Below, piece after piece: positions 1-63,896 of a stretch of 63,896 bases of DNA (positions are counted from its first letter, which is position 1; each line of letters starts with the position of its first letter). Made by a program: the position numbers and the translations under genes. Under the pieces are notes generated by a model, which was not told where the DNA came from, made no database searches, and saw only the letters and a list, made by a program, of their open reading frames with translations. Source of the DNA: Phascolarctobacterium succinatutens (GTDB taxonomy: Bacteria > Bacillota > Clostridia > Christensenellales > CAG-917); assembly GCA_963593735.1 (NCBI GenBank), contig CAVBBF010000004.1, forward strand, positions 1 to 63,896, in the 5' to 3' direction.

Positions 1-3
1 TAT

Positions 4-43
4 TTGTCAAGCCATCTTGAAAAGATGGGTGACAAGTGTTTTG
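4..43 (+). terminator. hairpin plus T-run, probable terminator of a gene upstream of the window
   Basis: Nested inverted repeat TTGTCA/TGACAA (4-9, 30-35) enclosing CCATCTT/AAGATGG (12-18, 22-28), followed by GTGTTTTG. Confidence 0.4.
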
Positions 44-68
44 CATTCGGCGCAACTAGAATTATTAA

Positions 69-3728
<3,660 letters not shown>

Positions 3729-3752
3729 TCGCAATTTTGCGAAATCACAAAG

Positions 3753-3779
3753 CCCCTCGAAATTTCGAGGGGTTTTTGC
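3753..3779 (+). terminator. rho-independent terminator of nifJ
   Basis: Perfect palindrome CCCCTCGAAATTTCGAGGGG followed by TTTTTG. Confidence 0.85.
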
Positions 3780-3786
3780 TTGTTTG

Positions 3787-3846
3787 AATTAATAATTTAA
3801 TAATGAATAATTAACAATTACGGGCGGGGTTTCACCCCACACCCCC
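3787..3846 (+). repeat. repeat family R1, copy a (AT-rich AATAATT-type run plus G/C hairpin)
   Basis: aattaataatttaataatgaataattaacaattac followed by GGGCGGGGTTTCACCCCACACCCCC. Same architecture at 12941-13002 (inverted), 38134-38193 and 38761-38807. Confidence 0.8.
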
Positions 3847-3851
3847 AAATA

Positions 3852-4016
3852 TCATTCGTTATTCGTAGATTCAATCAGGGATAACAGCACCCTCCTATTG
3901 TCATTAAGGACGATATAAAACATATATCCCATTTGTTTATCGACGTATTTTACGTCTTTTACTTCTTCCATTTCGGTTGCAATAAGTTCCCCGATTTTCG
4001 TTAATAGTTCTTCCAT
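3852..4016 (-). CDS. conserved small protein, 54 aa, unknown function (paralog of 19069-19227)
   Basis: Hand translation: MEELLTKIGELIATEMEEVKDVKYVDKQMGYMFYIVLNDNRRVLLSLIESTNNE. Below the ORF-track size cutoff. 37 of 52 aligned residues match the second copy, and the first 12 codons differ only synonymously. Divergent from an XRE gene. Confidence 0.7.
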   Translation of the reverse strand: MEELLTKIGELIATEMEEVKDVKYVDKQMGYMFYIVLNDNRRVLLSLIESTNNE

Positions 4017-4126
4017 TTTTTTCTTTTCCTTTTTTTATTATGTTAAAAACACCGTCAAGAAACGATATTTTCACTTTTTATCTGTAGTTTTGGAATTGTT
4101 GAAACGGCAACCCTTTTCATTATTTT

Positions 4127-4166
4127 ACTAGATATATTGTCTAGTGTCAAGACAAAATGTCTAGTT
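4127..4166. promoter_or_regulatory. candidate operator cluster between the small-protein gene and the XRE gene
   Basis: TGTCTAG at 4138-4144 and 4158-4164 (20-bp phasing). Inverted partner CTAGATA at 4128-4134. Inverted repeat TTGTCT(n7)AGACAA at 4137-4155. Confidence 0.4.
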
Positions 4167-4184
4167 GAAATACATAATATCTGT

Positions 4185-4391
4185 ATGGACAGCAAATTTT
4201 GCAAAAACTTAAAAGCCGCTCGCACGCAAGCCGAAATGACGCAAAAGCAAGTCGCATTGCGTTTGGGTGTTGTAGAAAGTTGCTATGCAAACTGGGAACA
4301 AGGCCGCACCGAACCGAGCGTGACGGCACTTAGAAAATTGTGCGATGTCCTTTCCGTCACGGCGGACGAACTTCTAAACGACGAACTGTAA
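4185..4391 (+). CDS. XRE-family helix-turn-helix transcriptional regulator (68 aa)
   Basis: MDSKFCKNLKAARTQAEMTQKQVALRLGVVESCYANWEQGRTEPSVTALRKLCDVLSVTADELL is a typical Cro/CI-type HTH. Start taken at the ATG at 4185; the ORF-track start at 4137 lies inside the operator region. Confidence 0.8.
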   Translation: MDSKFCKNLKAARTQAEMTQKQVALRLGVVESCYANWEQGRTEPSVTALRKLCDVLSVTADELLNDEL

Positions 4392-4478
4392 AAATATTTG
4401 TTAAAAGTGAACGACGGCAACACCGCCGTTTCTTATTAGTTTTGAGAAATCTCACGCCAACATTGTGAAAACATCTCC

Positions 4479-4510
4479 GCCGCAAGGCAATATCGCTTTG
4501 CCACAGGCAC
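4479..4510 (+). repeat. two hairpin-plus-linker units homologous to the end of the 38.3-kb array
   Basis: GCCgcaaGGC-AATATCG then cttTGCCacaGGCAc. Compare catatcgcTGTGCCgcaGGCACA at 38381-38403. Confidence 0.6.
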
Positions 4511-4560
4511 GCCACCAAGCAGATAATTTGGCACAATCGGGTGCGGGTGCCCCGCCCCTC

Positions 4561-4651
4561 GTCATTCCGAGCGAAACGTGGGAATCAAGCGTAGCGAAAT
4601 GCGGCTTCGCCTTGATTCCTACGTCGCAACGATGTTGCTCCTCTGAATGAC
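4561..4651 (+). repeat. repeat family R2, copy a (about 90-nt nested-hairpin element)
   Basis: Closed by GTCATTC...GAATGAC. The core AGCGTAGCGAAATGCGGCTTCGCCTTGATT...ACGTCGCAACGATGTTGCTCCTC is nearly identical at 38408-38498. Confidence 0.8.
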
Positions 4652-4726
4652 AAACGGAAAACAGATTTGAGTATTCCGCGCGAGTGCTTGCTTGGTGTGT
4701 GCGTGCTATGCACGCAAGCGGATAGA

Positions 4727-5158
4727 CGAACACTTATTCGAAGCGTTCTTATAAACGTTATGTTTCTATTCGCAGACGGAATTGGAGCCGCAAGGCGGCG
4801 AGAAAAGGGAGCGCCGAGCTTTCGTCACGCACAAGCCCATTTGCTCCAACCGCAACAAGTTGCAATTGTTCGCCTTTGTGCTTTGCGTTCCTCGTCCCAC
4901 ACGCCAAAAACTGCTCTTTCATCATATAACTCAAACACAAGTTCGCTTGTTTTTGACGTGCGGGAACCCTTGTGCGTGTAGTACGAGAATGCGTGGCATT
5001 CCGTTGCGAAGCCGCCACGCAGGCGAAGTGGCATAATGAGTGAAATGCCCCTATCTATGCGAGTGCCGATTGTCTCCCCCGCGAACGACGATAACCTATA
5101 TAGAGAAATGCTCCTATTTGAGTGGTGGGAGAAATACCCGAGAGGGAAAGAGGGGGTG
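4727..5158 (+). repeat. repeat family R3, copy a (conserved ends, variable core)
   Basis: The 5' blocks CACTTATTCGAAGCGTTCTTATAAAC and GACGGAATTGGAGCCGCAAGGCGGCGAGAAAAGGGAGCGCCGAG, and the 3' block GCATAATGAGTGAAATGCCCCTATCTATGCGAGTGCCGATTGT, recur at 51265-51555. Shortened form at 29264-29355. Confidence 0.75.
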
Positions 5159-5244
5159 TTTCTATTTAGAGTACACGCCGTCAAACTCTTGTAGAGAAAG
5201 AAAACACACTCTTGAGGAAATGGGATTCAAGTTTTCACCCCTAC

Positions 5245-5283
5245 ACCCTTTTGTAAAGGAAACGCGCGCTCGCAGGCGCGCGT
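5245..5283 (-). terminator. terminator of the 5313-7895 gene
   Basis: CGCGCGC / GCGCGCG stem (5263-5269, 5276-5282), followed on the minus strand by TTTCCTTTAC. Confidence 0.6.
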
Positions 5284-5312
5284 AACGCATTATCTAACTT
5301 TTACATAAGATA

Positions 5313-7895
5313 TTATTTGAGCGTGGGATATTGACCTTCGGTGATTTCCCATTCGCCGTTCTCGCCGAAATCGAAGGCGAACTTGCCCTTGACGTTCTCG
5401 CTTGACAAAAACCACTCTGCCGCTTCGGAATTGCCTTGCGTATCTTTGTTATATTCGAATTCGGTTTCGCCGTTCAATGTAAACTTCTTATCGTTTGCAG
5501 AGTACATTGAATTGGTGGAAAATTCCGTTTTCTTTTCGTGTTTGCCGAACATACGACCGATGTTGTTCACGCCGTCGGTTCTGTTTTCAACCACGAGGTC
5601 GGTGACGGTAAAGCAGTTGGAAATCTTTTTGGTTTGATTGTTTCTGCCCGCGATTCCTCCGACGTAGAGTTCGATTTTCTTGCCCTCTTGCGCGGTTGCC
5701 GCCGAAACTTTGATAGTGCCTACGCTGTATGCGAGGTTGATTGCGCTCACGCCCGTTTTGGTGTTCGAACTCGAATCGGTCTTTGCGCTGAAATTGCTTC
5801 CCACAATGCCGCCGACCGCGACGATGCCATTCTCTTTTTGAGCGGTAACGTCGATGTCAACATTGCAATATCCGTTGAGAATATAGCCCTCGTTTCTTCC
5901 TATCATACCGCCCACGCACACGATTTGAGAAATTGCGCCGCCCACTCTTGCGACAAGGTTTGCGCTTGCGCTTGTGGTCGTCACGCTGCCTGTATTGTCG
6001 GCGCACACGCCGCCGAAATACGTTTCGTCAAGACTTTCGAGGTCGCCTACTGTGATTGCTACTCTGCTTGCCGAAATCGCGCCGCCGTTGACTCCTGCGA
6101 TGCCGCCTATCTTGGCGTGCGATCTGCCGTTCGAGGTTTGATCGTCGTCGTGGCAGTGCACTGTTTCAAGCGTGGCGTTAACCTTGTTTGACGAGAGCGT
6201 CGCCGCAGAATTGTTGCTGCCGCACACGCCGCCGAAAATCAAGGATTCGCAGAAGAATTTTGCGCCGAACTCGACGGTGCAATCTCTCACCATACCCGTG
6301 TCTTTGACTTGATTGTCGCCTCTGACTTCCGCCGCGATACCGCCGAAAATCACCGCTTTCATACCGTAGTCGCGCCAACTTTGACCCGAATAATCTTCGC
6401 CATATGCGGACGTGGTTTCCGCCTTAACCGTGCAATTTTCGACCTTGCCGTCGAGTACGCTTGCGACGTAGCCTATGCGAACGAGTTTTTCATACTTGTT
6501 CTCAGTCTTTTTCACGACCAAACCGACGTTGTTAAACGTCAGATTCTTCACCGTACCCGAAACGTAGCCGAACACGGATGCGTCCGTAGCCGAGCCGAAT
6601 TTGCCGCCGCTAAGCACCGCTTGCGAGGTGAGTTTGTTGTCGTCCGAGTACACGCCGCCGTCGATCGTACCGGTGAAAACATGCTCGGAGTCGAACAAAG
6701 GCTCGAACTCGCCCAAAGCAAAGTCAATCGACTTAATGGCAATTTCCGCTTCGAGAATTTCCGCAATTTGCGTTTTCTCGCTGTCCGTCGGGTCTTCCTT
6801 TCTGAGCAAGTCATATACATTTTTGAAACTCGTGACGGAATCTATCGTGATTTGCTTTGTCCACTTTGCGTAGAGGCGCAACGTTGACGGCGTGAAATAA
6901 TCGTCAAGACCGCAGGCTTGATAGAGCGTCGTGCCCGTCGTGTCGTCGGTTTTGAAGACGAAATCTTTTTGAACGACTTTTTCCTCGTCGTTTTCGGTCA
7001 CTGTCTGCTCATAGTACCACTTTGCAAACTTGTACCCTGCTTTGCTTGCGACGACTTTGTCCGCGTCGGTTTTCTCAATACTCTCGGTCACGGGATAATA
7101 AACGGAATCGCCGTAAGTTGCCGCCGAAAGTGAGTCGCAATAAACCACTTCGACTTTGGGAAGGGTGGATTTGAACATTGCGTACACGTCAAACTGTTCG
7201 TTTTTCTTTGTTTCGTTGTCGATTTTCAGAGCGAACGTCCACTTATTTGCGAGTTTCACCGCTTTGTCCGTTGACGTTGCGACTGCCGTGAGGCGCACGG
7301 GCTTGTTTTTGCTATCGAGATAGAACCAGAACAAAAACTCGTCCCCCTCGTTTTCGGTTTTGGGGCAATCGAGGTTGTCCGTGCCGTTGTAGGTCACGGT
7401 GAGTTTGGAGTCTGCGCCGAGACTTGCGTTGTTGTCGCTATCGACAATCGAATAGGAATATACGCCGTCATCGCCCTTTTGTGCGACGAGTTTCTTGTCG
7501 ACGTGCGGAGTAAGCTCGTAGGTATTGTTTACATAAAGTGCGGTGATGGTTGTGTTTTGAGTTATCGGCGTTTGACCGAAGATAAACTCGTCCGTGCCGT
7601 TTGCCGACCAGTATTTGAAGGTATAACCCGTCTTTATCGGCACGACGTCGGAGCCGTCCTTGTTTTTGGGGCGAGAAACGGAAGCGCCCGAAAGCACGTC
7701 GTTAATCACGTTGTCTGTAAGTTTGAAGTCGTTGCTGTCAACGTTGAAAGTGACGGTATACTTTGCTTGTTCGTACTTGTTGTGACCGTTGTTGTCGTCT
7801 TCGATAGACGGCGTTTTGGGATTGCACGCAACCAACGCTGCGCACAAGAGCGTGGCAACGAGTACGATGCAAATTATCATTAGCGTTTTTTTCAT
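5313..7895 (-). CDS. large surface lipoprotein with Listeria-Bacteroides-type repeats and GLUG-like motifs
   Basis: Start at MKKTLMIICIVLVATLLCAALVAC (signal peptide with lipobox LVAC). YTVTFNV...GYTFKYW and GYKFAKW repeat signatures. Recurrent GGIAG, GGVCG, GGMIGRN, GGIVGSN and VGGIAGRN motifs. Confidence 0.65.
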   Translation of the reverse strand: MKKTLMIICIVLVATLLCAALVACNPKTPSIEDDNNGHNKYEQAKYTVTFNVDSNDFKLTDNVINDVLSGASVSRPKNKDGSDVVPIKTGYTFKYWSANGTDEFIFGQTPITQNTTITALYVNNTYELTPHVDKKLVAQKGDDGVYSYSIVDSDNNASLGADSKLTVTYNGTDNLDCPKTENEGDEFLFWFYLDSKNKPVRLTAVATSTDKAVKLANKWTFALKIDNETKKNEQFDVYAMFKSTLPKVEVVYCDSLSAATYGDSVYYPVTESIEKTDADKVVASKAGYKFAKWYYEQTVTENDEEKVVQKDFVFKTDDTTGTTLYQACGLDDYFTPSTLRLYAKWTKQITIDSVTSFKNVYDLLRKEDPTDSEKTQIAEILEAEIAIKSIDFALGEFEPLFDSEHVFTGTIDGGVYSDDNKLTSQAVLSGGKFGSATDASVFGYVSGTVKNLTFNNVGLVVKKTENKYEKLVRIGYVASVLDGKVENCTVKAETTSAYGEDYSGQSWRDYGMKAVIFGGIAAEVRGDNQVKDTGMVRDCTVEFGAKFFCESLIFGGVCGSNNSAATLSSNKVNATLETVHCHDDDQTSNGRSHAKIGGIAGVNGGAISASRVAITVGDLESLDETYFGGVCADNTGSVTTTSASANLVARVGGAISQIVCVGGMIGRNEGYILNGYCNVDIDVTAQKENGIVAVGGIVGSNFSAKTDSSSNTKTGVSAINLAYSVGTIKVSAATAQEGKKIELYVGGIAGRNNQTKKISNCFTVTDLVVENRTDGVNNIGRMFGKHEKKTEFSTNSMYSANDKKFTLNGETEFEYNKDTQGNSEAAEWFLSSENVKGKFAFDFGENGEWEITEGQYPTLK

Positions 7896-8016
7896 AATCA
7901 CCTTGCGTGCGCAATTGCGCACAATCGTAGTATGAATGAATTTTCTAAACTTATTATACACGCGCAGCGCACGTTTTTCAACCTTATTTTGCGTTGCGCG
8001 CTCTTTTAACTTGCTT

Positions 8017-8658
8017 TTAATCTTGGCGGAATTTCGTGACGTACTCGTCTATGAGCGAGCCTATGTCGGTTTTGTTTGAGCCGAGAAAATCTTTAAGTTC
8101 AAAAAGCACTGCCGAATCGTTTATAGACGTATTCGCCGCAATGGGCGAAAACATATCTTTCACGACATTCGCAAAGTCGACAGAAACGTCTTTTCCAAGC
8201 ACGCAAATCGTGATTCTATCCCCCTCTTTTTGCGTGTAAACATCGCGTATTGCGCTTTCAAGCGAGATTCCTCTCTGTTGGAGATTTTGCGAGACAACGG
8301 TTTGATTTTGCCTTTCTTTGACGAACACGGAAACGGTTTCGTAATTTTCGACGACAATGCCGTACACGGCGCTTTCGCCGCCCGATTCCACCTTTACGTT
8401 GACGTAGCACACCGCAACTTCGTCCCTTGCGCCGTCGGGAAGCATTGCGATTGCAAACGTCGCAAGCACCGCTGTCAACAGAAGAAGCATAACGCACCAA
8501 AGCAGCCTTACCGCAGTGCGCTTGTCGAAGGCTTTGAGAGGAGTTTGTCCGTCGAGCAGTTTGTTTATCGGTGCTTTTTTGGCTCTCTGCAAAACGTCGG
8601 GGACGGTTTGAGAATTATGCTCGCTTTTGAGTTTCCCTTCGATGTCTTTAATTCTCAT
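8017..8658 (-). CDS. single-pass membrane protein, putative anti-sigma factor (by position)
   Basis: Start MRIKDIEG at 8658 overlaps the sigma-gene stop by 11 nt. One TM segment, LLWCVMLLLLTAVLATFAIAML. No recognisable catalytic motif. Confidence 0.45.
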   Translation of the reverse strand: MRIKDIEGKLKSEHNSQTVPDVLQRAKKAPINKLLDGQTPLKAFDKRTAVRLLWCVMLLLLTAVLATFAIAMLPDGARDEVAVCYVNVKVESGGESAVYGIVVENYETVSVFVKERQNQTVVSQNLQQRGISLESAIRDVYTQKEGDRITICVLGKDVSVDFANVVKDMFSPIAANTSINDSAVLFELKDFLGSNKTDIGSLIDEYVTKFRQD

Positions 8659-9187
8659 ATTCACCCTCCTTTTGCAGTTCTTTTTTGAGTTTTGCAAGAG
8701 CGTTGTTGTACGCCCAAATCACCGAGCCGACGGGTCTGCCCGTCATTTCCGCAATTTCCCGGTGCTTGAATCCGGATATTGCGTGCAGAGTTACGATTTC
8801 TCTTTCCTCGTCGCCGAGCACCTTGTTCATGGCGTTGGTCACAGGCGAGAGTTCCTCGTCAATCGAGTACGTCCCGTACTTTGCGTCGTCCTCGAAGGAT
8901 TCCGTAGACCGCTCGCGCTTTGTGCGATTCAGCTCGTTTAGAGTTGCGTTTTTGGCGATTGTATACAGCCACGCGTACGCGTTCGACCCCGCCCTGTAAT
9001 TGGATATGGTTGTTCTCAAACGAATGTACGCCGTCTGCATCATATCTTCGGCGGTCTGGTAGTTTCGGCATATCGACATAATGAACGCAAAAAGACCGCG
9101 TTTGGTATCGTTGTAGATTTGCTCAAACGCGCTTTCGTCGCCTCGTTGCAGTCGCAACATCAATTTGTCGAGTTCCTGCTTGGTCAT
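8648..9187 (-). CDS. ECF-type RNA polymerase sigma-70 family factor
   Basis: 179 aa with region 2 (FEQIYNDTKRGLFAFIMSICRNYQTAEDMMQTAYIRL...WLYTIAKN) and region 4 (EREIVTLHAISGFKHREIAEMTGRPVGSVIWAYNNALAKLKK). Confidence 0.85.
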   Translation of the reverse strand: MTKQELDKLMLRLQRGDESAFEQIYNDTKRGLFAFIMSICRNYQTAEDMMQTAYIRLRTTISNYRAGSNAYAWLYTIAKNATLNELNRTKRERSTESFEDDAKYGTYSIDEELSPVTNAMNKVLGDEEREIVTLHAISGFKHREIAEMTGRPVGSVIWAYNNALAKLKKELQKEGEYEN

Positions 9188-9193
9188 ATTTCT

Positions 9194-9222
9194 ATTTTAG
9201 CATAAGCGCAAAAATATAACAA
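9194..9222 (-). promoter_or_regulatory. promoter of the sigma gene, positioned for a leaderless transcript
   Basis: Minus strand: TTGTTA (9222-9217), 17 nt, TGcTAAAAT (-10 at 9199-9194). The ATG at 9187 lies only 6 nt downstream and has no Shine-Dalgarno sequence. Confidence 0.5.
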
Positions 9223-9412
9223 CTCATAATTGTTTTTCGCAATTTTTGTTCGATTTGCCCGATTTTGCGGATTTTTGAGGAAAAATTTACGATTCTTCAA
9301 GAAAAATTAATTGCTTCTTAACGTTTTGAGTATATTATCTATATTGTAGAGGTATATCCGCACCGTATGCGCGCGGATTGCCGAAAACACACGAGTAACA
9401 TTCGAGGTTGCC

Positions 9413-10954
9413 ATGCGCAAGAGAATCACGCAAACGATATGTTTGGCGTTATGCCTTTTGATTTCCGTCTTGTCGGCGGTCGTTCTCATTGCATGCAATT
9501 CGGTCTACACCAACGAGCCCAGCACCCCCGAACCGCAAAAAGCAACGTCTTTCGTTTGCGTGGACGTCAATCCGTCCGTTGAACTCGTGCTTGACCAAAA
9601 CAACGTGGTTATGAGCGCATGCGGCGCAAACACGGACGGCAAAGCCCTGCTTTTCGAGGAAGACGGCATAGTCGGCGCGGACCTCGATGTCGCAATAGGC
9701 AACGTTGCCGCACTGTCAGTCAAATACGGCTATGTTTCGGACGGCGCAAACGTGTCCGTCGAAGTGACTTCCACCGCGGAAAACAACGATATTTTCGAGA
9801 AGATAAGCGCAAAATTCACTTCCGCGATACGAAATGCAAATCCGTCGCTCACGGTTTCGATTTCGGATTCTTGCGACTTCGTGCTTCAATCCGAACTCGA
9901 CGCGCTCAAATCCGAAAATTCCGACAATCTAACCATTCAGAACCTCGACGTCGCAACCTATCGCCTCGTGAAAAGAGCGCAACAAAACGGCGTATCCGTC
10001 GAGGATTCCCTCTCTTTGTCCCTCGACAAACTCATTGCCGAAGCAAACGACTTTCAATCGGACTTGAACCAAAAATTCGACGACGAATACCAACTTGCAA
10101 TAAACCGCGCGCAATATATCTTTAACAGTGCAAAACAAACCGTCGAAAACGGCGTATACGCTCGCTATTTCGCGCAAAAACTGCTGGATACGGCAACGTC
10201 CAATCCGTTTGGCGCAATCGAGGTTGCGGGTCAAGCGCTCAACGCCGCAAAATACGCCGCTTCGAGCGCAAGCAAACTCTCGCTTCAATTTTATCTCGCT
10301 TGCTCGGATTATTTCGACCAAAACCCAGTGTACGAACTTACGCAAGAGCAAATTGAAAGTATTTCTTGCTTGCTCGGCATTCGCGCGGACGACTTCAAAA
10401 CCAAGTATTCCGCCCCAAACGGCACGGTTAGATTCACCAAAACCGAGTTGGATTGCTTCGTGAACACGGTGTACCGCTCGGACGAGGGCGCACGCGCGGA
10501 CATTCAATCCGCATACGGCAACGCCGTCGAATACCTCTTGCAATTCGCACAAGAGGACGAAACGGACTTGTCCGTCGCAAAGGAAACAATGCAAAGCGTG
10601 GCAACTTACGTCAAATCCGCCATTTCTCTTGCGGATAGCGTTATGTCGTCGCTGCCGTTTGTCAAATTCGACGTAGATTCCATTCTTGCCGACTGCATAC
10701 CGAGCGACGTCGATTATGAAAACAGACAATCCGTCGAAAGCGCAATCGAACGCCTCGAAACGCAAGCCTCGCAAGCAAAAGAGCAAATGAAAGTCACCCA
10801 AGAAGACGAAGCCGCAATACAAACGATGCTTGCTCAATCGGAAACCGTAAAAGCCATCGACTCGGCTCGCACCGCCTTGAACGAAGCCCTTGACAAAGCC
10901 AAATCCGATGCCCGCGCCCTTCTTCTTTCAATAAAATCCGCCCGCCTCGCGTAA
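9413..10954 (+). CDS. hypothetical lipoprotein (mostly helical-looking, no recognised domain)
   Basis: MRKRITQTICLALCLLISVLSAVVLIACNS is a signal peptide with a lipobox. 513-aa ORF ending at a strong terminator. Confidence 0.6.
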   Translation: MRKRITQTICLALCLLISVLSAVVLIACNSVYTNEPSTPEPQKATSFVCVDVNPSVELVLDQNNVVMSACGANTDGKALLFEEDGIVGADLDVAIGNVAALSVKYGYVSDGANVSVEVTSTAENNDIFEKISAKFTSAIRNANPSLTVSISDSCDFVLQSELDALKSENSDNLTIQNLDVATYRLVKRAQQNGVSVEDSLSLSLDKLIAEANDFQSDLNQKFDDEYQLAINRAQYIFNSAKQTVENGVYARYFAQKLLDTATSNPFGAIEVAGQALNAAKYAASSASKLSLQFYLACSDYFDQNPVYELTQEQIESISCLLGIRADDFKTKYSAPNGTVRFTKTELDCFVNTVYRSDEGARADIQSAYGNAVEYLLQFAQEDETDLSVAKETMQSVATYVKSAISLADSVMSSLPFVKFDVDSILADCIPSDVDYENRQSVESAIERLETQASQAKEQMKVTQEDEAAIQTMLAQSETVKAIDSARTALNEALDKAKSDARALLLSIKSARLA

Positions 10955-10975
10955 AAGCGGAACGTGAAATAAACG

Positions 10976-11015
10976 CAAAAAGCAACCCACCGGCTCAGCC
11001 GGTGGGTTGCTTTTT
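10976..11015. terminator. bidirectional terminator between convergent genes
   Basis: AAAAAGCAACCCACCGGC tcag CCGGTGGGTTGCTTTTT, with an A-run and a T-run flanking an about 13-bp G/C stem. Confidence 0.85.
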
Positions 11016-11034
11016 AGGTTTTTCGGGATTCTAT

Positions 11035-12525
11035 TCATTTCAACGCTCTGAAATACACGATTTTCGTATCTTCCGCAAACGGTTCGGTAAGGTCTGGATT
11101 CTGCGCCAAAATGTCTTCGGGCATTGCGGACAGAGCCGAGCATACGTCAAGCATAGTGTCGGACGGCGAGGCGACGTACACGGACAATGCGGACGTGTTT
11201 TGCGCGCGCTGTGTGCCGACTTCCACCGCCGAGATGTACGACGCTTCGAGCGGCGAGAATCCGCAGACCGCGATTGCCACGTCAAAGGTGATGTCAAACT
11301 CGCGTTCTCTGCGCACGACCGCGTCTATGCGCTGAATCTTGCAATCTACGCGCACTTCTTTCGAGAACGGGATTTCGCTTGCCGCCGAGATTGCAAACGG
11401 AAGTTCCGCACGCACGGAATTGTAGCCGTTTTCGTTGCGATAGATTATATCCGTATTTGCAACGCCCTCGACGATGAGGCTGTTTTCGTCGTTGACGTAC
11501 GCGCGAGTCGTATAGCACCTTGCATACGGCAGAGCGCACACTTCGATTGCCGCGGGTTTGTTGTCCGAAAGCGTAGCGCTTCCGCCCACGCCCTTGACGA
11601 AATAGCCGCAGCCGTCAAAGCAAGTGTATTTTGCACTTTTGCGTTCGATTTCCGTTTGATTGGACAGCATAAACAAGTCTGACACGATTTCGGTTTTCGA
11701 GCATCTATACGCTTGAACCTTGATTTGAATTTCGCCTTCCACGCGAATGGTATTGTCGTCCGTCACGCCTTGAAGCACGATTTTGGACGATTTCAAAGCG
11801 GTGTAAAGTTTGATTGCGTCGCCCTCTTTCACGCCGTCGAGATTAAATTCTTCTTCGAGCGGAATTTCAAAAGTGTGTTGCTTGATTTCGCCGCCCTCGA
11901 CGTAGGTTACGACCGAATAGACCGCCAGTTTCGCGGTTGCGCCGCCGTCCGTCGCAAGGGACTGACGCGTAACGACCGTCGAAGAAAGTCCGAGCACGGA
12001 TTCGATTTCGCCGCCCACGTTCTTTTCGTCGTCAAAGGGAACGACGACCGATTTTTGCGCGATAAATGACGGGACGTAAATCTCTTGCTTTTGAACGTAG
12101 CAATCGTCCGCACCCACAAGCACCTCGATTTCGTCGCGTTTGATTGCCGATACGTTGACTTCCAGCACCGCCGTAAGCGTGAGCGTATCCCCCGCTTCCA
12201 CGTCGGATTCGGATATAACGATGTCGCACCATGCACTGTCGCCCTCAATGAACTCGCCGTCCACTCTCGCCGTAAAATCGGCGTTGTAATCCACGCCCTT
12301 CGGCGTTCCGTCTTTATCCAAGTACGCAAGGCGGAAATTCACTCTGCCGCCCACTTGCGCATATCCGTCCTGCGCGTCGACGCTCGTCGCTCGCGCGTCT
12401 ACCGCCAAAGACAATACCTTTGCAATGTTGCTCATATCCACGTCCGTCGGCGAAAACTCGACAACTCGCTCGGATGTCGGCGCAACGTAAAATTTGCTGG
12501 CACTTATTTTTTCAAAATCGAACAT
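11035..12525 (-). CDS. DUF3794-like repeat protein (sporulation-associated family), tentative
   Basis: Start MFDFEKI at 12525, 6 nt after GGAGGA. Repeated beta-rich segments of the type VLS..V.....V....G...V.G.V.F...Y. Divergent from veg. Confidence 0.45.
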   Translation of the reverse strand: MFDFEKISASKFYVAPTSERVVEFSPTDVDMSNIAKVLSLAVDARATSVDAQDGYAQVGGRVNFRLAYLDKDGTPKGVDYNADFTARVDGEFIEGDSAWCDIVISESDVEAGDTLTLTAVLEVNVSAIKRDEIEVLVGADDCYVQKQEIYVPSFIAQKSVVVPFDDEKNVGGEIESVLGLSSTVVTRQSLATDGGATAKLAVYSVVTYVEGGEIKQHTFEIPLEEEFNLDGVKEGDAIKLYTALKSSKIVLQGVTDDNTIRVEGEIQIKVQAYRCSKTEIVSDLFMLSNQTEIERKSAKYTCFDGCGYFVKGVGGSATLSDNKPAAIEVCALPYARCYTTRAYVNDENSLIVEGVANTDIIYRNENGYNSVRAELPFAISAASEIPFSKEVRVDCKIQRIDAVVRREREFDITFDVAIAVCGFSPLEASYISAVEVGTQRAQNTSALSVYVASPSDTMLDVCSALSAMPEDILAQNPDLTEPFAEDTKIVYFRALK

Positions 12526-12610
12526 AGCATTCCTCCGTTTCACCAAAAACATATTCAAACTTCTTTGCGTTTATGCGAATAAAATTCGAATTTTCGGCAA
12601 CAATCGGTGT

Positions 12611-12853
12611 ATGAGAGAAATAGGACAATCCATCTTAGAGGCAAAAGAGCGCGTGCAAAAAATAGTCGGCATACCCGTACTTGTCAAAATCAACGGCGCA
12701 AGAGGCAAATCCTCGCTCTATCACGGCAAAGTGACCGCGCTGTTTCCCTCGATATTCACCGTCGAACTCGAAGGCGGCGAAAAACGCACCTTTTCATACA
12801 GCGACGTCCACACGAAAAACGTGCTGTTTTTGAAAAACAAAGATACAAATTGA
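12611..12853 (+). CDS. veg: Veg protein (biofilm/sporulation-associated small DNA-binding protein family)
   Basis: MREIGQSILEAKERVQKIVGIPVLVKINGARGKSSLYHGKVTALFPSIFTVELEGGEKRTFSYSDVHTKNV matches the Veg pattern (K.NGGR.K...G......YPS.F......R.SYSY.D). Confidence 0.8.
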   Translation: MREIGQSILEAKERVQKIVGIPVLVKINGARGKSSLYHGKVTALFPSIFTVELEGGEKRTFSYSDVHTKNVLFLKNKDTN

Positions 12854-12940
12854 CGGTCAATCCGTGACGAATAATCAATAACCACGATTTTCGGAATATC
12901 CCGCATCGTTACGGTATCTCGTCTTGCAACCGCTCTTCGA

Positions 12941-13002
12941 TTCGGGTGAGGGTGAAACCCTCCCGAAATTATTAATTATTAATTATTAATTATTAATTAA
13001 TC
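12941..13002 (-). repeat. repeat family R1, copy b (inverted orientation)
   Basis: ttcGGGTGAGGGTGAAACCCTCCCgaa followed by (ATTATTA)n. Its reverse complement aligns with copies a, c and d. Confidence 0.7.
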
Positions 13003-13033
13003 AAATTATGTTCCTCATAATACTCCCCTTATC

Positions 13034-13076
13034 ACGACAAACAACCGCCCTCTCGGACGGCCGTTTGTCGTTTTAT
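13034..13076 (+). terminator. hairpin plus T-run between convergent genes
   Basis: ACGACAAAC (13034-13042) pairs with GTTTGTCGT (13063-13071), then TTTTAT. Confidence 0.55.
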
Positions 13077-13121
13077 ATATGAGTTTTGAACTCGAAGGGT
13101 CATTCGGTATTTCCCAGTCTG

Positions 13122-14252
13122 TCAGATTCCCAAAATCGCTTTTATGAGCGACACCACCGTTTCGATATACTGCAAGCACTGATCCAAAATGACGGCGTAG
13201 CCTGCAAAAATGATTATGCCGAAACCCGTGTAGAGGCACAGCGACACGACATTTGTCGCAATTTTGTGCGCCGTCCGCTCGGAGTTGAAGAGGAATATGA
13301 GAGGCAAACTGAGCATCAACACATGCGATTTTCCCACTCCGAACGCGCTTGCGTTGGGAATCAGCCCGAACAGATAATCCACTATGCAAAGCGCCATCAA
13401 AAACAAAATGAGCATGGCATTGTAGCAGCAAAGTCCGCCGGTTGAACGCTTGTAGTCGTCAAACGTCATATAATCGTTGTATTTTTCATACAGCAATTTT
13501 CTGTACTTTTGGTACACGACCACCCCTGCGAAGTAGGCAAAACACAGATAATTTCTATGCACCAAAAACGCGCTCTGCTCGACGTTCATCAAAAAATATC
13601 CTCTTTTGAACAATCCTCGCACGACAAAACTTGCAAGCACATAGAGTATGGGAAAAATCATGCCGAGCCTAAAGCACACCGTCTTTTTTTTGCTTGCGTT
13701 CTTTGGGGTGTACAGAACAAAAAACGCAAACAACGACGCAAGGAACAAATCCAAAAAAACGTTCATATTTGTGAAATTGCTCATCGCATACGTCAGCAAA
13801 AATTGGCTTATTTGATGCGCCTCTGCCGTAGTTTCGCCCTGCACGTCGAGCGCGTACTTGACGATATCCTCCACAAACGGAACAAATTCTATGTAGAAAA
13901 ACGCAATCTCGGCAACCGCAAACACCGCCGCCATCACAAGATAAAACAGCACATATTTTTTGATTTTGCTCGGCTCGCGCACGATATTGGTGATGATGCT
14001 CGTCAAAAGAAGCGGCATTGCAATCACAATCAGATTTTTGTATTGTTGCAATTTTTCGACGGGCATATCTTGAGAAAAAGTGACTTTGCCGTACAACAAA
14101 AGCATTGCTGCGGTTTGACCGAGCATCAACAAAACAATGGCAATGATTCTCATCAGATTGCTCGATATAAACGGACGCAAAATCCTCTTTTCTTCAATCA
14201 AACTTTTCATCGTCGGTACGCAGCACGGATATTCGTTTTTCAAATATACCAC
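13122..14252 (-). CDS. polytopic membrane protein, unknown function
   Basis: 376-aa ORF with many hydrophobic segments (IIAIVLLMLGQTAAMLLLY, VLFYLVMAAVFAVAEIAFFYI, and others). The start may be the internal MKSLIEEK at 14210. Confidence 0.55.
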   Translation of the reverse strand: MVYLKNEYPCCVPTMKSLIEEKRILRPFISSNLMRIIAIVLLMLGQTAAMLLLYGKVTFSQDMPVEKLQQYKNLIVIAMPLLLTSIITNIVREPSKIKKYVLFYLVMAAVFAVAEIAFFYIEFVPFVEDIVKYALDVQGETTAEAHQISQFLLTYAMSNFTNMNVFLDLFLASLFAFFVLYTPKNASKKKTVCFRLGMIFPILYVLASFVVRGLFKRGYFLMNVEQSAFLVHRNYLCFAYFAGVVVYQKYRKLLYEKYNDYMTFDDYKRSTGGLCCYNAMLILFLMALCIVDYLFGLIPNASAFGVGKSHVLMLSLPLIFLFNSERTAHKIATNVVSLCLYTGFGIIIFAGYAVILDQCLQYIETVVSLIKAILGI

Positions 14253-14504
14253 ACAACCGAAAAAACTTCAAGCGTATCGCCCTTGTTGCCCTCGCCCCCT
14301 TACGCCGTCAACCATCTCACAAAAACAAAACCGCGCCTCATCCAAAATCTTTTTCGCCATCCGAACGTTTATGATGTCCCGCTTTTTATGACAAAATAAA
14401 GCCTGCTTTGAAATATCATAAAATTTCAGTATTGTTTATGTCCGATTCGCAGGTTGTTAGGATCTAAATCCATTAAAACGAGCGTTTTTTGCGATTTGCC
14501 CGCA

Positions 14505-14520
14505 CCACAACATATTGTGT
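14505..14520. promoter_or_regulatory. NrdR-box-like palindrome (distal)
   Basis: CCACAACATATTGTGT matches 14 of 16 positions of the NrdR box consensus acaCwAtATaTwGtgt. Confidence 0.5.
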
Positions 14521-14670
14521 TGTCATATGCCTCGACCACAAAAGTGCGAAAAATATTTGAGCGTGTTAGAATGCGGATTGCATTTTTACATATGCGGTTA
14601 CATACTTAAAAACCGACGTTTTCGATACACGAAAAGTGGACTTCGCAAAAAATGCCAAAATTTGACAAAA

Positions 14671-14686
14671 ACACAATATGTAGTGT
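14671..14686. promoter_or_regulatory. NrdR-box-like palindrome (promoter-proximal)
   Basis: ACACAATATGTAGTGT matches 15 of 16 consensus positions. A weaker box (TCACACTTTATTTTGC, 14701-14716) lies 30 bp centre to centre and abuts the -35. Confidence 0.6.
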
Positions 14687-14725
14687 TTCTCAAAAAAGTT
14701 TCACACTTTATTTTGCGATTTGCCC

Positions 14726-14753
14726 TTGACATATCGCGTGCGCTTGATATAAT
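14726..14753 (+). promoter_or_regulatory. sigma-A type promoter of nrdD
   Basis: TTGACA (14726-14731), 16-nt spacer, TATAAT (14748-14753). Confidence 0.7.
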
Positions 14754-14787
14754 GAAGAGGCACATTTTCCAAGGGGGTTCAATAGAT

Positions 14788-17208
14788 ATGTTGAACATCA
14801 AAAAAAGAGACGGGAGTATTGTTCCGTTCAATCTGAACAAAATCAAGGTTGCCATTGAAAAGGCGTTCACCGCGGTGAACAAAAGTTTCAGCGACGACAT
14901 CATCGATATGCTTGCGCTAAGAGTGACCGCAACTTTCAACGATAAGGTCAAGGGCGACACGGTGAGCGTCGAGGACATCCAGGACTCTGTCGAAGTCGTC
15001 CTCATTCAATCGGGTTACGTCGAAGTGGCAAAAGCGTACATCTTGTACAGAAAGCAACACGAGAAACTTCGCGAGATGAATTCCACCATGCTCGACTACA
15101 AGAACACGGTGAACAATTATCTCAAAATCAACGACTGGCGCGTCAAGGAAAACTCGACGGTGACGTATTCCGTCGGCGGACTTATCCTCTCCAACTCGGG
15201 CGCGGTCACGGCAAACTACTGGCTCAGCGAAATCTATGACGACGAAATCGCAAAGGCGCACCGCGAAGCGCAAATCCACATCCACGATTTGTCCATGCTC
15301 ACGGGCTACTGCGCAGGCTGGTCGCTCAAACAACTCATAAAGGAAGGTCTCGGCGGCATACCAGGCAAGATTACGTCGTCACCGGCAAGCCACCTTTCCA
15401 CCCTCTGCAACCAGATGGTCAACTTCCTGGGCATCATGCAAAACGAATGGGCGGGCGCGCAGGCGTTCAGTTCCTTCGACACATATCTTGCGCCGTTTGT
15501 CAAGGTTGACAACCTCACCTACAAAGAGGTCAAGCAATGCATACAATCCTTCATTTACGGCGTAAACACTCCCTCTCGTTGGGGTACGCAAGCGCCGTTC
15601 ACCAACATCACGCTCGACTGGGTCGTTCCCAACGACTTGGCGGAACTTCCCGCAATCGTCGGCGGCAAAGAGATGGACTTCAAATATAAGGATTGCGCAG
15701 CCGAAATGGCAATGGTCAACAAGGCGTTCATCGAGATCATGATCGAGGGCGACGCAAACGGCAGAGGCTTCCAATATCCTATCCCCACCTACTCCATCAC
15801 GAGAGATTTCGACTGGTCGAACACCGAAAACAACCGTTTGTTGTTCACGATGACGGCAAAATACGGCACGCCGTACTTCTCCAACTACATCAACAGCGAT
15901 ATGGAACCGAGCGACGTGCGCAGTATGTGCTGCCGCTTGCGTCTTGACCTTCGCGAACTCCGCAAGAAATCGGGCGGTTTCTTCGGCAGCGGCGAATCCA
16001 CAGGCTCAATCGGCGTCGTAACGATCAATATGCCGCGCATCGCGTATGTGAGCAAGACGGAAGACGAATTCTTCAAAGAACTCGAACGCCTTATGAATGT
16101 GTCCGCTCGCTCCCTCAAAATCAAGAGAAACGTCATCACCAAACTCCTCGAAGAAGGGCTCTACCCCTACACCAAGAGATATCTCGGCACGTTCGGCAAT
16201 CACTTCTCGACAATCGGTCTTGTTGGTATGAACGAGGCTTGCCTCAACGCAAACTGGGTGGGCAAGGATATGACGCACAAACAAGCGCAGGAATTCACAA
16301 AGAAAGTGCTCAACTTTATGCGTGAAAAACTCAGCGACTATCAGGAAGAGTACGGCGATTTGTACAACCTCGAAGCAACGCCCGCAGAATCCACTTCCTA
16401 CCGTCTTGCAAAGCACGACAGAGAGAAGTATCCCGACATCGTTTGCGCAAGCAATATGGACAACGTGCCGTACTACACCAACAGTTCGCACCTTCCCGTC
16501 GGCTACACGAGCGACATCTTCTCCGCACTCGACATTCAAGACGAATTGCAAACTCTCTACACGTCGGGAACGGTGTTCCACGCCTTCCTCGGTCAACGCC
16601 TTGACAGTTGGCAAGCGGCGGCGAATCTCGTGAGAAAGATTGCCGAAAACTACAAACTTCCCTACTACACGCTTTCGCCGACCTATTCAATCTGCCAAGA
16701 ACACGGCTATCTCGAAGGCGAGCAGTACACCTGCCCTATCTGTGGCAAGAAGACGGAAGTTTACAGTCGTATCACGGGCTACTATCGCCCCGTCCAAAAC
16801 TGGAACGACGGCAAACGCGCAGAGTTCAAAGAGCGCAAGGTTTACGACATCGCAACCTCGCAATATCACGGCAAGCACATCGAGGAATTCGTGTGCGACC
16901 AAGCAACCGGCGAAGTCAAACCCACTCAAAAATCCGAAGCGACCAAAGGGTGCGCTTGCGCACAAAAAGGATGCGACGAAGGTCTTTTGATCTTCACCAC
17001 AAAGACCTGTCCCAACTGCAAAATGGCAAAGGCAATGCTCGACAAGGCAGGCATCGCATACACGGTTATCGACGCAGAGGACAACAAAGATCAAACGCTC
17101 GCGTTCGGCGTCAAGAAAGCCCCCACGCTTCTCGTTCCCAACGGAAACGGCTATGACGTTTACGACAACGCAAGCAAGATCAAGGGCTATATCGAATCGA
17201 GAAAATAA
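14788..17208 (+). CDS. nrdD: anaerobic (class III) ribonucleoside-triphosphate reductase with a C-terminal glutaredoxin/NrdH-like domain
   Basis: ATG at 14788, 10 nt after AAGGGGG. ATP-cone N-terminus MLNIKKRDGSIVPFNLNKIKVAIEKAF. Zn ribbon plus glycyl-radical motif CPICGKKTEVYSRITGYYRPV. About 75 extra C-terminal residues carry a CPNC redox motif (LLIFTTKTCPNCKMAKAMLDKAGIAYTVIDAEDN...). Confidence 0.9.
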   Translation: MLNIKKRDGSIVPFNLNKIKVAIEKAFTAVNKSFSDDIIDMLALRVTATFNDKVKGDTVSVEDIQDSVEVVLIQSGYVEVAKAYILYRKQHEKLREMNSTMLDYKNTVNNYLKINDWRVKENSTVTYSVGGLILSNSGAVTANYWLSEIYDDEIAKAHREAQIHIHDLSMLTGYCAGWSLKQLIKEGLGGIPGKITSSPASHLSTLCNQMVNFLGIMQNEWAGAQAFSSFDTYLAPFVKVDNLTYKEVKQCIQSFIYGVNTPSRWGTQAPFTNITLDWVVPNDLAELPAIVGGKEMDFKYKDCAAEMAMVNKAFIEIMIEGDANGRGFQYPIPTYSITRDFDWSNTENNRLLFTMTAKYGTPYFSNYINSDMEPSDVRSMCCRLRLDLRELRKKSGGFFGSGESTGSIGVVTINMPRIAYVSKTEDEFFKELERLMNVSARSLKIKRNVITKLLEEGLYPYTKRYLGTFGNHFSTIGLVGMNEACLNANWVGKDMTHKQAQEFTKKVLNFMREKLSDYQEEYGDLYNLEATPAESTSYRLAKHDREKYPDIVCASNMDNVPYYTNSSHLPVGYTSDIFSALDIQDELQTLYTSGTVFHAFLGQRLDSWQAAANLVRKIAENYKLPYYTLSPTYSICQEHGYLEGEQYTCPICGKKTEVYSRITGYYRPVQNWNDGKRAEFKERKVYDIATSQYHGKHIEEFVCDQATGEVKPTQKSEATKGCACAQKGCDEGLLIFTTKTCPNCKMAKAMLDKAGIAYTVIDAEDNKDQTLAFGVKKAPTLLVPNGNGYDVYDNASKIKGYIESRK

Positions 17209-17221
17209 CAAACGAACGATG

Positions 17222-17256
17222 GCGGTATGGCAGCAGCCATACCGCTTTTCTTTTTG
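17222..17256 (+). terminator. intrinsic terminator directly after nrdD
   Basis: GCGGTATGG cagcag CCATACCGC followed by TTTTCTTTTTG. It ends 18 nt before the next start codon. Confidence 0.75.
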
Positions 17257-17274
17257 AAAAAGCAAGAGGTAATT

Positions 17275-18195
17275 ATGGACAAATTTGACATAATCGTTGT
17301 TGGTGCAGGACCTGCAGGCATGACCGCAGCGCTCAACTGCCTTAGAGCGGGCAAGAGCGTTTTGGTGCTTGAAGGCGACAGTTTCGGCGGACAAATCGCA
17401 TACTCTCCGAGAGTGGAAAACTTCCCATCCTATCAAAAAATTTCGGGGTCGGAACTTATGGACAAACTCTATGAGCAGATCTCCGAATGGGGTGCGCAAA
17501 TCGAACTTGAAAAAGCACAATCGATAGTTAAAACGCCGTTTGGGTTTGAATTAACCACCGATTACAACAAATACGAGTGCAAATCCGTCATTCTCGCAAC
17601 GGGCGTAAAGCCCCGCAAAATCGGCGTTGAAAGAGAGGACGAACTCGTTGGCAGCGGCGTGAGTTACTGCGCGCTTTGCGACGGCGCATTCTATTCTGGC
17701 GAGGACGTTTGCGTGATAGGCGATGCCAACACCGCGCTTCAATACTCGCTCGTTTTGAGCGGATACTGCAAGAGCGTGCATATCTGCACTTTGTTTGACA
17801 AATTCTTCGGCGACAAGGCGCTTTTGGACCTCGTGCTTGCTCGCCCCAATGTCAAATACACGCACAATCTTTCCTTGAAAGAGTTTATAGGTCAAGACGA
17901 ACTTTCTGCGCTTCGCTTTGAAAACACGCTTACGCACGAGAACGTAGTCGTCGAGGCAAAGTGTGCGTTTATCTGCATAGGTCAAGTGCCGAAAAATACG
18001 GCTTTTGCAAACCTTGTCGAACTCGACAAAGCGGGCTATATCGTTGCGGACGAAAACTGTGCAACGTCTTGCGAGGGCATATTCGTAGCCGGCGATTGCA
18101 GAACAAAGAAAATCCGCCAACTCGTTACGGCGGCCTCGGACGGTTCGATTGCGGCGTTCAACGCCTGCGCGTACGTTGACAAGGTGAACGGATAA
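17275..18195 (+). CDS. thioredoxin-reductase-like flavoprotein with degenerate NADPH motifs
   Basis: FAD motif VVGAGPAGMTAA and redox-active CALC in YCALCDGAFY. Where TrxB has GGGNSA and HRR, this protein has VIGDANTA and lacks HRR. Confidence 0.75.
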   Translation: MDKFDIIVVGAGPAGMTAALNCLRAGKSVLVLEGDSFGGQIAYSPRVENFPSYQKISGSELMDKLYEQISEWGAQIELEKAQSIVKTPFGFELTTDYNKYECKSVILATGVKPRKIGVEREDELVGSGVSYCALCDGAFYSGEDVCVIGDANTALQYSLVLSGYCKSVHICTLFDKFFGDKALLDLVLARPNVKYTHNLSLKEFIGQDELSALRFENTLTHENVVVEAKCAFICIGQVPKNTAFANLVELDKAGYIVADENCATSCEGIFVAGDCRTKKIRQLVTAASDGSIAAFNACAYVDKVNG

Positions 18196-18210
18196 CACGC
18201 AAAAGAACGA

Positions 18211-18237
18211 CGCGGACGCTTCCGCGTTTTTCTTTTT
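18211..18237 (+). terminator. rho-independent terminator
   Basis: CGCGGA cgct TCCGCG followed by TTTTTCTTTTT. Confidence 0.75.
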
Positions 18238-18272
18238 CAACCCACGCCATTCAATGTGGCAAAACGAATGTT

Positions 18273-18935
18273 ATGACAATTCTTATAGACGTTGACAACA
18301 CCCTTCTCGATTTCGACGAGTGCGCAAACGAGAGCATAAAAAACGCTTGCGCTCGCTTTTGCATAGACAAAGCAACCGAGATTTGCGAGATATTCCACCC
18401 TTTCAACCTCTCCCTTTGGCAACAACTCGAACGGGGCGAATTGACGATGGAAAAACTGCTCGAAACGAGGTTTAATTCCCTTTTTGAAAGAGTGGGCGTA
18501 AAGGCGGACGGCATAGCGTTTGAAACCGCTTTTCACGACGGACTTGCAGAAAGCGCGGTTGCAGTGGCCGGCGCAAAAGATTTGCTCGAATATCTTTCTT
18601 CCAAATATGACGTATACGTCGCAAGCAACGCCCCTCTCGGACAGCAAACCAAACGACTGAAAAAGGCCGGGTTCGACAGATATATAAAGGGATATTTCGT
18701 GTCCGCAGAAATCGGCTATCTCAAACCCAACAAAGAGTTTTTCGACGCTTGCTTTGCAAAACTCGGCGAAAAGCCGCAAAACGCCTGTATGATAGGCGAC
18801 TCGCTCACCGCCGACATAAACGGCGCGCGCAACTACGGCATAAAAACAATTTGGTTTGACAAATACCGTACGGGGAAAAATGCCGATTGCGACCATACCG
18901 TCACCGACCTATCGCAAATCAAAGGCATCTTGTAA
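18273..18935 (+). CDS. HAD-superfamily hydrolase (subfamily IA, YjjG-like nucleotidase type)
   Basis: Motif I ILIDVDNTLLDF and C-terminal motif MIGDSLTADINGA. 220 aa. Confidence 0.75.
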   Translation: MTILIDVDNTLLDFDECANESIKNACARFCIDKATEICEIFHPFNLSLWQQLERGELTMEKLLETRFNSLFERVGVKADGIAFETAFHDGLAESAVAVAGAKDLLEYLSSKYDVYVASNAPLGQQTKRLKKAGFDRYIKGYFVSAEIGYLKPNKEFFDACFAKLGEKPQNACMIGDSLTADINGARNYGIKTIWFDKYRTGKNADCDHTVTDLSQIKGIL

Positions 18936-19042
18936 AGACAATACGATAAGCTTTTTTAGCGATTAAACGCACGCTTTTGGCGTGCAGACATTATGCGACA
19001 ATGGCTGTCGCTTTAACGCACAAAAAATAACGAATGTAGACA

Positions 19043-19069
19043 AAAAGACCGCAAAAGCGGTCTTTTTTT
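19043..19069. terminator. bidirectional terminator
   Basis: AAAAGACCGC aaaa GCGGTCTTTT with flanking A-run and T-run. It abuts the stop codon of the minus-strand small gene. Confidence 0.8.
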
Positions 19070-19227
19070 CACAGTTTGCTGTCAATCAAGGAGAGCAAAA
19101 TCTTTCTTCCGTCGGTGAGATTTATATAAAACATATACCCCATCTCCTTGTCGAGATATTCCACATCTTTAACCTCGTCGATTTCCATCGATATCAACTC
19201 TCCGATTTTCGTCAACAGTTCTTCCAT
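19069..19227 (-). CDS. conserved small protein, 52 aa (paralog of 3852-4016)
   Basis: Hand translation: MEELLTKIGELISMEIDEVKDVEYLDKEMGYMFYINLTDGRKILLSLIDSKL. AGGAGA lies 7 nt upstream of the ATG. Divergent from an XRE gene. Confidence 0.75.
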   Translation of the reverse strand: MEELLTKIGELISMEIDEVKDVEYLDKEMGYMFYINLTDGRKILLSLIDSKL

Positions 19228-19270
19228 AGGGCGTTCTCCTTTGTTTTGATATGTTTATTATATGCCCCCA

Positions 19271-19280
19271 TTTGTACAAA
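19271..19280. promoter_or_regulatory. 10-bp palindrome in the divergent promoter region
   Basis: TTTGTACAAA. It shares the TGTACA core with the operators at 20075-20122. Confidence 0.35.
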
Positions 19281-19346
19281 TTCAAGTCTTTGAGGACAAA
19301 AGGGGTCATACTATTTTTGTAGAAAAATGTAGGAGTTTGTCGTAAA

Positions 19347-19802
19347 ATGTCGGAAAATGACGAAAAATTGACAGATCGTTTTGCAGAGCGACTTTGCGAC
19401 CTTATGCAAGAAAACAAAACCGACGTCGGTTGTCTTTCTCTCAATCTGAACCTCAACCCCTCTGCCGTGTACAAGTGGCTGAGAAGATCGTCTTTGCCGA
19501 ATTTTGAAAACGCAATAGCGCTTTCGGACGCATTCGGTTGTTCGCTCGACTATCTTTTCGGGCTCAAAGAACTCGACGTGCAGTATGCGCCGCACTCGCC
19601 GCTATCGCCTTTCAACGAACGGTTTGAAAAACTCCTTTGCGAAAAGAAAATCACCGAGTACCGTCTCGTCAGGCAAACGGGCATATCTCGCAGCAAAATC
19701 GCCTCGTGGCGAAAAGGAACGAGTTTGCCGAGCGTTCCGAGCCTGATTGCGGTTGCCACCGCCCTCGATTTGACCCTCGACGCGCTTGTCGGCAGAGATT
19801 GA
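19347..19802 (+). CDS. XRE-family regulator with two tandem HTH domains
   Basis: Two Cro/CI-type units: FAERLCDLMQENKTDVGCLSLNLNLNPSAVYKWLRRSSLPNFENAIALSDAFGCSLDYLFG and FEKLLCEKKITEYRLVRQTGISRSKIASWRKGTSLPSVPSLIAVATALDLTLDALVG. Confidence 0.8.
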   Translation: MSENDEKLTDRFAERLCDLMQENKTDVGCLSLNLNLNPSAVYKWLRRSSLPNFENAIALSDAFGCSLDYLFGLKELDVQYAPHSPLSPFNERFEKLLCEKKITEYRLVRQTGISRSKIASWRKGTSLPSVPSLIAVATALDLTLDALVGRD

Positions 19803-20074
19803 CTTTTAATTTAAGTATACCCTCAACCGACATAATTGTTGTATACTCTAAATATATAGCCCCCCTTCCTCACGTGTTTGGACTTCGGCGTTTGCAAAGC
19901 AATCCGCCTCGTTCGCTTTGGCTACAACACATTCACAGGATGTGTTGTTTAACGCGTCGCGCCCAACCGCCGTTACCCTCTACATTCTTTGAGGGAACAC
20001 ACAATGTCATCTTTGCATAGGCAGAGAGTAACTTTCATTCGTTATCCCGATTATTTTACTTTCAATGTATATCT

Positions 20075-20122
20075 TGTACAGAATATGTACATTTTTACTT
20101 ATCATAGTACACAATTTGTACA
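20075..20122. promoter_or_regulatory. four (T/A)GTACA hexamers immediately upstream of an XRE gene (operator candidates)
   Basis: TGTACA at 20075 and 20086, AGTACA at 20106, TGTACA at 20117. Two pairs with 11-bp spacing, 31 bp apart. Confidence 0.5.
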
Positions 20123-20335
20123 ATGTCAAGTATGAAACATCAAATCGGTGAAAATTTAAAACTTTTGCGCACAAGCGCAAATTTAACTCAACAGGAAGTT
20201 GCTGCCGCATTGAACATATCTCGGGTAAATTACACGAGATACGAAACGAATGCAGTCAATCCCGATTTTGACACATTGATAGCCCTCGCCGACTTTTTCG
20301 ACGTAACGTTGGATTCACTATTTAATAGGGATTGA
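20123..20335 (+). CDS. XRE-family HTH regulator (70 aa)
   Basis: IGENLKLLRTSANLTQQEVAAALNISRVNYTRYETNAVNPDFDTLIALADFFDVTLDSLF. The start could be 20123 or 20132. Confidence 0.8.
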   Translation: MSSMKHQIGENLKLLRTSANLTQQEVAAALNISRVNYTRYETNAVNPDFDTLIALADFFDVTLDSLFNRD

Positions 20336-20501
20336 AGGGTTTAATTTACACATTCCGTTAATAAGCACGAGATTCCGTCATTGCATCCTCAATCATTAAT
20401 AATGTTTAGTAAAAACAATTATCTACAACAAAGTTTTTGCTAACGTTCTGCCGTAAGGCTAGTACTTTCTTGCTTTTTGCTCTTTATTCTTAAAAAATAG
20501 G

Positions 20502-20529
20502 TTGATTTTATCCTATAATTGATTATAAT
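20502..20529 (+). promoter_or_regulatory. promoter of the phd-doc pair
   Basis: TTGATT (20502-20507), 16 nt, TATAAT (20524-20529). Confidence 0.5.
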
Positions 20530-20548
20530 ATTATTAGAGGTGACATTT

Positions 20549-20791
20549 ATGACGATAAATACAAATCAAATAATAACAATGACCGAAGCAAATCAAAACT
20601 TTTCAAAAGTCGTTAAAATTGCCGATAAAAACGGTAGCGCAATTGTTTTTAAGAACAATAAACCCAAATATATGATAGTCAATATCGAGGAAAATCCGAT
20701 ATTTGAACTGAGCGACGATGAAAAAATCGATGTTGCATCGAAAAGAATACTTGAAAAGTATCTCGACGCATTCAAGGAGTTGGCAAAATGA
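20549..20791 (+). CDS. Phd/YefM-family type II antitoxin
   Basis: MTINTNQIITMTEANQNFSKVVKIADKNGSAIVFKNNKPKYMIV. AGAGGTG upstream. The stop overlaps the doc start (ATGA). Confidence 0.75.
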   Translation: MTINTNQIITMTEANQNFSKVVKIADKNGSAIVFKNNKPKYMIVNIEENPIFELSDDEKIDVASKRILEKYLDAFKELAK

Positions 20792-21168
20792 TAAAATTCG
20801 ATGATGAGAAAGTACTCTTACTGCACCAACTTATAACACAAGCAACAGGCGGAAGCGAAGGCGTGCGTGACATCGGATTATTAGACTCTGCTCTCGAAAG
20901 CATTTATGCAACATTTGACGGAGCAGAATTATATCCAACAAAAGAAGAAAAAGCCGCACGTCTGGGATATAGTTTGATTTCAAATCACGCTTTCGTCGAC
21001 GGAAATAAACGCATAGGAATGTATGTTATGTTGACATTCCTTGAAGCTAACGGTATTCATACCGACGTAAGCAACAATGAAGTCGCACGAGTCGGTCTTG
21101 CCGTTGCCTCAGGCGAAATGAAATACAACGATATTTTGAACTGGATTTACGAGGTCGAAAAATTCTGA
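20788..21168 (+). CDS. doc: Doc (death-on-curing) Fic-fold toxin
   Basis: Fic/Doc motif HAFVDGNKRIG. 126 aa. 4-nt overlap with the antitoxin gene. Confidence 0.85.
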   Translation: MIKFDDEKVLLLHQLITQATGGSEGVRDIGLLDSALESIYATFDGAELYPTKEEKAARLGYSLISNHAFVDGNKRIGMYVMLTFLEANGIHTDVSNNEVARVGLAVASGEMKYNDILNWIYEVEKF

Positions 21169-21243
21169 CGCTTTTTCTTGATGCTCACGAGAGCGATTGT
21201 GTGTCGGATTATAATTTATTTTTGTACATCAAAGGCAGCTAAT

Positions 21244-21373
21244 AAAATAATGCGCCATTGAGATAAAGAACAAGAAAGAGGCACTTGTCCGGCAACCCTA
21301 ATTTACTAATGCGTAAATGAGTTGACAGACAAGTGCCTCTGCCGCAGTTATTTGCTCAATGGCGCATTATTTT
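21244..21373. other. long (about 130 nt) imperfect hairpin just 3' of purA
   Basis: Outer arms AAAATAATGCGCCATTGAG (21244-21262) and CTCAATGGCGCATTATTTT (21355-21373). Inner arms AGAGGCACTTGTC (21277-21289) and GACAAGTGCCTCT (21328-21340). Confidence 0.7.
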
Positions 21374-21386
21374 GCTCAATGACGGA

Positions 21387-22658
21387 TTATTTTACAATGA
21401 TGGAATCCCTCTCTGCGCCGACAGAAATATACTTGATCTTGCAATCAACCGCTTTTTCGATAAACTCGATGTACTTGCGTGCGTTGAGGGGAAGGTCCTC
21501 GTAGCGACGACACGAAGTGGTGGGGCAATTCCAACCGTCGAGATAAATGACGTTGGGAGTTGCGACGTTGAGGGCTTCACCGGAGGGGAACTCGTCGACG
21601 GTCTTGCCGTTTACGTCGTAACTGACGCAGACGGGGATTTTTTCCATTGTGTCGAGAATGTCGAGTTTGGTGAGTGCGATTTCGGTTGCGGCTTGAACCA
21701 TACATCCGTACTTGGAGGCCACAACGTCGAATCCGCCGACTCTGCGAGGACGACCGGTTGCCGCGCCGTATTCGCCGCCCGCTTTACGCAATTCTTCCGC
21801 CTCTTCGCCGAACATTTCCGCAGTGAACGGACCTTCGCCGACGCAAGTGGAATACGCTTTCATAACGCCGATTGCCTTTTCGACTTTGTGATTGGGGATG
21901 CCTGCGCCGACAGGACCGTATGCGGTGATTGTGGACGAACTTGTCGTGTAGGGATAGATGCCGAAGTCGATGTCGCGCAATGCGCCGAGTTGCGCTTCGA
22001 GCATAACGTTTTTGCCGTTTTTGAGGGCCTTGTCGAGATAATATCCCGTGTCGCAGATGTAATCTTTGAGAGGAGTGCCGTACTTATCGAACCAGTCGAG
22101 CAATTCTTCGACGGTGTACCCCTTTGCGTGATACGAACCCTCGATCGTGAGGTTTTTCCACTCAACGATGGTTTCGAGGCGAGAGCGCAAATATTCGGGG
22201 TGTAGAATGTCGCCCATACGGATGGCTTTTTTCATATACTTATCAGCATAAATCGGCGAGATACCTCTGCGAGTAGAACCGAATTTCTTGTCGCCGAGTC
22301 TGTCCTCTTCGAGGCAATCTTGTTGCACGTTGTAGGGACAGCAAACCACCGCTTTGTCGCTGATTTTGAGATTGTCGGGAGTGATGACGATTCCGCCCTC
22401 TCTGAGTTTTGCGATTTCCTTGCAAAGGTGCTCGATGTCAACCACCATACCGTTGCCCATAACGTTCACTTTGTCCTCGCGAAGTATAGCCGACGGCAAA
22501 AGGTTGAGCACAAACTTGCCCTTGTCGTTGATGACGGTGTGACCTGCGTTGTTTCCGCCTTGATAGCGAACGACGATGTCTTGCTGCTCGGAAAGCAAAT
22601 CGACCATTCTGCCCTTGCCTTCGTCGCCCCAGTTGATACCAACAATTGATGTAAGCAT
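21387..22658 (-). CDS. purA: adenylosuccinate synthetase
   Basis: N-terminus IVGINWGDEGKGRMVDLL, then YQGGNNAGHTV. 423 aa. Confidence 0.95.
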   Translation of the reverse strand: MLTSIVGINWGDEGKGRMVDLLSEQQDIVVRYQGGNNAGHTVINDKGKFVLNLLPSAILREDKVNVMGNGMVVDIEHLCKEIAKLREGGIVITPDNLKISDKAVVCCPYNVQQDCLEEDRLGDKKFGSTRRGISPIYADKYMKKAIRMGDILHPEYLRSRLETIVEWKNLTIEGSYHAKGYTVEELLDWFDKYGTPLKDYICDTGYYLDKALKNGKNVMLEAQLGALRDIDFGIYPYTTSSSTITAYGPVGAGIPNHKVEKAIGVMKAYSTCVGEGPFTAEMFGEEAEELRKAGGEYGAATGRPRRVGGFDVVASKYGCMVQAATEIALTKLDILDTMEKIPVCVSYDVNGKTVDEFPSGEALNVATPNVIYLDGWNCPTTSCRRYEDLPLNARKYIEFIEKAVDCKIKYISVGAERDSIIVK

Positions 22659-22697
22659 ATGTATACCTCAAAAAATTTTATTTCGTTTTGTCTTCCG

Positions 22698-24128
22698 TCA
22701 GACGTTGATTGCAATCGAACTGCCTATACGGTTTTTATTTTTTTCAAGAAGCGGGTCTATCTCTTCAAAAACGTATTCCTCGACCTGTTTTTCCGCTCTG
22801 CCCGTAAACGCTTTGACATCGAGAACGGAATCGAGTTCCTCTCTTGAAAGGTTGAAAGTTTTGTCGGCGAGTATACGTTCCAAAAGGTCGTTTTCTTTGC
22901 CGTCGCACTTGATTGCTTGCGCCGCCGCAACCGAATGTTGCCTTATCGCCTCGTGCAAAATCTGTCTGTCGCCACCCTTTTTCGACACGCAATACATAAG
23001 GATATTTTCGGTTGCCATAAACGGCAATTCGTCGTTCAAATGTTTTGCGATAATGCGCGGATAGAGAGTTAAACCGCTTATTATGTTGTTGTAAAGTGCC
23101 AGTATTGCGTCAACAGCCAAAAACGCTTCAGGGATTGCGATACGTCTGTTCGCGCTGTCGTCGAGGGTTCTTTCAAACCATTGCGCCGAAGCGGTGATTG
23201 CGGGATTCATACTGTCGCAGATGACGTATCTTGCAAGCGAAGCCATACGCTCGCTTCTCATAGGGTTGCGCTTGTACGCCATTGCCGACGAGCCGATTTG
23301 CTTTGATTCGAAGGGTTCTTCAACCTCTTTGAGATGCGACAAAAGACGAATATCGTTTGAAAATTTCGTCGCGCTCTGCGCAATCGAACAAAGCACGGAA
23401 AGCACGTTGTAATCCACCTTTCTCGAATAGGTCTGACCGCTCACGGCGTACGTTCCCTCAAAGCCCGTCTTTTGCGCAATCGCTTTGTCGAGAGCCTTCA
23501 CCTTTTCGTCGTCGCCCTCGAAAAGTTCGAGAAAACTTGCCGCCGTACCCGTCGTGCCTTTGCAACCGAGCAAGCGCAAACGAGAAAGTTGAAAATCGAG
23601 ATTGTCGAGGTCGTTCACAAGGTCTTGAATATAAAGCGTCGCGCGCTTTCCGACAGTCGTGGGTTGCGCCGCTTGAAAATGCGTGTAGGCAAGCGTTGCG
23701 AGCCCTTTGTTTTTCATTGCGAAATCGCGAAGGGATTTTATGCAAGCAAGCAATCCCTCGCGCAAAACGAGCAATCCCTCGCGCATTTGAATTATGTCAG
23801 TGTTGTCGCCGACGTAGCAACTCGTCGCGCCGAGGTGAATGATGGGTTTTGCTTTTGGGCAAGCCTCGCCGAAAGTGAGGACGTGCGCCATAACGTCGTG
23901 TCGCACCTCGCTTTCCTTTTTCGCCGCCATATCGTAGTCGATGTCGGTTTGGTGCGCCTTCATTTCCTCGATTTGCTCGTCTGTGATGTCGATGCCCAAC
24001 TCTTTTTCTGCTTCGGCAAGCGCAATCCACAACTTACGCCAAGTGCCGAACTTGAAGTCCGGCGAAAAAACGTACTGCATCCTTTTGCTCGCATACCTTT
24101 GGCATAGCGGAGATATATAAGAGTCCAT
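22698..24128 (-). CDS. purB: adenylosuccinate lyase
   Basis: Start MDSYISPLCQRYASKRM at 24128. Fumarate-lyase signature GSSAMAYKRNP. 476 aa. 39 nt upstream of purA on the same strand. Confidence 0.92.
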   Translation of the reverse strand: MDSYISPLCQRYASKRMQYVFSPDFKFGTWRKLWIALAEAEKELGIDITDEQIEEMKAHQTDIDYDMAAKKESEVRHDVMAHVLTFGEACPKAKPIIHLGATSCYVGDNTDIIQMREGLLVLREGLLACIKSLRDFAMKNKGLATLAYTHFQAAQPTTVGKRATLYIQDLVNDLDNLDFQLSRLRLLGCKGTTGTAASFLELFEGDDEKVKALDKAIAQKTGFEGTYAVSGQTYSRKVDYNVLSVLCSIAQSATKFSNDIRLLSHLKEVEEPFESKQIGSSAMAYKRNPMRSERMASLARYVICDSMNPAITASAQWFERTLDDSANRRIAIPEAFLAVDAILALYNNIISGLTLYPRIIAKHLNDELPFMATENILMYCVSKKGGDRQILHEAIRQHSVAAAQAIKCDGKENDLLERILADKTFNLSREELDSVLDVKAFTGRAEKQVEEYVFEEIDPLLEKNKNRIGSSIAINV

Positions 24129-24140
24129 ACAAACCTCGAA

Positions 24141-24198
24141 CAAACAAAAAGTGTTCAAACCTTTTTTAACCAAGTGGTTAAAAAAAAATTGTGAACAC
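24141..24198 (-). promoter_or_regulatory. A/U-rich hairpin plus U-run in the purB leader
   Basis: Minus strand: GTGTTCAC...TTTTTTAACC actt GGTTAAAAAA...TGAACAC followed by TTTTTGTTTG. It lies between the predicted TSS and the RBS. Confidence 0.4.
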
Positions 24199-24228
24199 TA
24201 TCCGTCTGCATATTTATTTTCTACAAAT

Positions 24229-24257
24229 ATATTAACATCGTATATCCGTAATGTCAA
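24229..24257 (-). promoter_or_regulatory. purB promoter
   Basis: Minus strand: TTGACA (24257-24252), 17 nt, TAATAT (24234-24229). Confidence 0.6.
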
Positions 24258-24327
24258 CATAATTCGCGCCTAAAATCGCAAGTGCGCAGCGACGATTCAC
24301 CCACAAAAATCATAAATGCCGCATTGT

Positions 24328-24445
24328 GATTGGCATGTAAAAGCAAAAAGCATCGCACTATGGTTAGCGTGTAAATGTCATAGATTGCGCGCGCCGATTA
24401 GTATGTAGACGTCATATCTGTTTTACATTGGTTAGCGTGCGAAAC
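24328..24445 (+). repeat. four phased direct repeats in the purB/glnN divergent region
   Basis: gaTTGGCATGTAAAag (24328), tgGTTAGCGTGTAAAtg (24361), gaTTAGTATGTAGAcg (24396), tgGTTAGCGTGCGAAac (24429). Core starts are spaced 33, 35 and 34 bp. Confidence 0.65.
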
Positions 24446-24665
24446 CAAAAGTTTCGTTCAACGATTTGCACGCGAAAAAACGCAACTTTTATGCGAAAAA
24501 TCGCAATTTTCAAAAAGCATAATTTTTGCGTTTCGTTTATAATCGTATGTTATCAATTTATAAATATCCAAATATGTTGCATAAATACCGCAATTTTGGC
24601 GTATATTTATCCATTTTATTTATACTCGATTTTTTTGTGCGAAATCTTTTGACTTTTGGAATATT

Positions 24666-26786
24666 ATGTCTATAATCGAATCTATAAAAAACAAGAGGTA
24701 CTTAGATATGTTGATGTCGGATTTGTACGGAAGTATGGTCTTCGACGACAGGGTGATGAGCAAGAGATTGCCAAAAGACACCTATCGCGAACTCAAAAGA
24801 TGCTGCGCCCTCGATTTGCCTCTTTCAAGAGAAACGGCAAACATCGTCGCAAACGAAATGAAAGACTGGGCGGTCGAAAAAGGCGTGACCCACTTCACTC
24901 ACTGGTTTCAACCTCTCACGGGAATCACTGCGGAAAAGCACGATTCCTTCATCGCCCCCACCAAAAACGGCGGCGTTATTATGGAACTTAGCGGCAAAGA
25001 GTTGATAAAAGGCGAACCCGACGCAAGCTCATTCCCCAGCGGCGGATTGCGCTCGACGTTCGAGGCAAGAGGATACACCGCTTGGGACCCCACTTCCTAC
25101 GCATTCATAAAGGACGGCATACTCTGTATTCCGACGGCGTTCTGCTCGTACAACGGCGACGCTCTCGACAAAAAAACGCCTCTTTTGCGCTCTATGGAAG
25201 CAATCAACAGACAAGGCACGAGACTCCTTTCCATTCTCGGCAAAAAGACCGAACGCATAAACGTTTCGGTAGGTCCCGAACAAGAATACTTCCTCATCGA
25301 CACCGCAATGTACGAAAAGAGAAAGGATTTGTTCTACACGGGTCGCACCCTGTTCGGCGCGCGTCCGCCCAAAGGACAAGAACTTTCCGACCACTATTTC
25401 GGCGCAATCAAACCTCGAGTGGTCAAGTATATGAAAGAACTTGACGAGGAACTTTGGAAACTCGGCATTCTCGCAAAGACAAAACACAACGAAGTCGCTC
25501 CCGCGCAACACGAATTTGCGCCCATATACACGACGGTCAACGTCGCAACCGATCAAAACCAACTTACGATGGAAATTATGAAAAAGGTTGCGGCAAAGCA
25601 CAATATGACTTGTCTTCTTCACGAAAAACCCTTTGACGGCGTAAACGGAAGCGGCAAGCACAACAACTGGTCGATCTCGACGGATTCGGGCAATCTTCTC
25701 GACCCCGGCAAGAGTCCGCAAGACAATGCGCAATTCCTCCTCATTCTCGCGGCGGTTATCGCGGCGGTTGACAGTCATCAAGACCTGCTTCGTATCGCAG
25801 TCGCTTCCGCTTCCAACGACCATCGTCTCGGCGCAAACGAAGCGCCGCCCGCAATCGTGAGCATGTTCCTCGGCGAAGAACTCACGGGCATCATGCAAGC
25901 AATCGCAGACGGCCGCACCTATTCGAGGCGCGCAAAGTGCGAAGTGGAAATCGGCGTGCACGTTTTGCCCAAATTCTCTATGGACTCGTCCGATCGCAAC
26001 CGTACTTCACCGTTTGCGTTCACGGGAAATAAATTCGAATTCCGTATGCCCGGCTCGTCGCAATCCATTGCGAGCGTAAACGTCATCCTCAACACCATAA
26101 TGGCGGAACAATTCGAGTTGTTTGCGGACGAACTTGAAAAAACAACCGACATCAATCAAGGCATCACCGACATCATCAAACGAGTGATGACCGAGCACGG
26201 CAAAATCATTTTCAACGGCAACAACTATTCGGAAGAATGGACGAAAGAAGCACAGCGCAGAGGTTTGCTCAATCTTCCCTCGACGATAGACGCGCTCCCC
26301 TATATCACGAGCCAAAAGAACGTCGATATGTTCAAGCGCATGCACGTTTTCAGCGAAGCGGAACTCAAATCGAGAGAGGACATATATATCCAAAACTACT
26401 GCAAACTGCTCAACATCGAAGCGATGACTATGCTGGATATGGCGACTATGGACATCATTCCGTCCGTCATCAAATATAAAGGCGACGTTGCAAAATCCGC
26501 AAACGAAAGCCTTGCGCTCGGCGTAGAAGCGGACGAAGAAAAGGACATTTGCAACGACCTCGCAACGCACCTCAAAGAAGCAACCGCTTGCGTAAAGGCA
26601 CTAAAAGACGCGCTCCAAAAAGCGCACTCGCTCGGCGAGAATGTAGACGGCGGTCGTTGCTATCACGACGAAGTGCTTGTCGCTATGGCAAATCTTCGCA
26701 AGGTCGTAGACGAAATGGAATTGCTCACCGCAAAAGAATACTGGCCCGTTCCTTCCTACGGCGACCTGCTTTTCTCAGTGCATTAA
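24666..26786 (+). CDS. glnN: glutamine synthetase, type III
   Basis: About 700-aa GS with the long type III N-terminal region (FGSMVFDDRVMSKRLPKDTYRELK...THFTHWFQPLTG) and the catalytic core (NGSGKHNNWS). The start may be 24666 or the in-frame ATG near 24708. Confidence 0.85.
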   Translation: MSIIESIKNKRYLDMLMSDLYGSMVFDDRVMSKRLPKDTYRELKRCCALDLPLSRETANIVANEMKDWAVEKGVTHFTHWFQPLTGITAEKHDSFIAPTKNGGVIMELSGKELIKGEPDASSFPSGGLRSTFEARGYTAWDPTSYAFIKDGILCIPTAFCSYNGDALDKKTPLLRSMEAINRQGTRLLSILGKKTERINVSVGPEQEYFLIDTAMYEKRKDLFYTGRTLFGARPPKGQELSDHYFGAIKPRVVKYMKELDEELWKLGILAKTKHNEVAPAQHEFAPIYTTVNVATDQNQLTMEIMKKVAAKHNMTCLLHEKPFDGVNGSGKHNNWSISTDSGNLLDPGKSPQDNAQFLLILAAVIAAVDSHQDLLRIAVASASNDHRLGANEAPPAIVSMFLGEELTGIMQAIADGRTYSRRAKCEVEIGVHVLPKFSMDSSDRNRTSPFAFTGNKFEFRMPGSSQSIASVNVILNTIMAEQFELFADELEKTTDINQGITDIIKRVMTEHGKIIFNGNNYSEEWTKEAQRRGLLNLPSTIDALPYITSQKNVDMFKRMHVFSEAELKSREDIYIQNYCKLLNIEAMTMLDMATMDIIPSVIKYKGDVAKSANESLALGVEADEEKDICNDLATHLKEATACVKALKDALQKAHSLGENVDGGRCYHDEVLVAMANLRKVVDEMELLTAKEYWPVPSYGDLLFSVH

Positions 26787-26825
26787 TCGCACGCAAAATC
26801 AACACAATCGGCGTTTTATATATGC

Positions 26826-26856
26826 AAAAGCGGCGGATAAACCGTCGCTTTTGTTA
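26826..26856. terminator. bidirectional terminator between glnN and the transketolase genes
   Basis: AAAAGCGGCGG ataaa CCGTCGCTTTT (one mismatch), followed by GTTATG. Confidence 0.7.
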
Positions 26857-26899
26857 TGTTTAGATGTTTTTTACATTGTATCTTTCAATGTAATCGTGC

Positions 26900-27838
26900 T
26901 TATTTGTTTTTGACGACTTCTCTTGCCGCTTCCACAATGTCTTGCGTTGTGATGTGGTATTGCTCGCTCAAATATGCGTTCTTGCCAACTTGTCCGAACT
27001 CGTCTTTCACACCCACCAAACGCATAGGCACGGGCGAGTTTTGACACACTACTTCGGCAACCGCGCTGCCCAAACCGTTGCAAACGTTGTGGTTTTCGCA
27101 AGTGACGATTGCGCCCGTTTCATTTGCGCATTCGATTATCGCGTCCTTGTCGATAGGCTTCCAAGTGTGGATATTCACCACTCTTGCGCTTATGCCTTCC
27201 TCTTTCAAAAGTTCCGCCGCCTCGATTGCTCTTGCAACCATAATGCCGCTTGCAATCAACGTCACGTCCTTGCCGTCTTTGATTTTTATCGCCTTGCCAA
27301 GTTCGAAATTCAACGAATCGTCAAACACTTTTTCGGCTTTTTTGCGCTGCAAACGGATATAAACCGCGCCTTGATAATCGACGATTTGATCCACCGCTTT
27401 TTCGAGCATAGTCGCGTCGACGGGTTCGAAGCAAACCATATGCGGAATTGCTCTCATAAGAGCCATATCCTCAAACGGCATATGCGTGCCGCCGTTGTAC
27501 TCTGCAAGCACGCCGGGGTCCGTTCCGACTATTTTTACGTTTTGGCGAGCGTACGCAACGGATATAAAAATCTGGTCGTAACATCTGCGAGTGGCAAACG
27601 GTCCGAAACTGTACGCAAACGGAATCTTGCCCATCGTGGACATACCTGCCGCAATGCCAATCATATTTTGCTCGGCAATGCCGACGTTTACAAATCTTTC
27701 GGGAAACTCTTGCTTGAAAACCTTCGTTGCGTGGCAACTCATAAGGTCGGCTTCGATGACGACGATTCTGTCGTCGGTTTTTGCTCTTTCGACAAGCGCG
27801 CCGGCAAGCGTCTGGCGCATTTCTCTTTCATCCGTCAT
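26900..27838 (-). CDS. transketolase, C-terminal (pyrimidine-binding) subunit
   Basis: FPERFVNVGIAEQNMIGIAAGM. 312 aa. It starts 3 nt after the N-terminal subunit gene. Confidence 0.9.
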   Translation of the reverse strand: MTDEREMRQTLAGALVERAKTDDRIVVIEADLMSCHATKVFKQEFPERFVNVGIAEQNMIGIAAGMSTMGKIPFAYSFGPFATRRCYDQIFISVAYARQNVKIVGTDPGVLAEYNGGTHMPFEDMALMRAIPHMVCFEPVDATMLEKAVDQIVDYQGAVYIRLQRKKAEKVFDDSLNFELGKAIKIKDGKDVTLIASGIMVARAIEAAELLKEEGISARVVNIHTWKPIDKDAIIECANETGAIVTCENHNVCNGLGSAVAEVVCQNSPVPMRLVGVKDEFGQVGKNAYLSEQYHITTQDIVEAAREVVKNK

Positions 27839-27841
27839 ATC

Positions 27842-28657
27842 TCAATACCTCTTCGTTTCCTTTCTCCACATCTCTTCGGAAATGCTCATACTGTGGCAGT
27901 TTGCCGCCGCTTCCGCAAAGGACGCGCCTTTGCCTTTTACGGTGTTAAGCACGATCATATTTGCTCTTTCGTGTTGAGATTTCGCATTGTCGATAGCGTT
28001 TGAGATTTCATCCAAATCGTGACCGTCTATGCTTTGAACGTAGAAGCCGAAGGACTTCCACTTGTCCTCGACGGGGGCAAGATCGTTGATTTCGGCAACC
28101 GGACCGTCAAGTTGCATTTTGTTGTAGTCCAAAAGCACGATGAGATTGTCGAGTTTGTGCGAGCCTGCAAACATACTCGCTTCCCAAATTTGACCCTCCT
28201 GACTTTCGCCGTCGCCTATAAAGCAGTATATCGTAGCGGGATTTTTGTCCATCTTTGCCGCAAGCGCCATACCCACCGCGCAAGAAAGTCCTTGTCCGAG
28301 CGAGCCTGCCGTCATATCTATGCCGGGGGTCTTGTTCATATCGCAGTGAGAAGGAAGACTCGTGCCGTTTTTGTTGAGGGTTTGAAGCCACTCTTTGGGG
28401 AAATATCCCAAATCCGCCAGCACCGCGTACATTGCGGGGCCTGCGTGACCTTTTGACATAATCACCCTGTCGCGATCCGCTTTCTTGGGATTTTTGGGGT
28501 CAACATTTGCTTTTGCATAATAAATGACCGTCAACGCATCCATAACCGACATCGCGCCGCCGATGTGTCCCGAACCGAATCTGCCGATGGTTTCGATGAC
28601 GTCGTCGCGAAGTTGTCTTGCCTTGGCGGTCAAAAACTGTTTTTGAGTAGTGTCCAT
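27842..28657 (-). CDS. transketolase, N-terminal (TPP-binding) subunit
   Basis: Start MDTTQKQF at 28657 after GGAGG. Motifs SGHIGGAMS and GDGESQEGQIWEA. Confidence 0.9.
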   Translation of the reverse strand: MDTTQKQFLTAKARQLRDDVIETIGRFGSGHIGGAMSVMDALTVIYYAKANVDPKNPKKADRDRVIMSKGHAGPAMYAVLADLGYFPKEWLQTLNKNGTSLPSHCDMNKTPGIDMTAGSLGQGLSCAVGMALAAKMDKNPATIYCFIGDGESQEGQIWEASMFAGSHKLDNLIVLLDYNKMQLDGPVAEINDLAPVEDKWKSFGFYVQSIDGHDLDEISNAIDNAKSQHERANMIVLNTVKGKGASFAEAAANCHSMSISEEMWRKETKRY

Positions 28658-28726
28658 ACCACGCCTCCTGCTTGATACAATCAGTATATCATTTCGGCGC
28701 GCGTATTTCAAGCGTTACAAAGTTTT

Positions 28727-29173
28727 TTACAATCCGATTCCCAATAAAACGGAAGCCTTTCGTTTCAATTCTGCCTTATCCTCTTTGCCGAGGGTCTGTC
28801 CGTAGATTTCGCCGCGCTGTTTTGCAAAAACAAGCATCTTGAACTCGCTCATATTTGCGATTTCGGAAAAGGTTATTCCGCCGCCCGTACGCTTTGAAAA
28901 ATCGAAAAGCAATATGGCGCATTTTGCCTTCTGCTCGTCGATGTCGAATCTATTTGCAATCGCCTTTATGTTTTGCTCGCTCTTTGAGGACAGCACCTTC
29001 TCTTTTGCGATTTCTTCCTCATAAAACTTTACGACTTCGGGGGTCAGCAAGTCGCAAATCCCTGCTTCCGCAACCTCTTTCGGCACGGCAAAGCAACCGC
29101 AAATCGCAAACAGCGCAATGATAAGGCATATCCCGCCCGCCGCCAAAATAGTAGGCTTGTAAGAAATTTTCAT
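28727..29173 (-). CDS. small hypothetical lipoprotein or membrane-anchored protein
   Basis: MKISYKPTILAAGGICLIIALFAICGC has a hydrophobic N-terminus with a Cys. 148 aa. Confidence 0.5.
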   Translation of the reverse strand: MKISYKPTILAAGGICLIIALFAICGCFAVPKEVAEAGICDLLTPEVVKFYEEEIAKEKVLSSKSEQNIKAIANRFDIDEQKAKCAILLFDFSKRTGGGITFSEIANMSEFKMLVFAKQRGEIYGQTLGKEDKAELKRKASVLLGIGL

Positions 29174-29263
29174 ATTTCACCTCACCTCTATTTTGCGAGA
29201 AAATACTACTTTTATTCACGTTACTACTTACGGGATGGGCTTTGCTCACACCCGAAACGGCCG

Positions 29264-29355
29264 CCTATTCGAAGCCTACTCGTAAACGGAATTTGTAATT
29301 TCAAAGACAGAACACGAGCCGCAAGGCAATGGCCGTAGCGAGTGCCGAACTTGTA
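29264..29355 (+). repeat. repeat family R3, shortened copy c
   Basis: CCTATTCGAAGCC..., then AGACAGAACACGAGCCGCAAGGC joined almost directly to TAGCGAGTGCCGAACTTGT. The 5' and 3' blocks of R3 are present without the core. Confidence 0.55.
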
Positions 29356-29393
29356 TATGCCAAGCATCCGACAAAGCGCCGTATATAAAACAA

Positions 29394-30548
29394 TTAAGCC
29401 ATTTGCGAATAATCAATGTATAAAGACACAGCTCTTCTTATTTGCGATTTTACGGTAGTATTTAATATTGCAAAATCACGTTCTTTATCTAAGTAGAACA
29501 AATAAACGGGCTCTATTTTTTGAGGAAATGGCAAAATATAATTTGCTCTTTTAACTCTTGAAATAATATCTTTGATAGTTCTTTCGGAATAACGTTTTGC
29601 ATTTACCAAACTATGCTTAAAAGAGTCGTACTTGCTTTCTGTTTTTGTTTGTTCTGCTTCTTTGATATGAAATAGTAAGGCCTGTGCAACAAATTCTGCC
29701 AACTTTACAGGCACCGCATTACCTATCATTTGTTCTACATCTGTTTTATTTCCTACCCATTTATAGTCTGCAGGAAAAGTTTGAATAAGCGAACGCTCCA
29801 ATGTTGTTAAAGAACGAATAGAAGGATTGAGTGCGCAAGCGTCATTTGGATGTCCTGTATATCCTTTAGGGACAGGGCGATTTACACCTCTCATTGTGGG
29901 AGCGGGTTCATCTATTGAAAAAATGGCACGTCTTGAATAATTCCTAGGATGTCTATAATAATATTCAAAATCTAAAGAATTACCAAAATAATCCCGCAAT
30001 GTGGTTTCCTTTGGGGATATATGGCTTTCAAAATAGTCTAATAAAAATCCGTCATCCTGATTTAGAGAGCCTATACAGAAAAAACGCTTACGCTTTTGAG
30101 GGACACCGCAATGACTTGCGTCCAAAACTATTTCGGTTAAACCATATCCGGCGTTTTTAAAAACTGTTCGAGCATAGGCATAGTTATTGCTGATTGCGGC
30201 GCGGTCAACATTTTCCATTACAAAAAAACGTGGTTTAATGGTTGTGACAATTTGGGCGAACGCACTCGTCAAACTAGCCCTACCTGCCTCAATACGTTTT
30301 CCTGCTTGCGAGAAATCTTGACACGGTGGACCTCCTATTATAATATCGGGGGTAAATGCTTCGATTAGTTTTACTGCATTCTCTACATCTGACAAATCAG
30401 CCTTAATAATCGGGTGATTAAAGTTTTTCCCATAGCAAGCAACGGCAACATCCCAACACTCAAAACCTGCTTTAACTTTGAACCCGGCATTTTGGAAACC
30501 TAAACTTAAGCCGCCGCAACCCGCAAACAAATCAACAATAGCGTTCAT
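29394..30548 (-). CDS. DNA (cytosine-5)-methyltransferase with a C-terminal extension
   Basis: Motif I DLFAGCGG, motif IV GGPPCQDFS, motif VI FVMENV, motif VIII QKRKRFF, motif X GNAVPV. About 75 residues follow motif X. Confidence 0.9.
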   Translation of the reverse strand: MNAIVDLFAGCGGLSLGFQNAGFKVKAGFECWDVAVACYGKNFNHPIIKADLSDVENAVKLIEAFTPDIIIGGPPCQDFSQAGKRIEAGRASLTSAFAQIVTTIKPRFFVMENVDRAAISNNYAYARTVFKNAGYGLTEIVLDASHCGVPQKRKRFFCIGSLNQDDGFLLDYFESHISPKETTLRDYFGNSLDFEYYYRHPRNYSRRAIFSIDEPAPTMRGVNRPVPKGYTGHPNDACALNPSIRSLTTLERSLIQTFPADYKWVGNKTDVEQMIGNAVPVKLAEFVAQALLFHIKEAEQTKTESKYDSFKHSLVNAKRYSERTIKDIISRVKRANYILPFPQKIEPVYLFYLDKERDFAILNTTVKSQIRRAVSLYIDYSQMA

Positions 30549-30623
30549 ATTAGCTCCCCCCCCTTCTCTTGAGTTTTAGTAAGAAGTATGCTATACTGCA
30601 AATAACTATACCACGAAAGGAGA

Positions 30624-30647
30624 TTGGCGTCAACTTATTGACGCCAA
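30624..30647. promoter_or_regulatory. perfect 10-bp inverted repeat in the endonuclease 5' region
   Basis: TTGGCGTCAA ctta TTGACGCCAA, 13 nt upstream of the ATG at 30661. An AAGGAG (30617-30622) lies just 5' of it. Confidence 0.55.
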
Positions 30648-30660
30648 GAAATCAAAATTT

Positions 30661-31713
30661 ATGGCAACAGGATTATACGGGATAAAACATTCTAATAGAA
30701 CAGTAGATGAACATTGGGGTAAAAACAGATTTAATTCAAGTTTTCCCACCGCTTTAGCAAGTTATATGTTGGAACACGATTTACCCGCCATTTATATACA
30801 ACTTGAGGACAGTTCCGACAAACCGAAAGTTATTGCAACCGAAATCTCATTGCAAGAAGTTTTTAATACGCCGAATAAGACTACAGATGATTTATCTTTC
30901 AATTTTGAAACTGTTTTTGCTCCATATCAGGATTTTTCATTTGATAGAATTGACGGTATAGATTTGGTTGTAAAAAACACCAATGGTGAGTTCTTAACAC
31001 CACTTGAAGTAAAACTGACAGTATTACCGACTGACGGTACAAGTAAACACACTGAAAATAAATGGGGTTGCGAATTGGTAATCCGTTCGGCAACAACATC
31101 GTATTGTGCATTAGGAATGTATAACACTGTAAAAGAGCGGCACCGTGAAGTTCGCGAGATATTTGAAGATACTTGTTCATCCATTCAGATGTGGGATAAT
31201 AATTTTGAAATGACTCATAAAATGCCTCAAATTTGCTCTTGTATAGATGAGTTTCAAAAAAGATTTGTTAACTTCCAAAAACCATTGCTAATGCAAACAA
31301 TATGGAAAACTCAAGGAAAATCTCCGCTTTTAGCCGACAACGCCTTTGATATTGTTGTTTGGAGCGATTATGCTTTTTCTCGTCTATTCATTGATAGTTC
31401 AAATGAGTGTTTGAATGAAATGAGTAGACCTATGCGAGCAACAGCAAGGCTTGCAAGATGCCTTTGGGAATTAAGCAAATCCGGAAAAATTAGGATGACT
31501 GATATTTATAGGCAAATGGCTTTTGGCAATCAAACAGACAAAGAATTTGCTATAAATGGAGATAAGTGGAGAAGATATGTTTCTTCGGACAGAATCGTAA
31601 CGCCATTGCTCAAGAAAGAAATAGTTAATGAGATAATAGAGCCTCAATATTTGGAAAAATTAAGTCCCGAACGTCGATTTGACCAAACATTATATTTTAC
31701 AATGAAACAATAA
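30661..31713 (+). CDS. type II restriction endonuclease candidate (PD-(D/E)xK fold); specificity unknown
   Basis: Divergent partner of the C5 methyltransferase. Candidate catalytic motif is D in IDGIDLVV followed by LEVKL. 350 aa. The family name cannot be assigned by eye. Confidence 0.6.
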   Translation: MATGLYGIKHSNRTVDEHWGKNRFNSSFPTALASYMLEHDLPAIYIQLEDSSDKPKVIATEISLQEVFNTPNKTTDDLSFNFETVFAPYQDFSFDRIDGIDLVVKNTNGEFLTPLEVKLTVLPTDGTSKHTENKWGCELVIRSATTSYCALGMYNTVKERHREVREIFEDTCSSIQMWDNNFEMTHKMPQICSCIDEFQKRFVNFQKPLLMQTIWKTQGKSPLLADNAFDIVVWSDYAFSRLFIDSSNECLNEMSRPMRATARLARCLWELSKSGKIRMTDIYRQMAFGNQTDKEFAINGDKWRRYVSSDRIVTPLLKKEIVNEIIEPQYLEKLSPERRFDQTLYFTMKQ

Positions 31714-31767
31714 GGTTTTAGGGCTATTCGATTTACGTTACTAACGCTCCGCAGTGTGGATGTCATT

Positions 31768-31917
31768 GTGCCATAGGCACTCTGATTTTCCTCAACTGCA
31801 CCTACGGTGCAATTTCATTCTCGCAGAGCGAGAATTTCACACGAGCAAAGCGAGTATTTCACTGCGCAAAGCGCAATATCGTTGTGCCATAGGCGTCCCG
31901 CCTATGGCACAATATCC
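31768..31917 (+). repeat. tandem hairpin-plus-linker array (paralog of the 38.3-kb array)
   Basis: GTGCCataGGCAC. Then 22-nt units cTGCACCtacGGTGCAatttca / ttCTCGCagaGCGAGaatttca / cACGAGCaaaGCGAGTatttca / cTGCGCaaaGCGCAatatcg. Then a 14-bp perfect hairpin TTGTGCCATAGGCG tcc CGCCTATGGCACAA. Confidence 0.8.
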
Positions 31918-32639
31918 TCTATCCCGTACAATCCTTTGCTTTGCGTAAGGATAAACCTCAATGCCCGCAACGCGCCTTCGGCGTATACGCTTCGGCAAAA
32001 AACCTCGTGCCGCAAAACTATGCGTTCGCACCCCGTGTCGATAATCACTTCGTGTTCGCCGAGCGACGCGCCTATACGCAACGAATGTATGTTCACTTCC
32101 CCTTTTTCTCTGCCTATTCCTCTGTCGACGACGACTTTGCCGAACCCTCGCTCTCTGACTATACGCTTTGCAACGGAAAGTGCCGTGCCGCTTGGCGAGT
32201 CCATCTTTTTTGCGTGGTGCGCCTCGATGATTTCAATGTCTGCGTCGGGGAAAATCTGCGCAAGTTTTGCCGAAAAGCGTTTGAGATATGCGATTGCAAT
32301 CGACATATTGCTTGCCGTGAACACGGGGATTTGCCCGCTCGCTTTCTCGATATAATTGCGTTCATACGCCGTATGCCCCGTCGTTGCGACCACAAGCGGA
32401 ACGTTGCGTTTCACCGCAAATTCGACAACTTCGCACGTTGCCGTATGTAGCGAAAAATCGACGATTGCGTCCGCGCTTTCTTTCACATCGCATACGTTTG
32501 AATATCTTGCGACGACGCAATCCGACTCGCCGCCGTCGTTTTTGTCAACGGCGATAACCTCTATATCCCCCTCGGATTGAAAAAGGGCAAGCATCTGCCT
32601 GCCCATACGTCCCGATGCCCCCGTAAGAATAACTCTCAT
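31902..32639 (-). CDS. dapB: 4-hydroxy-tetrahydrodipicolinate reductase
   Basis: MRVILTGASGRMGRQM at the N-terminus and EAHHAKKMDSPSGTAL. 245 aa. The last three codons and the stop lie in the right arm of the 14-bp hairpin. Confidence 0.9.
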   Translation of the reverse strand: MRVILTGASGRMGRQMLALFQSEGDIEVIAVDKNDGGESDCVVARYSNVCDVKESADAIVDFSLHTATCEVVEFAVKRNVPLVVATTGHTAYERNYIEKASGQIPVFTASNMSIAIAYLKRFSAKLAQIFPDADIEIIEAHHAKKMDSPSGTALSVAKRIVRERGFGKVVVDRGIGREKGEVNIHSLRIGASLGEHEVIIDTGCERIVLRHEVFCRSVYAEGALRALRFILTQSKGLYGIEDIVP

Positions 32640-32688
32640 ACAAAAGCATATTAGGAATATACTCTTTTAATTCTATTTTGTTGTTACT

Positions 32689-33351
32689 TTATATATTGAA
32701 AACCTTTTTGCCTGCGCCGAGTTCGAAGTGATATTTGGCAATGCCCAAATCGACTTTGGTATAGAACCCGATGCCGGACTTTGCAATCACTTTGTCGCCT
32801 TTGAGTTCAAAAGAAAACTTTTGCTGATTTATGGCGGTAGGCGCAAGCAACGCCGCTTTTACGCCGTTTTTGAACCATTCGGGCGAATTTTCAAAATCTT
32901 TGCATACGTCTTGGGGATATTTGCTCTTGTGCGCAACGCCTTGCGTGCTTCCGTAGCCGATTGCGATGACAAGCGCGAGTTTTTCGCCCTTATCCACGCT
33001 GTAATTGCCCTCGGTTTTGTCGTAGGACAGCGCAACCCAACAAGTGTTAAGCCCGAGAGTTTGCGCAAAAAGCACGAGTTTTTCGCCGTAATAGCCGGCT
33101 TTTTCGCTCAACTTCGCATCTTTACTTCCGACGACCGCAACGTAGTTTTTTACGTTTTCAAAATGTCCGTAATGCGCCATTCTGCCGCCGAAAGCCTTTT
33201 CCTCGTTCAAAACAAGTTGGAGTTTGAGTCCGCTTTCTTTGTTGATTTCGGCAATTTTGTTTTGAAGTTGCACTGCCGTTTCGCCCTCTATTTTCTTATC
33301 TATATATGAGCGAACCGCGTGTCTTTGATTCATTGCTTGAATTAAATCCAT
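32689..33351 (-). CDS. nitroreductase-family protein
   Basis: N-terminus MDLIQAMNQRHAVRSY. 220 aa. Typical nitroreductase size and N-terminal signature. Confidence 0.7.
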   Translation of the reverse strand: MDLIQAMNQRHAVRSYIDKKIEGETAVQLQNKIAEINKESGLKLQLVLNEEKAFGGRMAHYGHFENVKNYVAVVGSKDAKLSEKAGYYGEKLVLFAQTLGLNTCWVALSYDKTEGNYSVDKGEKLALVIAIGYGSTQGVAHKSKYPQDVCKDFENSPEWFKNGVKAALLAPTAINQQKFSFELKGDKVIAKSGIGFYTKVDLGIAKYHFELGAGKKVFNI

Positions 33352-33360
33352 ATTTCACCT

Positions 33361-34164
33361 CTATATTTCAACAATCTGTTCTTGTACAGACGGGTCGTGA
33401 TTTACAAACACGCCCTTGCATTTTTCGTTACGTTTGCACTCGATGAGCCACGCGAGCGACTTTTGCGCAAGCGTTTTGCTCGTGAGAAAGCCTGGGATTA
33501 TCTCTTTTTCAAACGATTCGGGAACGTACGCGGCGTCGCCGCCCAACACGACAAATCCGTTTTCGCCGTTCACAACAACGCTGAAATGTCCTTTGCTGTG
33601 CCCCGGAGTGTGAACGAGCAGTATTTTGTCGTCGCCGTATATGTCGAAACTCTCGCCGACAGGACCGATGCCGCTCTTTTGATACTCGAAACTCTTAACG
33701 TCGCAAACGCCCTTCCACACGTTGACGTATCTCAAACTCGGCGCGTTGCAAACCGCCCATTCCTCTTTTGAGGTGCGCACGTCTTTTGCGTCTTTTACAA
33801 GGCGTAATCCGCTTGCGTGGTCGAAATCCATATGGCTGATATACACGTGTTCCAAATCCTTGACGGTAAATCCGTTTTGTGCGAGTTTGCTGTCAATTCC
33901 CTCGTCTTTTTCGATGATGGGCGCGCTTATCTTGTCGACAAGCCCCAAAAGTTGCTTGGGTCTTTCCGTTGCGTACTTCGTATCCCAACCCGTATCTATC
34001 AAAACGTTGCCTTGCGGATGAGTTATGAGATATGCGGACACCGGCAAAATCACCTTCTTGTCCTTCCCTCTCAAAAATCCCGCAAAAGCGAGAAAATTCG
34101 ATTCGTGCAACGGTATTGCTTTGTCAACTCGCACTTTTCCCGTGTGAAAAATGTATACTTTCAT
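33361..34164 (-). CDS. metallo-beta-lactamase-fold hydrolase (lactonase-like)
   Basis: HxHxDH-type motif ISHMDFDHASG and HTPGHSKGH. 267 aa. Confidence 0.8.
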   Translation of the reverse strand: MKVYIFHTGKVRVDKAIPLHESNFLAFAGFLRGKDKKVILPVSAYLITHPQGNVLIDTGWDTKYATERPKQLLGLVDKISAPIIEKDEGIDSKLAQNGFTVKDLEHVYISHMDFDHASGLRLVKDAKDVRTSKEEWAVCNAPSLRYVNVWKGVCDVKSFEYQKSGIGPVGESFDIYGDDKILLVHTPGHSKGHFSVVVNGENGFVVLGGDAAYVPESFEKEIIPGFLTSKTLAQKSLAWLIECKRNEKCKGVFVNHDPSVQEQIVEI

Positions 34165-34165
34165 T

Positions 34166-34534
34166 TTAGTCCTTCGTCCCCCTTTCGGGCAATTCGTTCA
34201 ATATTTCTTCGGCAGTGGTAAGCAACGTTTGCACCTTTTTGAACACGTCGTCGCTTGCGTCGAAATAATAGAAATTTTTCGTTCCTTCCTTTCTAACCTT
34301 GACGATTCCCGCCGCTTTCAGAATCTGCAAATGGTGGGATACGGCAGGTCGCGACAAGTTCGTGCGTTTGGTAATCTCGCCCACGCGCACGCCATTGCAA
34401 TCGCCCGTTTTCATCATTTCGACAATCAAATATTGCCTCGTTTCGTCGCCGATTGCGATGAAAAGTTTGGAACATTGCCGAAAGCCTGTCGCCAGTTGCT
34501 CGATTTTATTTTTCAAGTCCGCCGTCTTTTCCAT
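34166..34534 (-). CDS. ArsR/SmtB-family transcriptional regulator
   Basis: IAIGDETRQYLIVEMMK...VRVGEITKRTNLSRPAVSHHLQILKAAGIVKVRKEGTKNFYY. It ends 1 nt before the MBL gene. Confidence 0.85.
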   Translation of the reverse strand: MEKTADLKNKIEQLATGFRQCSKLFIAIGDETRQYLIVEMMKTGDCNGVRVGEITKRTNLSRPAVSHHLQILKAAGIVKVRKEGTKNFYYFDASDDVFKKVQTLLTTAEEILNELPERGTKD

Positions 34535-34754
34535 TCGTTCCTCCGTTTAATCTTTTAATCCATTATACATCCGATTAAAAAAATTTTCCATCGGTAAAGA
34601 AAACGTAGACGGATATTTTTTCGGCACCGCCCCAAATGTCCTTTGAAAAACGTTTTTATAAATATACACAAAAACAACTTTGTGTTGCATATACTTGACA
34701 TTGCGTAAAATAAGTGTTACAACATTCGGCGTAAAAAACACGGAGGAATCCAAA

Positions 34755-35096
34755 ATGAAAGAATTTGCAAAAAAGTATATCGAATGGTATCAAGGTCTTG
34801 ACAAAGTCGTCAAGATTTTGCTCTGCATCTTGTGGGACGTTCCCGCAAACCTCTATCGTCTTGCAAAGAGCGCGCAAAAGGACAGCGTACTCGGCATCGT
34901 GCTTGCAATCGTACTTATGATTTTCGGCGGTTGGGTACTCTTTGTCATCGACATCGTATCCCTCATCGTCAAAGACAAGATTTACTGGATTGACGACCTC
35001 ACCGATAGCGACTGCAATTCCGACTGTTCTTGCTGCTCGTCTTCCGATTCTTGCGACAAGAAAGACAGCGACGCAAAAGACGGAACGGTTGAATAA
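34755..35096 (+). CDS. small membrane protein with a Cys/Ser/Asp-rich tail
   Basis: ATG at 34755 after GGAGGA. Two hydrophobic segments. Tail DSDCNSDCSCCSSSDSCDKKDSD. Confidence 0.6.
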   Translation: MKEFAKKYIEWYQGLDKVVKILLCILWDVPANLYRLAKSAQKDSVLGIVLAIVLMIFGGWVLFVIDIVSLIVKDKIYWIDDLTDSDCNSDCSCCSSSDSCDKKDSDAKDGTVE

Positions 35097-35112
35097 TTGT
35101 TTCAACGCAACC

Positions 35113-35141
35113 AAAAAGCGTGCCTCAACGGCACGCTTTTT
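35113..35141. terminator. bidirectional terminator
   Basis: AAAAAGCGTGCC tcaac GGCACGCTTTTT. Confidence 0.85.
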
Positions 35142-35265
35142 GTTATGGTTTTTTCTTCGTTTTTACGGCTTCGAGTTTATTATCACTCGGATTTCACGTC
35201 TTTTTTACGCTCGTTTTTTACGTCTGTTTTGCTTGGTTTTGCTTAAATTTTAGATTTGCTTTTTC

Positions 35266-35895
35266 TTATTTCTTCTTTTTCTTTTTGGATTTTTGCTCGT
35301 CGTATTCCTTGACGGCGGTGTCAAAATCGATTTCCTCGAGGGTTCCCTTCGTTGCGAGATAGCAATGCTTGCCGAGTGCAAATATGTATCTGTCGTGGTC
35401 GATGCTGTCGCTGTACACGTTCTCGACTTCGACGTCGGGCAAAATCTCGTTGAGTCTGCGCACCTTTTCTTCCTTTCTGCACACCTTGCCGAGCAAATGC
35501 CCGTTCTTTTTGCTGTGCGGACTTGCTATGCAATAGTCGATTTTCATTCTCTTTGCGATTTCTTCGATGAGAAAGTCTGGGCTTGCGCTTATCAGCACGA
35601 CTTTTCTGCTCGGGTCGCGGTTTTCGGGTTTGAAAAAGTCGTAAATGTCGTTTTGGTGCTTATCCCAATATTTTTTGACGGTTTTTTCGGTGTTGATAAG
35701 GCTCACGAAGTTGAACGCTATCTTTTTGAAGATAGGCACGGGAAGAATCTTGGTGACCATCAAAAATCCCCAAAACAGTTGGAACGGCAACAGAATAAGC
35801 GTCCACGGACAGTGCGCCATTGACCAAAACCAATAGTGCAATGCGCTGTCGTACGGGATAGCCGTTTTGTCGAAATCGTAAATGTCAATTTTCAT
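35266..35895 (-). CDS. HAD-like hydrolase with membrane segments and a poly-Lys tail
   Basis: MKIDIYDFDKTAIPYDS (DxDxT motif). C-terminus EQKSKKKKKK. An alternative start at 35913 adds 6 residues. Confidence 0.6.
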   Translation of the reverse strand: MKIDIYDFDKTAIPYDSALHYWFWSMAHCPWTLILLPFQLFWGFLMVTKILPVPIFKKIAFNFVSLINTEKTVKKYWDKHQNDIYDFFKPENRDPSRKVVLISASPDFLIEEIAKRMKIDYCIASPHSKKNGHLLGKVCRKEEKVRRLNEILPDVEVENVYSDSIDHDRYIFALGKHCYLATKGTLEEIDFDTAVKEYDEQKSKKKKKK

Positions 35896-36070
35896 CTTGT
35901 CGTCGTGTTCCATAGTAAAAACAGTATAACATATATGAAAACAAAAAGAAAGACCGAATTTTTGCGCAAATTTCGCTTAAAATTGCGGTTGAATTTAACG
36001 TTAATTTAAGATACAATTTGTAATATAGTTTTGAAAATAGGAAAAATTCTTTTATTTGACGGAGGTGCGT

Positions 36071-36751
36071 ATGAGAATACTGCTTGTTGAAGACGAAAAA
36101 GAATTGTCGAGAGCGCTCGCTCAGATGCTTATGAAAGACGGCTACGACGTGGACTGCGTGTACGACGGCGCGGACGGATTGAATTTTGCGTCCACCGGTA
36201 TGTACGATATGATTCTTCTCGACGTAATGATGCCCAAAATGAACGGCTTCGAGGTGCTTGCCACTTTGAGACAACGCAAACTCGAAACACCGGTGATTAT
36301 GCTCACCGCTCTCACCGACGAAAACGACAAAATATCCGGACTCGATAAAGGCGCGGACGACTACGTTTCCAAACCCTTCTCTTTCAACGAACTTTCCGCT
36401 CGCATCCGCGCGGTGTTGAGAAGGCGCGGCAAACTGCTTTCTGACAACAAACTCGAATATCAAAACGCGTCGCTCGACCTCACCACTTTCACCCTGTCGA
36501 CGCAAAACGGAAGCATAAATCTCACGGGCAAGGAGTTTGAACTTTTGAGATACCTTTTCGAATATCCCAACTTTGTTGCGACGAAGGAGAATCTAATTCT
36601 CAAAGCGTGGGGGCTCAACAGCGAATTCGAGTCGAACAACCTCGAAGTGTATATGTCCTTCCTGCGCAAGAAACTTTCCCATCTCGGCGCAAACTTCACG
36701 ATTGAGTCCGTTCGCGGCGTGGGTTACAAACTTTCTCCGTCGAAGATATAA
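36071..36751 (+). CDS. OmpR-family response regulator
   Basis: ATG after GGAGG (36061-36065). MRILLVEDEKELS, phospho-acceptor context DMILLDVMMP, and a winged-helix C-terminus VRGVGYKL. Confidence 0.9.
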   Translation: MRILLVEDEKELSRALAQMLMKDGYDVDCVYDGADGLNFASTGMYDMILLDVMMPKMNGFEVLATLRQRKLETPVIMLTALTDENDKISGLDKGADDYVSKPFSFNELSARIRAVLRRRGKLLSDNKLEYQNASLDLTTFTLSTQNGSINLTGKEFELLRYLFEYPNFVATKENLILKAWGLNSEFESNNLEVYMSFLRKKLSHLGANFTIESVRGVGYKLSPSKI

Positions 36752-36842
36752 ACAAAACGTCATATGTGCTTGTTACTTGTGACTTGCGCAAACAAAGGTT
36801 TATTGTTTCGTTATATGTAGATAAAGCGTCAAATCGGGCAAT

Positions 36843-38102
36843 ATGGACATAATCAAAAAACAACGTATCAATTACACCGTCACCACCACTCTCATAGCCG
36901 CAATCTTCTTGCTTGTGGTTTTGGGAGGTTTATTCGGCGTTGTGTACGGCTCGAACGACGCATTCATAAACAAGGCTCTCGACAAGGCTTTGGAAGACCC
37001 CGAACACTACAACGACAACGTCGCAAACGACTTGCGCTGTATCTTCATCTATCAGTATAACGACGGAAGAAAGCCTTACATCGACGGAAAGATTGATGTA
37101 TACGGCGACGACGCAACGGAGATTATCCTCAAAGCCATTGCGACCGCCGGCGGAAAATTCGAGTACAACGACTGCCACTTCGTCGTGGCAAACAGACAGT
37201 ACACAAACGGCACACTCTATGCGCTCATCGACCGCACGAGTTATCACAAGCAACTTGCCAACACCGCAATTATGGTGACTTTGCTCTACTGTTGCTCGGT
37301 CGTGTTCGTGGCGTTGCTTGCGCTTTTGTCGTCGGCAAGATTACTGTTCCCCGTCGCATCCGCAATGACCAAACAGCGCGACCTCATCGCCAACGCTTCG
37401 CACGAACTCAAAACACCGCTCACCATCATCGGGACAAACCTCAGCGTAATCAAGAGCGAACCCGATTCCACCGTCGAGGACAACGAAAAGTGGATAACTT
37501 CCATATCCACGCAACTCGTGCGTATGCGCGACCTTGTGAACAGCATGTTGGAACTTAGCAAACTCGAACAGAGCGAACTTCAAAAACAGGACGTTAATTT
37601 CAGCGAAATCGTCGAAGGCGCATGCCTCGAATTCGAAGCGACTTGCTTTGAAAAGGACGTAAAACTGCTCACAAACGTTCAACCCGATTTGCACGTCTAC
37701 GGCGAAAGCAAATCGCTCGAACGCCTCGTCGTCATACTGCTCGACAACGCAATCAAATATTCGGGCGACAACGGAAAAGTGGGCGTGAGGCTGTTTGTGG
37801 ACTCCAAGCGCATACATTTGTCGGTTATGAACACGGGCGAGTGTATCTCAAAAGAGGACGCGAAGCACGTTTTTGACAGATTCTACCGCACGGACGGCGC
37901 AAGACAAAACAAGGACAATCAGAGTTTCGGGCTCGGCTTATCCATAGCGGCGGCAACCGTGAAAGCGCATTGTGGCGAGATCGATTGTCACGGAATCGAT
38001 GGCAAAGGCACGGTGTTCGACGTGTATCTTCCCACTCTCAAAGTCAAAAAAGACGGCACTCCCATCGAACCCAAAAAGAAAAAGAAATTGTTTGAACTAT
38101 AA
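36843..38102 (+). CDS. sensor histidine kinase
   Basis: Two N-terminal TM segments. H-box ASHELKTPLT, N-box LLDNAIKYS and G-box GLGLSIA. Confidence 0.9.
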   Translation: MDIIKKQRINYTVTTTLIAAIFLLVVLGGLFGVVYGSNDAFINKALDKALEDPEHYNDNVANDLRCIFIYQYNDGRKPYIDGKIDVYGDDATEIILKAIATAGGKFEYNDCHFVVANRQYTNGTLYALIDRTSYHKQLANTAIMVTLLYCCSVVFVALLALLSSARLLFPVASAMTKQRDLIANASHELKTPLTIIGTNLSVIKSEPDSTVEDNEKWITSISTQLVRMRDLVNSMLELSKLEQSELQKQDVNFSEIVEGACLEFEATCFEKDVKLLTNVQPDLHVYGESKSLERLVVILLDNAIKYSGDNGKVGVRLFVDSKRIHLSVMNTGECISKEDAKHVFDRFYRTDGARQNKDNQSFGLGLSIAAATVKAHCGEIDCHGIDGKGTVFDVYLPTLKVKKDGTPIEPKKKKKLFEL

Positions 38103-38107
38103 CTGAA

Positions 38108-38133
38108 AGCGCACCTTCGCAGGTGCGCTGTTT
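38108..38133 (+). terminator. hairpin after the kinase gene
   Basis: AGCGCACCT tcgc AGGTGCGCT followed by GTTT. The T-run is weak. Confidence 0.55.
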
Positions 38134-38193
38134 AATGAATAATTAATAATGAATAATTAATAATTTTGGGTGGGGTTGCACCCCACACCCTAA
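38134..38193 (+). repeat. repeat family R1, copy c
   Basis: aatgaataattaataatgaataattaataatttt followed by GGGTGGGGTTGCACCCCACACCCTAAA. Confidence 0.8.
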
Positions 38194-38250
38194 ACGAACG
38201 CTTATTCGTAGCGCACTTATTAACGTTATGTGCTAATTCGGAAACAGAAA

Positions 38251-38403
38251 GCGTGCTTCGCACGCATATGGAAAACGGAAGTTTTGAATCTTCCACAACT
38301 GCGTCGCAGACGCAATTTCACTTGCGCCGTGCGCAAATTTCACTGTGACAAACGTCACAATTTCACGCACACTTCGTGTGCATATCGCTGTGCCGCAGGC
38401 ACA
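38251..38403 (+). repeat. tandem hairpin-plus-linker array (seven hairpins; strict 22-23-nt units at 38299-38387)
   Basis: GCGTGCttcGCACGC-atatgg; GGAAGttttgaatCTTCC-acaa; cTGCGTCgcaGACGCAatttca; cTTGCGCcgtGCGCAAatttca; cTGTGACaaacGTCACAatttca; cGCACACttcGTGTGCatatcg; cTGTGCCgcaGGCACA. Confidence 0.85.
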
Positions 38404-38407
38404 CCTC

Positions 38408-38498
38408 GTCATTCAGAGGGAACGAAGTGACCGTAGGAATCCAGCGTAGCGAAATGCGGCTTCGCCTTGATTGCCACGTCACAACGATGTTGCTCCTC
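38408..38498 (+). repeat. repeat family R2, copy b
   Basis: GTCATTCAGAGGGAACGAAGTGACCGTAGGAATCCAGCGTAGCGAAATGCGGCTTCGCCTTGATTGCCACGTCACAACGATGTTGCTCCTC aligns with 4561-4651. The closing GAATGAC arm is missing here. Confidence 0.8.
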
Positions 38499-38657
38499 CA
38501 CGATGATTGTGCGCATTTAGCGCAAGCCTGCGGCTTTAATTTGCACAAGTGCAAATGCAATCACTCCAAAAATATCGTCGTTCGGAAACCCTTGCAAGCA
38601 AGTTTCCTCACTCGACATTGGCGCAATGACAAGTGGATAATTTCAAATCTTCCGCAA

Positions 38658-38736
38658 CCCAAACGGAGTTTGGATATCATCGTGCAGAATGCACGATATC
38701 ATCACGGAGTGATATCATCGCCATAGGCGATATCAT
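38658..38736 (+). repeat. tandem hairpin array with ATATCAT linker
   Basis: CCAAACggaGTTTGG-atatcat; CGTGCAgaaTGCACG-atatcat; CACggaGTG-atatcat; CGCCataGGCG-atatcat. Confidence 0.8.
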
Positions 38737-38760
38737 TTCTTTAATAGTAAAGGAAAATTT

Positions 38761-38807
38761 CTATTTATTAATAATAATTTTGGGTGGGGTTGCACCTCAC
38801 ACCCTAA
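38761..38807 (+). repeat. repeat family R1, copy d
   Basis: tatttattaataataatttt followed by GGGTGGGGTTGCACCTCACACCCTAAA. Same orientation as copy c, 14 nt from the stop of the next gene. Confidence 0.8.
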
Positions 38808-38820
38808 ATTATTTTAGTTT

Positions 38821-40239
38821 TTAGTCTAACTTCTGGTCACCGTACTTAATTGCGCCGGTTTTGCGCATAAGTTCGCTTACGCCAAACGAGATTGCAGCAG
38901 GAAGCACAAACAAACAAAGCACAATGCCTACGCCGAGTTGCCAGTCGGGAATTTTGCCCATAGACGCGTCAATCGTGCCGAATACGCCGACAAGTCCGCT
39001 TGTTCCCATTCCGCCGCCCGAAGCGTTGCAACGAAGCCCCATAAGCACGGCGACGAGTCCGCACACTGCGCTGGCGACTATTTCGGGAACCATAATCGCA
39101 GGTTTTCTCATAATGTTTGGGATTTGCAACATACTTGTTCCCACGCCTTGCGAGATGAGACCTCCAACGCCGTTTTCTCTGAAACTCGCGACGGCAAAGC
39201 CTATCATATGCGCAGAGCAACCTGCAACCGCCGCGCCGCCCGCGATTGCGAATACGTCGGGATTTTCGAGCGCGGTCGCACTTGTTGCGATTGCCACCCA
39301 TATAGCCGCAGAGGACGTAGGCATGGTGAGCAAAATGCCCATAACCACCGCAACGAACACGCCGACGATGATTTTGACTGCCGCGCCCGCCTCGATTGCC
39401 AAAACTATGAGTTTGGCGAGCAAGTCGATAAGTTTGATAAACGGCCACGCAACGAATATGCCCGCAAGGCACATAAGCATCATTCCGAGCGGAATTAGGA
39501 TTATATCGAGTTTGGTTTTTCCTGCGTAAAGCGAGGCTATTTCAACGGTGAGAAGGGACACGACGTACGAGCCGATAGGATTGCCGACCGCACCGAAAGC
39601 GATTGTAAACGAAGCGTTTTGACAGAGCGCACTCACGAGATTGCCCGAAAACGCGCCGACCAAGCCCGTTACGGCGGCTGTGAAAATCACAAGCGGTTTT
39701 GCGCCCAACTTGTGCGCGATTCCTATGCCGATGCCTGCGCCCATAAGCATTTTTGCAATGCTTGCGATGTAACCGAGAACGTGCGCAAACGAATTGTCAC
39801 CGCACCAAGACGCGATTTGAGCGAGAATAGTGCCTGCGATGAGCGTGCAGAACAAGCCTTGCGCCATGCCCGAAAACGCGTCTATAAAGTAGCGTTTGCA
39901 GTACTTTTTGACAACTTCGAGCGCCTTTTTACCCTTGCTTTCGCGAGCGGAAAACTCGGACAAGATTCCTTCTTTCCTCTCATCGCAATCTTCCTGTTCA
40001 CAATAGGCATCTCGTTCGGCGCAGACTTCTTGCTCGCAACTATTCTCTTGCTCGTTGCAACCGTATTGCTTTTCTACGGTTTCTTCTTGCACAAGTTCCG
40101 TATCGGCGGTTTGCTCGGTTGCAAAGTCATCGCAAGTCAAAGAAGAATCTTGTGCGTTGTCGCACGACTTATCGTCAAAAACGGTGCTTTTTTCGATGTT
40201 TTTATCGTTGTTTTTTTGCATTTTTCTGTCCGTTTGCAT
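38821..40239 (-). CDS. polytopic membrane protein, PTS EIIC-like (tentative), with an acidic Cys-rich N-terminal extension
   Basis: The core from YFIDAFSGMAQGLFCTLIAGTILAQI with GAGIGIGIA resembles the EIIC_2-type family. About 110 N-terminal residues are rich in D/E/C (CDNAQDSSLTCDD...CEQEVCAERDAYCEQEDCDE). Confidence 0.4.
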   Translation of the reverse strand: MQTDRKMQKNNDKNIEKSTVFDDKSCDNAQDSSLTCDDFATEQTADTELVQEETVEKQYGCNEQENSCEQEVCAERDAYCEQEDCDERKEGILSEFSARESKGKKALEVVKKYCKRYFIDAFSGMAQGLFCTLIAGTILAQIASWCGDNSFAHVLGYIASIAKMLMGAGIGIGIAHKLGAKPLVIFTAAVTGLVGAFSGNLVSALCQNASFTIAFGAVGNPIGSYVVSLLTVEIASLYAGKTKLDIILIPLGMMLMCLAGIFVAWPFIKLIDLLAKLIVLAIEAGAAVKIIVGVFVAVVMGILLTMPTSSAAIWVAIATSATALENPDVFAIAGGAAVAGCSAHMIGFAVASFRENGVGGLISQGVGTSMLQIPNIMRKPAIMVPEIVASAVCGLVAVLMGLRCNASGGGMGTSGLVGVFGTIDASMGKIPDWQLGVGIVLCLFVLPAAISFGVSELMRKTGAIKYGDQKLD

Positions 40240-40418
40240 TGAAAATGCGGTGTATTATCTGTTTCGCCGAGAGGGCGATTGCTCGCTGCTGGCGGTTTTG
40301 TTCCTTTGTAATCGTTGATTTTTTGCGTTTTTTTGCGGTTTTTTCTTGATTTTTTGCGTGTTCTGCTGCGAAAGATTTTGTGTTTATCTTTTCTTTTTGG
40401 CGTTTCACGGTTCGCTTT

Positions 40419-41747
40419 TCACTTGCTTTCCACGTCCACGATTTTCATTTCGGAAGACGGCGCGGTTGCGATTGCGTTCTCTATGGTTTTTTGTGCGTTG
40501 TCCTCTTTTGCCATAATCTTCATAGCCGCCCCGACGCAAAGCGAGAACAGATTTTCCAAATCGGATTTGGAGAGGGATTTGTCGCGCTTTGAATAATCTT
40601 TTGCCAAAATCGTTGCGGTCGGATTGCCGTTTTTGGCAAACGCGTCCGAGATGAAGCCGTGAAGGGAATTGAATTTGTGCAAGAGTGTGTCGTGCGGCAT
40701 TGTGGAAACGGTTATGCCCTGCTCTATCGCGCTTGCATGCACGGCGGACACGACATCGATTGAAAAGTCGATATTGCGCAAAGCGTCACGCTCTGCAACC
40801 TGAAAATTGTCGCTCAACACGTCGCCTATTGCCAAAACCTTTGCCGAAGCGAATTCGGGATGAGCCTCGACAAAAGCGTTTGAGCCGCAGTGCCCCGAAT
40901 TTTCCGCGCCGAAGGAAACGTACACAATCTTGGTGTTGTCGGCAAGCAGATCGGGTTGCTCGGCAAAATAGGCGTACGTTGCCATAGCCACAGCCGTCGC
41001 CACGCCGTTGTTTTCGCGCGCGAAGCGTTCCATAGGCGAGAAGTGCAGCACAAACGCCGCTATGCCGAAAATGCCCGACACAAACGGCAGAATGGTGAAC
41101 GCGCTTATCTTTGCCGCGACGTTGTCGCCCTGCGTGCCGATTGCCATCTTCAAAATGCAGAACAGCACGAAAATGAACACGGACAAAGGCGCGATTGCCA
41201 TGGAGAGTTTTCTTACGAGATTGAAATCTTTTATGGGGCTTCCGAGCATTGCGTCGTGGTTGTCGCAGATGACGAGAGTGTTTTGGACGTTTTTTTCGTC
41301 CTTGCAACTTTCGCTGACGACGTTGTACGACACTTTTTTAGGCAGAATTTTGCCCGCTTTGCGATTGCCGAAATACATCAAAAGCAATGCGCTTCCTCCC
41401 GAAAGGAACATAACGAGGGACAATAACGTCACGAGCGCGCCGACAACTCGTCCGCCTGCAAACGACACAAAATATACCGCGTAGCAAAGCGCATACCATA
41501 TGCCCAAAAGCAAAAACGAACCTCTGCCGAGCAAAACGGGCGCGTTGAACGCTTCGAGCCGAGTTTTTGCGTCGGTTTCGTCGTGGAGTCTGTTGCGGAT
41601 TGCTCTTGCGCAAGCGGTTTCGTCCTTGCTTGCCGTGATGCGATGCGGATATTTTGAAAGTTCGTGCGAAAAATTCTCGACGAACTCCATCGCGCTCTGC
41701 ATATCCTCTTTGTTTATTACGCTGTGTTTTTCTTCAAAGGCTGCCAT
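40419..41747 (-). CDS. membrane-embedded M28-peptidase-like protein (possibly degenerate active site)
   Basis: VICDNHDAM (HxD-like) and FGAENSGHCGSNAF, where M28 enzymes have GAEE.GL.GS. Several TM segments are inserted between these motifs. Confidence 0.4.
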   Translation of the reverse strand: MAAFEEKHSVINKEDMQSAMEFVENFSHELSKYPHRITASKDETACARAIRNRLHDETDAKTRLEAFNAPVLLGRGSFLLLGIWYALCYAVYFVSFAGGRVVGALVTLLSLVMFLSGGSALLLMYFGNRKAGKILPKKVSYNVVSESCKDEKNVQNTLVICDNHDAMLGSPIKDFNLVRKLSMAIAPLSVFIFVLFCILKMAIGTQGDNVAAKISAFTILPFVSGIFGIAAFVLHFSPMERFARENNGVATAVAMATYAYFAEQPDLLADNTKIVYVSFGAENSGHCGSNAFVEAHPEFASAKVLAIGDVLSDNFQVAERDALRNIDFSIDVVSAVHASAIEQGITVSTMPHDTLLHKFNSLHGFISDAFAKNGNPTATILAKDYSKRDKSLSKSDLENLFSLCVGAAMKIMAKEDNAQKTIENAIATAPSSEMKIVDVESK

Positions 41748-42009
41748 ATCTTTATTATAACACGCTTTTTGTATTTATCAACCTTGAAAGAAACATTGAA
41801 AAATGACGATTTGATAAACCTTGTGCAACACTTGATTTGACAAACTTTTTCAATGGTTGTTTGTCGTCAAATGTCAAGAATGTCAATGATTTTGACATAT
41901 TTTATATGAAAGATTGTCAACATAATGACAATCTTTTGGGCGAATATTTCAATTTTGCGCAAAAAAATGCAAAAAGCGGTGTTTCGCTTGAAAAAGCATT
42001 TTGGCAAAA

Positions 42010-42041
42010 AGGCATAAAGAAAAGGCGCGGTTTGCGCCTTT
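42010..42041 (-). terminator. terminator of the 790-aa lipoprotein gene
   Basis: Minus strand: AAAGGCGC aaacc GCGCCTTTT followed by CTTTATGCCTTTTT. Confidence 0.75.
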
Positions 42042-42062
42042 CCTTTATGAGTTATTCAGCAA

Positions 42063-44435
42063 TTATGCTTGTTGTGCGGGGACGGTGTAGATATACCAAC
42101 CTGCCTCTTTGTTCGCTGCGGGGGTGAGATCGGTGTACTTTGCCGCATCATAAGCCTTTGCGCCGAGTTTGACGGATACGCCAACGCCCGCTTTGTCATT
42201 TACGTCAACTTTGACAGAGAGTTCGAGTCCGTTTGCTCCGCTGATGTCGAGTACGACTTCTGCCGTTGAAGCGAACATTTCGTTGAGGAATGCTTTGCCC
42301 TTCTTTGCGGCATCGGTTTCGTTGCCGTAGGTTGTGCCTGCGACGGTGAGTGCGTTTGCGACTTTAATGTGCCAGTTGTCTTTGTCGGCTTTGATGATGG
42401 AATCGATGAAAGACGGGGCTTTCTTTTCCCACCAAGTTTGACCGATGTAGTTGATTGCGCTGCCGACCGTGCCGTAGTTGTTCTTCATCGTTGCGCTGGT
42501 GTTGGTCTTGATCGTGAGCTTGTCGCCAGTTGTGGAAAGAAGCGGAAGCACTTTGACGATAGTTTCGGACACTCTGGTGATGATCGGGTCGTTTGCGTAT
42601 TGTGCGCTTGCGCTATTATCTTCGGAAACTTCCTCTTCCTCGCTGTTGATGATGTCGTCGACAAGGTCTTGGAATGCGTCGACGATGTCGAAGTTCTTCC
42701 ACACTGCGCCCTTGAAGTTTTCGTTGATCGTGATAACTCTGTCTTGAGGATCGATGACGTAGTTGCCTTCGCTGTCTTTTTCAACTTGTGCCTTGATGTC
42801 GCAAGAGAAGAATTTGTCTGCGAATTTGTCAAGTTCGGACTCTGTTGCAGCGGCATCAGTCGTTGCATCATCTGCAAAGAAAGTATCTCTGATCCAAGTG
42901 TAGGCATAGTCGCCGAACAATCTGACAAGAACGTCAACAATTCCCACATCTCCGACCTTTGCTTCCTGATTGACGGTGAGAGCGAGATTGCCGTTCTTAA
43001 AGGATGCCTTGACAATGTCAACCGCCGTCGTTGCGCCTGCCGCCTTGTAGGTCAATGCCGCCGCTGCAACGGTGCCATCTTCTGTGGCGTTTGCAAGGTC
43101 GAGTTTGCCATTCAAGGTGAGAGCGAGCGTGCCGTCGAGTTTGAGGTTTTCAAGTTTGCCGTTGAGCGCCTTGTTGACATTTGAGAATCTCTTGTAGTTT
43201 TCTTGATCGAGAGCGGTTGCGTCGAGAGTGATGCCTTTGAGGTCGATTTCGACTGCCGCATCGAGAACGACGTCGGTGGAGTAATTATCTCTTGCAACTG
43301 CCATCGAGTCTTGTATCTCGGCTTTCTTTGCTTTTGCAAAGTCGAGGTCGGTGATGGTGATTGAAACGACGGGATATACGTCAACGCCGTTTGCATTTTC
43401 ACCTTCGAGCGAAGGAAGACCTGCTCTGATTGTGAACGAATCGATTGCGTCGTTCTTGGTGGTGAATTCGAGATAGAGTTTCAAACCGTCAAGCAAGTCG
43501 GTGAGACCTGCGGGAAGGCTGCTGCCGAGCATATTGAGCAAGTTGAGGACTTCGGGATCGAGTTGTGTCGTGTAAGTTGTGACTCCGTCTTTGGTTGTCG
43601 TGGTGGTGTTGTCATTGACGAAGAAGCCTGCGACGGTTTCGTTTGTCAAAACGTTTTTGATGTTGATGTTGCCCTGTGCGTCGAACGCTTCGTCTACACT
43701 GAGACCAAGAATTTCAAACACGCCGCCGATTTTGTCTTTTAATTCGGTTTTGTTGATGCCGAACACTGTCATAACGTCGCCGACAAGAGCGTTAAGATCC
43801 CAGTTCTTGCCCATGCTTTCGGTGAGAGCGGTGATGATGTCCGCAATCGTTTTGCCTTTTGTTGCATCTTTGTCGTCTTTTCCTATAACCTTGTCGTTGA
43901 AGATGAAGTTGTAGAATTTCGCGTTGTAGGTGTCGTTGAGATAACTGAACGGAATCTTAACGTTTTGTCCCGCATAGTCGATGTAGATGTTGTCTACGTC
44001 GTTGAAGAAGAAATATGCGGTGAACCAGTTGTTCTCATTTTCCGCCTTGCTCGGATCGTAGATCTTCGCTTTGATTGCGGTGTTGGTGCTCTTGTCGGTG
44101 CCGCTCGATCTGTCGAGAACGAGGTCGAGCAAAATGCCCACGTCCACAGTGTCCTGAACATTGTTGCTTGAGTCGACAAAGTCGAGTTTGACGGTGAGAC
44201 CAACGCTAACTTTGAGATCGTCGTTTTTGCCGATTGCTTCGTCGCCGATGCCGGTGGATTTGTCCCAAAGCGTGTTGAAGAATGCCTTCACGTTCGTGGT
44301 GTCTTTTGTCGACGGTTTGGGTGTCGGGGTCGGATTGTTGTTGCCCTTGTCCTTGTCGCCGCACGCTACGAGGGCGAACACCAAAACCAACGCAAGAATC
44401 ACGATGAGAAGTGATCTGATGCTGAGTTTTTTCAT
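42063..44435 (-). CDS. large hypothetical lipoprotein (790 aa)
   Basis: MKKLSIRSLLIVILALVLVFALVACGDKDKGNNNPTPTPKP: lipobox plus a Pro/Thr linker. AGGAGG lies 6 nt upstream. No recognisable domain. Confidence 0.7.
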   Translation of the reverse strand: MKKLSIRSLLIVILALVLVFALVACGDKDKGNNNPTPTPKPSTKDTTNVKAFFNTLWDKSTGIGDEAIGKNDDLKVSVGLTVKLDFVDSSNNVQDTVDVGILLDLVLDRSSGTDKSTNTAIKAKIYDPSKAENENNWFTAYFFFNDVDNIYIDYAGQNVKIPFSYLNDTYNAKFYNFIFNDKVIGKDDKDATKGKTIADIITALTESMGKNWDLNALVGDVMTVFGINKTELKDKIGGVFEILGLSVDEAFDAQGNINIKNVLTNETVAGFFVNDNTTTTTKDGVTTYTTQLDPEVLNLLNMLGSSLPAGLTDLLDGLKLYLEFTTKNDAIDSFTIRAGLPSLEGENANGVDVYPVVSITITDLDFAKAKKAEIQDSMAVARDNYSTDVVLDAAVEIDLKGITLDATALDQENYKRFSNVNKALNGKLENLKLDGTLALTLNGKLDLANATEDGTVAAAALTYKAAGATTAVDIVKASFKNGNLALTVNQEAKVGDVGIVDVLVRLFGDYAYTWIRDTFFADDATTDAAATESELDKFADKFFSCDIKAQVEKDSEGNYVIDPQDRVITINENFKGAVWKNFDIVDAFQDLVDDIINSEEEEVSEDNSASAQYANDPIITRVSETIVKVLPLLSTTGDKLTIKTNTSATMKNNYGTVGSAINYIGQTWWEKKAPSFIDSIIKADKDNWHIKVANALTVAGTTYGNETDAAKKGKAFLNEMFASTAEVVLDISGANGLELSVKVDVNDKAGVGVSVKLGAKAYDAAKYTDLTPAANKEAGWYIYTVPAQQA

Positions 44436-44518
44436 AATTGCCTCCTAATAATTTACCATCTTTTGCAAACATACTCGCACGCGCATACACGCATAGTATG
44501 GTTACATCTGTAATAGAT

Positions 44519-44547
44519 ATTATATATTATACAAAAAATAAAGTCAA
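44519..44547 (-). promoter_or_regulatory. promoter of the 790-aa lipoprotein gene
   Basis: Minus strand: TTGACT (44547-44542), 17 nt, TATAAT (44524-44519). Confidence 0.6.
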
Positions 44548-44739
44548 TACGCAAATATTGCGCCTCGCCCGATTTTCAGGAAACATTGTATAAAGCAACG
44601 CGCGAATTTTGTCGAATGCAAAAAAAACGAACATTGTGCAGCACAAAGTGCAAAAACAACGAAACAAAAAGCAAAATATCGAAAATCGAAAACAAAAAGC
44701 AGCCCGAAAGCAAACGAAGAAAAACAAAAAAACAAGCCG

Positions 44740-44773
44740 AAAAGCCAAAAACAAACGGCACTCGCTTGAGTGC
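44740..44773 (-). terminator. terminator after the 631-aa gene
   Basis: GGCACTC gctt GAGTGCC stem, followed on the minus strand by GTTTGTTTTTGGCTTTT. Confidence 0.65.
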
Positions 44774-44802
44774 CGCCGTGTTTTTGTTTGTAACAAAATT
44801 TG

Positions 44803-46698
44803 TTATGCGCCGATTGCGTCGGGAACGTCGGGCGCGGTGTCCTCCCCTTCGTCGGGTTTTCCTACGCCTATGCCGTTTTCCTCCGCCGCCTTTGCTCTCA
44901 AAATGCGATTGCGAGAATCCTCGGTGCGCTTGCGGGTCTTTTCGCCCATATCGCGGCATACGCCTGCCGCAACGATAAGCACTGCGCCGATTGCGCCGAA
45001 GATTGCCATCCAGTTGCGCAACGCAACAACGTTGATGACCGCCATAAGCAAGTTGTCGCTGTCAACCCACGTTGCTTGCATATAGCCGAGCATACCGTAG
45101 GGCGCGTTCATCGGATAGAGGTTGATTGCAATCAATCCGTCGTCGTCGATGCACAAGCCAAGACTGAGTTGCGCGCCGCCTGCCGCCGCCTTAACCACTT
45201 CGATGAGGTCCTCTTGCATAAGTCCGCCGAGAGAATCGATGAGGCTGGGGAATTGATCGAGAACCTTTTGCACGATGCCGTAGATCTGAGTGCCGAGCAA
45301 GTTTGCCACGTCCAAAGTGGTCAGAGCCATCGGATCGCCGAGCATATCGAGGACGAGCCATGCAAGCGGACGTTTGGTCACGCCGTTCTCGTACATTTGC
45401 CAACCGTCCTCGTTGAAGCCGTACTTGACCTCGATTGATTTGCCGTCTTGATCGAGGATTGTGCCGGTGTACTCGAACTTGCCTTTCTCTTCTTTAACGA
45501 ATTTTTCGACCAGTTCGGGATCGTAGAGTTGATAGAGGCAGTTGCCGTCTTCCGTGTAGGTGAGTCCGCCTGCGCCGTTGTAGGAACTTTGCGTGTACGA
45601 CCAGCCTTGATTGAGGATGAGACGAAGGACGATGGGCACCGTCATACGACCGCTCATCTGTGCGTACAAAAGAAGCGGATCGTCAAAGGTGAGATAACCG
45701 TCTTGGTTGAAACTGTCGTAGTTTTGTTGGAACAACGCTTTGAATCTCTCGTTCTTGAAGCCTTCTTTCAACATACCCTCATAGTTGTAGTATGTGTAGA
45801 TATAGTCGAGAATGGAGAGCGCGATCGCGCGTCTTGCGACATTGTTGTTGAAGCAGAAATCGTAGTCGTTGAGGACGTATTGATTGTAGATGAACTGATA
45901 GAGTTCATACTTCCTCTCGTTGGATTTGAGAGCGTCGATTTCGACTTGAATTCCGTCAACGTTCTTGCCGTAAGTGTTCGTGTAGTATTTCATTCTTGTT
46001 TGAATGAATTCGTTTTTATAGTTGGTGATGACGCCGTTGTTTTCGTTGTGAGCAACGAGGGTCTTGTAGGAGAAGTCGCCGTTTTCGGCAATCTTGCCCT
46101 CTGCGTCGTAGTTGTTGAGGTTGCCGTTGAGAAGGTTGTACATGATGAGGTCGCGCTCGAGCGAAGCGTTGTGTTCCGCTTGCTTTTCGCCGTTGTAGTA
46201 CAAATCCTCGCAATAGAGCGTGTTTTGCGTGGCATATGAGATAACGTCGGGGAAAACGTAGGTCAATATAAGTCCGAATCCCGTCGACAAGCACACGAAT
46301 GCGATAAGCACTTTGACTGTTTTGGTGCGGATGCTGCTCTTGGATCTTTTTCTGTTTACGACAAGCGCAACCGTCATAAACACAAGCCCGAGTACGCCTG
46401 CCAAAATCACGCCGACAAACGGCCAGAACGTGTAGTACGGCATAAGATTGTAGCACTTTACGCCAAGCACCACGGACACGATGATTATGGGCAAATACGC
46501 AAGGACGTGAAGCAATATCGCCGCCAGCGAATAAGGAACGGACGTCTTGCTTTGATCTCTCTTTGCGCGCTTGCTCACGGGGAATGCCGGGATAACGTCG
46601 CCGTTTTGATCGCGATTGAGCATATCTGCGTCCATAGCGAGTTGTTCGTTTTGAACGTCTTGATTCATTTCTTCTTGATTAATAACCTGATCGCTCAT
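44803..46698 (-). CDS. large hypothetical membrane protein (631 aa)
   Basis: N-terminal TM cluster, a large presumably extracytoplasmic domain, a C-terminal TM segment (WMAIFGAIGAVLIVAAGVC) and a charged tail. Its start directly abuts the stop of the upstream gene. Confidence 0.7.
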   Translation of the reverse strand: MSDQVINQEEMNQDVQNEQLAMDADMLNRDQNGDVIPAFPVSKRAKRDQSKTSVPYSLAAILLHVLAYLPIIIVSVVLGVKCYNLMPYYTFWPFVGVILAGVLGLVFMTVALVVNRKRSKSSIRTKTVKVLIAFVCLSTGFGLILTYVFPDVISYATQNTLYCEDLYYNGEKQAEHNASLERDLIMYNLLNGNLNNYDAEGKIAENGDFSYKTLVAHNENNGVITNYKNEFIQTRMKYYTNTYGKNVDGIQVEIDALKSNERKYELYQFIYNQYVLNDYDFCFNNNVARRAIALSILDYIYTYYNYEGMLKEGFKNERFKALFQQNYDSFNQDGYLTFDDPLLLYAQMSGRMTVPIVLRLILNQGWSYTQSSYNGAGGLTYTEDGNCLYQLYDPELVEKFVKEEKGKFEYTGTILDQDGKSIEVKYGFNEDGWQMYENGVTKRPLAWLVLDMLGDPMALTTLDVANLLGTQIYGIVQKVLDQFPSLIDSLGGLMQEDLIEVVKAAAGGAQLSLGLCIDDDGLIAINLYPMNAPYGMLGYMQATWVDSDNLLMAVINVVALRNWMAIFGAIGAVLIVAAGVCRDMGEKTRKRTEDSRNRILRAKAAEENGIGVGKPDEGEDTAPDVPDAIGA

Positions 46699-46700
46699 AA

Positions 46701-49316
46701 TTACAACGCCTCCTTGTCAGAATTTTCGTCCGCAGGGATTTGGATGTCCCCCTCTACCCCTTGATTTTCGGGCATTTGGTCTTGAACGACAACGTCTTGT
46801 TCGCCTTGAGCGTCGTTTTGTTCGTCGCTTTGTTGATTCTTGGCTTTCTTGGCTTTTTTGGCTTTTTTGCCTTTCTTCTTGTCTTCGATCGCCGTGCCGT
46901 TTGCGTATTCGAGTTCCCTCTCCTGCGCAACGAAACTAAGGAAGTAGAACAATACGACCACGCCGCAGAAGAAGAACAACATATCGCGTACGCCGTAGAG
47001 CGGATAGAACGTGGGTTTGTAACTCAAATCCGCTTTGAGTTGTCTCACCGCCGTCAAGTCGGCAAGTCCGAGTGCGGAGGGATATGTGCCTGCGCCGAGC
47101 GTGTCGCCAATGAGCGTCGAGCCTATCATCGCACCGAATGCGGTCGCCTCATAGTTTGCTCTCTCGAATTTTTGATACGCAAGAGCCACTGCCATATCGT
47201 CTGTGCCCGCAACCCAGGTGTAGAACTCCCACACGGGTTTGATTGCCGGAGATTGATAGTAGTACAATCCCTCGAGGATTGTTGTCAAAATGGAAGATAC
47301 GTCGATTGCAAAGTTGTAGTCCTCGTCGAGAAGCGGAATTTGTATGCCGCTGATTTCAAGACCGTAACGAACGCCGTCGTCGGTGTTGAAAGTCTTGATG
47401 AGGTTGAGAAGTCCGTTGATTGTGCCCACAACGCCGCCGCCGAGTATGGACGAGAGGTCAACGCCCAGTTTGCTCATCAATCCGTTGAGCGCGGTGTTGA
47501 GGAAGTCGCTGAGGTGATCGAGGTCGAAGTCGTATTCGATGTTGCCGTCCTCGCCCACTTGCACGAATGCGTCGCTGAAGTTGAGGTCGACAAGCACGTC
47601 GCCGCCGTCTGCGACTTTTTCGCTGTTTTTGCCCATGACGTAGTTGCCGTCCGCGTCTTGCGTGCCGTCGTCTTTGACAAGCGCGACGTAGAGATAATCT
47701 CTCGTTTCGCCCTCGTTGAATACGTCGGGTGCGCCTGCGTATGCCACAACCAAGAACAAATCGTTGACCGTGACAGTGCTGTCAACGCCCAAAAGCGGTT
47801 GAATCCATTCCAAAGCCTTCGCCATAGTCGCGTCGTCCATACCGAAGTCTTTTCTGAAACTCATGCCGTTTTGCAATTTTTCGAGGATAGGCGAAAGGAT
47901 TGCGCCCACGCCGAATTTGCCGACAACGTCGTCAAGACCCGTGCTGCCGTCGGTTGATTTGAGCAAGAAATCGAAAAGATGGTTGTTGCCGAGCAATGCG
48001 CCCACTTTTGCAATCAAATAATCGAGTCCGTTGTGTGTGAGTGAGAAATTCTCTGCAAATTCAATCTCTTGACCGTAGAGAGTTTGCAACCATTCGGGGC
48101 ATTTTTCGCCTGTGGCCGGATCCTCAATCAAGCCGGTGTAATATCTATCTCTCGCCTTGACCGCTTTTTCGTACATTTTCTGGAATTTGGAATCGTATTT
48201 GTTTGCTGAGATTTCCTCTTGCGCGGAATAATAATCCTCGAGGATGTTAAGCACGTTGTCGAGGCTGAAAACCCAGCCGTCCGAAAGCATACCGTTGGAA
48301 TTGTAAATGCCCTTTCCGTATATACCGTCCATTGTGCTTGTCTGAGAAGAGCCGTTTGTATATTCGGTTGCAAGCGGCATCAAATCCTTGCAATACCAAA
48401 CGTAAATTTCTTCGCCCGCTTTGGTGGTTTTCTTTTGATACCAGTAGTGCGAATAGGTCTTGCCGTTGATGACGAGTTGTCCGCTCGAGTTCGGTTTAAG
48501 CCTGACGATTTGCGTATATTCGGGGCTTTGTCTGTAATCGTAGGAATTTTCGCTGTCGCTGCTTACGCGATAAGTGCCGTCGAGAATCTTTTTAAGATCG
48601 CCGTTGCCTTTGATGTTGTTGTTTTCGTCAACGTCGAGCCTGTAAAGTCCGTCCTCGCCCTTGACGAAACTGATGTCTACACCCTGATTGCCCTCGTCGT
48701 CGATGATGGAATAGTACGTCACGGGTTTGTTGGAGATGTTGCCGGCAACGCCGCCCTTGTTTGCGCCTTCCATCTCAACGTTGTAGACGTTTTTCATCAA
48801 ATCCACTTGTTTGATGAGTTTGAGCGTGTCGTTCTTGCCGACTGCGTTCGAGGACACCGTGCGATAGTAGGAAAGTTGGGTCTTATAGTCGTCGATGACA
48901 ACGTCCGTCCCCTCATACTGCGCTTGAAGTTCGGTGATTTTCTTTTCAAGCATCGCGTCCATAACGACACCCGTGATAAGCATCGTCGCCATACAGACCG
49001 CAACGACGGAGAACATCCTCACACGAGTGTTCTTCACCGTCTTGCTCAAAATTATATGCACGATGGAAATGAACGCCCATACCGCAAAACCGATCCATAC
49101 GCCGTAAAGCGCAGGCGCGGTGATATACGACTCCGCCTGCTTGAAAAAGCCCAATGCCGTCGTGAATGTCGTTTCACCCATGAACGGATCGTGGCTGATG
49201 AATCTGACCGCGGTGAAACACACCGCAACCAGGAACAAGGGAAGACCAAGCATGTAAAACACGACTTTGAGCGTGCGGTACAACTTGACCTTTTTGTACT
49301 GTTGAGTTTGGCTCAT
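46701..49316 (-). CDS. large hypothetical membrane protein (871 aa)
   Basis: GAGGAG RBS. Three N-terminal TM segments, a domain of about 650 aa, a C-terminal TM segment (MLFFFCGVVVLFYFLSFV) and a Lys-rich then acidic tail (KKKGKKAKKAKKAK...). Confidence 0.7.
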   Translation of the reverse strand: MSQTQQYKKVKLYRTLKVVFYMLGLPLFLVAVCFTAVRFISHDPFMGETTFTTALGFFKQAESYITAPALYGVWIGFAVWAFISIVHIILSKTVKNTRVRMFSVVAVCMATMLITGVVMDAMLEKKITELQAQYEGTDVVIDDYKTQLSYYRTVSSNAVGKNDTLKLIKQVDLMKNVYNVEMEGANKGGVAGNISNKPVTYYSIIDDEGNQGVDISFVKGEDGLYRLDVDENNNIKGNGDLKKILDGTYRVSSDSENSYDYRQSPEYTQIVRLKPNSSGQLVINGKTYSHYWYQKKTTKAGEEIYVWYCKDLMPLATEYTNGSSQTSTMDGIYGKGIYNSNGMLSDGWVFSLDNVLNILEDYYSAQEEISANKYDSKFQKMYEKAVKARDRYYTGLIEDPATGEKCPEWLQTLYGQEIEFAENFSLTHNGLDYLIAKVGALLGNNHLFDFLLKSTDGSTGLDDVVGKFGVGAILSPILEKLQNGMSFRKDFGMDDATMAKALEWIQPLLGVDSTVTVNDLFLVVAYAGAPDVFNEGETRDYLYVALVKDDGTQDADGNYVMGKNSEKVADGGDVLVDLNFSDAFVQVGEDGNIEYDFDLDHLSDFLNTALNGLMSKLGVDLSSILGGGVVGTINGLLNLIKTFNTDDGVRYGLEISGIQIPLLDEDYNFAIDVSSILTTILEGLYYYQSPAIKPVWEFYTWVAGTDDMAVALAYQKFERANYEATAFGAMIGSTLIGDTLGAGTYPSALGLADLTAVRQLKADLSYKPTFYPLYGVRDMLFFFCGVVVLFYFLSFVAQERELEYANGTAIEDKKKGKKAKKAKKAKNQQSDEQNDAQGEQDVVVQDQMPENQGVEGDIQIPADENSDKEAL

Positions 49317-49729
49317 AACTTTCTCCTCATTGATTTGGGATTGCTCTCGTATGTATGCGCGAGCGCACCCGAATATGATTTACTGTACTATCATAGCATA
49401 TCCAAAAACATATTTCAATACGATTTTCAAGAAATTTTGACCGCCCCATATCTTGCGCAATCTCTTCGTCCTCGTTCACAATATGCCAGTTTTTGCTTGC
49501 TTTTGCCTTGCCCGCCCTTCCGTTTCACCCTTGTTTTTTCTATATTAATTATTCGCAAGCCGTCGCAAAATACCCGACATTTTCGCCGTTTTGTGCGCAT
49601 ATTTATCGTTTCGACAAATTAATCTTTGAACTTGCCGATGTAGATTTTCGTTTCGGGGTTGATTTTGGCATTCTAAGAGTTTATTATTGAATCAACAAAT
49701 CGGCAAACCGTCGATGTCAGGAGGAAAAT

Positions 49730-51076
49730 ATGTCATACATCAGCGAAGTCATAGAACAGACTGAATTGAAAAACCCCAATCAGCCTCAATTTATGCAAAC
49801 CGTCAAAGAAGTTCTCACGTCTTTGGCACCCGCTATCGAACAAAACGAACAGTTGATGCGCAAAAACGTCATCCTCGAACGCCTTGTCGAACCCGACAGA
49901 CAAATTATGTTCCGCGTTCCTTGGATGGACGACAACGGCAATTACCACGTCAATCGCGGTTTCCGCGTTCAATTCAACAACGCAATCGGACCGTACAAGG
50001 GCGGCTTGAGATTCCAAAAGGATGTCAACCTCGACGCAATGAAGTTCCTCGGCTTCGAGCAAACCTTCAAAAACTCCCTCACCTCCCTTCCCATGGGCGG
50101 CGCAAAGGGCGGCGCGGACTTCGACCCCACCGGCAAGAGCGATTCCGAAATCATGCGTTTCTGCCAATCCTTTATGAACGAACTTTATCGTCACATCGGA
50201 CCGAATATGGACGTTCCGGCAGGCGATATGGGTGTCGGCGGTCGCGAAATCGGCTATCTGTTCGGTCAGTATAAGAAAATCGTAGGCGCTTACGAAAACG
50301 GCGTTCTCACCGGCAAAGGTCTCAGTTACGGCGGCTCTCTCATCCGTCCCGAAGCAACCGGTTTCGGCGCAACCTACTTCCTCGAAGAAGTGTTCAAACA
50401 TCAAGGCGAACAACTCGCGGGCAAAACCTTCTGTCTCAGCGGTTTCGGCAACGTCGCATGGGGCGCAGCAAAGAAAATCGACGAACTCGGCGGCAAGGTC
50501 GTCACCCTCTCGGGTCCCGACGGATACGTTTACGACCCGGACGGCGTAACCGGCGAAAAGATCGACTATTTGCTCGAAATGCGCGCTTCCAACCGCAACA
50601 GAGTGCAAGACTACTCCGACAAATACGGCTGCGAATTCGTCGCCGGCAAGAAGCCTTGGGGCAACGTCAAAGCGGATGTCTATATGCCCTGCGCAAGACA
50701 AAACGAAGTTCTTTTGGACGACGCAATCGCAATGGTCAAACTCGGCGTTCCCGTCCTCAACGAAGTTTCCAACATGCCTACAACCAACGAGGCAATCGCA
50801 TACTTGCAAGAACACGGCGTTCTCGTCACCCCGTCCAAAGCGGTCAACGCAGGCGGCGTTGCGACGAGCGGTCTCGAAATGTCGCAAAACAGCGAACGTC
50901 TTGCTTGGACAAAGGAAGAAGTGGACGCAAAACTCAAACAAATTATGAAGGGCATCCATACTCAAATCTGCGACGCACTCGACGCATACGGTCTCGATTA
51001 CAACCTCGTCAAGGGCGCAAACCTTGCGGGATTTAAGAAGGTAGCCGACGCTATGATCGCACAAGGAATCAACTAA
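49730..51076 (+). CDS. gdhA: NADP-specific glutamate dehydrogenase
   Basis: AGGAGG RBS. GPYKGGLRF, catalytic-Lys motif LPMGGAKGGADFDP, dinucleotide fold GFGNVAWGAA. 448 aa. Confidence 0.95.
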   Translation: MSYISEVIEQTELKNPNQPQFMQTVKEVLTSLAPAIEQNEQLMRKNVILERLVEPDRQIMFRVPWMDDNGNYHVNRGFRVQFNNAIGPYKGGLRFQKDVNLDAMKFLGFEQTFKNSLTSLPMGGAKGGADFDPTGKSDSEIMRFCQSFMNELYRHIGPNMDVPAGDMGVGGREIGYLFGQYKKIVGAYENGVLTGKGLSYGGSLIRPEATGFGATYFLEEVFKHQGEQLAGKTFCLSGFGNVAWGAAKKIDELGGKVVTLSGPDGYVYDPDGVTGEKIDYLLEMRASNRNRVQDYSDKYGCEFVAGKKPWGNVKADVYMPCARQNEVLLDDAIAMVKLGVPVLNEVSNMPTTNEAIAYLQEHGVLVTPSKAVNAGGVATSGLEMSQNSERLAWTKEEVDAKLKQIMKGIHTQICDALDAYGLDYNLVKGANLAGFKKVADAMIAQGIN

Positions 51077-51198
51077 AAGGCTGTAAAATAGCGACTAACT
51101 TTGTCAGCGCACTCTTTTCACAAAATCACGTACGTCAGTACGCTGGGTTTTGTGCCAAGGGTGCGCTTTCTTGTTATTCATCTATTTTACAGCCTTTT
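51075..51198. other. long (about 124 nt) imperfect hairpin immediately 3' of gdhA
   Basis: Outer arms AAAAGGCTGTAAAATAG (51075-51091) and CTATTTTACAGCCTTTT (51182-51198). Inner pairings GCGCAC/GTGCGC, CACAAAA/TTTTGTG and CGTAC/GTACG. Confidence 0.7.
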
Positions 51199-51264
51199 AG
51201 GATACGATACTCATTCGCAGACATAACAAAAACCGCCGCCCGCGAACTTGCAGAGCGGACTTTT

Positions 51265-51555
51265 AACACTCACTTATTCAAGGCGTTCTTATACAACTAC
51301 TCTGCCCTTTCGTAGACGGAACACGAGCCGCAACGGCGGCGAGAAAAGGGAGCGCCGAAGCTCGACGATTAGTACCGTCCGACTGTGCCGTTTGGGTGCG
51401 AAGCTGGCACACAAAGGACGGTGACATAATGAGAGAAATGTCCCTATCTATGCGAGTGCCGAGTGTTGCCCCACGCGGAGCGGACGTCGTGGGTTCCCTC
51501 AAAGTATGCAGAGGGGGAACGACGGTAGGGGAAACGCGTGAGGAAGGGGGAAGCT
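51265..51555 (+). repeat. repeat family R3, copy b
   Basis: CACTTATTCAAGGCGTTCTTATACAAC, GACGGAACACGAGCCGCAACGGCGGCGAGAAAAGGGAGCGCCGAAG and GACATAATGAGAGAAATGTCCCTATCTATGCGAGTGCCGAGTGT align with 4727-5158. The core is about 125 nt shorter. Confidence 0.75.
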
Positions 51556-51675
51556 TTATTTTTCTTTATCGTCAAGCCTGCTTTTATGACAAAAACGCCT
51601 TTTATGCGCAAAGTTTCTTTACTCGCTATTGACTTTTTTTGTCGTTATGTTAAACTGTTTTAAGAGGAAAACATC

Positions 51676-52368
51676 ATGAACCAAAACCAAACAAGCAACG
51701 ACATCATTGACGAACAACCCTTTTCCCAAACGGAAGAACCTTTTGTGGAAACGCCAAAAGGCATACTTTACGAAATCGGTCTAAAACAAGCCGAGAAAAA
51801 CGCCAAAAAAGAAAAGAGAAAAGGCGTTATGCAGTTCATAAAATACGCCCTTTGCGCGGCGAGCGCAGGCATAATTCAAATCGTGCTGTTCTCGATTTTG
51901 CAAGCGGTCATACCCTCAAACGGCAGAACCATTCACTTCATAGTCGAAGATATGGATTTGGTCACGTTTATCGCAACGACCGTCGCGCTTTGCGCCTCTA
52001 TCCTTTGGAACTTCACTTTCAACCGCAAGTTTACTTTCAAAGACGCTGGCAACGTGCCAAAAGCAATGATTTTGGCGTTTTTGTTCTACGTCCCCTTCTA
52101 CCCCTTCCAAACTTGGTACGTCCACACAATCAAATTCTTGCTTGTTGACGCAATAGGCACGGACGCGGCAGGCATAATCGCGGAAGGCACGGTTATGGTA
52201 ATCAACTTTGTGCTTGAATTTATGTGGCAAAAATTCGTCGTTTTCCGCAAACCCAAAGACAAAAAGGAAAACGAAACCGAAAACGCCGAAAACTCGGACG
52301 CGCCCGAAAACACCGAGAACGCGGACAGTGCGAACAACTCCGAAAATCCCGAAAACACCGCAGAATAA
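51676..52368 (+). CDS. GtrA-family membrane protein with low-complexity tails
   Basis: FIKYALCAASAGIIQIVLFSIL...NFTFNRKFTFK is a GtrA-like signature. C-terminal tail rich in E/N/D (ENETENAENSDAPENTENADSANNSENPENTAE). Confidence 0.7.
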   Translation: MNQNQTSNDIIDEQPFSQTEEPFVETPKGILYEIGLKQAEKNAKKEKRKGVMQFIKYALCAASAGIIQIVLFSILQAVIPSNGRTIHFIVEDMDLVTFIATTVALCASILWNFTFNRKFTFKDAGNVPKAMILAFLFYVPFYPFQTWYVHTIKFLLVDAIGTDAAGIIAEGTVMVINFVLEFMWQKFVVFRKPKDKKENETENAENSDAPENTENADSANNSENPENTAE

Positions 52369-52392
52369 ACGCAAAATTTAATCGCATACTTG

Positions 52393-52420
52393 CCGCTCTC
52401 TTTAACGAGGGCGGTTTTTT
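52393..52420 (+). terminator. rho-independent terminator
   Basis: CCGCTCTC tttaac GAGGGCGG (one mismatch), followed by TTTTTT. Confidence 0.7.
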
Positions 52421-52459
52421 GTATTAATCATTGTTTACAAACTCGTCGTTTTGACAATA

Positions 52460-53899
52460 ATGTGCAACGTGGATATAGACAGACTTCAACAAGATTTGAA
52501 AAAGACGTTTTCAAACAGCGACGACTTCAAATGCCGCCGCCTCGATATAGGCGACAAGCGTTGCCTTTTTGCGTATATCGACGGCAATATCGACAAAATT
52601 TTGTTCGAGCAAGACGTCGTACGCCCTCTGAAAAACTGCGAGAAACTCGAAAAACCTTATCTGAAATCCTTGCAAAATACGGTTGCGTACGCCGACGAAA
52701 TCGAGGTTGTGTCGGCAAAGGATTCCCCCGGGAACATTGCCGCTTGCGACATCGCGTTCTATATCGAGGGCGAGGAAGATGCGTATATCTTTTCATTGCG
52801 CAAGCCCGCTTCGAGAGCGATAGGCGAGCCGCCCACATCGTCGGTTATGAAAGGTCCGCGCGAGGGATTTATCGAGGAAATCAAAACGAATATGTCGCTT
52901 GTGAGGAAGCGCATAAAATCCCCCGACCTCGTTATGAAAACCTTTCAAGTGGGCAGATACTCGGCAACGACGGTCGCTTTGATGTATATACGAGGCGTTG
53001 CGGACGACAAAATCGTCGAAAGACTCACTCGCAAAATCGAGCAAATCGACGTGGACGGCGTTGTGGACAGTGCGTATGTGCTGTCCTTTATTCAAACCAA
53101 AAAGAACTCGTTCTTCATTCAAGCAGGCACGACGGAAAAACCCGACGTGGCAACGGCAAAACTGCTCGAAGGGCGAATCGTAATCATTGTGGACGGCTCG
53201 CCTATCGCAATAACGCTGCCCTATCTCGTCTTCGAGGACGTGCAGGACGGCTACGACTACTATTCGGGCGACTGGCGCGCTTCGATGATACGAATGTTCC
53301 GACTTTTCGGCGCAATGCTGACCGTGTTTTTGCCCGGGGCGTACATCGCTCTTCAAACCTACCACTTCCAACTGTTGCCCATAAAGTTTCTGATGACTCT
53401 TATGTCGGCAACGACGAACATACCTTTTCCGCCGGCAATCGAAATGCTTTTGGTCATGACGCTTTTCGAGGTGCTTAATCAGGCTTCCATACGAATGCCG
53501 CGCTACTTCGGCATATCTCTATCCGTCGTGGGAGCAATCGTTCTTGGCGACACGGCGGTGAAATCGGGGCTTATCTCGTCGCCGTCCGTGCTTGTTGTCG
53601 CGCTGTCGGCAATAGGCATATTCTGCGTGCCCGATCAAGTGGGAACGATGTCCGTACTTCGCTTTTTGTACCTATGCATAAGCGCGGTTCTCGGCTTCGT
53701 GGGAATGATAATTCTCACCATTGTAATCATCGCATATCTCGCATCGCTCGAAAATTTCGGCACTCCCTATCTTGCGCCGTACGCGCCGAGAATCTCGCCC
53801 GACCTTCAAGACGGCGTGTTGAAAGCAAACTCGGCGGCAATGGAATTGCGCCCCTATTCCATACCCACGCAAAATCGCCGCCGCATACGCAAAGATTGA
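52460..53899 (+). CDS. spore germination protein, GerA (A-subunit) family
   Basis: About 480 aa. Soluble N-terminal domain (FAYIDGNIDK..., PREGFIEEIKTNMSLVRKRI), then a TM-rich C-terminus typical of GerAA/GerKA. The ORF-track TTG at 52451 is an alternative start. Confidence 0.85.
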   Translation: MCNVDIDRLQQDLKKTFSNSDDFKCRRLDIGDKRCLFAYIDGNIDKILFEQDVVRPLKNCEKLEKPYLKSLQNTVAYADEIEVVSAKDSPGNIAACDIAFYIEGEEDAYIFSLRKPASRAIGEPPTSSVMKGPREGFIEEIKTNMSLVRKRIKSPDLVMKTFQVGRYSATTVALMYIRGVADDKIVERLTRKIEQIDVDGVVDSAYVLSFIQTKKNSFFIQAGTTEKPDVATAKLLEGRIVIIVDGSPIAITLPYLVFEDVQDGYDYYSGDWRASMIRMFRLFGAMLTVFLPGAYIALQTYHFQLLPIKFLMTLMSATTNIPFPPAIEMLLVMTLFEVLNQASIRMPRYFGISLSVVGAIVLGDTAVKSGLISSPSVLVVALSAIGIFCVPDQVGTMSVLRFLYLCISAVLGFVGMIILTIVIIAYLASLENFGTPYLAPYAPRISPDLQDGVLKANSAAMELRPYSIPTQNRRRIRKD

Positions 53900-53917
53900 C
53901 GAACAATAGGTTTATCT

Positions 53918-55129
53918 ATGACAAATAGCACAATAAAACACGGATTGCGCAAAAATCTACCAAACGGCACCATCTACAATTCACAAGCGGCGGCTATTAT
54001 GGTCGCGCTCGGTTTTGCGTTCAAACTCTCGTCCGCCCCGGGTATATTCTCGGATGCGTTCGGCTCGGCTGCGTTTTGGGTGTTTATGGGATTCACCGCA
54101 ATCGAGGGTATATGCGTACTCTTCATTTTCGCCTTTGCGAGAATGGGCGGCGACGCGCTGTTGCGCGCGACGAATTGCGCTTTTTATAAGGCGGCGTGTC
54201 TTGTCGCTTGCGTTTGGCTTTCGGCAAAAACGGTGTTTTATTTTTGCTACTGTACTTCCTATCTCACCCACGAACTCTTCACGGGTACGCAGCCCTTCCT
54301 CATATTCGGATTGTTCCTTCTGCCCATTGTGTATCTCGGCTTGAAAGGCACACGCACGATTGCAAGAAGTTGCGAATTGTTTGCGCCGCTGTTCCTTGCG
54401 GTGACAATTCTCAACCTCGCGTTTTTGGATTCGGATATGGACTTCGGGCGCAATCTGCCGATTCTCACGACAGAGCCATCCGTGCTGTTTGCGACTATGC
54501 CGCGCTACGGTCTGTGGCTCGGCGACGTGTTCCCTTTTATGTTCGTGAGGATTCGCAACAAAAAAGCGCCCTATCTCACCCTCGGCATCGCGTCGACTTG
54601 GGCGATTGCGAATCTAATCGTGCTTCTCGGCGTCGCGCTCTACGGCAATGCGCTCAAAACGGTGTCAGACCTCTTTATACACATCGCAAGTTTCAACCAA
54701 CTTTCTTTGGAAATAGGAAGAATGGAATGGACAAACCTTTTCGGAATCATAATGATGTCGCTCTACGCTCTCTCCTTCCTCTACGACGGCGCGAATCAGG
54801 CGTGTGAGCGCGCGCTCGGCACGGCTCTGCCGTCAAAGATTCTCTGTCCGACGGCGGTGATATGCTCCGCTCTATTTTCGTCATCCCTACAACAAGTGAC
54901 CGACTTTGCGCTCGGCACGGCGGGATATGTTTTGACGGCGATTGCGTTCGCTTTACCGATTGCGCTTTTTGCCGTAGCGAAAGTCGAAAAGAAAAGATAT
55001 TCGGGTTTGTACGCTTGCCTCGACGCAGAGTATGCGACGATAGGCAAGCAAGACAACGCTCCCGACAGCGAAAACGACGGCGTGCTTTATTCGTTCAAGC
55101 AAAACTCGCCCGAGGGGGAAGCGCAATGA
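53918..55129 (+). CDS. spore germination protein, GerAB (permease-like B-subunit) family
   Basis: 403-aa polytopic protein located between the A and C subunits. Overlaps the next gene by ATGA. Confidence 0.75.
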   Translation: MTNSTIKHGLRKNLPNGTIYNSQAAAIMVALGFAFKLSSAPGIFSDAFGSAAFWVFMGFTAIEGICVLFIFAFARMGGDALLRATNCAFYKAACLVACVWLSAKTVFYFCYCTSYLTHELFTGTQPFLIFGLFLLPIVYLGLKGTRTIARSCELFAPLFLAVTILNLAFLDSDMDFGRNLPILTTEPSVLFATMPRYGLWLGDVFPFMFVRIRNKKAPYLTLGIASTWAIANLIVLLGVALYGNALKTVSDLFIHIASFNQLSLEIGRMEWTNLFGIIMMSLYALSFLYDGANQACERALGTALPSKILCPTAVICSALFSSSLQQVTDFALGTAGYVLTAIAFALPIALFAVAKVEKKRYSGLYACLDAEYATIGKQDNAPDSENDGVLYSFKQNSPEGEAQ

Positions 55130-56277
55130 AAAAACTAAACGTACCGGCATATCTTCTGCGCACGAAATGGTTTGTGTTTTTCCTCATCGCCGTGTTTTTG
55201 ATAGTATTCGGCAGAATGGTGGAAACGCCGTCGTTGTCGAAGTCGGCGGTGGTGCTCGGACTCGGCATTGACTACGACGAATCCGCCTCTCTTTTCGAGG
55301 TCAGCACGCAAGCGGTGCTTGTCGGCTCGTCGAGCGGCGACACGACGGAAACAAGTTATGTCTGCACGTCCGCAAAGGGGAACACGATTGCAGGCGCAAT
55401 GGACATAATTGCACGAAAAATGGGGTTAACCGTATCGCTTTCACACTGTAATGTGGTGTTTATGTCAACATCGGCATTCAAACTCGATCATATGCAACTC
55501 ATATATCCGCTCACCGGAATGTACGCTTTGCCCGAGCAAACAATCATCGTGACAGGGGATAAATCACCCTTTGAAATGCTGTCGCTGAGGATTGGAACAA
55601 CCATAAGTTCGCCCTTCTTTTTGCAGCAGGCTCTCGTCAACGAGGAAGGCTCGGACGGTATGATTCGCACGACCGCAAAGGACTTTCTTGCTCGCTCGCT
55701 GTCAAGAAGCAAGGCAAACGTCATCCCCTATATCATCGCAAAAAAGGCAAATCCTCCTCTCACCGAAGCGGGCGGCGAGGACGATGTGTACGAACTCGAC
55801 ATATCTCGCGCAATGGCATTTGACAACGAAAATTATTGCATAATCGAAAACGACTACGCCGAAATCCTTGCGCTGTATCACAGTCGCGACGTGACGGGAA
55901 CGCTCAATTACACCGCAAAAGACGGCGGTACGATAGAGTTCAAAATCCTCAAAAAATCCGTCAAAATCAAGGCGCACGGGCGCAAAGTTGTTGCCGAAAT
56001 CACACTTTCCGCCGACCTTGCCGACGTGCAGAAAATCCCGACGGACAAAGTTGTCAACACCGACAACGCCGTTGTAAAACAATATGCCGCCGCCCTTGCA
56101 AAAGACATCGAAAGCAGACTTTGCAAGTTGTATGATTTGTCGCTAAGTCAAAACATCGACTTTTTGTCGTTGCAATCGAAAGTATATCAATCTATCGGGA
56201 GAAACCTCGAAGAGGACTGTCTTGCCACCCTCTCTTTCGAGCCGAAAGTGTCCATAAGCGTGAAAGAGGCGGGCTGA
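55126..56277 (+). CDS. spore germination protein, Ger(x)C family
   Basis: Start MKKLNV at 55126. N-domain motif VVLGLGIDYD. The N-terminus is a TM helix without a Cys lipobox. Confidence 0.7.
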   Translation: MKKLNVPAYLLRTKWFVFFLIAVFLIVFGRMVETPSLSKSAVVLGLGIDYDESASLFEVSTQAVLVGSSSGDTTETSYVCTSAKGNTIAGAMDIIARKMGLTVSLSHCNVVFMSTSAFKLDHMQLIYPLTGMYALPEQTIIVTGDKSPFEMLSLRIGTTISSPFFLQQALVNEEGSDGMIRTTAKDFLARSLSRSKANVIPYIIAKKANPPLTEAGGEDDVYELDISRAMAFDNENYCIIENDYAEILALYHSRDVTGTLNYTAKDGGTIEFKILKKSVKIKAHGRKVVAEITLSADLADVQKIPTDKVVNTDNAVVKQYAAALAKDIESRLCKLYDLSLSQNIDFLSLQSKVYQSIGRNLEEDCLATLSFEPKVSISVKEAG

Positions 56278-56330
56278 TCGGTTGCACCTCGATTTTCGCA
56301 ATCGGCATATAGTGGCGTAGAGGTGTTTTT

Positions 56331-56834
56331 ATGGATTTTCTTTTGCCAGACGACGAAACCGTGAAAAAGATGTGCGCCGAATACGCTTGCCGTATAAACA
56401 AAAATGCAGGCGCGCTCGGATACATAAACGAGTTAAATTCGAACGACAATCAAAACGGCGACTCGAACAATCGCTTAAACGAATCACAAAATCAAAGCGG
56501 CGGCGCAAACGACAACCCGAACGGCAATAAATGCGGCGACGATTCGGGCAACGAGCCGCAAGGCAGTCGATGCAACCTCATAAACGACAATCCGCACGCT
56601 ATGTCGCAAAAAGATTTGCAAAACAACGAAACGGCAAACTCCGCTCTCACGCGGTGCGCGTATGCCTGCAATATATGCGATATAAAAGTTTTATTTCTTT
56701 ACATTGTTTTGCTTTTGAGATATAATGCAAGGTATGGAACTCAAATTTATGACTCCGACCGAGGTATGGGAAGGGTTCGATCCGCGCATTGCGCCTTTGG
56801 AAGCCTCAATAATCTCGTGTCAAACAACGGATAA
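56331..56834 (+). CDS. hypothetical N/D/Q/G-rich low-complexity protein (uncertain)
   Basis: ATG lies 7 nt after AGAGGTG. MDFLLPDDETVKKMCAEYACRINK, then an Asn/Asp/Gln-rich stretch. The frame runs through the next promoter and 100 nt into the next gene. Confidence 0.3.
   Translation: MDFLLPDDETVKKMCAEYACRINKNAGALGYINELNSNDNQNGDSNNRLNESQNQSGGANDNPNGNKCGDDSGNEPQGSRCNLINDNPHAMSQKDLQNNETANSALTRCAYACNICDIKVLFLYIVLLLRYNARYGTQIYDSDRGMGRVRSAHCAFGSLNNLVSNNG
56698..56726 (+). promoter_or_regulatory. sigma-A type promoter positioned for a leaderless transcript
   Basis: TTTACA (56698-56703), 17 nt, TATAAT (56721-56726). The ATG at 56734 lies 7 nt downstream and has no SD. Confidence 0.55.
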
Positions 56835-58392
56835 TTTTGTCTGCTCGAAGCAGATTTTCACGGCAGAAACCTCAAAAGAGGGGCGCGTGCGCATATGTTG
56901 CAACTTCTATTACGACGCACGCTGGCAAGACGCACGTCCTGCCGTTTTGGTGTTGCCGTCTTTCAAAAATCCGCATTCGTCCGACGCAATGCGTCTGCTT
57001 GTCGAGGAAGGATTTGTCGCTTGCACGCTCGATTACTGCGGCATATTCGAAGATACAAAAACGGCTTATCCGTCCGATTTGAGTTTTGCTCGCTTCCCCG
57101 ATTGCCAAAATCATCTCGACAGCATCGAAACCACCGCGCGCAACACGCCTTGGTTCGTATGGGCGAAGATAGCGCGCCGCGCAATAAGTCTTATGCAAGA
57201 GCAAAGCATTGTCCTTAGCGAGCGCATAGGCATATTGGGCTTCGGTATAGGCGCACAACTTTGCTGGCTCGTTGCAGGCACCGACAAACGCATTCGCTCG
57301 ATGACGGCAATAAACGGCGGCGGCTACCGCTGGGCAGAACACAACGCAAGATTTTTGGGTAGCGACATACCTTCAAGCGACGAGCAACTGGCATACTCGA
57401 CGGGTATAGGCGCGGAAACGTACGCAATGTTCGTCGTCTGCCCCACCCTTGCAATCGCAACGCGCGACTCGGTGTATTGCGACGTTGACAGAATCGGAGA
57501 TATGCTCGACCTCGTAAAATCCGAAGTGAAGCAACTCATAATCTCGGATTCCTGCGATATGCAGATAACAAAAAGCGTATACTCCGCGCTCGTGCTGTGG
57601 CTTCGTTCTCATCTTGCAAATACATCGGATGCGATTGCAACGTCGCTACGCTTCGAAACGACGGACGGAAAGTTGTACGTCAAACTCAATTCCGGCAAAA
57701 AAGCGGACAAACGCACGCTGTACGTAAGTTACGGCGAGCCGTCCTCTCGCCAAAGATATTGGCAATCCTTCGACGTGCGTCAAAAAGTCGGCGAGCACGA
57801 ATACGTCTGCGACGTTCCCGTCTACGACGGCGAGGAACTCGTCGTTGCGTACGCAACGCTCATATATCCCGACTCAAACGTGATTTCCACAAAAGTCACA
57901 AGCATTATCCCTGCAAAACACGACGTGAGCGCGGTTGAAACTTCGCCGCGAATCTCGAAGGTCCTTTATGACGGAAGTATGGGGCTTGGAGAATTCGTGG
58001 CAAAAACGGACGACGCGCTTTTGGACGACAACAATCTGTTTGTCGCGGACGGACCGTTTGCCATAAGGGGCATATCTGCAAAAAAAGGCAACGTCGCGCT
58101 TTGCAGAAGCATACAGGAAATGACATCCACAAGCCGCACCGCCATACTTCACATCGACGCGTACTCCAAAACGTCGGGCACCCTGAGCGTGTGCGTGTAC
58201 ACCTACCCCGACCTCAAAAAATACTCCGCGCGCACAAAACTGAAAGGCGGCGAGTTCTGGCAAAAACTGCTCTTCGAATCCGCCGACTTCAAGAGCGAGG
58301 AAGGTCGCACCCTCTCTTCGTTCTCGGTGGTGAAAACCATAGAGGTCGAAAACGCAGGCGGAATTGTTTTCAACAACTTTTTGTGGATTTGA
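56734..58392 (+). CDS. alpha/beta-hydrolase-like protein (acetyl-esterase-like N-terminal half), nucleophile apparently absent
   Basis: 552 aa from MELKF. The expected nucleophile elbow reads G-F-G-I-G (57238-57252) instead of G-x-S-x-G. The fold assignment is by eye only. Confidence 0.35.
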   Translation: MELKFMTPTEVWEGFDPRIAPLEASIISCQTTDNFVCSKQIFTAETSKEGRVRICCNFYYDARWQDARPAVLVLPSFKNPHSSDAMRLLVEEGFVACTLDYCGIFEDTKTAYPSDLSFARFPDCQNHLDSIETTARNTPWFVWAKIARRAISLMQEQSIVLSERIGILGFGIGAQLCWLVAGTDKRIRSMTAINGGGYRWAEHNARFLGSDIPSSDEQLAYSTGIGAETYAMFVVCPTLAIATRDSVYCDVDRIGDMLDLVKSEVKQLIISDSCDMQITKSVYSALVLWLRSHLANTSDAIATSLRFETTDGKLYVKLNSGKKADKRTLYVSYGEPSSRQRYWQSFDVRQKVGEHEYVCDVPVYDGEELVVAYATLIYPDSNVISTKVTSIIPAKHDVSAVETSPRISKVLYDGSMGLGEFVAKTDDALLDDNNLFVADGPFAIRGISAKKGNVALCRSIQEMTSTSRTAILHIDAYSKTSGTLSVCVYTYPDLKKYSARTKLKGGEFWQKLLFESADFKSEEGRTLSSFSVVKTIEVENAGGIVFNNFLWI

Positions 58393-58425
58393 AAATAATC
58401 TGCGCCCAAAACAATATACTTTTGT

Positions 58426-59031
58426 ATGCAAGATTTCCCGTTTTTTGAACAAGAACCGATACAGGAAGAACCCAAACGCCGCTCGAAGCGCATTGCTATT
58501 TCGGTTGCAATCGTGCTTTTGGTGGTGATTTTGGCTGTTGCAAGCGCACTGTTAGTCAAATACTACGTCATTGCAACGTTCACGGTTGACGGGATATCTA
58601 TGTACCCGACTCTCGACGGAGGCTCGGGCGCGCACAGCGACTCAGACCGCAACAACGGCGAAACGCTCTATCTCAACAAACTTGCAAAGATAAATCGCGG
58701 CGACATCGTCGTTTTTGTCCCCGACAGCGGAATATTTAAGGGCAGAACCCTCGTGAAAAGAGTTATCGCAGTGGGCGGCGACCACATCGTGATATCAAAC
58801 AACATCGTATATCTCAACGGCAAACAACTCGACGAAAGTTACGTCAACCAAGACGAAACTGCGCAATACAACGACTTGGACGTTTACGTCGAGGACGGCT
58901 ATGTCTTTTGTATGGGCGACAATCGCAATCACTCGACAGACTGCCGAGAGTTTGGACAGGTAAGTCTTGACCGCATTGTCGGAAGATGTTTTTTGATAAA
59001 AGGTATAAACGGAAAATTTAGAAAAGCGTGA
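58426..59031 (+). CDS. lepB: signal peptidase I
   Basis: N-terminal TM segment. Catalytic Ser box GISMYPTL, Lys box LVKRVIAVGGD, and GDNRNHSTDCREFG. Confidence 0.9.
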   Translation: MQDFPFFEQEPIQEEPKRRSKRIAISVAIVLLVVILAVASALLVKYYVIATFTVDGISMYPTLDGGSGAHSDSDRNNGETLYLNKLAKINRGDIVVFVPDSGIFKGRTLVKRVIAVGGDHIVISNNIVYLNGKQLDESYVNQDETAQYNDLDVYVEDGYVFCMGDNRNHSTDCREFGQVSLDRIVGRCFLIKGINGKFRKA

Positions 59032-59200
59032 TGTTGCATTGCACTCGATAATTTTGAATATATTCAAAAAGGCACAACGCTATTCACTTTATTATATTCC
59101 GTTTGCTCTTAAATTATATGGTTTTATACCTTATTTAACTCAATATCTTTATTGACACAATAAGTAATCATAGGGGTCAAGTGGCTCCTACTTTAACGTG

Positions 59201-60559
59201 TTAGACAATCGTTCCTTTTGCCAAATCTTCGGCGATAAAAGAGCAGAAGTAAAAAGGAACGGTTAGCAACTTTTGCTTATCGTCAAAACCGTAATTGTTT
59301 CTTGATACCTTAATTGCAAACTCAAATTTATTGTGATTTGAAAACTTTTCCAAAGAGTTCAACATGCCGCGCCCTTTCTTAACGTCAATCGGGAACAACT
59401 TATTGTTGGATTCCACGATAAATTCAAGTTCGGCGGACAATTTACCCTTCCAATAAAAGAGATTTATGCCTTGTGCAATAAGCTCGTTTGCGACAAAGTT
59501 CTCAAAGAATATACCGGACAACATATTTTCTTTGTCGGGCGAAACAAACGATGATGCGTTTATTCCGCTTTGATAGGAAAACATACCGCTATCCGCGAGA
59601 TACAAACGAAAATTACTATCGTTATCTTGAATAAGAGGCATAGTAATATGTTCTTTGAGCTGATACGACCTATTTACAATATGCGCCATTGTAAGCCAAT
59701 CAATGGCAGTCGCAAAGTCGCGAGTTTTGCTTTTTTCTTCTATAAGCCCCGGCGAAAAATTCTTTGATTCTTTATTGAGTTCCTTATATATATTTGAAAA
59801 CAATGAACGTGAACGCAAGATGGCTTCTCTGCTTGCTTGATACAATTCCATATCGGAAAGATAATTGTCGTATAGAACTTTAAGAATCTCTCTCGACTCG
59901 AAAAGATTTTTCGTCGTAATATAGTTATCTACGACTTCGGGCATTCCGCCAACAAGCATATATTTATAAACTTGTTCCAATGCAAGCTCATGTACGCTTG
60001 CATCTAATGCCATCTTTTCTGAATATGCCTTTTTTATTTTTTGGTATAGCATTTTGTTGCTATTCAAAAGGAACTCTTCAAAAGTAAGCGGATATATTGT
60101 AATTTGATTTATCTTGCCGACGGGAAACAAAAATTTAGAATTGTTTTCCGAGCCACGCTTATTAGTTTCTCTTTGAAGTTTTATTCTTACCATAGAACCG
60201 GTTGCAATAACCGGAATTTCTTTGAAATCTTGGCAAAAATACTTCAATGCAGAGATAATGTTCGGGCATTCTTGAACTTCATCAAAAATCAATAAGGTTT
60301 TGCTGTCTATTTGTCTGCCTTTTTGAAGGGATATAAACTCAATAATCTTTTCTGCGTTTGCTGTAGAAAAGCAAAATTCACGAATTTCATCTTCTTTCTT
60401 GCAATCAATGTAGATAAAACTGTCCTTATAATATCTATCGGCAAAAATATCCTTAACCAAATAAGTTTTGCCAACCTGACGTGCGCCCCAAACAATCAAA
60501 GGCTTTCTGTTTGTGCTTTTATTCCATTCTATAAGTTTTTGTGTTGCCAATCTTTCCAT
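59201..60559 (-). CDS. AAA+ ATPase of the DUF4143-containing family
   Basis: Start MERLATQ at 60559, 9 nt after AGGAG. Walker A GARQVGKTY and Walker B LLIFDEVQ. Long C-terminal region typical of the ATPase-plus-DUF4143 architecture. AT-rich relative to neighbours by eye. Confidence 0.7.
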   Translation of the reverse strand: MERLATQKLIEWNKSTNRKPLIVWGARQVGKTYLVKDIFADRYYKDSFIYIDCKKEDEIREFCFSTANAEKIIEFISLQKGRQIDSKTLLIFDEVQECPNIISALKYFCQDFKEIPVIATGSMVRIKLQRETNKRGSENNSKFLFPVGKINQITIYPLTFEEFLLNSNKMLYQKIKKAYSEKMALDASVHELALEQVYKYMLVGGMPEVVDNYITTKNLFESREILKVLYDNYLSDMELYQASREAILRSRSLFSNIYKELNKESKNFSPGLIEEKSKTRDFATAIDWLTMAHIVNRSYQLKEHITMPLIQDNDSNFRLYLADSGMFSYQSGINASSFVSPDKENMLSGIFFENFVANELIAQGINLFYWKGKLSAELEFIVESNNKLFPIDVKKGRGMLNSLEKFSNHNKFEFAIKVSRNNYGFDDKQKLLTVPFYFCSFIAEDLAKGTIV

Positions 60560-60583
60560 AGCTATTGCTCCTTTCGTAGTCTT

Positions 60584-60612
60584 ATTATACACGAAATCGA
60601 ATTGTTTTGCAA
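60584..60612 (-). promoter_or_regulatory. promoter of the AAA ATPase gene
   Basis: Minus strand: TTGCAA (60612-60607), 17 nt, TATAAT (60589-60584). Confidence 0.6.
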
Positions 60613-60621
60613 GAGTTTAGA

Positions 60622-60706
60622 TGTGTTATTTGCACTTTTTTCGGTATTTTTTAATGTGTTGTTTGCACCTTTTTAAGTGTTATTTTGTCGATTGTTTGCA
60701 CCTTTT
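60622..60706 (+). repeat. three direct repeats with 33-bp phasing upstream of the ATPase promoter
   Basis: TGTGTTATTTGCACTTTTT (60622), TGTGTTGTTTGCACCTTTTT (60655), ATTGTTTGCACCTTTT (60691). The TTTGCAC cores start at 60629, 60662 and 60695. Confidence 0.7.
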
Positions 60707-60986
60707 AACGCTTTTCGCAAAAATCAGTGTGCTTAATTTCGACATTTTACGAGCAAAATAGGGAACTTTTTGGGTTTATTGTAGCCGTATTTACAAATTC
60801 CTTTTGTCTTTCGGGGGTATAGCCTAATCGCCTGCATCGACTGGTCAAGGCTCACAAAAAATATTCCGATTTGTAAGGTAAGAACCCCTTAGCATACGCT
60901 TACACAAAACATAATCTTGATTGACTCAAAGGATTTTTTTGATAAAGTGAACCCGTATAATCTACAAAAACACGAATGCAAAATAC

Positions 60987-61748
60987 CTAAGTTAATTTAA
61001 CCGTTTTATTCACGAATTGCCCGTGCGTGTTTTTGCTCTTGTAATTGATCGCCGCTTTCGGGCAACGATGCAGACAGCCGAGGCATAGCGCACATTGATT
61101 TTTTACCCACGTCGGTTTTCCGTCCTTGATTTCTATTGCTTTCACGGGACATTGTCTTGCGCACAATCCGCAACCTATGCAATTTTCATTGACGAAAAAG
61201 TATTTTGTCTGTCTGAACTTATCGTAATTGCGATAGTAACAATTTACGAGCGGTAAAGGTAATTTTGCCGCGACGAAATTGCCCTGTACTCTGTTTTGTA
61301 TCTTGTCTGCAACCTCTTCCGCTTCTTTAATTGCGGCGGCGGTAATCCGTTCGTTCTTCGACTTGTCTTTCAAATTATATATAGGAACCCAAGTATCGAC
61401 GGTTTTGACGGAGTATGCGGCGGATACCGAAACGCCTTTTTTGCGTAATAGGTCGGCAAGGAATTTTGCCGATTGCCCCGTGGTTGTTCCGTAAGCCGAT
61501 ACCGTATATGCGTAAACGTTTTCGGTATGTCTTATATCCAGATATTTGACGAAATCCGATACGACAGAGGGCAGTCCCCAAAAGTAAGTGGGCGTTACAA
61601 AGCCGATTGTTTCGCATTCGCCACAATCAAACGAAAAATCCTTATTTTGCATACAATCTTTAATTGCCACGATTTTGTCGCCTGTCTTTTTTGAAATCGT
61701 TTCGGCAATCATTTTACAGTTGCCGGTTGCGGAAAAATAAAATATCAT
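60987..61748 (-). CDS. flavodoxin-like plus 2x[4Fe-4S] ferredoxin fusion (EFR1-type)
   Basis: Start MIFYFSATGNCK at 61748, 6 nt after GGAGGA. Cluster motifs CIGCGLCARQCP and CALCLGCLHRCP. Confidence 0.75.
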   Translation of the reverse strand: MIFYFSATGNCKMIAETISKKTGDKIVAIKDCMQNKDFSFDCGECETIGFVTPTYFWGLPSVVSDFVKYLDIRHTENVYAYTVSAYGTTTGQSAKFLADLLRKKGVSVSAAYSVKTVDTWVPIYNLKDKSKNERITAAAIKEAEEVADKIQNRVQGNFVAAKLPLPLVNCYYRNYDKFRQTKYFFVNENCIGCGLCARQCPVKAIEIKDGKPTWVKNQCALCLGCLHRCPKAAINYKSKNTHGQFVNKTVKLT

Positions 61749-61793
61749 AGAATCCTCCGGAATCATTGTTTTCGCTTGTACATTTTTTTGCAC

Positions 61794-61822
61794 TTGCAAA
61801 ATTTCTTTCTTCGTGCTATAAT
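61794..61822 (+). promoter_or_regulatory. promoter of the TetR gene
   Basis: TTGCAA (61794-61799), 17 nt, TATAAT (61817-61822). Confidence 0.55.
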
Positions 61823-61910
61823 ATAATCGGAAACTGAATAAAAAACAAGTACCATTTTTTAGCATTGCAAAAACTTGGACATTTGTGGGTAAAATGCAAA
61901 AGGAGAAACA

Positions 61911-62474
61911 ATGAAATACGATATTACAAAGCCGCAGACAAAGGGCGCAAAGAGAGTGTTGGATTCCGTCGGTTCGGCTTTTTTCAATCTGCTTACGGAA
62001 AAAGACTTCGCCGATATTTCCATAAATGAAGTGTGCGAACGTTCAGGTTATCCGCGCGCTACGTTTTATAATTATTTCGATGATAAATACGATCTTTTGA
62101 ACTACCTTTGGTATTCCGTTACGAAGGAAATCAATCTTGAAGAATACGCGGACATCGCCCCAAAAAACAGATTGCCCATATTCTTCGACAGGCTTTATAA
62201 TCTGTTCGATAAATGGTCGGATCATATTCAAAGAATCATCGAACACAATCAGACGGACGACTATTTTATGAGCAGTATTCGTATTTACCTGAATTCGCAA
62301 ATAAAAACGATATGCGAAAGTTGCGTTGAGCCACTACACGGAATTCCGCGCGAAATGCTCGCCGAGCATTATGCGAATACGCTTTATCTTGTCATGGAAT
62401 GGCGTTTTTTGAAAGGCAATGATACGCCGAAGGAAACATTATTCGGATACCTGACCACGTTGTTGGAATTGTAA
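61911..62474 (+). CDS. TetR/AcrR-family transcriptional regulator
   Basis: N-terminal HTH FADISINEVCERSGYPRATFYNYFDDKYDLL. 187 aa. Divergent from the ferredoxin fusion gene. Confidence 0.85.
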   Translation: MKYDITKPQTKGAKRVLDSVGSAFFNLLTEKDFADISINEVCERSGYPRATFYNYFDDKYDLLNYLWYSVTKEINLEEYADIAPKNRLPIFFDRLYNLFDKWSDHIQRIIEHNQTDDYFMSSIRIYLNSQIKTICESCVEPLHGIPREMLAEHYANTLYLVMEWRFLKGNDTPKETLFGYLTTLLEL

Positions 62475-62485
62475 TTATACTCTAA

Positions 62486-62526
62486 GAAGCCCACTATCCG
62501 TTTTATTGGATAGTGGGCTTCGTTTA
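62486..62526 (+). terminator. rho-independent terminator
   Basis: GAAGCCCACTATCC gttttatt GGATAGTGGGCTTC followed by GTTTAT. Confidence 0.75.
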
Positions 62527-62727
62527 TATGATTTCGTGAATAATGAGTCCGCATTTGAATTGGAACTCGATATCGTGTTTTCCTTCGACCTTTAAGAAAA
62601 GAATTATAGACCATCACACTTGTGTGTGTACGACGAAATCTCGTTTTCCGGGCTGTTTTCGGGAGTGTGTCGGACGATAAGTATTCTTTGCGAGTATATT
62701 TTTAACTATCTAAACAAATAAAAATTA

Positions 62728-63204
62728 TTATTCCAATTCGGTGCGAAGGATGAATTGTTTGGGAAGATTGAAAATTTCTTTTTTAAGGAATACCGGGTAA
62801 AAATATTCATCCTGCAATCTGTCAAACTCCAGCCATTCAAAGGTGTGGGTGTGCTTTCCCTCGGTCAGAGTAAACACGTTGCCTCTTTCCGTCAGGTTTG
62901 TATCTGAAATATCCATTAAAAAATAAATGCACAACTCGTGGTAACGGAGATTGTCCACATCCTCGGTAAAAAACGCTTGGTTAAGCCACAGCGCGCGCGA
63001 AATCTTCGATGTCACGCCAAGTTCTTCACGAATTTCCCGCACTACTGCTTGCTCAGCAGTTTCGCCCAGCGCAACTCTTCCGCCGGGAAGATAAAAATAT
63101 GGCGAGCGCTCGTCGTGCATCGCTAAAATTTTATTTTCCGAAACGATTATCGCGCATACTCTGTAATTGAATTTTTGATTTTCACACTTAAATGAAATAT
63201 CCAT
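62728..63204 (-). CDS. NUDIX hydrolase
   Basis: Nudix box GGRVALGETAEQAVVREIREELGV. 158 aa. Upstream promoter TTGAAA-17-TGcTAAAAT on the minus strand. Confidence 0.85.
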   Translation of the reverse strand: MDISFKCENQKFNYRVCAIIVSENKILAMHDERSPYFYLPGGRVALGETAEQAVVREIREELGVTSKISRALWLNQAFFTEDVDNLRYHELCIYFLMDISDTNLTERGNVFTLTEGKHTHTFEWLEFDRLQDEYFYPVFLKKEIFNLPKQFILRTELE

Positions 63205-63305
63205 TGCTTCGCCTCGACAAATCCCGAAGTGTATTTACCCTAATTTTAGCATATTGTGCGGCGTTTTTCAATCATTCGCATCGCTGTAAAAATAACGGTC
63301 TGTAA

Positions 63306-63527
63306 AAAAAGACTTACAGACCGTTACACTTACCTCATGTTGCAGGGCTCGAACCGATATATGAATGGGACACTTGGCAAGATAAAACTGTATGGTCAGT
63401 AATAGGCAACAAGAAAATAACCATAAAAAAACGAGAAATCGCCGATGAATATAAGGCACATTTTGATGCCCTCGTTGCAAAATACCAGACATGTGAGAAT
63501 CCTCCCACCGATGATGAAAATGACTAA
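63306..63527 (+). pseudogene. 3' fragment of a gene with no start codon
   Basis: The open frame ...LEPIYEWDTWQDKTVWSVIGNKKITIKKREIADEYKAHFDALVAKYQTCENPPTDDEND* has no in-frame ATG, GTG or TTG. It is followed by its own terminator and begins inside a hairpin (63294-63326). Confidence 0.45.
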
Positions 63528-63557
63528 ATTAGAGAAATACTATATATAAGCAAACGA

Positions 63558-63591
63558 ACGACTGCATTCTCAAGAATGTGGTCGTTTTTTT
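63558..63591 (+). terminator. rho-independent terminator after the gene fragment
   Basis: ACGAC..CATTC tcaa GAATG..GTCGT followed by TTTTTTT. Confidence 0.7.
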
Positions 63592-63671
63592 ATTGATTAA
63601 GTTTCCATTGATGTGGAAAACAAATCGTTGCGCAAGTAAATTGTGGGAAGAGTTTATGGCTTGTATAAGCA

Positions 63672-63706
63672 TAAAAAAATCAGTCACTCCACGCAAGAAG
63701 TGACTG
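63672..63706 (-). terminator. terminator directly after the tRNA-like fragment
   Basis: Minus strand: CAGTCACT tcttgcgtgg AGTGACTG followed by ATTTTTTT. Confidence 0.65.
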
Positions 63707-63713
63707 AAAAAAA

Positions 63714-63758
63714 TGGCCTGCCTGATTGGAGTCGAACCAACGGCGTTCCGCTTAGGAG
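63714..63758 (-). other. tRNA 3'-half-like fragment (T-arm, acceptor 3' strand, CCA)
   Basis: Minus strand: ...CCGTTGGTTCGACTCCAATCAGGCAGGCCA has a T-stem/loop GTTGG-TTCGACT-CCAAT and a terminal CCA. No D-arm or matching 5' acceptor strand lies upstream, so it is not a complete tRNA. Confidence 0.4.
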
Positions 63759-63896
63759 TTTTGAAAAATTCTCAAAATCCTATTTAAATAAGCGATTTTC
63801 GCACGTTTTTAGCCATTTTAGGCAATATTTTTCGTCTAAAACTGCTAATTTTGTTCGTTTTTTCGGTAAATTTTAGATTTCAAAATAATTTTCAAA

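Follow-up and report, generated by a model that had tools for sequence, protein, structure and literature searches.

A near-threshold copy of the Gut-1 motif behind dapB in uncultured human-gut Clostridia, read as a modular palindromic intergenic repeat

The hairpin array directly downstream of dapB in the window (the whole stretch of 63,896 nucleotides analysed here) is a copy, scoring near threshold, of Gut-1 (RF01706), a motif of uncultured human-gut Clostridia. We read Gut-1 as a modular palindromic intergenic repeat, not as a proven small RNA (sRNA). The account of the dapB locus that we favour, to which we give about an even chance of being right, is that this modular repeat is old at the site, that a hairpin grew from it onto the end of dapB, and that the whole acts as a two-way barrier at transcript ends. 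Gut-1, since 2010 known only from human-gut metagenomes, can thus be placed in identifiable Clostridia metagenome-assembled genomes (MAGs) together with its genomic context, and the dapB locus provides a natural allele series consisting of the array only, the array with either of two restriction systems, a truncated array, and no array. For the first-pass annotation of this DNA, the outcome is mostly deflationary: the architecture shared by two arrays, the position at the edge of a restriction-modification (R-M) islet and the presence of dapB codons in a hairpin arm all held up, and the notions that the array is a border structure of the islet and that its insertion rewrote the DapB C-terminus did not; the C-terminus is ancestral, and the islet arrived beside an existing array.

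Anatomy of the array downstream of dapB

The elements of the locus, and of the sister array found some 38.3 kb into the window, are as follows.

31902–32639, minus strand: dapB, 4-hydroxy-tetrahydrodipicolinate reductase, 245 aa, ending ...EDIVP (ORF list, translation)
31882–31912, no strand assigned: perfect 14-bp hairpin with a 3-nt loop, arms 31882–31895 and 31899–31912 (sequence, folding)
31876–31881, minus strand: first linker, variant CGATAT (ATATCG on the plus strand; sequence)
31863–31875, minus strand: unit 1, TGCGC-TTT-GCGCA, stem and loop as in outgroup L132, one mismatch in outgroup L131
31840–31855, minus strand: unit 2, degenerate hairpin ACTCGCTTTGCTCGTG (plus strand CACGAGCAAAGCGAGT) with two internal mismatches, identical in relatives L001 and L050
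31818–31834, minus strand: unit 3, TTCTCGC-TCT-GCGAGAA, distinct from its counterpart in L003, L073, L139 and the outgroup
31797–31811, minus strand: unit 4, TGCACC-GTA-GGTGCA, present also in the paralogous array of L073
31785–31796, minus strand: start of the conserved array tail, GTTGAGGAAAAT (comparison with L001 and the 38.3-kb array)
31807–31884, minus strand: Gut-1 match, three hairpins with GUGAAAU linkers (cmscan, 49.3 bits)
38300–38403, minus strand: sister array, four units and the hairpin CTGTGCC-GCA-GGCACA (Gut-1, 54.9 bits)

The array, the 14-bp hairpin that contains the dapB stop and the repeated 13-mer described in the first-pass annotation are all present at the positions given there. 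Its series of 22-nt units joined by ATTTCA linkers is sound in spacing, with linkers at 31812–31817, 31834–31839 and 31856–31861, and needs correction in content, for the unit at 31840–31855 is the degenerate hairpin with two internal mismatches; the three perfect units read, on the plus strand, TGCACC-TAC-GGTGCA (31797–31811), TTCTCGC-AGA-GCGAGAA (31818–31834) and TGCGC-AAA-GCGCA (31863–31875). L001 and L003 carry a different hairpin at the position of unit 1. The CGATAT variant of the first linker recurs at 38382–38387 and in L001, L003, L029, L037 and L044, and the rest of the tail hairpin, which is seen in L001 and in the 38.3-kb array, is replaced in the window by the islet side. The 13-mer ATTGTGCCATAGG occurs at 31765–31777 on the plus strand and at 31901–31913 on the minus strand, with a one-mismatch copy at 31881–31893 (plus).

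Tandem Repeats Finder describes the dapB array as 2.9 copies of a period of 22, and the pattern ATTTCA-N14-18-ATTTCA occurs four times in the window against 0.19 expected, 20-fold over chance, in the two arrays only. The array folds equally well on either strand, with folding z-scores of -5.5 (minus) and -6.8 (plus), and none of 200 shuffles folds as well. A CRISPR-like nature was considered and rejected: the conserved part amounts to only 7 nt, the "spacers" would be palindromes of 12–20 nt, and there are no cas genes nearby.

Match to Gut-1

In cmscan, the dapB array aligns with the full length of the Gut-1 model (positions 1–77 of 77), reaching 49.3 bits with an E value of 1.1e-6 for the window as a whole, as three consecutive hairpins with GUGAAAU linkers; two of the three modelled hairpins are perfect and the middle one contains two non-canonical pairs. 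The score falls 0.7 bits short of the Gut-1 gathering score of 50 because unit 2 is degenerate. The sister array lies above it, at 54.9 bits (38310–38390, minus strand), and a third match in the window reaches 35.5 bits (38669–38738, minus strand). The common architecture that had been noted for the dapB and 38.3-kb arrays is real; both match Gut-1, and on the same strand. In the orthologue L050, the body of the 38.3-kb array is missing.

The dapB array resembles Gut-1 in the GUGAAAU linker, in having at least three short hairpins and in its habitat of uncultured human-gut bacteria, and differs in its first linker, CGATAT. The closest genomes are gut MAGs, the true arrays from the metagenome scan come largely from human-gut assemblies, and dozens of human-gut contigs carry the same architecture; the hosts identified here are Clostridia MAGs (Christensenellales-like; 'Firmicutes bacterium CAG:238'). 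The published description, which graded the motif as likely RNA by covariation, gives neither function nor host (Weinberg et al. 2010, Genome Biol 11:R31; PMC2864571), and our literature search on Gut-1 function turned up nothing past that description.

The family and its behaviour

The Rfam model covers only a three-hairpin core of what is, in fact, a longer element: a 5' hairpin, three to five short G+C-rich hairpins that differ in sequence and are closed by C-G, and a tail, GTTGNGG, that has a hairpin of its own, the number of units being variable. The linkers are exactly 7 nt long (G-TGAAAT), the first often being CGATAT. The stems are 98% Watson-Crick across about 50 arrays, with no G·U excess; the 105 units scored, from 114 distinct ones collected, contain 583 Watson-Crick pairs, 6 of G·T and 4 of A·C, and a ratio of 6 to 4 leaves the assignment of strand by G·U versus A·C uninformative. 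The loops are another matter. On the Gut-1 strand they are pyrimidine-rich, 274 to 114 (p = 3e-16), and C-G closes 92 of the 105 units; GNA and GNRA loops closed by C-G, the thermodynamically favoured kind, lie on the strand opposite to the Rfam orientation. The strand-specific loop composition, along with the C-G closing pair, points to selection on one strand and on its folded state.

All arrays are intergenic and show no preferred orientation to the neighbouring genes, the flanking pairs being convergent at 10 arrays, divergent at 7 and tandem at 14. Nor are terminators enriched after them, an intrinsic terminator following 9 of 42 in either orientation. Between alleles, units are deleted, fused or replaced, and 11 of 111 units recur in unrelated flanks. 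Entire arrays or unit series do so as well, as in L073, which holds a paralogous copy of the dapB array, and in subfamilies B1, B2 and L116. Some subfamilies have 13-bp closing inverted repeats, some follow a tRNA gene and its terminator without a gap, and some immediately precede a -35 box; the closing inverted repeat was tried as a general feature of the family and dropped, as it holds only for the tRNA-linked subfamily. A scan of viral contigs with the array pattern, aimed at phage carriage, returned only tandem repeats and chance hits in coding sequence.

These properties bear on the possibility, which we regard as unlikely, that Gut-1 would be a trans-acting small RNA in the GUGAAAU orientation, with linkers titrating an RNA-binding protein by analogy with CsrB/RsmZ and CsrA, and with the dapB copy derived from a 3' UTR. 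The covariation-based grading as likely RNA (PMC2864571) speaks for such an RNA, as do the three to five exact, single-stranded 7-nt linker copies at a regular period. Each of the three copies in the window points the same way as the gene upstream of it, the array at several loci starts no more than about 15 nt from a stop codon in the same orientation, and the array has been kept behind dapB over a deep divergence. The main seed subfamily has a strong terminator some 130 nt past the array, and one subfamily, with a possible promoter region on one side and a strong terminator on the other, could be a free-standing sRNA. Against an sRNA, G·U accounts for only about 1% of stem pairs, equal to A·C. 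Such scarcity of G·U is unusual for RNA stems evolving by covariation. Orientation to genes and the presence of a terminator are both inconsistent across the family, inverted pairs of copies are common, the favoured GNA/GNRA loops are on the wrong strand for the Rfam orientation, and the tRNA-linked copies start at the final T of a strong terminator, with no room left for a promoter. Altogether, this is the behaviour of modular palindromic repeats that are prone to indels and free of a fixed orientation, and the Rfam type (Gene; sRNA) fits the data poorly.

The end of dapB and the stop-spanning hairpin

As had been reported, dapB ends ...GAT ATT GTG CCA TAG, with the TAG (31902–31904) within the right arm of the 14-bp hairpin. 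In Gut-1 orientation this is the 5' hairpin of the array, and it holds the codons Ile-Val-Pro-stop; the heptamer CAATATC brackets it (31874–31880 and 31910–31916). The homologues of dapB, which carry PF01113 and PF05173, have varied tails after a conserved D-[ILV]-[LIV], namely EDILP, EDILQ, EDILL, EDLI, EDLLNFH and DIVK.

The stop-spanning hairpin is present in all close relatives and absent from the outgroup. There, at 65% DapB identity, the gene ends ...GAT ATT TTG CAG TAG GCGG, one base apart from the end in the close clade (TTG CCG TAG GCGG), with no G+C-rich hairpin over the stop. Because an outgroup without the hairpin ends nearly alike, the last dapB codons are ancestral. The only changes specific to dapB in the window are a Leu to Val substitution and a silent CCG to CCA, the other arm having changed to match. 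The first-pass annotation had posed two alternatives, that the hairpin was built around an existing 3' end or that an insertion rewrote the C-terminus; the outgroup's gene end, followed by an array without the hairpin, decides for the former and against the latter. From these comparisons, the hairpin was built onto ancestral dapB codons, and the array did not rewrite the DapB protein.

The outgroups also bear on the age of the array. Behind dapB, both L131 and L132 have AGATAT-TGCGCTTTGCGCG-...-TGAAAT-...-GCAGCTGAG, the first unit being as in the window, in the same gene order, dapB-orf148-transketolase. The array has thus occupied the spacer between dapB and orf148 since before the split of species that now share 65% DapB identity. 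Neutral spacer DNA would not be expected to stay recognisable over such a distance, and this weighs on a further explanation that we consider improbable: a selfish or neutral miniature repeat, MITE- or REP-like, with no role at dapB, in which the overlap with the stop codon would result from accidental palindrome growth by template switching. The appearance of the same array or unit series in unrelated flanks (L073; subfamilies B1, B2 and L116), the presence/absence polymorphisms, the existence in this genome of several other small intergenic repeat families, and the perfect stems, which fit intrastrand templated correction, are all in keeping with such an element. The orthologous position, however, has been kept, and unit 1, the linkers and the tail are conserved across 65% DapB identity; selection on the folded form, indicated by the loop composition and the closing pair, is likewise at odds with it, and no partner transposase was found among the Pfam-scanned genes around both arrays.

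It might be supposed, instead, that the terminal hairpin is dapB's own intrinsic terminator and that the adjoining array-like units are coincidental. The hairpin is conserved in five relatives, three of them without the full array, and it does resemble Rho-independent terminators that overlap stop codons, a stable G+C-rich stem-loop at the 3' end of the transcript enclosing the dapB stop. Yet the minus strand has no U-tract after it: CGAUAUUGCGC comes next, and a terminator scan found no minus-strand site, none of the array's hairpins on that strand leading into a U-tract. The dapB hairpin is therefore not an ordinary intrinsic terminator; it is followed, moreover, by four more hairpins spaced by GUGAAAU. 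The array-free relatives (L006, L002 and L005) offered the comparison that had been suggested for deciding whether the hairpin is simply the gene's terminator, and they retain not only the hairpin but also the first linker, GATAT, so that they resemble deletion remnants, not virgin sites. Coincidence also sits badly with E values of about 1e-6 to 6e-9 for the arrays against a curated covariance model and with a linker pattern 20-fold over chance. With no U-tract and with an array lacking the hairpin in the outgroup, we set the ordinary terminator aside as scarcely credible.

The R-M islet and its junction

On the far side of the array from dapB lies the islet, with the following features.

28727–29173, minus strand: 148-aa ORF (orf148), in every relative and outgroup the gene that immediately follows dapB, in the same direction
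29394–30548, minus strand: C5 cytosine DNA methyltransferase gene (Pfam PF00145, E 1e-62)
30661–31713, plus strand: HindVP-family restriction endonuclease gene, convergent with dapB (Pfam PF09519, E 9e-90)
31726–31784, plus strand: junction segment of about 60 nt, common to L003 (GmrSD cargo) and L139 (R-M cargo), absent from L001
29216–31784, no strand assigned: stretch missing from L001 and L050, that is, the R-M islet and junction sequences, GC 0.33–0.43 (blastn break points, composition)

The array does adjoin the edge of a real, inserted, AT-richer R-M islet of 2.6 kb, as judged from blastn break points, Pfam matches and composition (GC 0.33–0.43 over 29200–31800 versus 0.45–0.53 in the flanks). 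The empty-site alleles that had been proposed as a check exist: L001 and L050 carry the array without the islet, and the array is thus not a border structure of the islet. The presence of the array in close relatives that have no islet dates it before the islet, and the comparison with the outgroup shows that it is far older at this site. Three HindVP/methylase pairs (78–85% identity) in unrelated contexts have neither an array nor a shared edge, and the 60-nt junction, which these three related pairs lack, is ruled out as a part of the mobile R-M module.

Within the junction segment, the hairpin GTGCC-ATA-GGCAC (31768–31780) runs into TCTGATTTTC and is overlapped by the second copy of the 13-mer (31765–31777). 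On the plus strand, GTGCCATAGGCAC and then TCTGATTTTC come 55 nt past the nuclease stop codon at 31713 and fit the consensus of Rho-independent terminators, so that this hairpin, by consensus match only, looks like a predicted terminator for the HindVP nuclease gene. The idea that the 13-mer is the islet's target-site duplication, or its att core, was discarded: its direct copies (31765–31777 and 31881–31893) lie on either side of the array and not of the islet, L003 lacks a dapB arm to match its distal copy, and L001 has the array without the distal copy.

The same junction that borders the R-M pair in the window borders a GmrSD nuclease (GmrSD_C) in L003 and, next to other array units, an R-M pair in L139; the break points of L006, L002/L005, L001 and window/L003 all fall within the array of about 130 nt. 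Such traffic raises the prospect, quite doubtful in our estimation, that the array would be a recombination element at the DNA level, its single-stranded hairpins serving, loosely by analogy with attC, as structure-recognised sites or hot spots for cassette exchange. Two defence cargos (HindVP R-M and GmrSD) at one array-side junction and at least four independent break points inside the array would be expected of such an element, and L109 has, past a tRNA gene, three gene cassettes in a row, each delimited by a terminator together with two arrays in inverted arrangement. The stems are near-perfect Watson-Crick palindromes, and one strand presents GNA triloops closed by C-G, which correspond to a very stable DNA mini-hairpin motif. 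Conversely, no recombinase gene was found in the islet or beside the arrays examined, the site of presence/absence of the 38.3-kb array shows no evident target-site duplication, related R-M modules occur elsewhere without arrays, and the 60-nt junction may be plain host sequence. Most arrays are located away from variable DNA, and the dapB array persists without the islet in L001, L050 and the outgroup.

A bolder version, which is a long shot, would take the arrays not as sRNA genes but as single-stranded DNA hairpin modules whose functional strand, with C-GNA-G and C-GNRA-G loops, is opposite to that of Rfam. Their stems would be kept perfect by intrastrand template switching that overrides even codons, as in the Leu to Val change of dapB, and they would function as structure-recognised cassette junctions of an integron-like system of gut Clostridia with a putative recombinase. 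The cassettes seen are restriction systems beside dapB and 23S_rRNA_IVP (four-helix-bundle family) cassettes beside tRNA genes.

A proposed two-way transcript-end barrier

Under the transcript-end barrier reading, which remains the one we favour, the stretch from the dapB stop to the first linker would have become complementary to the last dapB codons in the lineage of the window, and the stop-spanning hairpin would behave as one more array unit, made perfect at the price of one conservative DapB substitution, Leu to Val. The 2.6-kb R-M module would later have been inserted in the array tail, with a GmrSD nuclease gene taking this place in another lineage, and would thereby have brought a convergent nuclease gene opposite dapB. 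The hairpin stack would then be transcribed as the 3' trailer of dapB and, on the other strand, as that of the nuclease gene, forming a barrier in either orientation that stops 3' exonucleases and hinders read-through, in the manner of REP/BIME and BOX repeats. We infer that such a two-way barrier is the most likely function of the array at the dapB site. A pure hairpin-barrier role does not account for the invariant 7-nt linker, which is the probable contact for a putative factor. Also counting against the barrier are the lack of a U-tract behind any hairpin on the dapB strand, the features of some subfamilies of which it makes no use (the 13-bp closing inverted repeats and the placements next to a tRNA gene or a -35 box), and the subfamily that could be a free-standing sRNA. 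At the DNA level, deletions, insertions and the replacement of units would concentrate in the spacer on account of its palindromes.

The likeness to REP/BIME of Enterobacteria lies in clusters of short intergenic palindromes, often past stop codons or between convergent genes, in which either strand can fold and which are known for the stabilisation of upstream mRNA and as hot spots of rearrangement. REP stems, however, are sequence-conserved and imperfect, with a 5' GTAG recognised by RAYT transposases, whereas Gut-1 stems are near-perfect and different in every unit (there is no conserved palindrome or 5' GTAG among the 114 distinct units), the conserved part being the single-stranded linker G-TGAAAT; the Pfam scan of genes around the two arrays detected no RAYT or other transposase. 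BOX elements of Streptococcus pneumoniae (boxA-boxB(n)-boxC) share the modular plan of head, variable middle units and tail, the intergenic location, the strong folding and the variation of unit number between alleles. They differ in that boxB is 45 nt long and occurs in near-identical copies, whereas Gut-1 units are about 22 nt with unrelated stems, and there is no sequence similarity between the two. That REP, BIME and BOX units are conserved in sequence and Gut-1 stems vary from unit to unit counts against the barrier analogy.

Integron attC sites, like Gut-1, are found at the edges of exchangeable genes and pair a palindrome of variable sequence with short conserved motifs on its flanks. 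They are distinguished by the IntI integrase, the R''/L''-L'/R' boxes and the extrahelical bases, which Gut-1 lacks, and by consisting of one long imperfect hairpin in contrast to a run of several small ones; the tail GTTGAGG deviates from GTTRRRY at the last base, and no integrase is encoded among the neighbouring genes. The dapB copy is flanked by a 14-bp inverted repeat (31765–31778 versus 31900–31913), which is not a family feature of window-type arrays. Between alleles, arrays differ mainly in the loops, a pattern that carries no claim on rate since the flanks used for comparison are coding or constrained. As judged by GC skew, the Gut-1 strand is the G-rich one at 13 of 16 loci, a weak trend in replication orientation among loci that are not independent.

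The Gut-1 array behind dapB

The hairpin array behind dapB, at about 31768-31917, is real and was correctly described in the first-pass annotation: all positions given there agree with the sequence, including the 14-bp stem that holds the dapB stop codon in its right arm and the 13-mer that recurs at 31765, of which further copies are present. The elements of the locus are as follows.

from 31765, + strand: ATTGTGCCATAGGCAC followed by TCTGATTTTCCTCAAC
right of TCTGATTTTCCTCAAC, within 31765-31917, + strand: hairpin TGCACC-TAC-GGTGCA, then ATTTCA
+ strand: hairpin TTCTCGC-AGA-GCGAGAA, overlapping the following ATTTCA by one base
31840-31855, + strand: degenerate hairpin CACGAGCAAAGCGAGT, then ATTTCA
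within 31765-31917, + strand: hairpin C-TGCGC-AAA-GCGCA, then ATATCG
to 31917, + strand: terminal 14-bp hairpin TTGTGCCATAGGCG-TCC-CGCCTATGGCACAA, then TATCC
31902-32639, - strand: dapB, ending GAT ATT GTG CCA TAG, stop codon at 31902-31904
31765-31777 (+), 31901-31913 (-) and, with one mismatch, 31881-31893 (+): copies of the 13-mer
29394-30548, - strand: C5 methylase gene
30661-31713, + strand: HindVP nuclease gene

The claim of three regular 22-nt units holds for the ATTTCA linkers and for the period (22, by Tandem Repeats Finder), but the hairpin at 31840-31855 is degenerate. The stop hairpin is flanked by two copies of the heptamer CAATATC (31874-31880 and 31910-31916), the left copy being the first linker of the array and the right copy the dapB codons for Asp-Ile, so that the hairpin is placed in the array like an extra unit. 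The array pattern is beyond chance: the linker-pair pattern has four occurrences in the window where 0.19 would be expected, all of them in this array and its sister at 38.3 kb, and the dapB array folds far better than shuffled sequences on both strands (z = -5.5 and -6.8).

The sole Rfam family that reaches the gathering score in the window is Gut-1 (RF01706), at 38310-38390 on the minus strand, within the sister array (38300-38403, minus strand; 54.9 bits). At a permissive threshold, the dapB array aligns with the same model end to end and on the same strand (31807-31884, minus; 49.3 bits, just under the threshold of 50, with E 1.1e-6 over the whole window), and a third, more divergent array with GATATCAT linkers scores 35.5 bits (38669-38738). 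Because both the dapB and the 38.3-kb arrays match Gut-1, the likeness of architecture noticed at first pass is correct and can be named: the dapB array is a member of Gut-1 with a borderline score, a new near-threshold copy within a known, uncharacterised family. Gut-1 was described from 43 human-gut metagenome sequences and graded likely RNA on covariation, with the sole remark that it was absent from every sequenced organism (Weinberg et al. 2010, PMC2864571). In the literature searched, we found no work on Gut-1 after 2010. The weight of the present finding lies in what the allele series and the family statistics tell about Gut-1 itself.

Alleles of the dapB locus and the restriction-modification islet

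Gut Clostridia MAGs, among them 'Christensenella sp. UBA6880', 'Firmicutes bacterium CAG:238', UMGS1042 and UMGS1331, are the source of the DapB relatives at 90-95% identity. In all five close relatives, dapB ends GAT ATT TTG CCG TAG (…EDILP) and the stop-spanning hairpin is present; the exact IVP protein is found on two contigs only, both with the restriction-modification (R-M) pair. Beyond the hairpin, there are at least five structural alleles. The close relative L001 and the metagenome orthologue L050 carry a four-unit array and no R-M genes, homology with the window stopping at 29215 and 31785. On contig L003, the array is followed by a junction of about 60 nt, as at 31726-31784 of the window, and then by a GmrSD-type (type IV) restriction nuclease gene (Pfam; 3004-3765, minus strand), whereas L139 combines the common junction with a HindVP gene (95% identity; R-M pair at 760-1957) and an array of still other units. 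Only the hairpin and GATAT remain in L006, and in L002 and L005, the hairpin, CGATAT and half of unit 1 remain, followed by other repeats. The break points fall in the first linker (L006), in unit 1 (L002, L005) and in the tail (window, L003 and L139 versus L001). The dapB locus itself is a structural hot spot, and at its dapB-side junction defence genes are interchangeable, which makes the site a hot spot for defence cargo on a small scale. That the array serves as a DNA recombination junction is a rival reading, which we hold to be unlikely.

As reported, the array lies between the restriction gene and dapB, which are convergent in the window, at the edge of an AT-richer islet (29216-31784; GC 0.33-0.43 versus 0.45-0.53 in the flanks). 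Within the junction, the hairpin GTGCC-ATA-GGCAC followed by TCTGATTTTC (+ strand) fits a terminator of the nuclease gene. Three HindVP/methylase pairs at 78-85% identity occur elsewhere in unrelated contexts (a conjugative-element-like region with PcfJ/PcfK, beside IMPDH, and beside a LacI-family gene), and none of the three is accompanied by the array or the 60-nt junction; the adjacency therefore belongs to the dapB locus and not to R-M modules. Since L001, L050 and the outgroup carry the array without the islet, the array is the older of the two, and the order of events was array, then hairpin, then islet. The more dramatic reading, in which the array would mark the borders of R-M islets, finds no support.

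Three further families of short dispersed repeats (19841-19974, 21249-21371 and 29249-29327) also occur in other gut contigs (L044, L066, L073, L095); the last lies in the left junction of the islet and also at the orthologous place in L005.

Origin of the stop-spanning hairpin

DapB homologues vary in their tails after a conserved D-[ILV]-[LIV] (EDILP, EDILQ, EDILL, EDLI, EDLIDD, EDLLNFH, DIVK). The outgroup contigs L131 and L132, with DapB 65% identical, retain the synteny dapB-orf148-transketolase, and downstream of dapB read ...GAT ATT TTG CAG TAG GCGG TAAAAACGTGGCGA AGATAT TGCGCTTTGCGCG GTGTAAT GCGCGCGAAGCGTGCG TGAAAT CGTGCTTGTACACAG AGAAAT TGCC..GCCGCA GCTGAG... The first unit of this array has the stem and loop of the first unit in the window, and the G+C-rich stop-spanning hairpin is not present in either contig. 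The array is ancestral to this deep split. So is the dapB-locus sequence formed by the last codons and the bases that follow the stop (TTG CMG TAG GCGG). The hairpin arose in the EDILP clade, where the bases between GCGG and GGCGCAA turned complementary to the dapB end. The first-pass annotation had left two possibilities, that the element formed around the 3' end of dapB or that its insertion rewrote the C-terminus; given an outgroup with ancestral codons and an array but no hairpin, the former stands and the latter is unsupported.

Compared with L001 and L003, the window shows compensating changes in both arms (TTG CCG to GTG CCA; GCCTACGGCGCAA to GCCTATGGCACAA), which make the 14-bp stem perfect and entail a single conservative substitution, Leu to Val. 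In its altered form, the arm now matches the junction copy at 31765-31777 exactly, and L003 has that junction copy without the matching arm, from which we infer that local gene conversion, followed by arm-to-arm correction, probably produced the arm seen in the window.

At 38.3 kb, the array body (38296-38404) is absent from the orthologue L050, the adjacent tail hairpin module is retained, and no target-site duplication is visible at the presence/absence junction between the two. In contig L073, an unrelated gene with its terminator is followed by a complete paralogous copy of the dapB-type array (13285-13440), whose TTTGCCGTATGCAGAGCCTACGGCGCAA head matches the stop-codon hairpin region of dapB; the array was moved or copied together with its head hairpin.

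Gut-1, probably a family of modular repeats

Scanning of metagenomes for a three-linker pattern yielded 120 loci, of which about half contain true arrays; 88 arrays were parsed (56 distinct, four of them removed afterwards as plain tandem repeats), and of their 114 distinct units, 105 were scored. The linker is exactly G-TGAAAT, and in 100 of 105 units no base separates it from the stem. The stems measure 4-8 bp and most loops 3-4 nt; of the stem pairs in the 105 units, 583 are Watson-Crick, 6 are G·T and 4 are A·C. The parsed arrays are intergenic without exception, and show no preferred orientation to neighbouring genes (convergent 10, divergent 7, tandem 14); a canonical terminator follows in 9 of 42 cases, in either orientation. 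Many loci found with the Rfam model are inverted pairs, often directly after a tRNA gene and its terminator.

On the Gut-1 strand, the loops contain 274 pyrimidines against 114 purines (p = 3e-16), and 92 of 105 units have C-G as their closing pair. The complementary strand has GNA in 29 of 56 triloops and GNRA in 16 of 36 tetraloops, the annotated strand only 2 and 0. Since loops of the C-GNA-G and C-GNRA-G types are especially stable, the better-folding strand is opposite to the Rfam orientation; this loop bias across all parsed arrays (window and L001-L126) suggests that RF01706 may be annotated on the wrong strand.

Between alleles, units are gained, lost, fused and replaced; 11 of 111 recur in unrelated flanks, and the pattern scan found no arrays on viral contigs. 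A selfish repeat is another rival reading that appears unlikely to us. The family thus combines palindrome-like stems and strand-biased loops with high structural turnover. Perfect palindromes that fold on both strands, gene-end positions without regard to orientation, retention at one orthologous site and a single-stranded linker that does not vary would best fit a modular palindromic repeat of intergenic DNA, comparable to REP/BIME or BOX, and a classic sRNA gene fits these combined features less well; we hold an sRNA or protein sponge to be unlikely. Such a modular repeat would work on single strands and form a barrier in both directions where transcripts end, and the invariant linker points to a putative binding factor.

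Related and neighbouring repeats

In a tRNA-linked subfamily (L125, L126, L080, L081, L093, L100, L109), the first linker and the 5' arm of unit 1 (e.g., TGAAATTCGTTCC) recur as the reverse complement right after the last unit, giving a covarying 11-14-bp closing inverted repeat and a possible alternative long-range stem. Downstream of a tRNA gene, L109 (1-4091; also L080, L081, L126, L100 and L116) carries three successive cassettes, each flanked by a strong terminator and by two Gut-1 arrays in inverted orientation, and ending in a conserved spacer of about 200 nt; the last ATTTCAC linker abuts a near-consensus -35/-10 promoter, and two cassettes code for 23S_rRNA_IVP (PF05635) proteins and a variable small ORF.

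The array at 38646-38738 (minus strand), with GATATCAT instead of GTGAAAT linkers, is kept in L050, where all three compared loops are changed and the stems intact, and has a second copy in L073 (88% identity). Between the histidine-kinase and PTS EIIC genes, small repeats form a 600-nt patchwork, enclosed as a whole by a 37-nt direct repeat, AATAATTTTGGGTGGGGTTGCACCYCACACCCTAAA (38158-38194 and 38772-38808), which has kin at 3797-3844 and in the dapB spacer of L127 and L128. The module GTCATTCAGAGGGAACGAAGTGACCGTAGGAATC...GCGAAAT-hairpin lies head to head with the 38.3-kb array (38406-38498, plus strand), again at 4561-4656, and, in direct orientation, after a Gut-1 array in L037, L060 and L095. 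A repeat of about 350 nt at 51214-51563, without a match in Rfam, has partial copies at 4725-4821 and 5005-5085, and recurs at 80-95% identity across many unrelated gut contigs (L037, L044, L054, L060, L068, L073).

Follow-up and report, generated by a model that had tools for sequence, protein, structure and literature searches.

The tandem hairpin array at 38251-38403 of the 63,896-nt stretch of DNA analysed here (the window) and two further arrays in the same window almost certainly belong to Gut-1 (RF01706), and Gut-1 is in all probability a dispersed repeat. Judged from sequence, the overall picture is that of a REP/BOX-like dispersed repeat at mRNA 3' ends, read from the minus strand and with a putative barrier role, and we hold this picture with about even confidence. 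The positions of the arrays, their parts and their neighbours are given in Table 1.

Table 1. Gut-1 arrays, their parts and neighbouring features in the window
Feature	Positions	Strand	Description	Basis
Array 1, core	38300..38388	-	4 units of a variable 6-bp hairpin plus joint	Rfam, R1, hairpin scan
Array 1, head hairpin	38389..38403	-	TGTGCC-TGC-GGCACA	Aligns with first hairpin of the homologous L325 array
Array 1, tail module	38251..38299	-	GTTGTGG, two hairpins and TTTCTGTTTC	
Array 1, hairpin	38300-38314		TGCGTC-GCA-GACGCA, stem perfect	Hairpin scan
Array 1, hairpin	38322-38336		TTGCGC-CGT-GCGCAA, stem perfect	Hairpin scan
Array 1, hairpin	38344-38359		TGTGAC-AAAC-GTCACA, stem perfect	Hairpin scan
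Array 1, hairpin	38367-38381		GCACAC-TTC-GTGTGC, stem perfect	Hairpin scan
Array 1, hairpin	38389-38403		TGTGCC-GCA-GGCACA, stem perfect	Hairpin scan
Tail module, hairpin	38277-38294		GGAAG...CTTCC	
Tail module, hairpin	38251-38265		GCGTGC-GAA-GCACGC, then TTTCTGTTTC	
Array 2	31760..31918	-	AGGATAT, 14-bp head hairpin, CGATAT, four units, GTTGAGG, tail	Rfam, R1
Array 2, head hairpin	31882-31912		14 bp	
Array 3	38635..38738	-	Four hairpins, ATGATAT joints, GTTGCGGAAGATT tail	Rfam, R1
Array 3, units with ATGATAT joints	38659-38738			
613-bp block	38185..38797	.	Carries arrays 3 and 1	Empty/filled sites; ends from pairwise alignment
37-nt direct repeat	38158-38194, 38772-38808		Flanks the 613-bp block; 36/37 identical	
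GGGTGTGGGGTGCAACCCCACCC-type repeat, four copies	3822-3844(-), 12943-12999(+), 38158-38194(-), 38772-38808(-)			
PTS_EIIC_2 gene	38821..40239	-		Pfam PF13303, E 1.8e-63
dapB	31902..32639	-		Pfam DapB_N + DapB_C

Array 1 consists of five 6-bp hairpins with loops of 3-4 nt, joined by three copies of ATTTCAC and then one of ATATCGC. The complementary strand of the ATTTCAC joint is GTGAAAT, and on the minus strand the core reads GCGATAT-hp-GTGAAAT-hp-GTGAAAT-hp-GTGAAAT-hp, where hp is a hairpin. An earlier sequence-only reading had described seven consecutive hairpins here, in tandem units of ~22 nt with constant joints, and both the sequence and the hairpin scan confirmed this row. Five of the seven are the hairpins of the array, and the other two (38251-38294) form its conserved tail module; all seven stems are perfect. 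The tail is kept in the related loci L325/L328, L007 and L116, and in L131 it is present without any units. Shuffles ruled out a chance origin of the array 1 hairpins. The spacing GTGAAAT-N15-17-GTGAAAT was found 3 times in the window, in two arrays only, with 0.01 occurrences expected from shuffles. The density of small hairpins in the 200-nt stretch of array 1 is the highest in the window, with one tie in an AT-rich repeat tract at ~12.8-13.0 kb, and the fold z-score of array 1 against shuffled controls is -4.0 on either strand (-72.5 kcal/mol minus, -62.5 kcal/mol plus). The view that the array is not coding was likewise borne out. The element is non-coding and has a period of 22-23 nt; a coding reading was rejected, as the overlapping ORFs (38230-38430 and others) are without support.

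The Rfam covariance model of RF01706 (Gut-1 RNA), which has a gathering score of 50, scores 54.9 bits at 38310-38390(-), and was the sole match at the gathering threshold when the whole window was compared with Rfam 15. The Rfam search proposed by the sequence-only reading has therefore returned a clear match, on the complementary strand, to an annotated family. The claim that the arrays are not a described repeat or RNA class is refuted, and the arrays are members of a family described in 2010. The RF01706 consensus CAaUGAAAU-hp-GUGAAAU-hp-GUGAAAU-hp-UGAAAU aligns end to end with the whole of the matched interval of array 1, as three hairpins with GUGAAAU joints, and in this alignment AU of one joint pairs with GU of the next, closing each stem. 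Array 2 scored just below the threshold of 50 (31807-31884(-), 49.3 bits, E 1e-6 for the whole window), and array 3 scored 35.5 bits at 38669-38738(-), with an E value of 4e-5 locally. A second model, R1, was built from the alignment of 69 non-redundant three-unit stretches. It gave 68.6 bits for array 1 at 38315-38388(-), 52.9 bits for array 2 and 33.6 bits for array 3, and its search of the window returned the three known arrays only. Other Rfam families were discarded as candidates, because nothing except Gut-1 rose above noise in a permissive Rfam scan of the window. The search for further copies by pattern and covariance model, also suggested earlier, succeeded, with a third array found in the window and further arrays in other genomes.

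The description of Gut-1 was based on 43 sequences from human-gut metagenomes (Weinberg et al. 2010, Genome Biol 11:R31; PMC2864571). That study classed it as certainly RNA ('RNA? Y'), considered a cis-regulatory role improbable and gave neither host nor function; according to the supplementary text it was detected in no sequenced organism (PMC2864571). The seed alignment of that study has the same architecture as the arrays here, with GUGAUAU variants, upstream tRNAs or terminators and an inverted second half (PMC2864571). In Rfam the type of RF01706 is 'Gene; sRNA', and no later publications on Gut-1 were found within the literature searched. Since Gut-1 has been in Rfam since 2010 and one instance here scores above the family threshold, the arrays carry little weight as a discovery. 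The side results on hosts, modularity, empty and filled sites, unit-by-unit homology between loci, missing wobble pairs, loop polarity and strictly convergent pairs behind 3' ends may be of use for work on orphan RNA motifs or bacterial repeats, and they make the question 'sRNA gene or REP-like repeat?' testable for Gut-1.

In the Rfam orientation, Gut-1 is built from a head hairpin, 3-5 units of a hairpin plus GUGAWAU joint, and a tail part. The Rfam model covers three hairpins only, fewer than the head, 4-5 units and tail present here. The head hairpin is often long, and beside tRNA genes it doubles as a terminator. In each unit the hairpin has 5-7 bp of free sequence, and the A-U and U.G pairs at its base derive from the joint, of which only GAW is left unpaired between hairpins. 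The units are followed by GUU and then by either a tail hairpin, as in the window, or a short centre and a second, inverted array. Such tail-to-tail pairs, with the second array in inverted orientation, occur in many genomes and always face each other: inverted joints lie downstream of 34 of 71 arrays and upstream of none (0/71). The Rfam model matches both halves of the paired form on opposite strands, and the centre covaries with the far end (TATATTCGCC/GGCGAATATA vs GAAATAAATCC/GGATTTATTTC).

From the 69 non-redundant three-unit stretches RNAalifold recovered three hairpins. At 15 of 21 pairs, changes on both sides were seen in 18-45 of the 69 sequences, with all four Watson-Crick types, and these many double changes uphold the earlier claim that pairing is kept while stem sequence changes. 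The joint-derived pairs are near-invariant (AU in 68-69 and UG in 66-67 of the 69). Watson-Crick pairs make up 96% of 1527 stem pairs, and wobble is near absent from the variable stems, with 12 G.T against 14 A.C among the same 1527 pairs. The aligned sequences thus indicate that pairing is under strong constraint in Gut-1. Compensatory double changes can also arise without selection, through template switching within a hairpin.

The 64-kb window has three Gut-1 copies, all intergenic. Array 2, placed at 31796-31912 by the sequence-only reading, had been described as having the order, period and joints of array 1 with pairing kept in different stems. The joints and the period are indeed the same, but the unit at 31840-31856 is imperfect, with 2 mismatches. 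Array 3 was absent from that reading's list; it begins ~85 nt downstream of the PTS_EIIC_2 stop, and it is kept in L126, L128, L129 and L131 with differences confined to loops. Arrays orthologous to array 2 lie 3' of dapB in L325-L340.

One genome per GTDB species was searched for three GTGAWAT joints spaced as in the units, which gave at least 120 loci, and true arrays were then defined as those in which the segments between joints are hairpins. Among the matches listed from these species-representative genomes, true arrays occurred at 78 loci, all labelled Clostridia. The hosts among these matches include Oscillospiraceae, Acutalibacteraceae, Ruminococcus, Eubacteriales, Christensenella and others, mostly gut/rumen MAGs. 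The description of 2010 was from human-gut metagenomes only, whereas the hosts in the present sample are Clostridia. A Bacteroidetes or Prevotella host was rejected, as all 31 non-Clostridia matches listed are plain tandem repeats without hairpins. A phage element was also rejected, with true arrays in only ~7 of 120 among the IMG/VR pattern matches listed. The 90% cluster of the histidine kinase of the window has one member labelled Clostridiales bacterium, the relatives of the window loci come from human and pig gut assemblies, and the window contig also occurs in assembly GCA_963627895.1. The host of the window is taken to be an uncultured member of the class Clostridia from the gut. Several genomes carry multiple Gut-1 copies, some of them at contig ends. 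L029 (contig JAZSRT010000110.1, 3884 bp) has identical arrays in direct orientation at both ends, and near-identical arrays form the ends of several MAG JAZTZP01 contigs (L044, L050, L071, L072). Long identical Gut-1 copies thus break assemblies.

As judged by comparison of relatives, Gut-1 copies are gained, lost, resized and copied between loci over strain and species divergence. The direct repeat around the 613-bp block is a GGGTGTGrGGTGCAACCCCACCC hairpin followed by an AT-rich run. This site downstream of the PTS gene is filled in the window, L126, L128, L129 and L131 and empty in L125, L127 and L146, which have 90-91% protein identity and only ~115 nt before a shared bidirectional terminator. 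In L131 the block and array 3 are present and the units of array 1 are missing. A comparison of 100 related loci showed array 1 itself in no assembly but that of the window. Relatives with dapB in the same 90% cluster have, at the dapB site, an array with five units and different stems. A single hairpin is exchanged in L328, the head hairpin is kept with no array in L329, and a different insertion is present in L332 and L334. The counterpart of array 1 is the dapB-site array of these relatives and not array 2 of the window: the two align unit for unit, and so do their tails. This match indicates that the arrays are homologous, were copied between loci and were kept paired. The 24 stem pairs compared show 3 compensatory double changes and 0 single changes, and every loop differs. 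In orthologous copies the variable columns are 6 of 20 in loops, 7 of 72 in stems and 1 of 34 in joints, and most of the 7 stem columns belong to one swapped hairpin.

Repeats of other kinds were also seen. Relatives and L007 share with the window a second repeat family, in which (AATTATT)n follows a GGGTGTGGGGTGCAACCCCACCC-type hairpin. Two of its four copies in the window are the direct repeat around the 613-bp block. The interior of the block (38404-38640) has more small hairpins and a GTCATTCAGAGGGAACGAAGTGACCGTAGGAATC-type motif also seen in other intergenic repeats, in L176 and L180, and it gave no Rfam match. Downstream of the PTS orthologue, L174, L176 and L180 have 3-4 tandem copies of a different ~130-nt repeat (GCGCACTATTGAGCG...CATCTCAATATTGCG). 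Several repeat families have accumulated at this intergenic site. Tandem 20-nt repeats in other intergenic DNA of the window (TTTGCTCAATGACGCATTAT, ~3 copies, 21343-21404; GAAAAATGTAGGA-type, ~2.3 copies, 19316-19368) could be protein-binding sites. Beside array 2, a restriction-modification pair at 29394-31713 (C5 cytosine methylase, minus; HindVP endonuclease, plus) lies between dapB and a 148-aa gene. L325-L338 are without this pair and have dapB and the 148-aa gene adjacent, and the pair looks like a strain-specific insertion.

All three copies in the window lie in sense behind a gene, dapB or the PTS gene, and the gene calls of the window agree with the earlier placement of arrays 1 and 2 3' of genes in convergent intergenic regions. 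The other flanking genes are ordinary ones, a HisKA/HATPase kinase on the PTS side and the HindVP/C5-methylase pair on the dapB side. Arrays 3 and 1 are located between the PTS_EIIC_2 stop and the first terminator-like site downstream of it on the minus strand, which is the last tail hairpin of array 1; the terminator scan found no such site between the PTS stop and this hairpin, and no minus-strand site at array 2. In a test for intrinsic terminators, only the tail hairpin 38265-38251 fitted a hairpin plus U-tract on the minus strand, and no promoter-like site was found before the arrays on the minus strand of the window. The dapB stop (31902-31904, TAG) lies inside the head hairpin of array 2, and the last codons also fall in the 5' arm of this 14-bp hairpin (31902-31912). 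The end of dapB lies within the head hairpin in relatives too, and the element therefore supplies the end of the reading frame.

Arrays start 0-40 nt after stop codons, and some lie between genes that run in the same direction, 25-100 nt before the next start codon. Many lie downstream of an already good bidirectional terminator. Paired elements often follow a tRNA gene and its terminator by 35-40 nt, with many kinds of tRNA and a fixed distance. Paired elements in other genomes have the 3' end of a tRNA or protein gene on their head side in 29 of 32 cases, and the far side is random (14:17); a codon-usage caller confirmed the co-orientation on the head side. By the same caller, which is home-made and gives weak evidence, single arrays elsewhere lie between tandem, convergent and divergent genes in either orientation, with ~4 sense vs 3 antisense in tandem-gene contexts. 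A fixed orientation to genes was rejected for single arrays, as the co-orientation given by a naive longest-ORF caller vanished under the codon-usage caller. A replication-strand bias was rejected by local GC skew. A gene-specific cis-regulator was rejected as well, since downstream genes are unrelated and 115 flanking proteins match 148 Pfam families; on these sequences Gut-1 shows no gene-specific association. The commonest families among the 115 proteins (L001-L120) are HTH_3 (XRE) regulators, with 6, and 23S_rRNA_IVP/Avd-like proteins, with 3, and the enrichment of these neighbours is probably chance. No neighbouring IS200/IS605 or RAYT gene was found: phmmer with an approximate query found no IS200/IS605-type transposase among the ORFs of ~220 loci, and the 25 most frequent Pfam families of the flanking proteins include no transposase or nuclease.

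Because all copies in the window lie in sense where dapB and the PTS gene end, their position suggests that they would be transcribed with the dapB and PTS mRNAs. The row of hairpins might then be a structural barrier to 3' exonucleases, a role at mRNA 3' ends that comes from REP biology, or might serve as punctuation at the 3' end or between cistrons. The single-stranded GAA/GAU joints might be entry sites, and the tail hairpin might help termination. We put this RNA-barrier mechanism forward tentatively, by analogy with REP/BIME and BOX. The evidence on the acting strand and molecule conflicts. RNA on the Rfam strand is supported by the invariant U.G closing pair and by the sense placement behind genes, seen in the window and in paired elements, whereas the polarity of the loops points to the other strand and to DNA. 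For an RNA structure under selection, the near lack of G.U pairs in the variable stems is unusual.

In the Rfam orientation the pair closing the loop is C-G in 223 of 239 tri- and tetraloops. TNC outnumbers GNA by 100 to 9, and TNNC outnumbers GNNA by 36 to 1. The complementary strand therefore carries C-GNA-G or C-GNNA-G, in 136 of the 239 loops. This is the hyperstable DNA mini-hairpin motif, of which RNA versions are much less stable (PMC13037366). The mini-hairpins d(GCGNAGC)/d(GCGNNAGC) are known from the work of Hirao and co-workers (PMC13037366), and SSB binds DNA mini-hairpins poorly (PMC13037366; PMC3201870). The tail hairpin GCGTGC-GAA-GCACGC has the same kind of loop. The mini-hairpin differs from Gut-1 in being a thermodynamic motif and not a genetic element, and natural mini-hairpins are single hairpins at phage or plasmid priming sites (PMC13037366).

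These loops raise the possibility, which we consider rather unlikely, that the active form of the element is single-stranded DNA or a cruciform, in replication, repair or transfer, where a DNA enzyme (HUH/RAYT-like nuclease, primase or recombinase) would copy it or use it as a site. Gut-1 would then be a mobile hairpin-array repeat of gut Clostridia that acts or spreads as single-stranded DNA, with C-GNA-G loops on one strand, convergent pairs, insertion targeted to 3' ends and a mobilising enzyme; we regard this fuller version as doubtful too. Besides the hyperstable, SSB-poor loops that dominate one strand and their C-G closing pair, the near-perfect stems without wobble excess, the facing of paired arrays (34 vs 0), the copying between loci with insertion/deletion polymorphism and the occurrence of single arrays in both orientations to genes are in favour of DNA. 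However, the joint places a conserved T.G mismatch at the base of each hairpin, and such a mismatch would be expected to disappear from a pure DNA hairpin, and in the lineage of the window the loop polarity is mixed. The GC-skew result is also unlike that expected of lagging-strand-template transposers. The absence of an IS200/IS605-type transposase from the ORFs of ~220 loci, a weak argument since the query was approximate, and from the 25 most frequent Pfam families of the 115 flanking proteins points the same way.

The Rfam type and the classification of Gut-1 as RNA and not cis-regulatory (PMC2864571) would agree with a discrete non-coding RNA gene, for example a scaffold that titrates an RNA-binding protein via its GAA/GAU-plus-U.G modules and is processed from 3' UTRs. 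The strong covariation fits such a gene, as do the single-stranded GAW and U.G closing pair, repeated 4-6 times per array, and the paired form, in which the centre and the 3' end covary and a terminator follows. We nevertheless think it improbable. Promoter space is absent where arrays begin 0-40 nt past stops or, as at dapB, enclose the stop in the head hairpin, and the minus strand shows no promoter-like site ahead of the arrays. In addition, presence varies among close relatives, with units from 0 to 5, several unlike copies occur per genome in both orientations to their neighbours, and the stems are without G.U pairs. A role as multi-hairpin terminators of transcription, or as insulators, behind genes and tRNA operons is very unlikely for the arrays: although they directly follow 3' ends, the paired ones often at the fixed distance from a tRNA gene and terminator, and although the tail hairpin of array 1 with the TTTCTGTTTC after it scores as terminator-like, the unit hairpins are followed by the joint GUGAAAU and not by a U-tract, what follows the homologous tail in relatives is CGCATAAAAAC, and there are arrays between genes of the same direction, shortly before the next start, and many downstream of a good bidirectional terminator.

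The dispersed repeat at mRNA 3' ends that we favour can be compared with repeats in other bacteria. Like REP, BIME and REPIN of Enterobacteria and Pseudomonas, Gut-1 is extragenic, multi-copy, palindromic, located at 3' ends or between cistrons and polymorphic between strains, and its paired inverted form is like the REPIN doublet. REP has a stem sequence that is conserved within each genome and a GTAG head, and in BIME the units alternate in orientation. The conserved palindrome with a 5' GTAG was not found in Gut-1, in which stems differ between units and arrays, the 7-nt joint is constant and the units run head-to-tail; in addition, no RAYT gene was found nearby (approximate query; 25 top Pfam families). 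The sequence-only reading had set the array apart from REP/BIME. This holds for membership, because the stems are free and the joint is constant, but not for behaviour, which is much like that of a REP or BOX dispersed repeat. BOX of Streptococcus pneumoniae has the structure boxA-(boxB)n-boxC with a variable number of units, is intergenic, with a high degree of predicted structure, and has no mobilising gene of its own. Gut-1 is like BOX in all these respects, with its modular order of head, variable number of units and tail. The two have no sequence similarity, and BOX units are ~45 nt long and conserved in sequence, whereas those of Gut-1 are 22 nt with free stems. CRISPR arrays have direct repeats of 23-55 nt, unique spacers of similar length and cas genes nearby, and the only likeness to Gut-1 is a regular alternation of constant and variable segments. 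The constant part of Gut-1 is 7 nt, the variable part is a palindrome of 15-17 nt that is homologous between arrays, and an array has 3-6 units. No CRISPR family appeared in the Rfam scan of the window, and the 25 Pfam families found most often in the genes beside arrays of other genomes include no Cas family, the genes of the window having been scanned only in part. The earlier picture of an inverse CRISPR finds no support, because the hairpins are homologous position by position between arrays of different genomes, which is not what acquired sequences would show. Gut-1 therefore resembles REP, BIME and BOX in behaviour without being a member of any of them, and is not CRISPR-like in any meaningful way.
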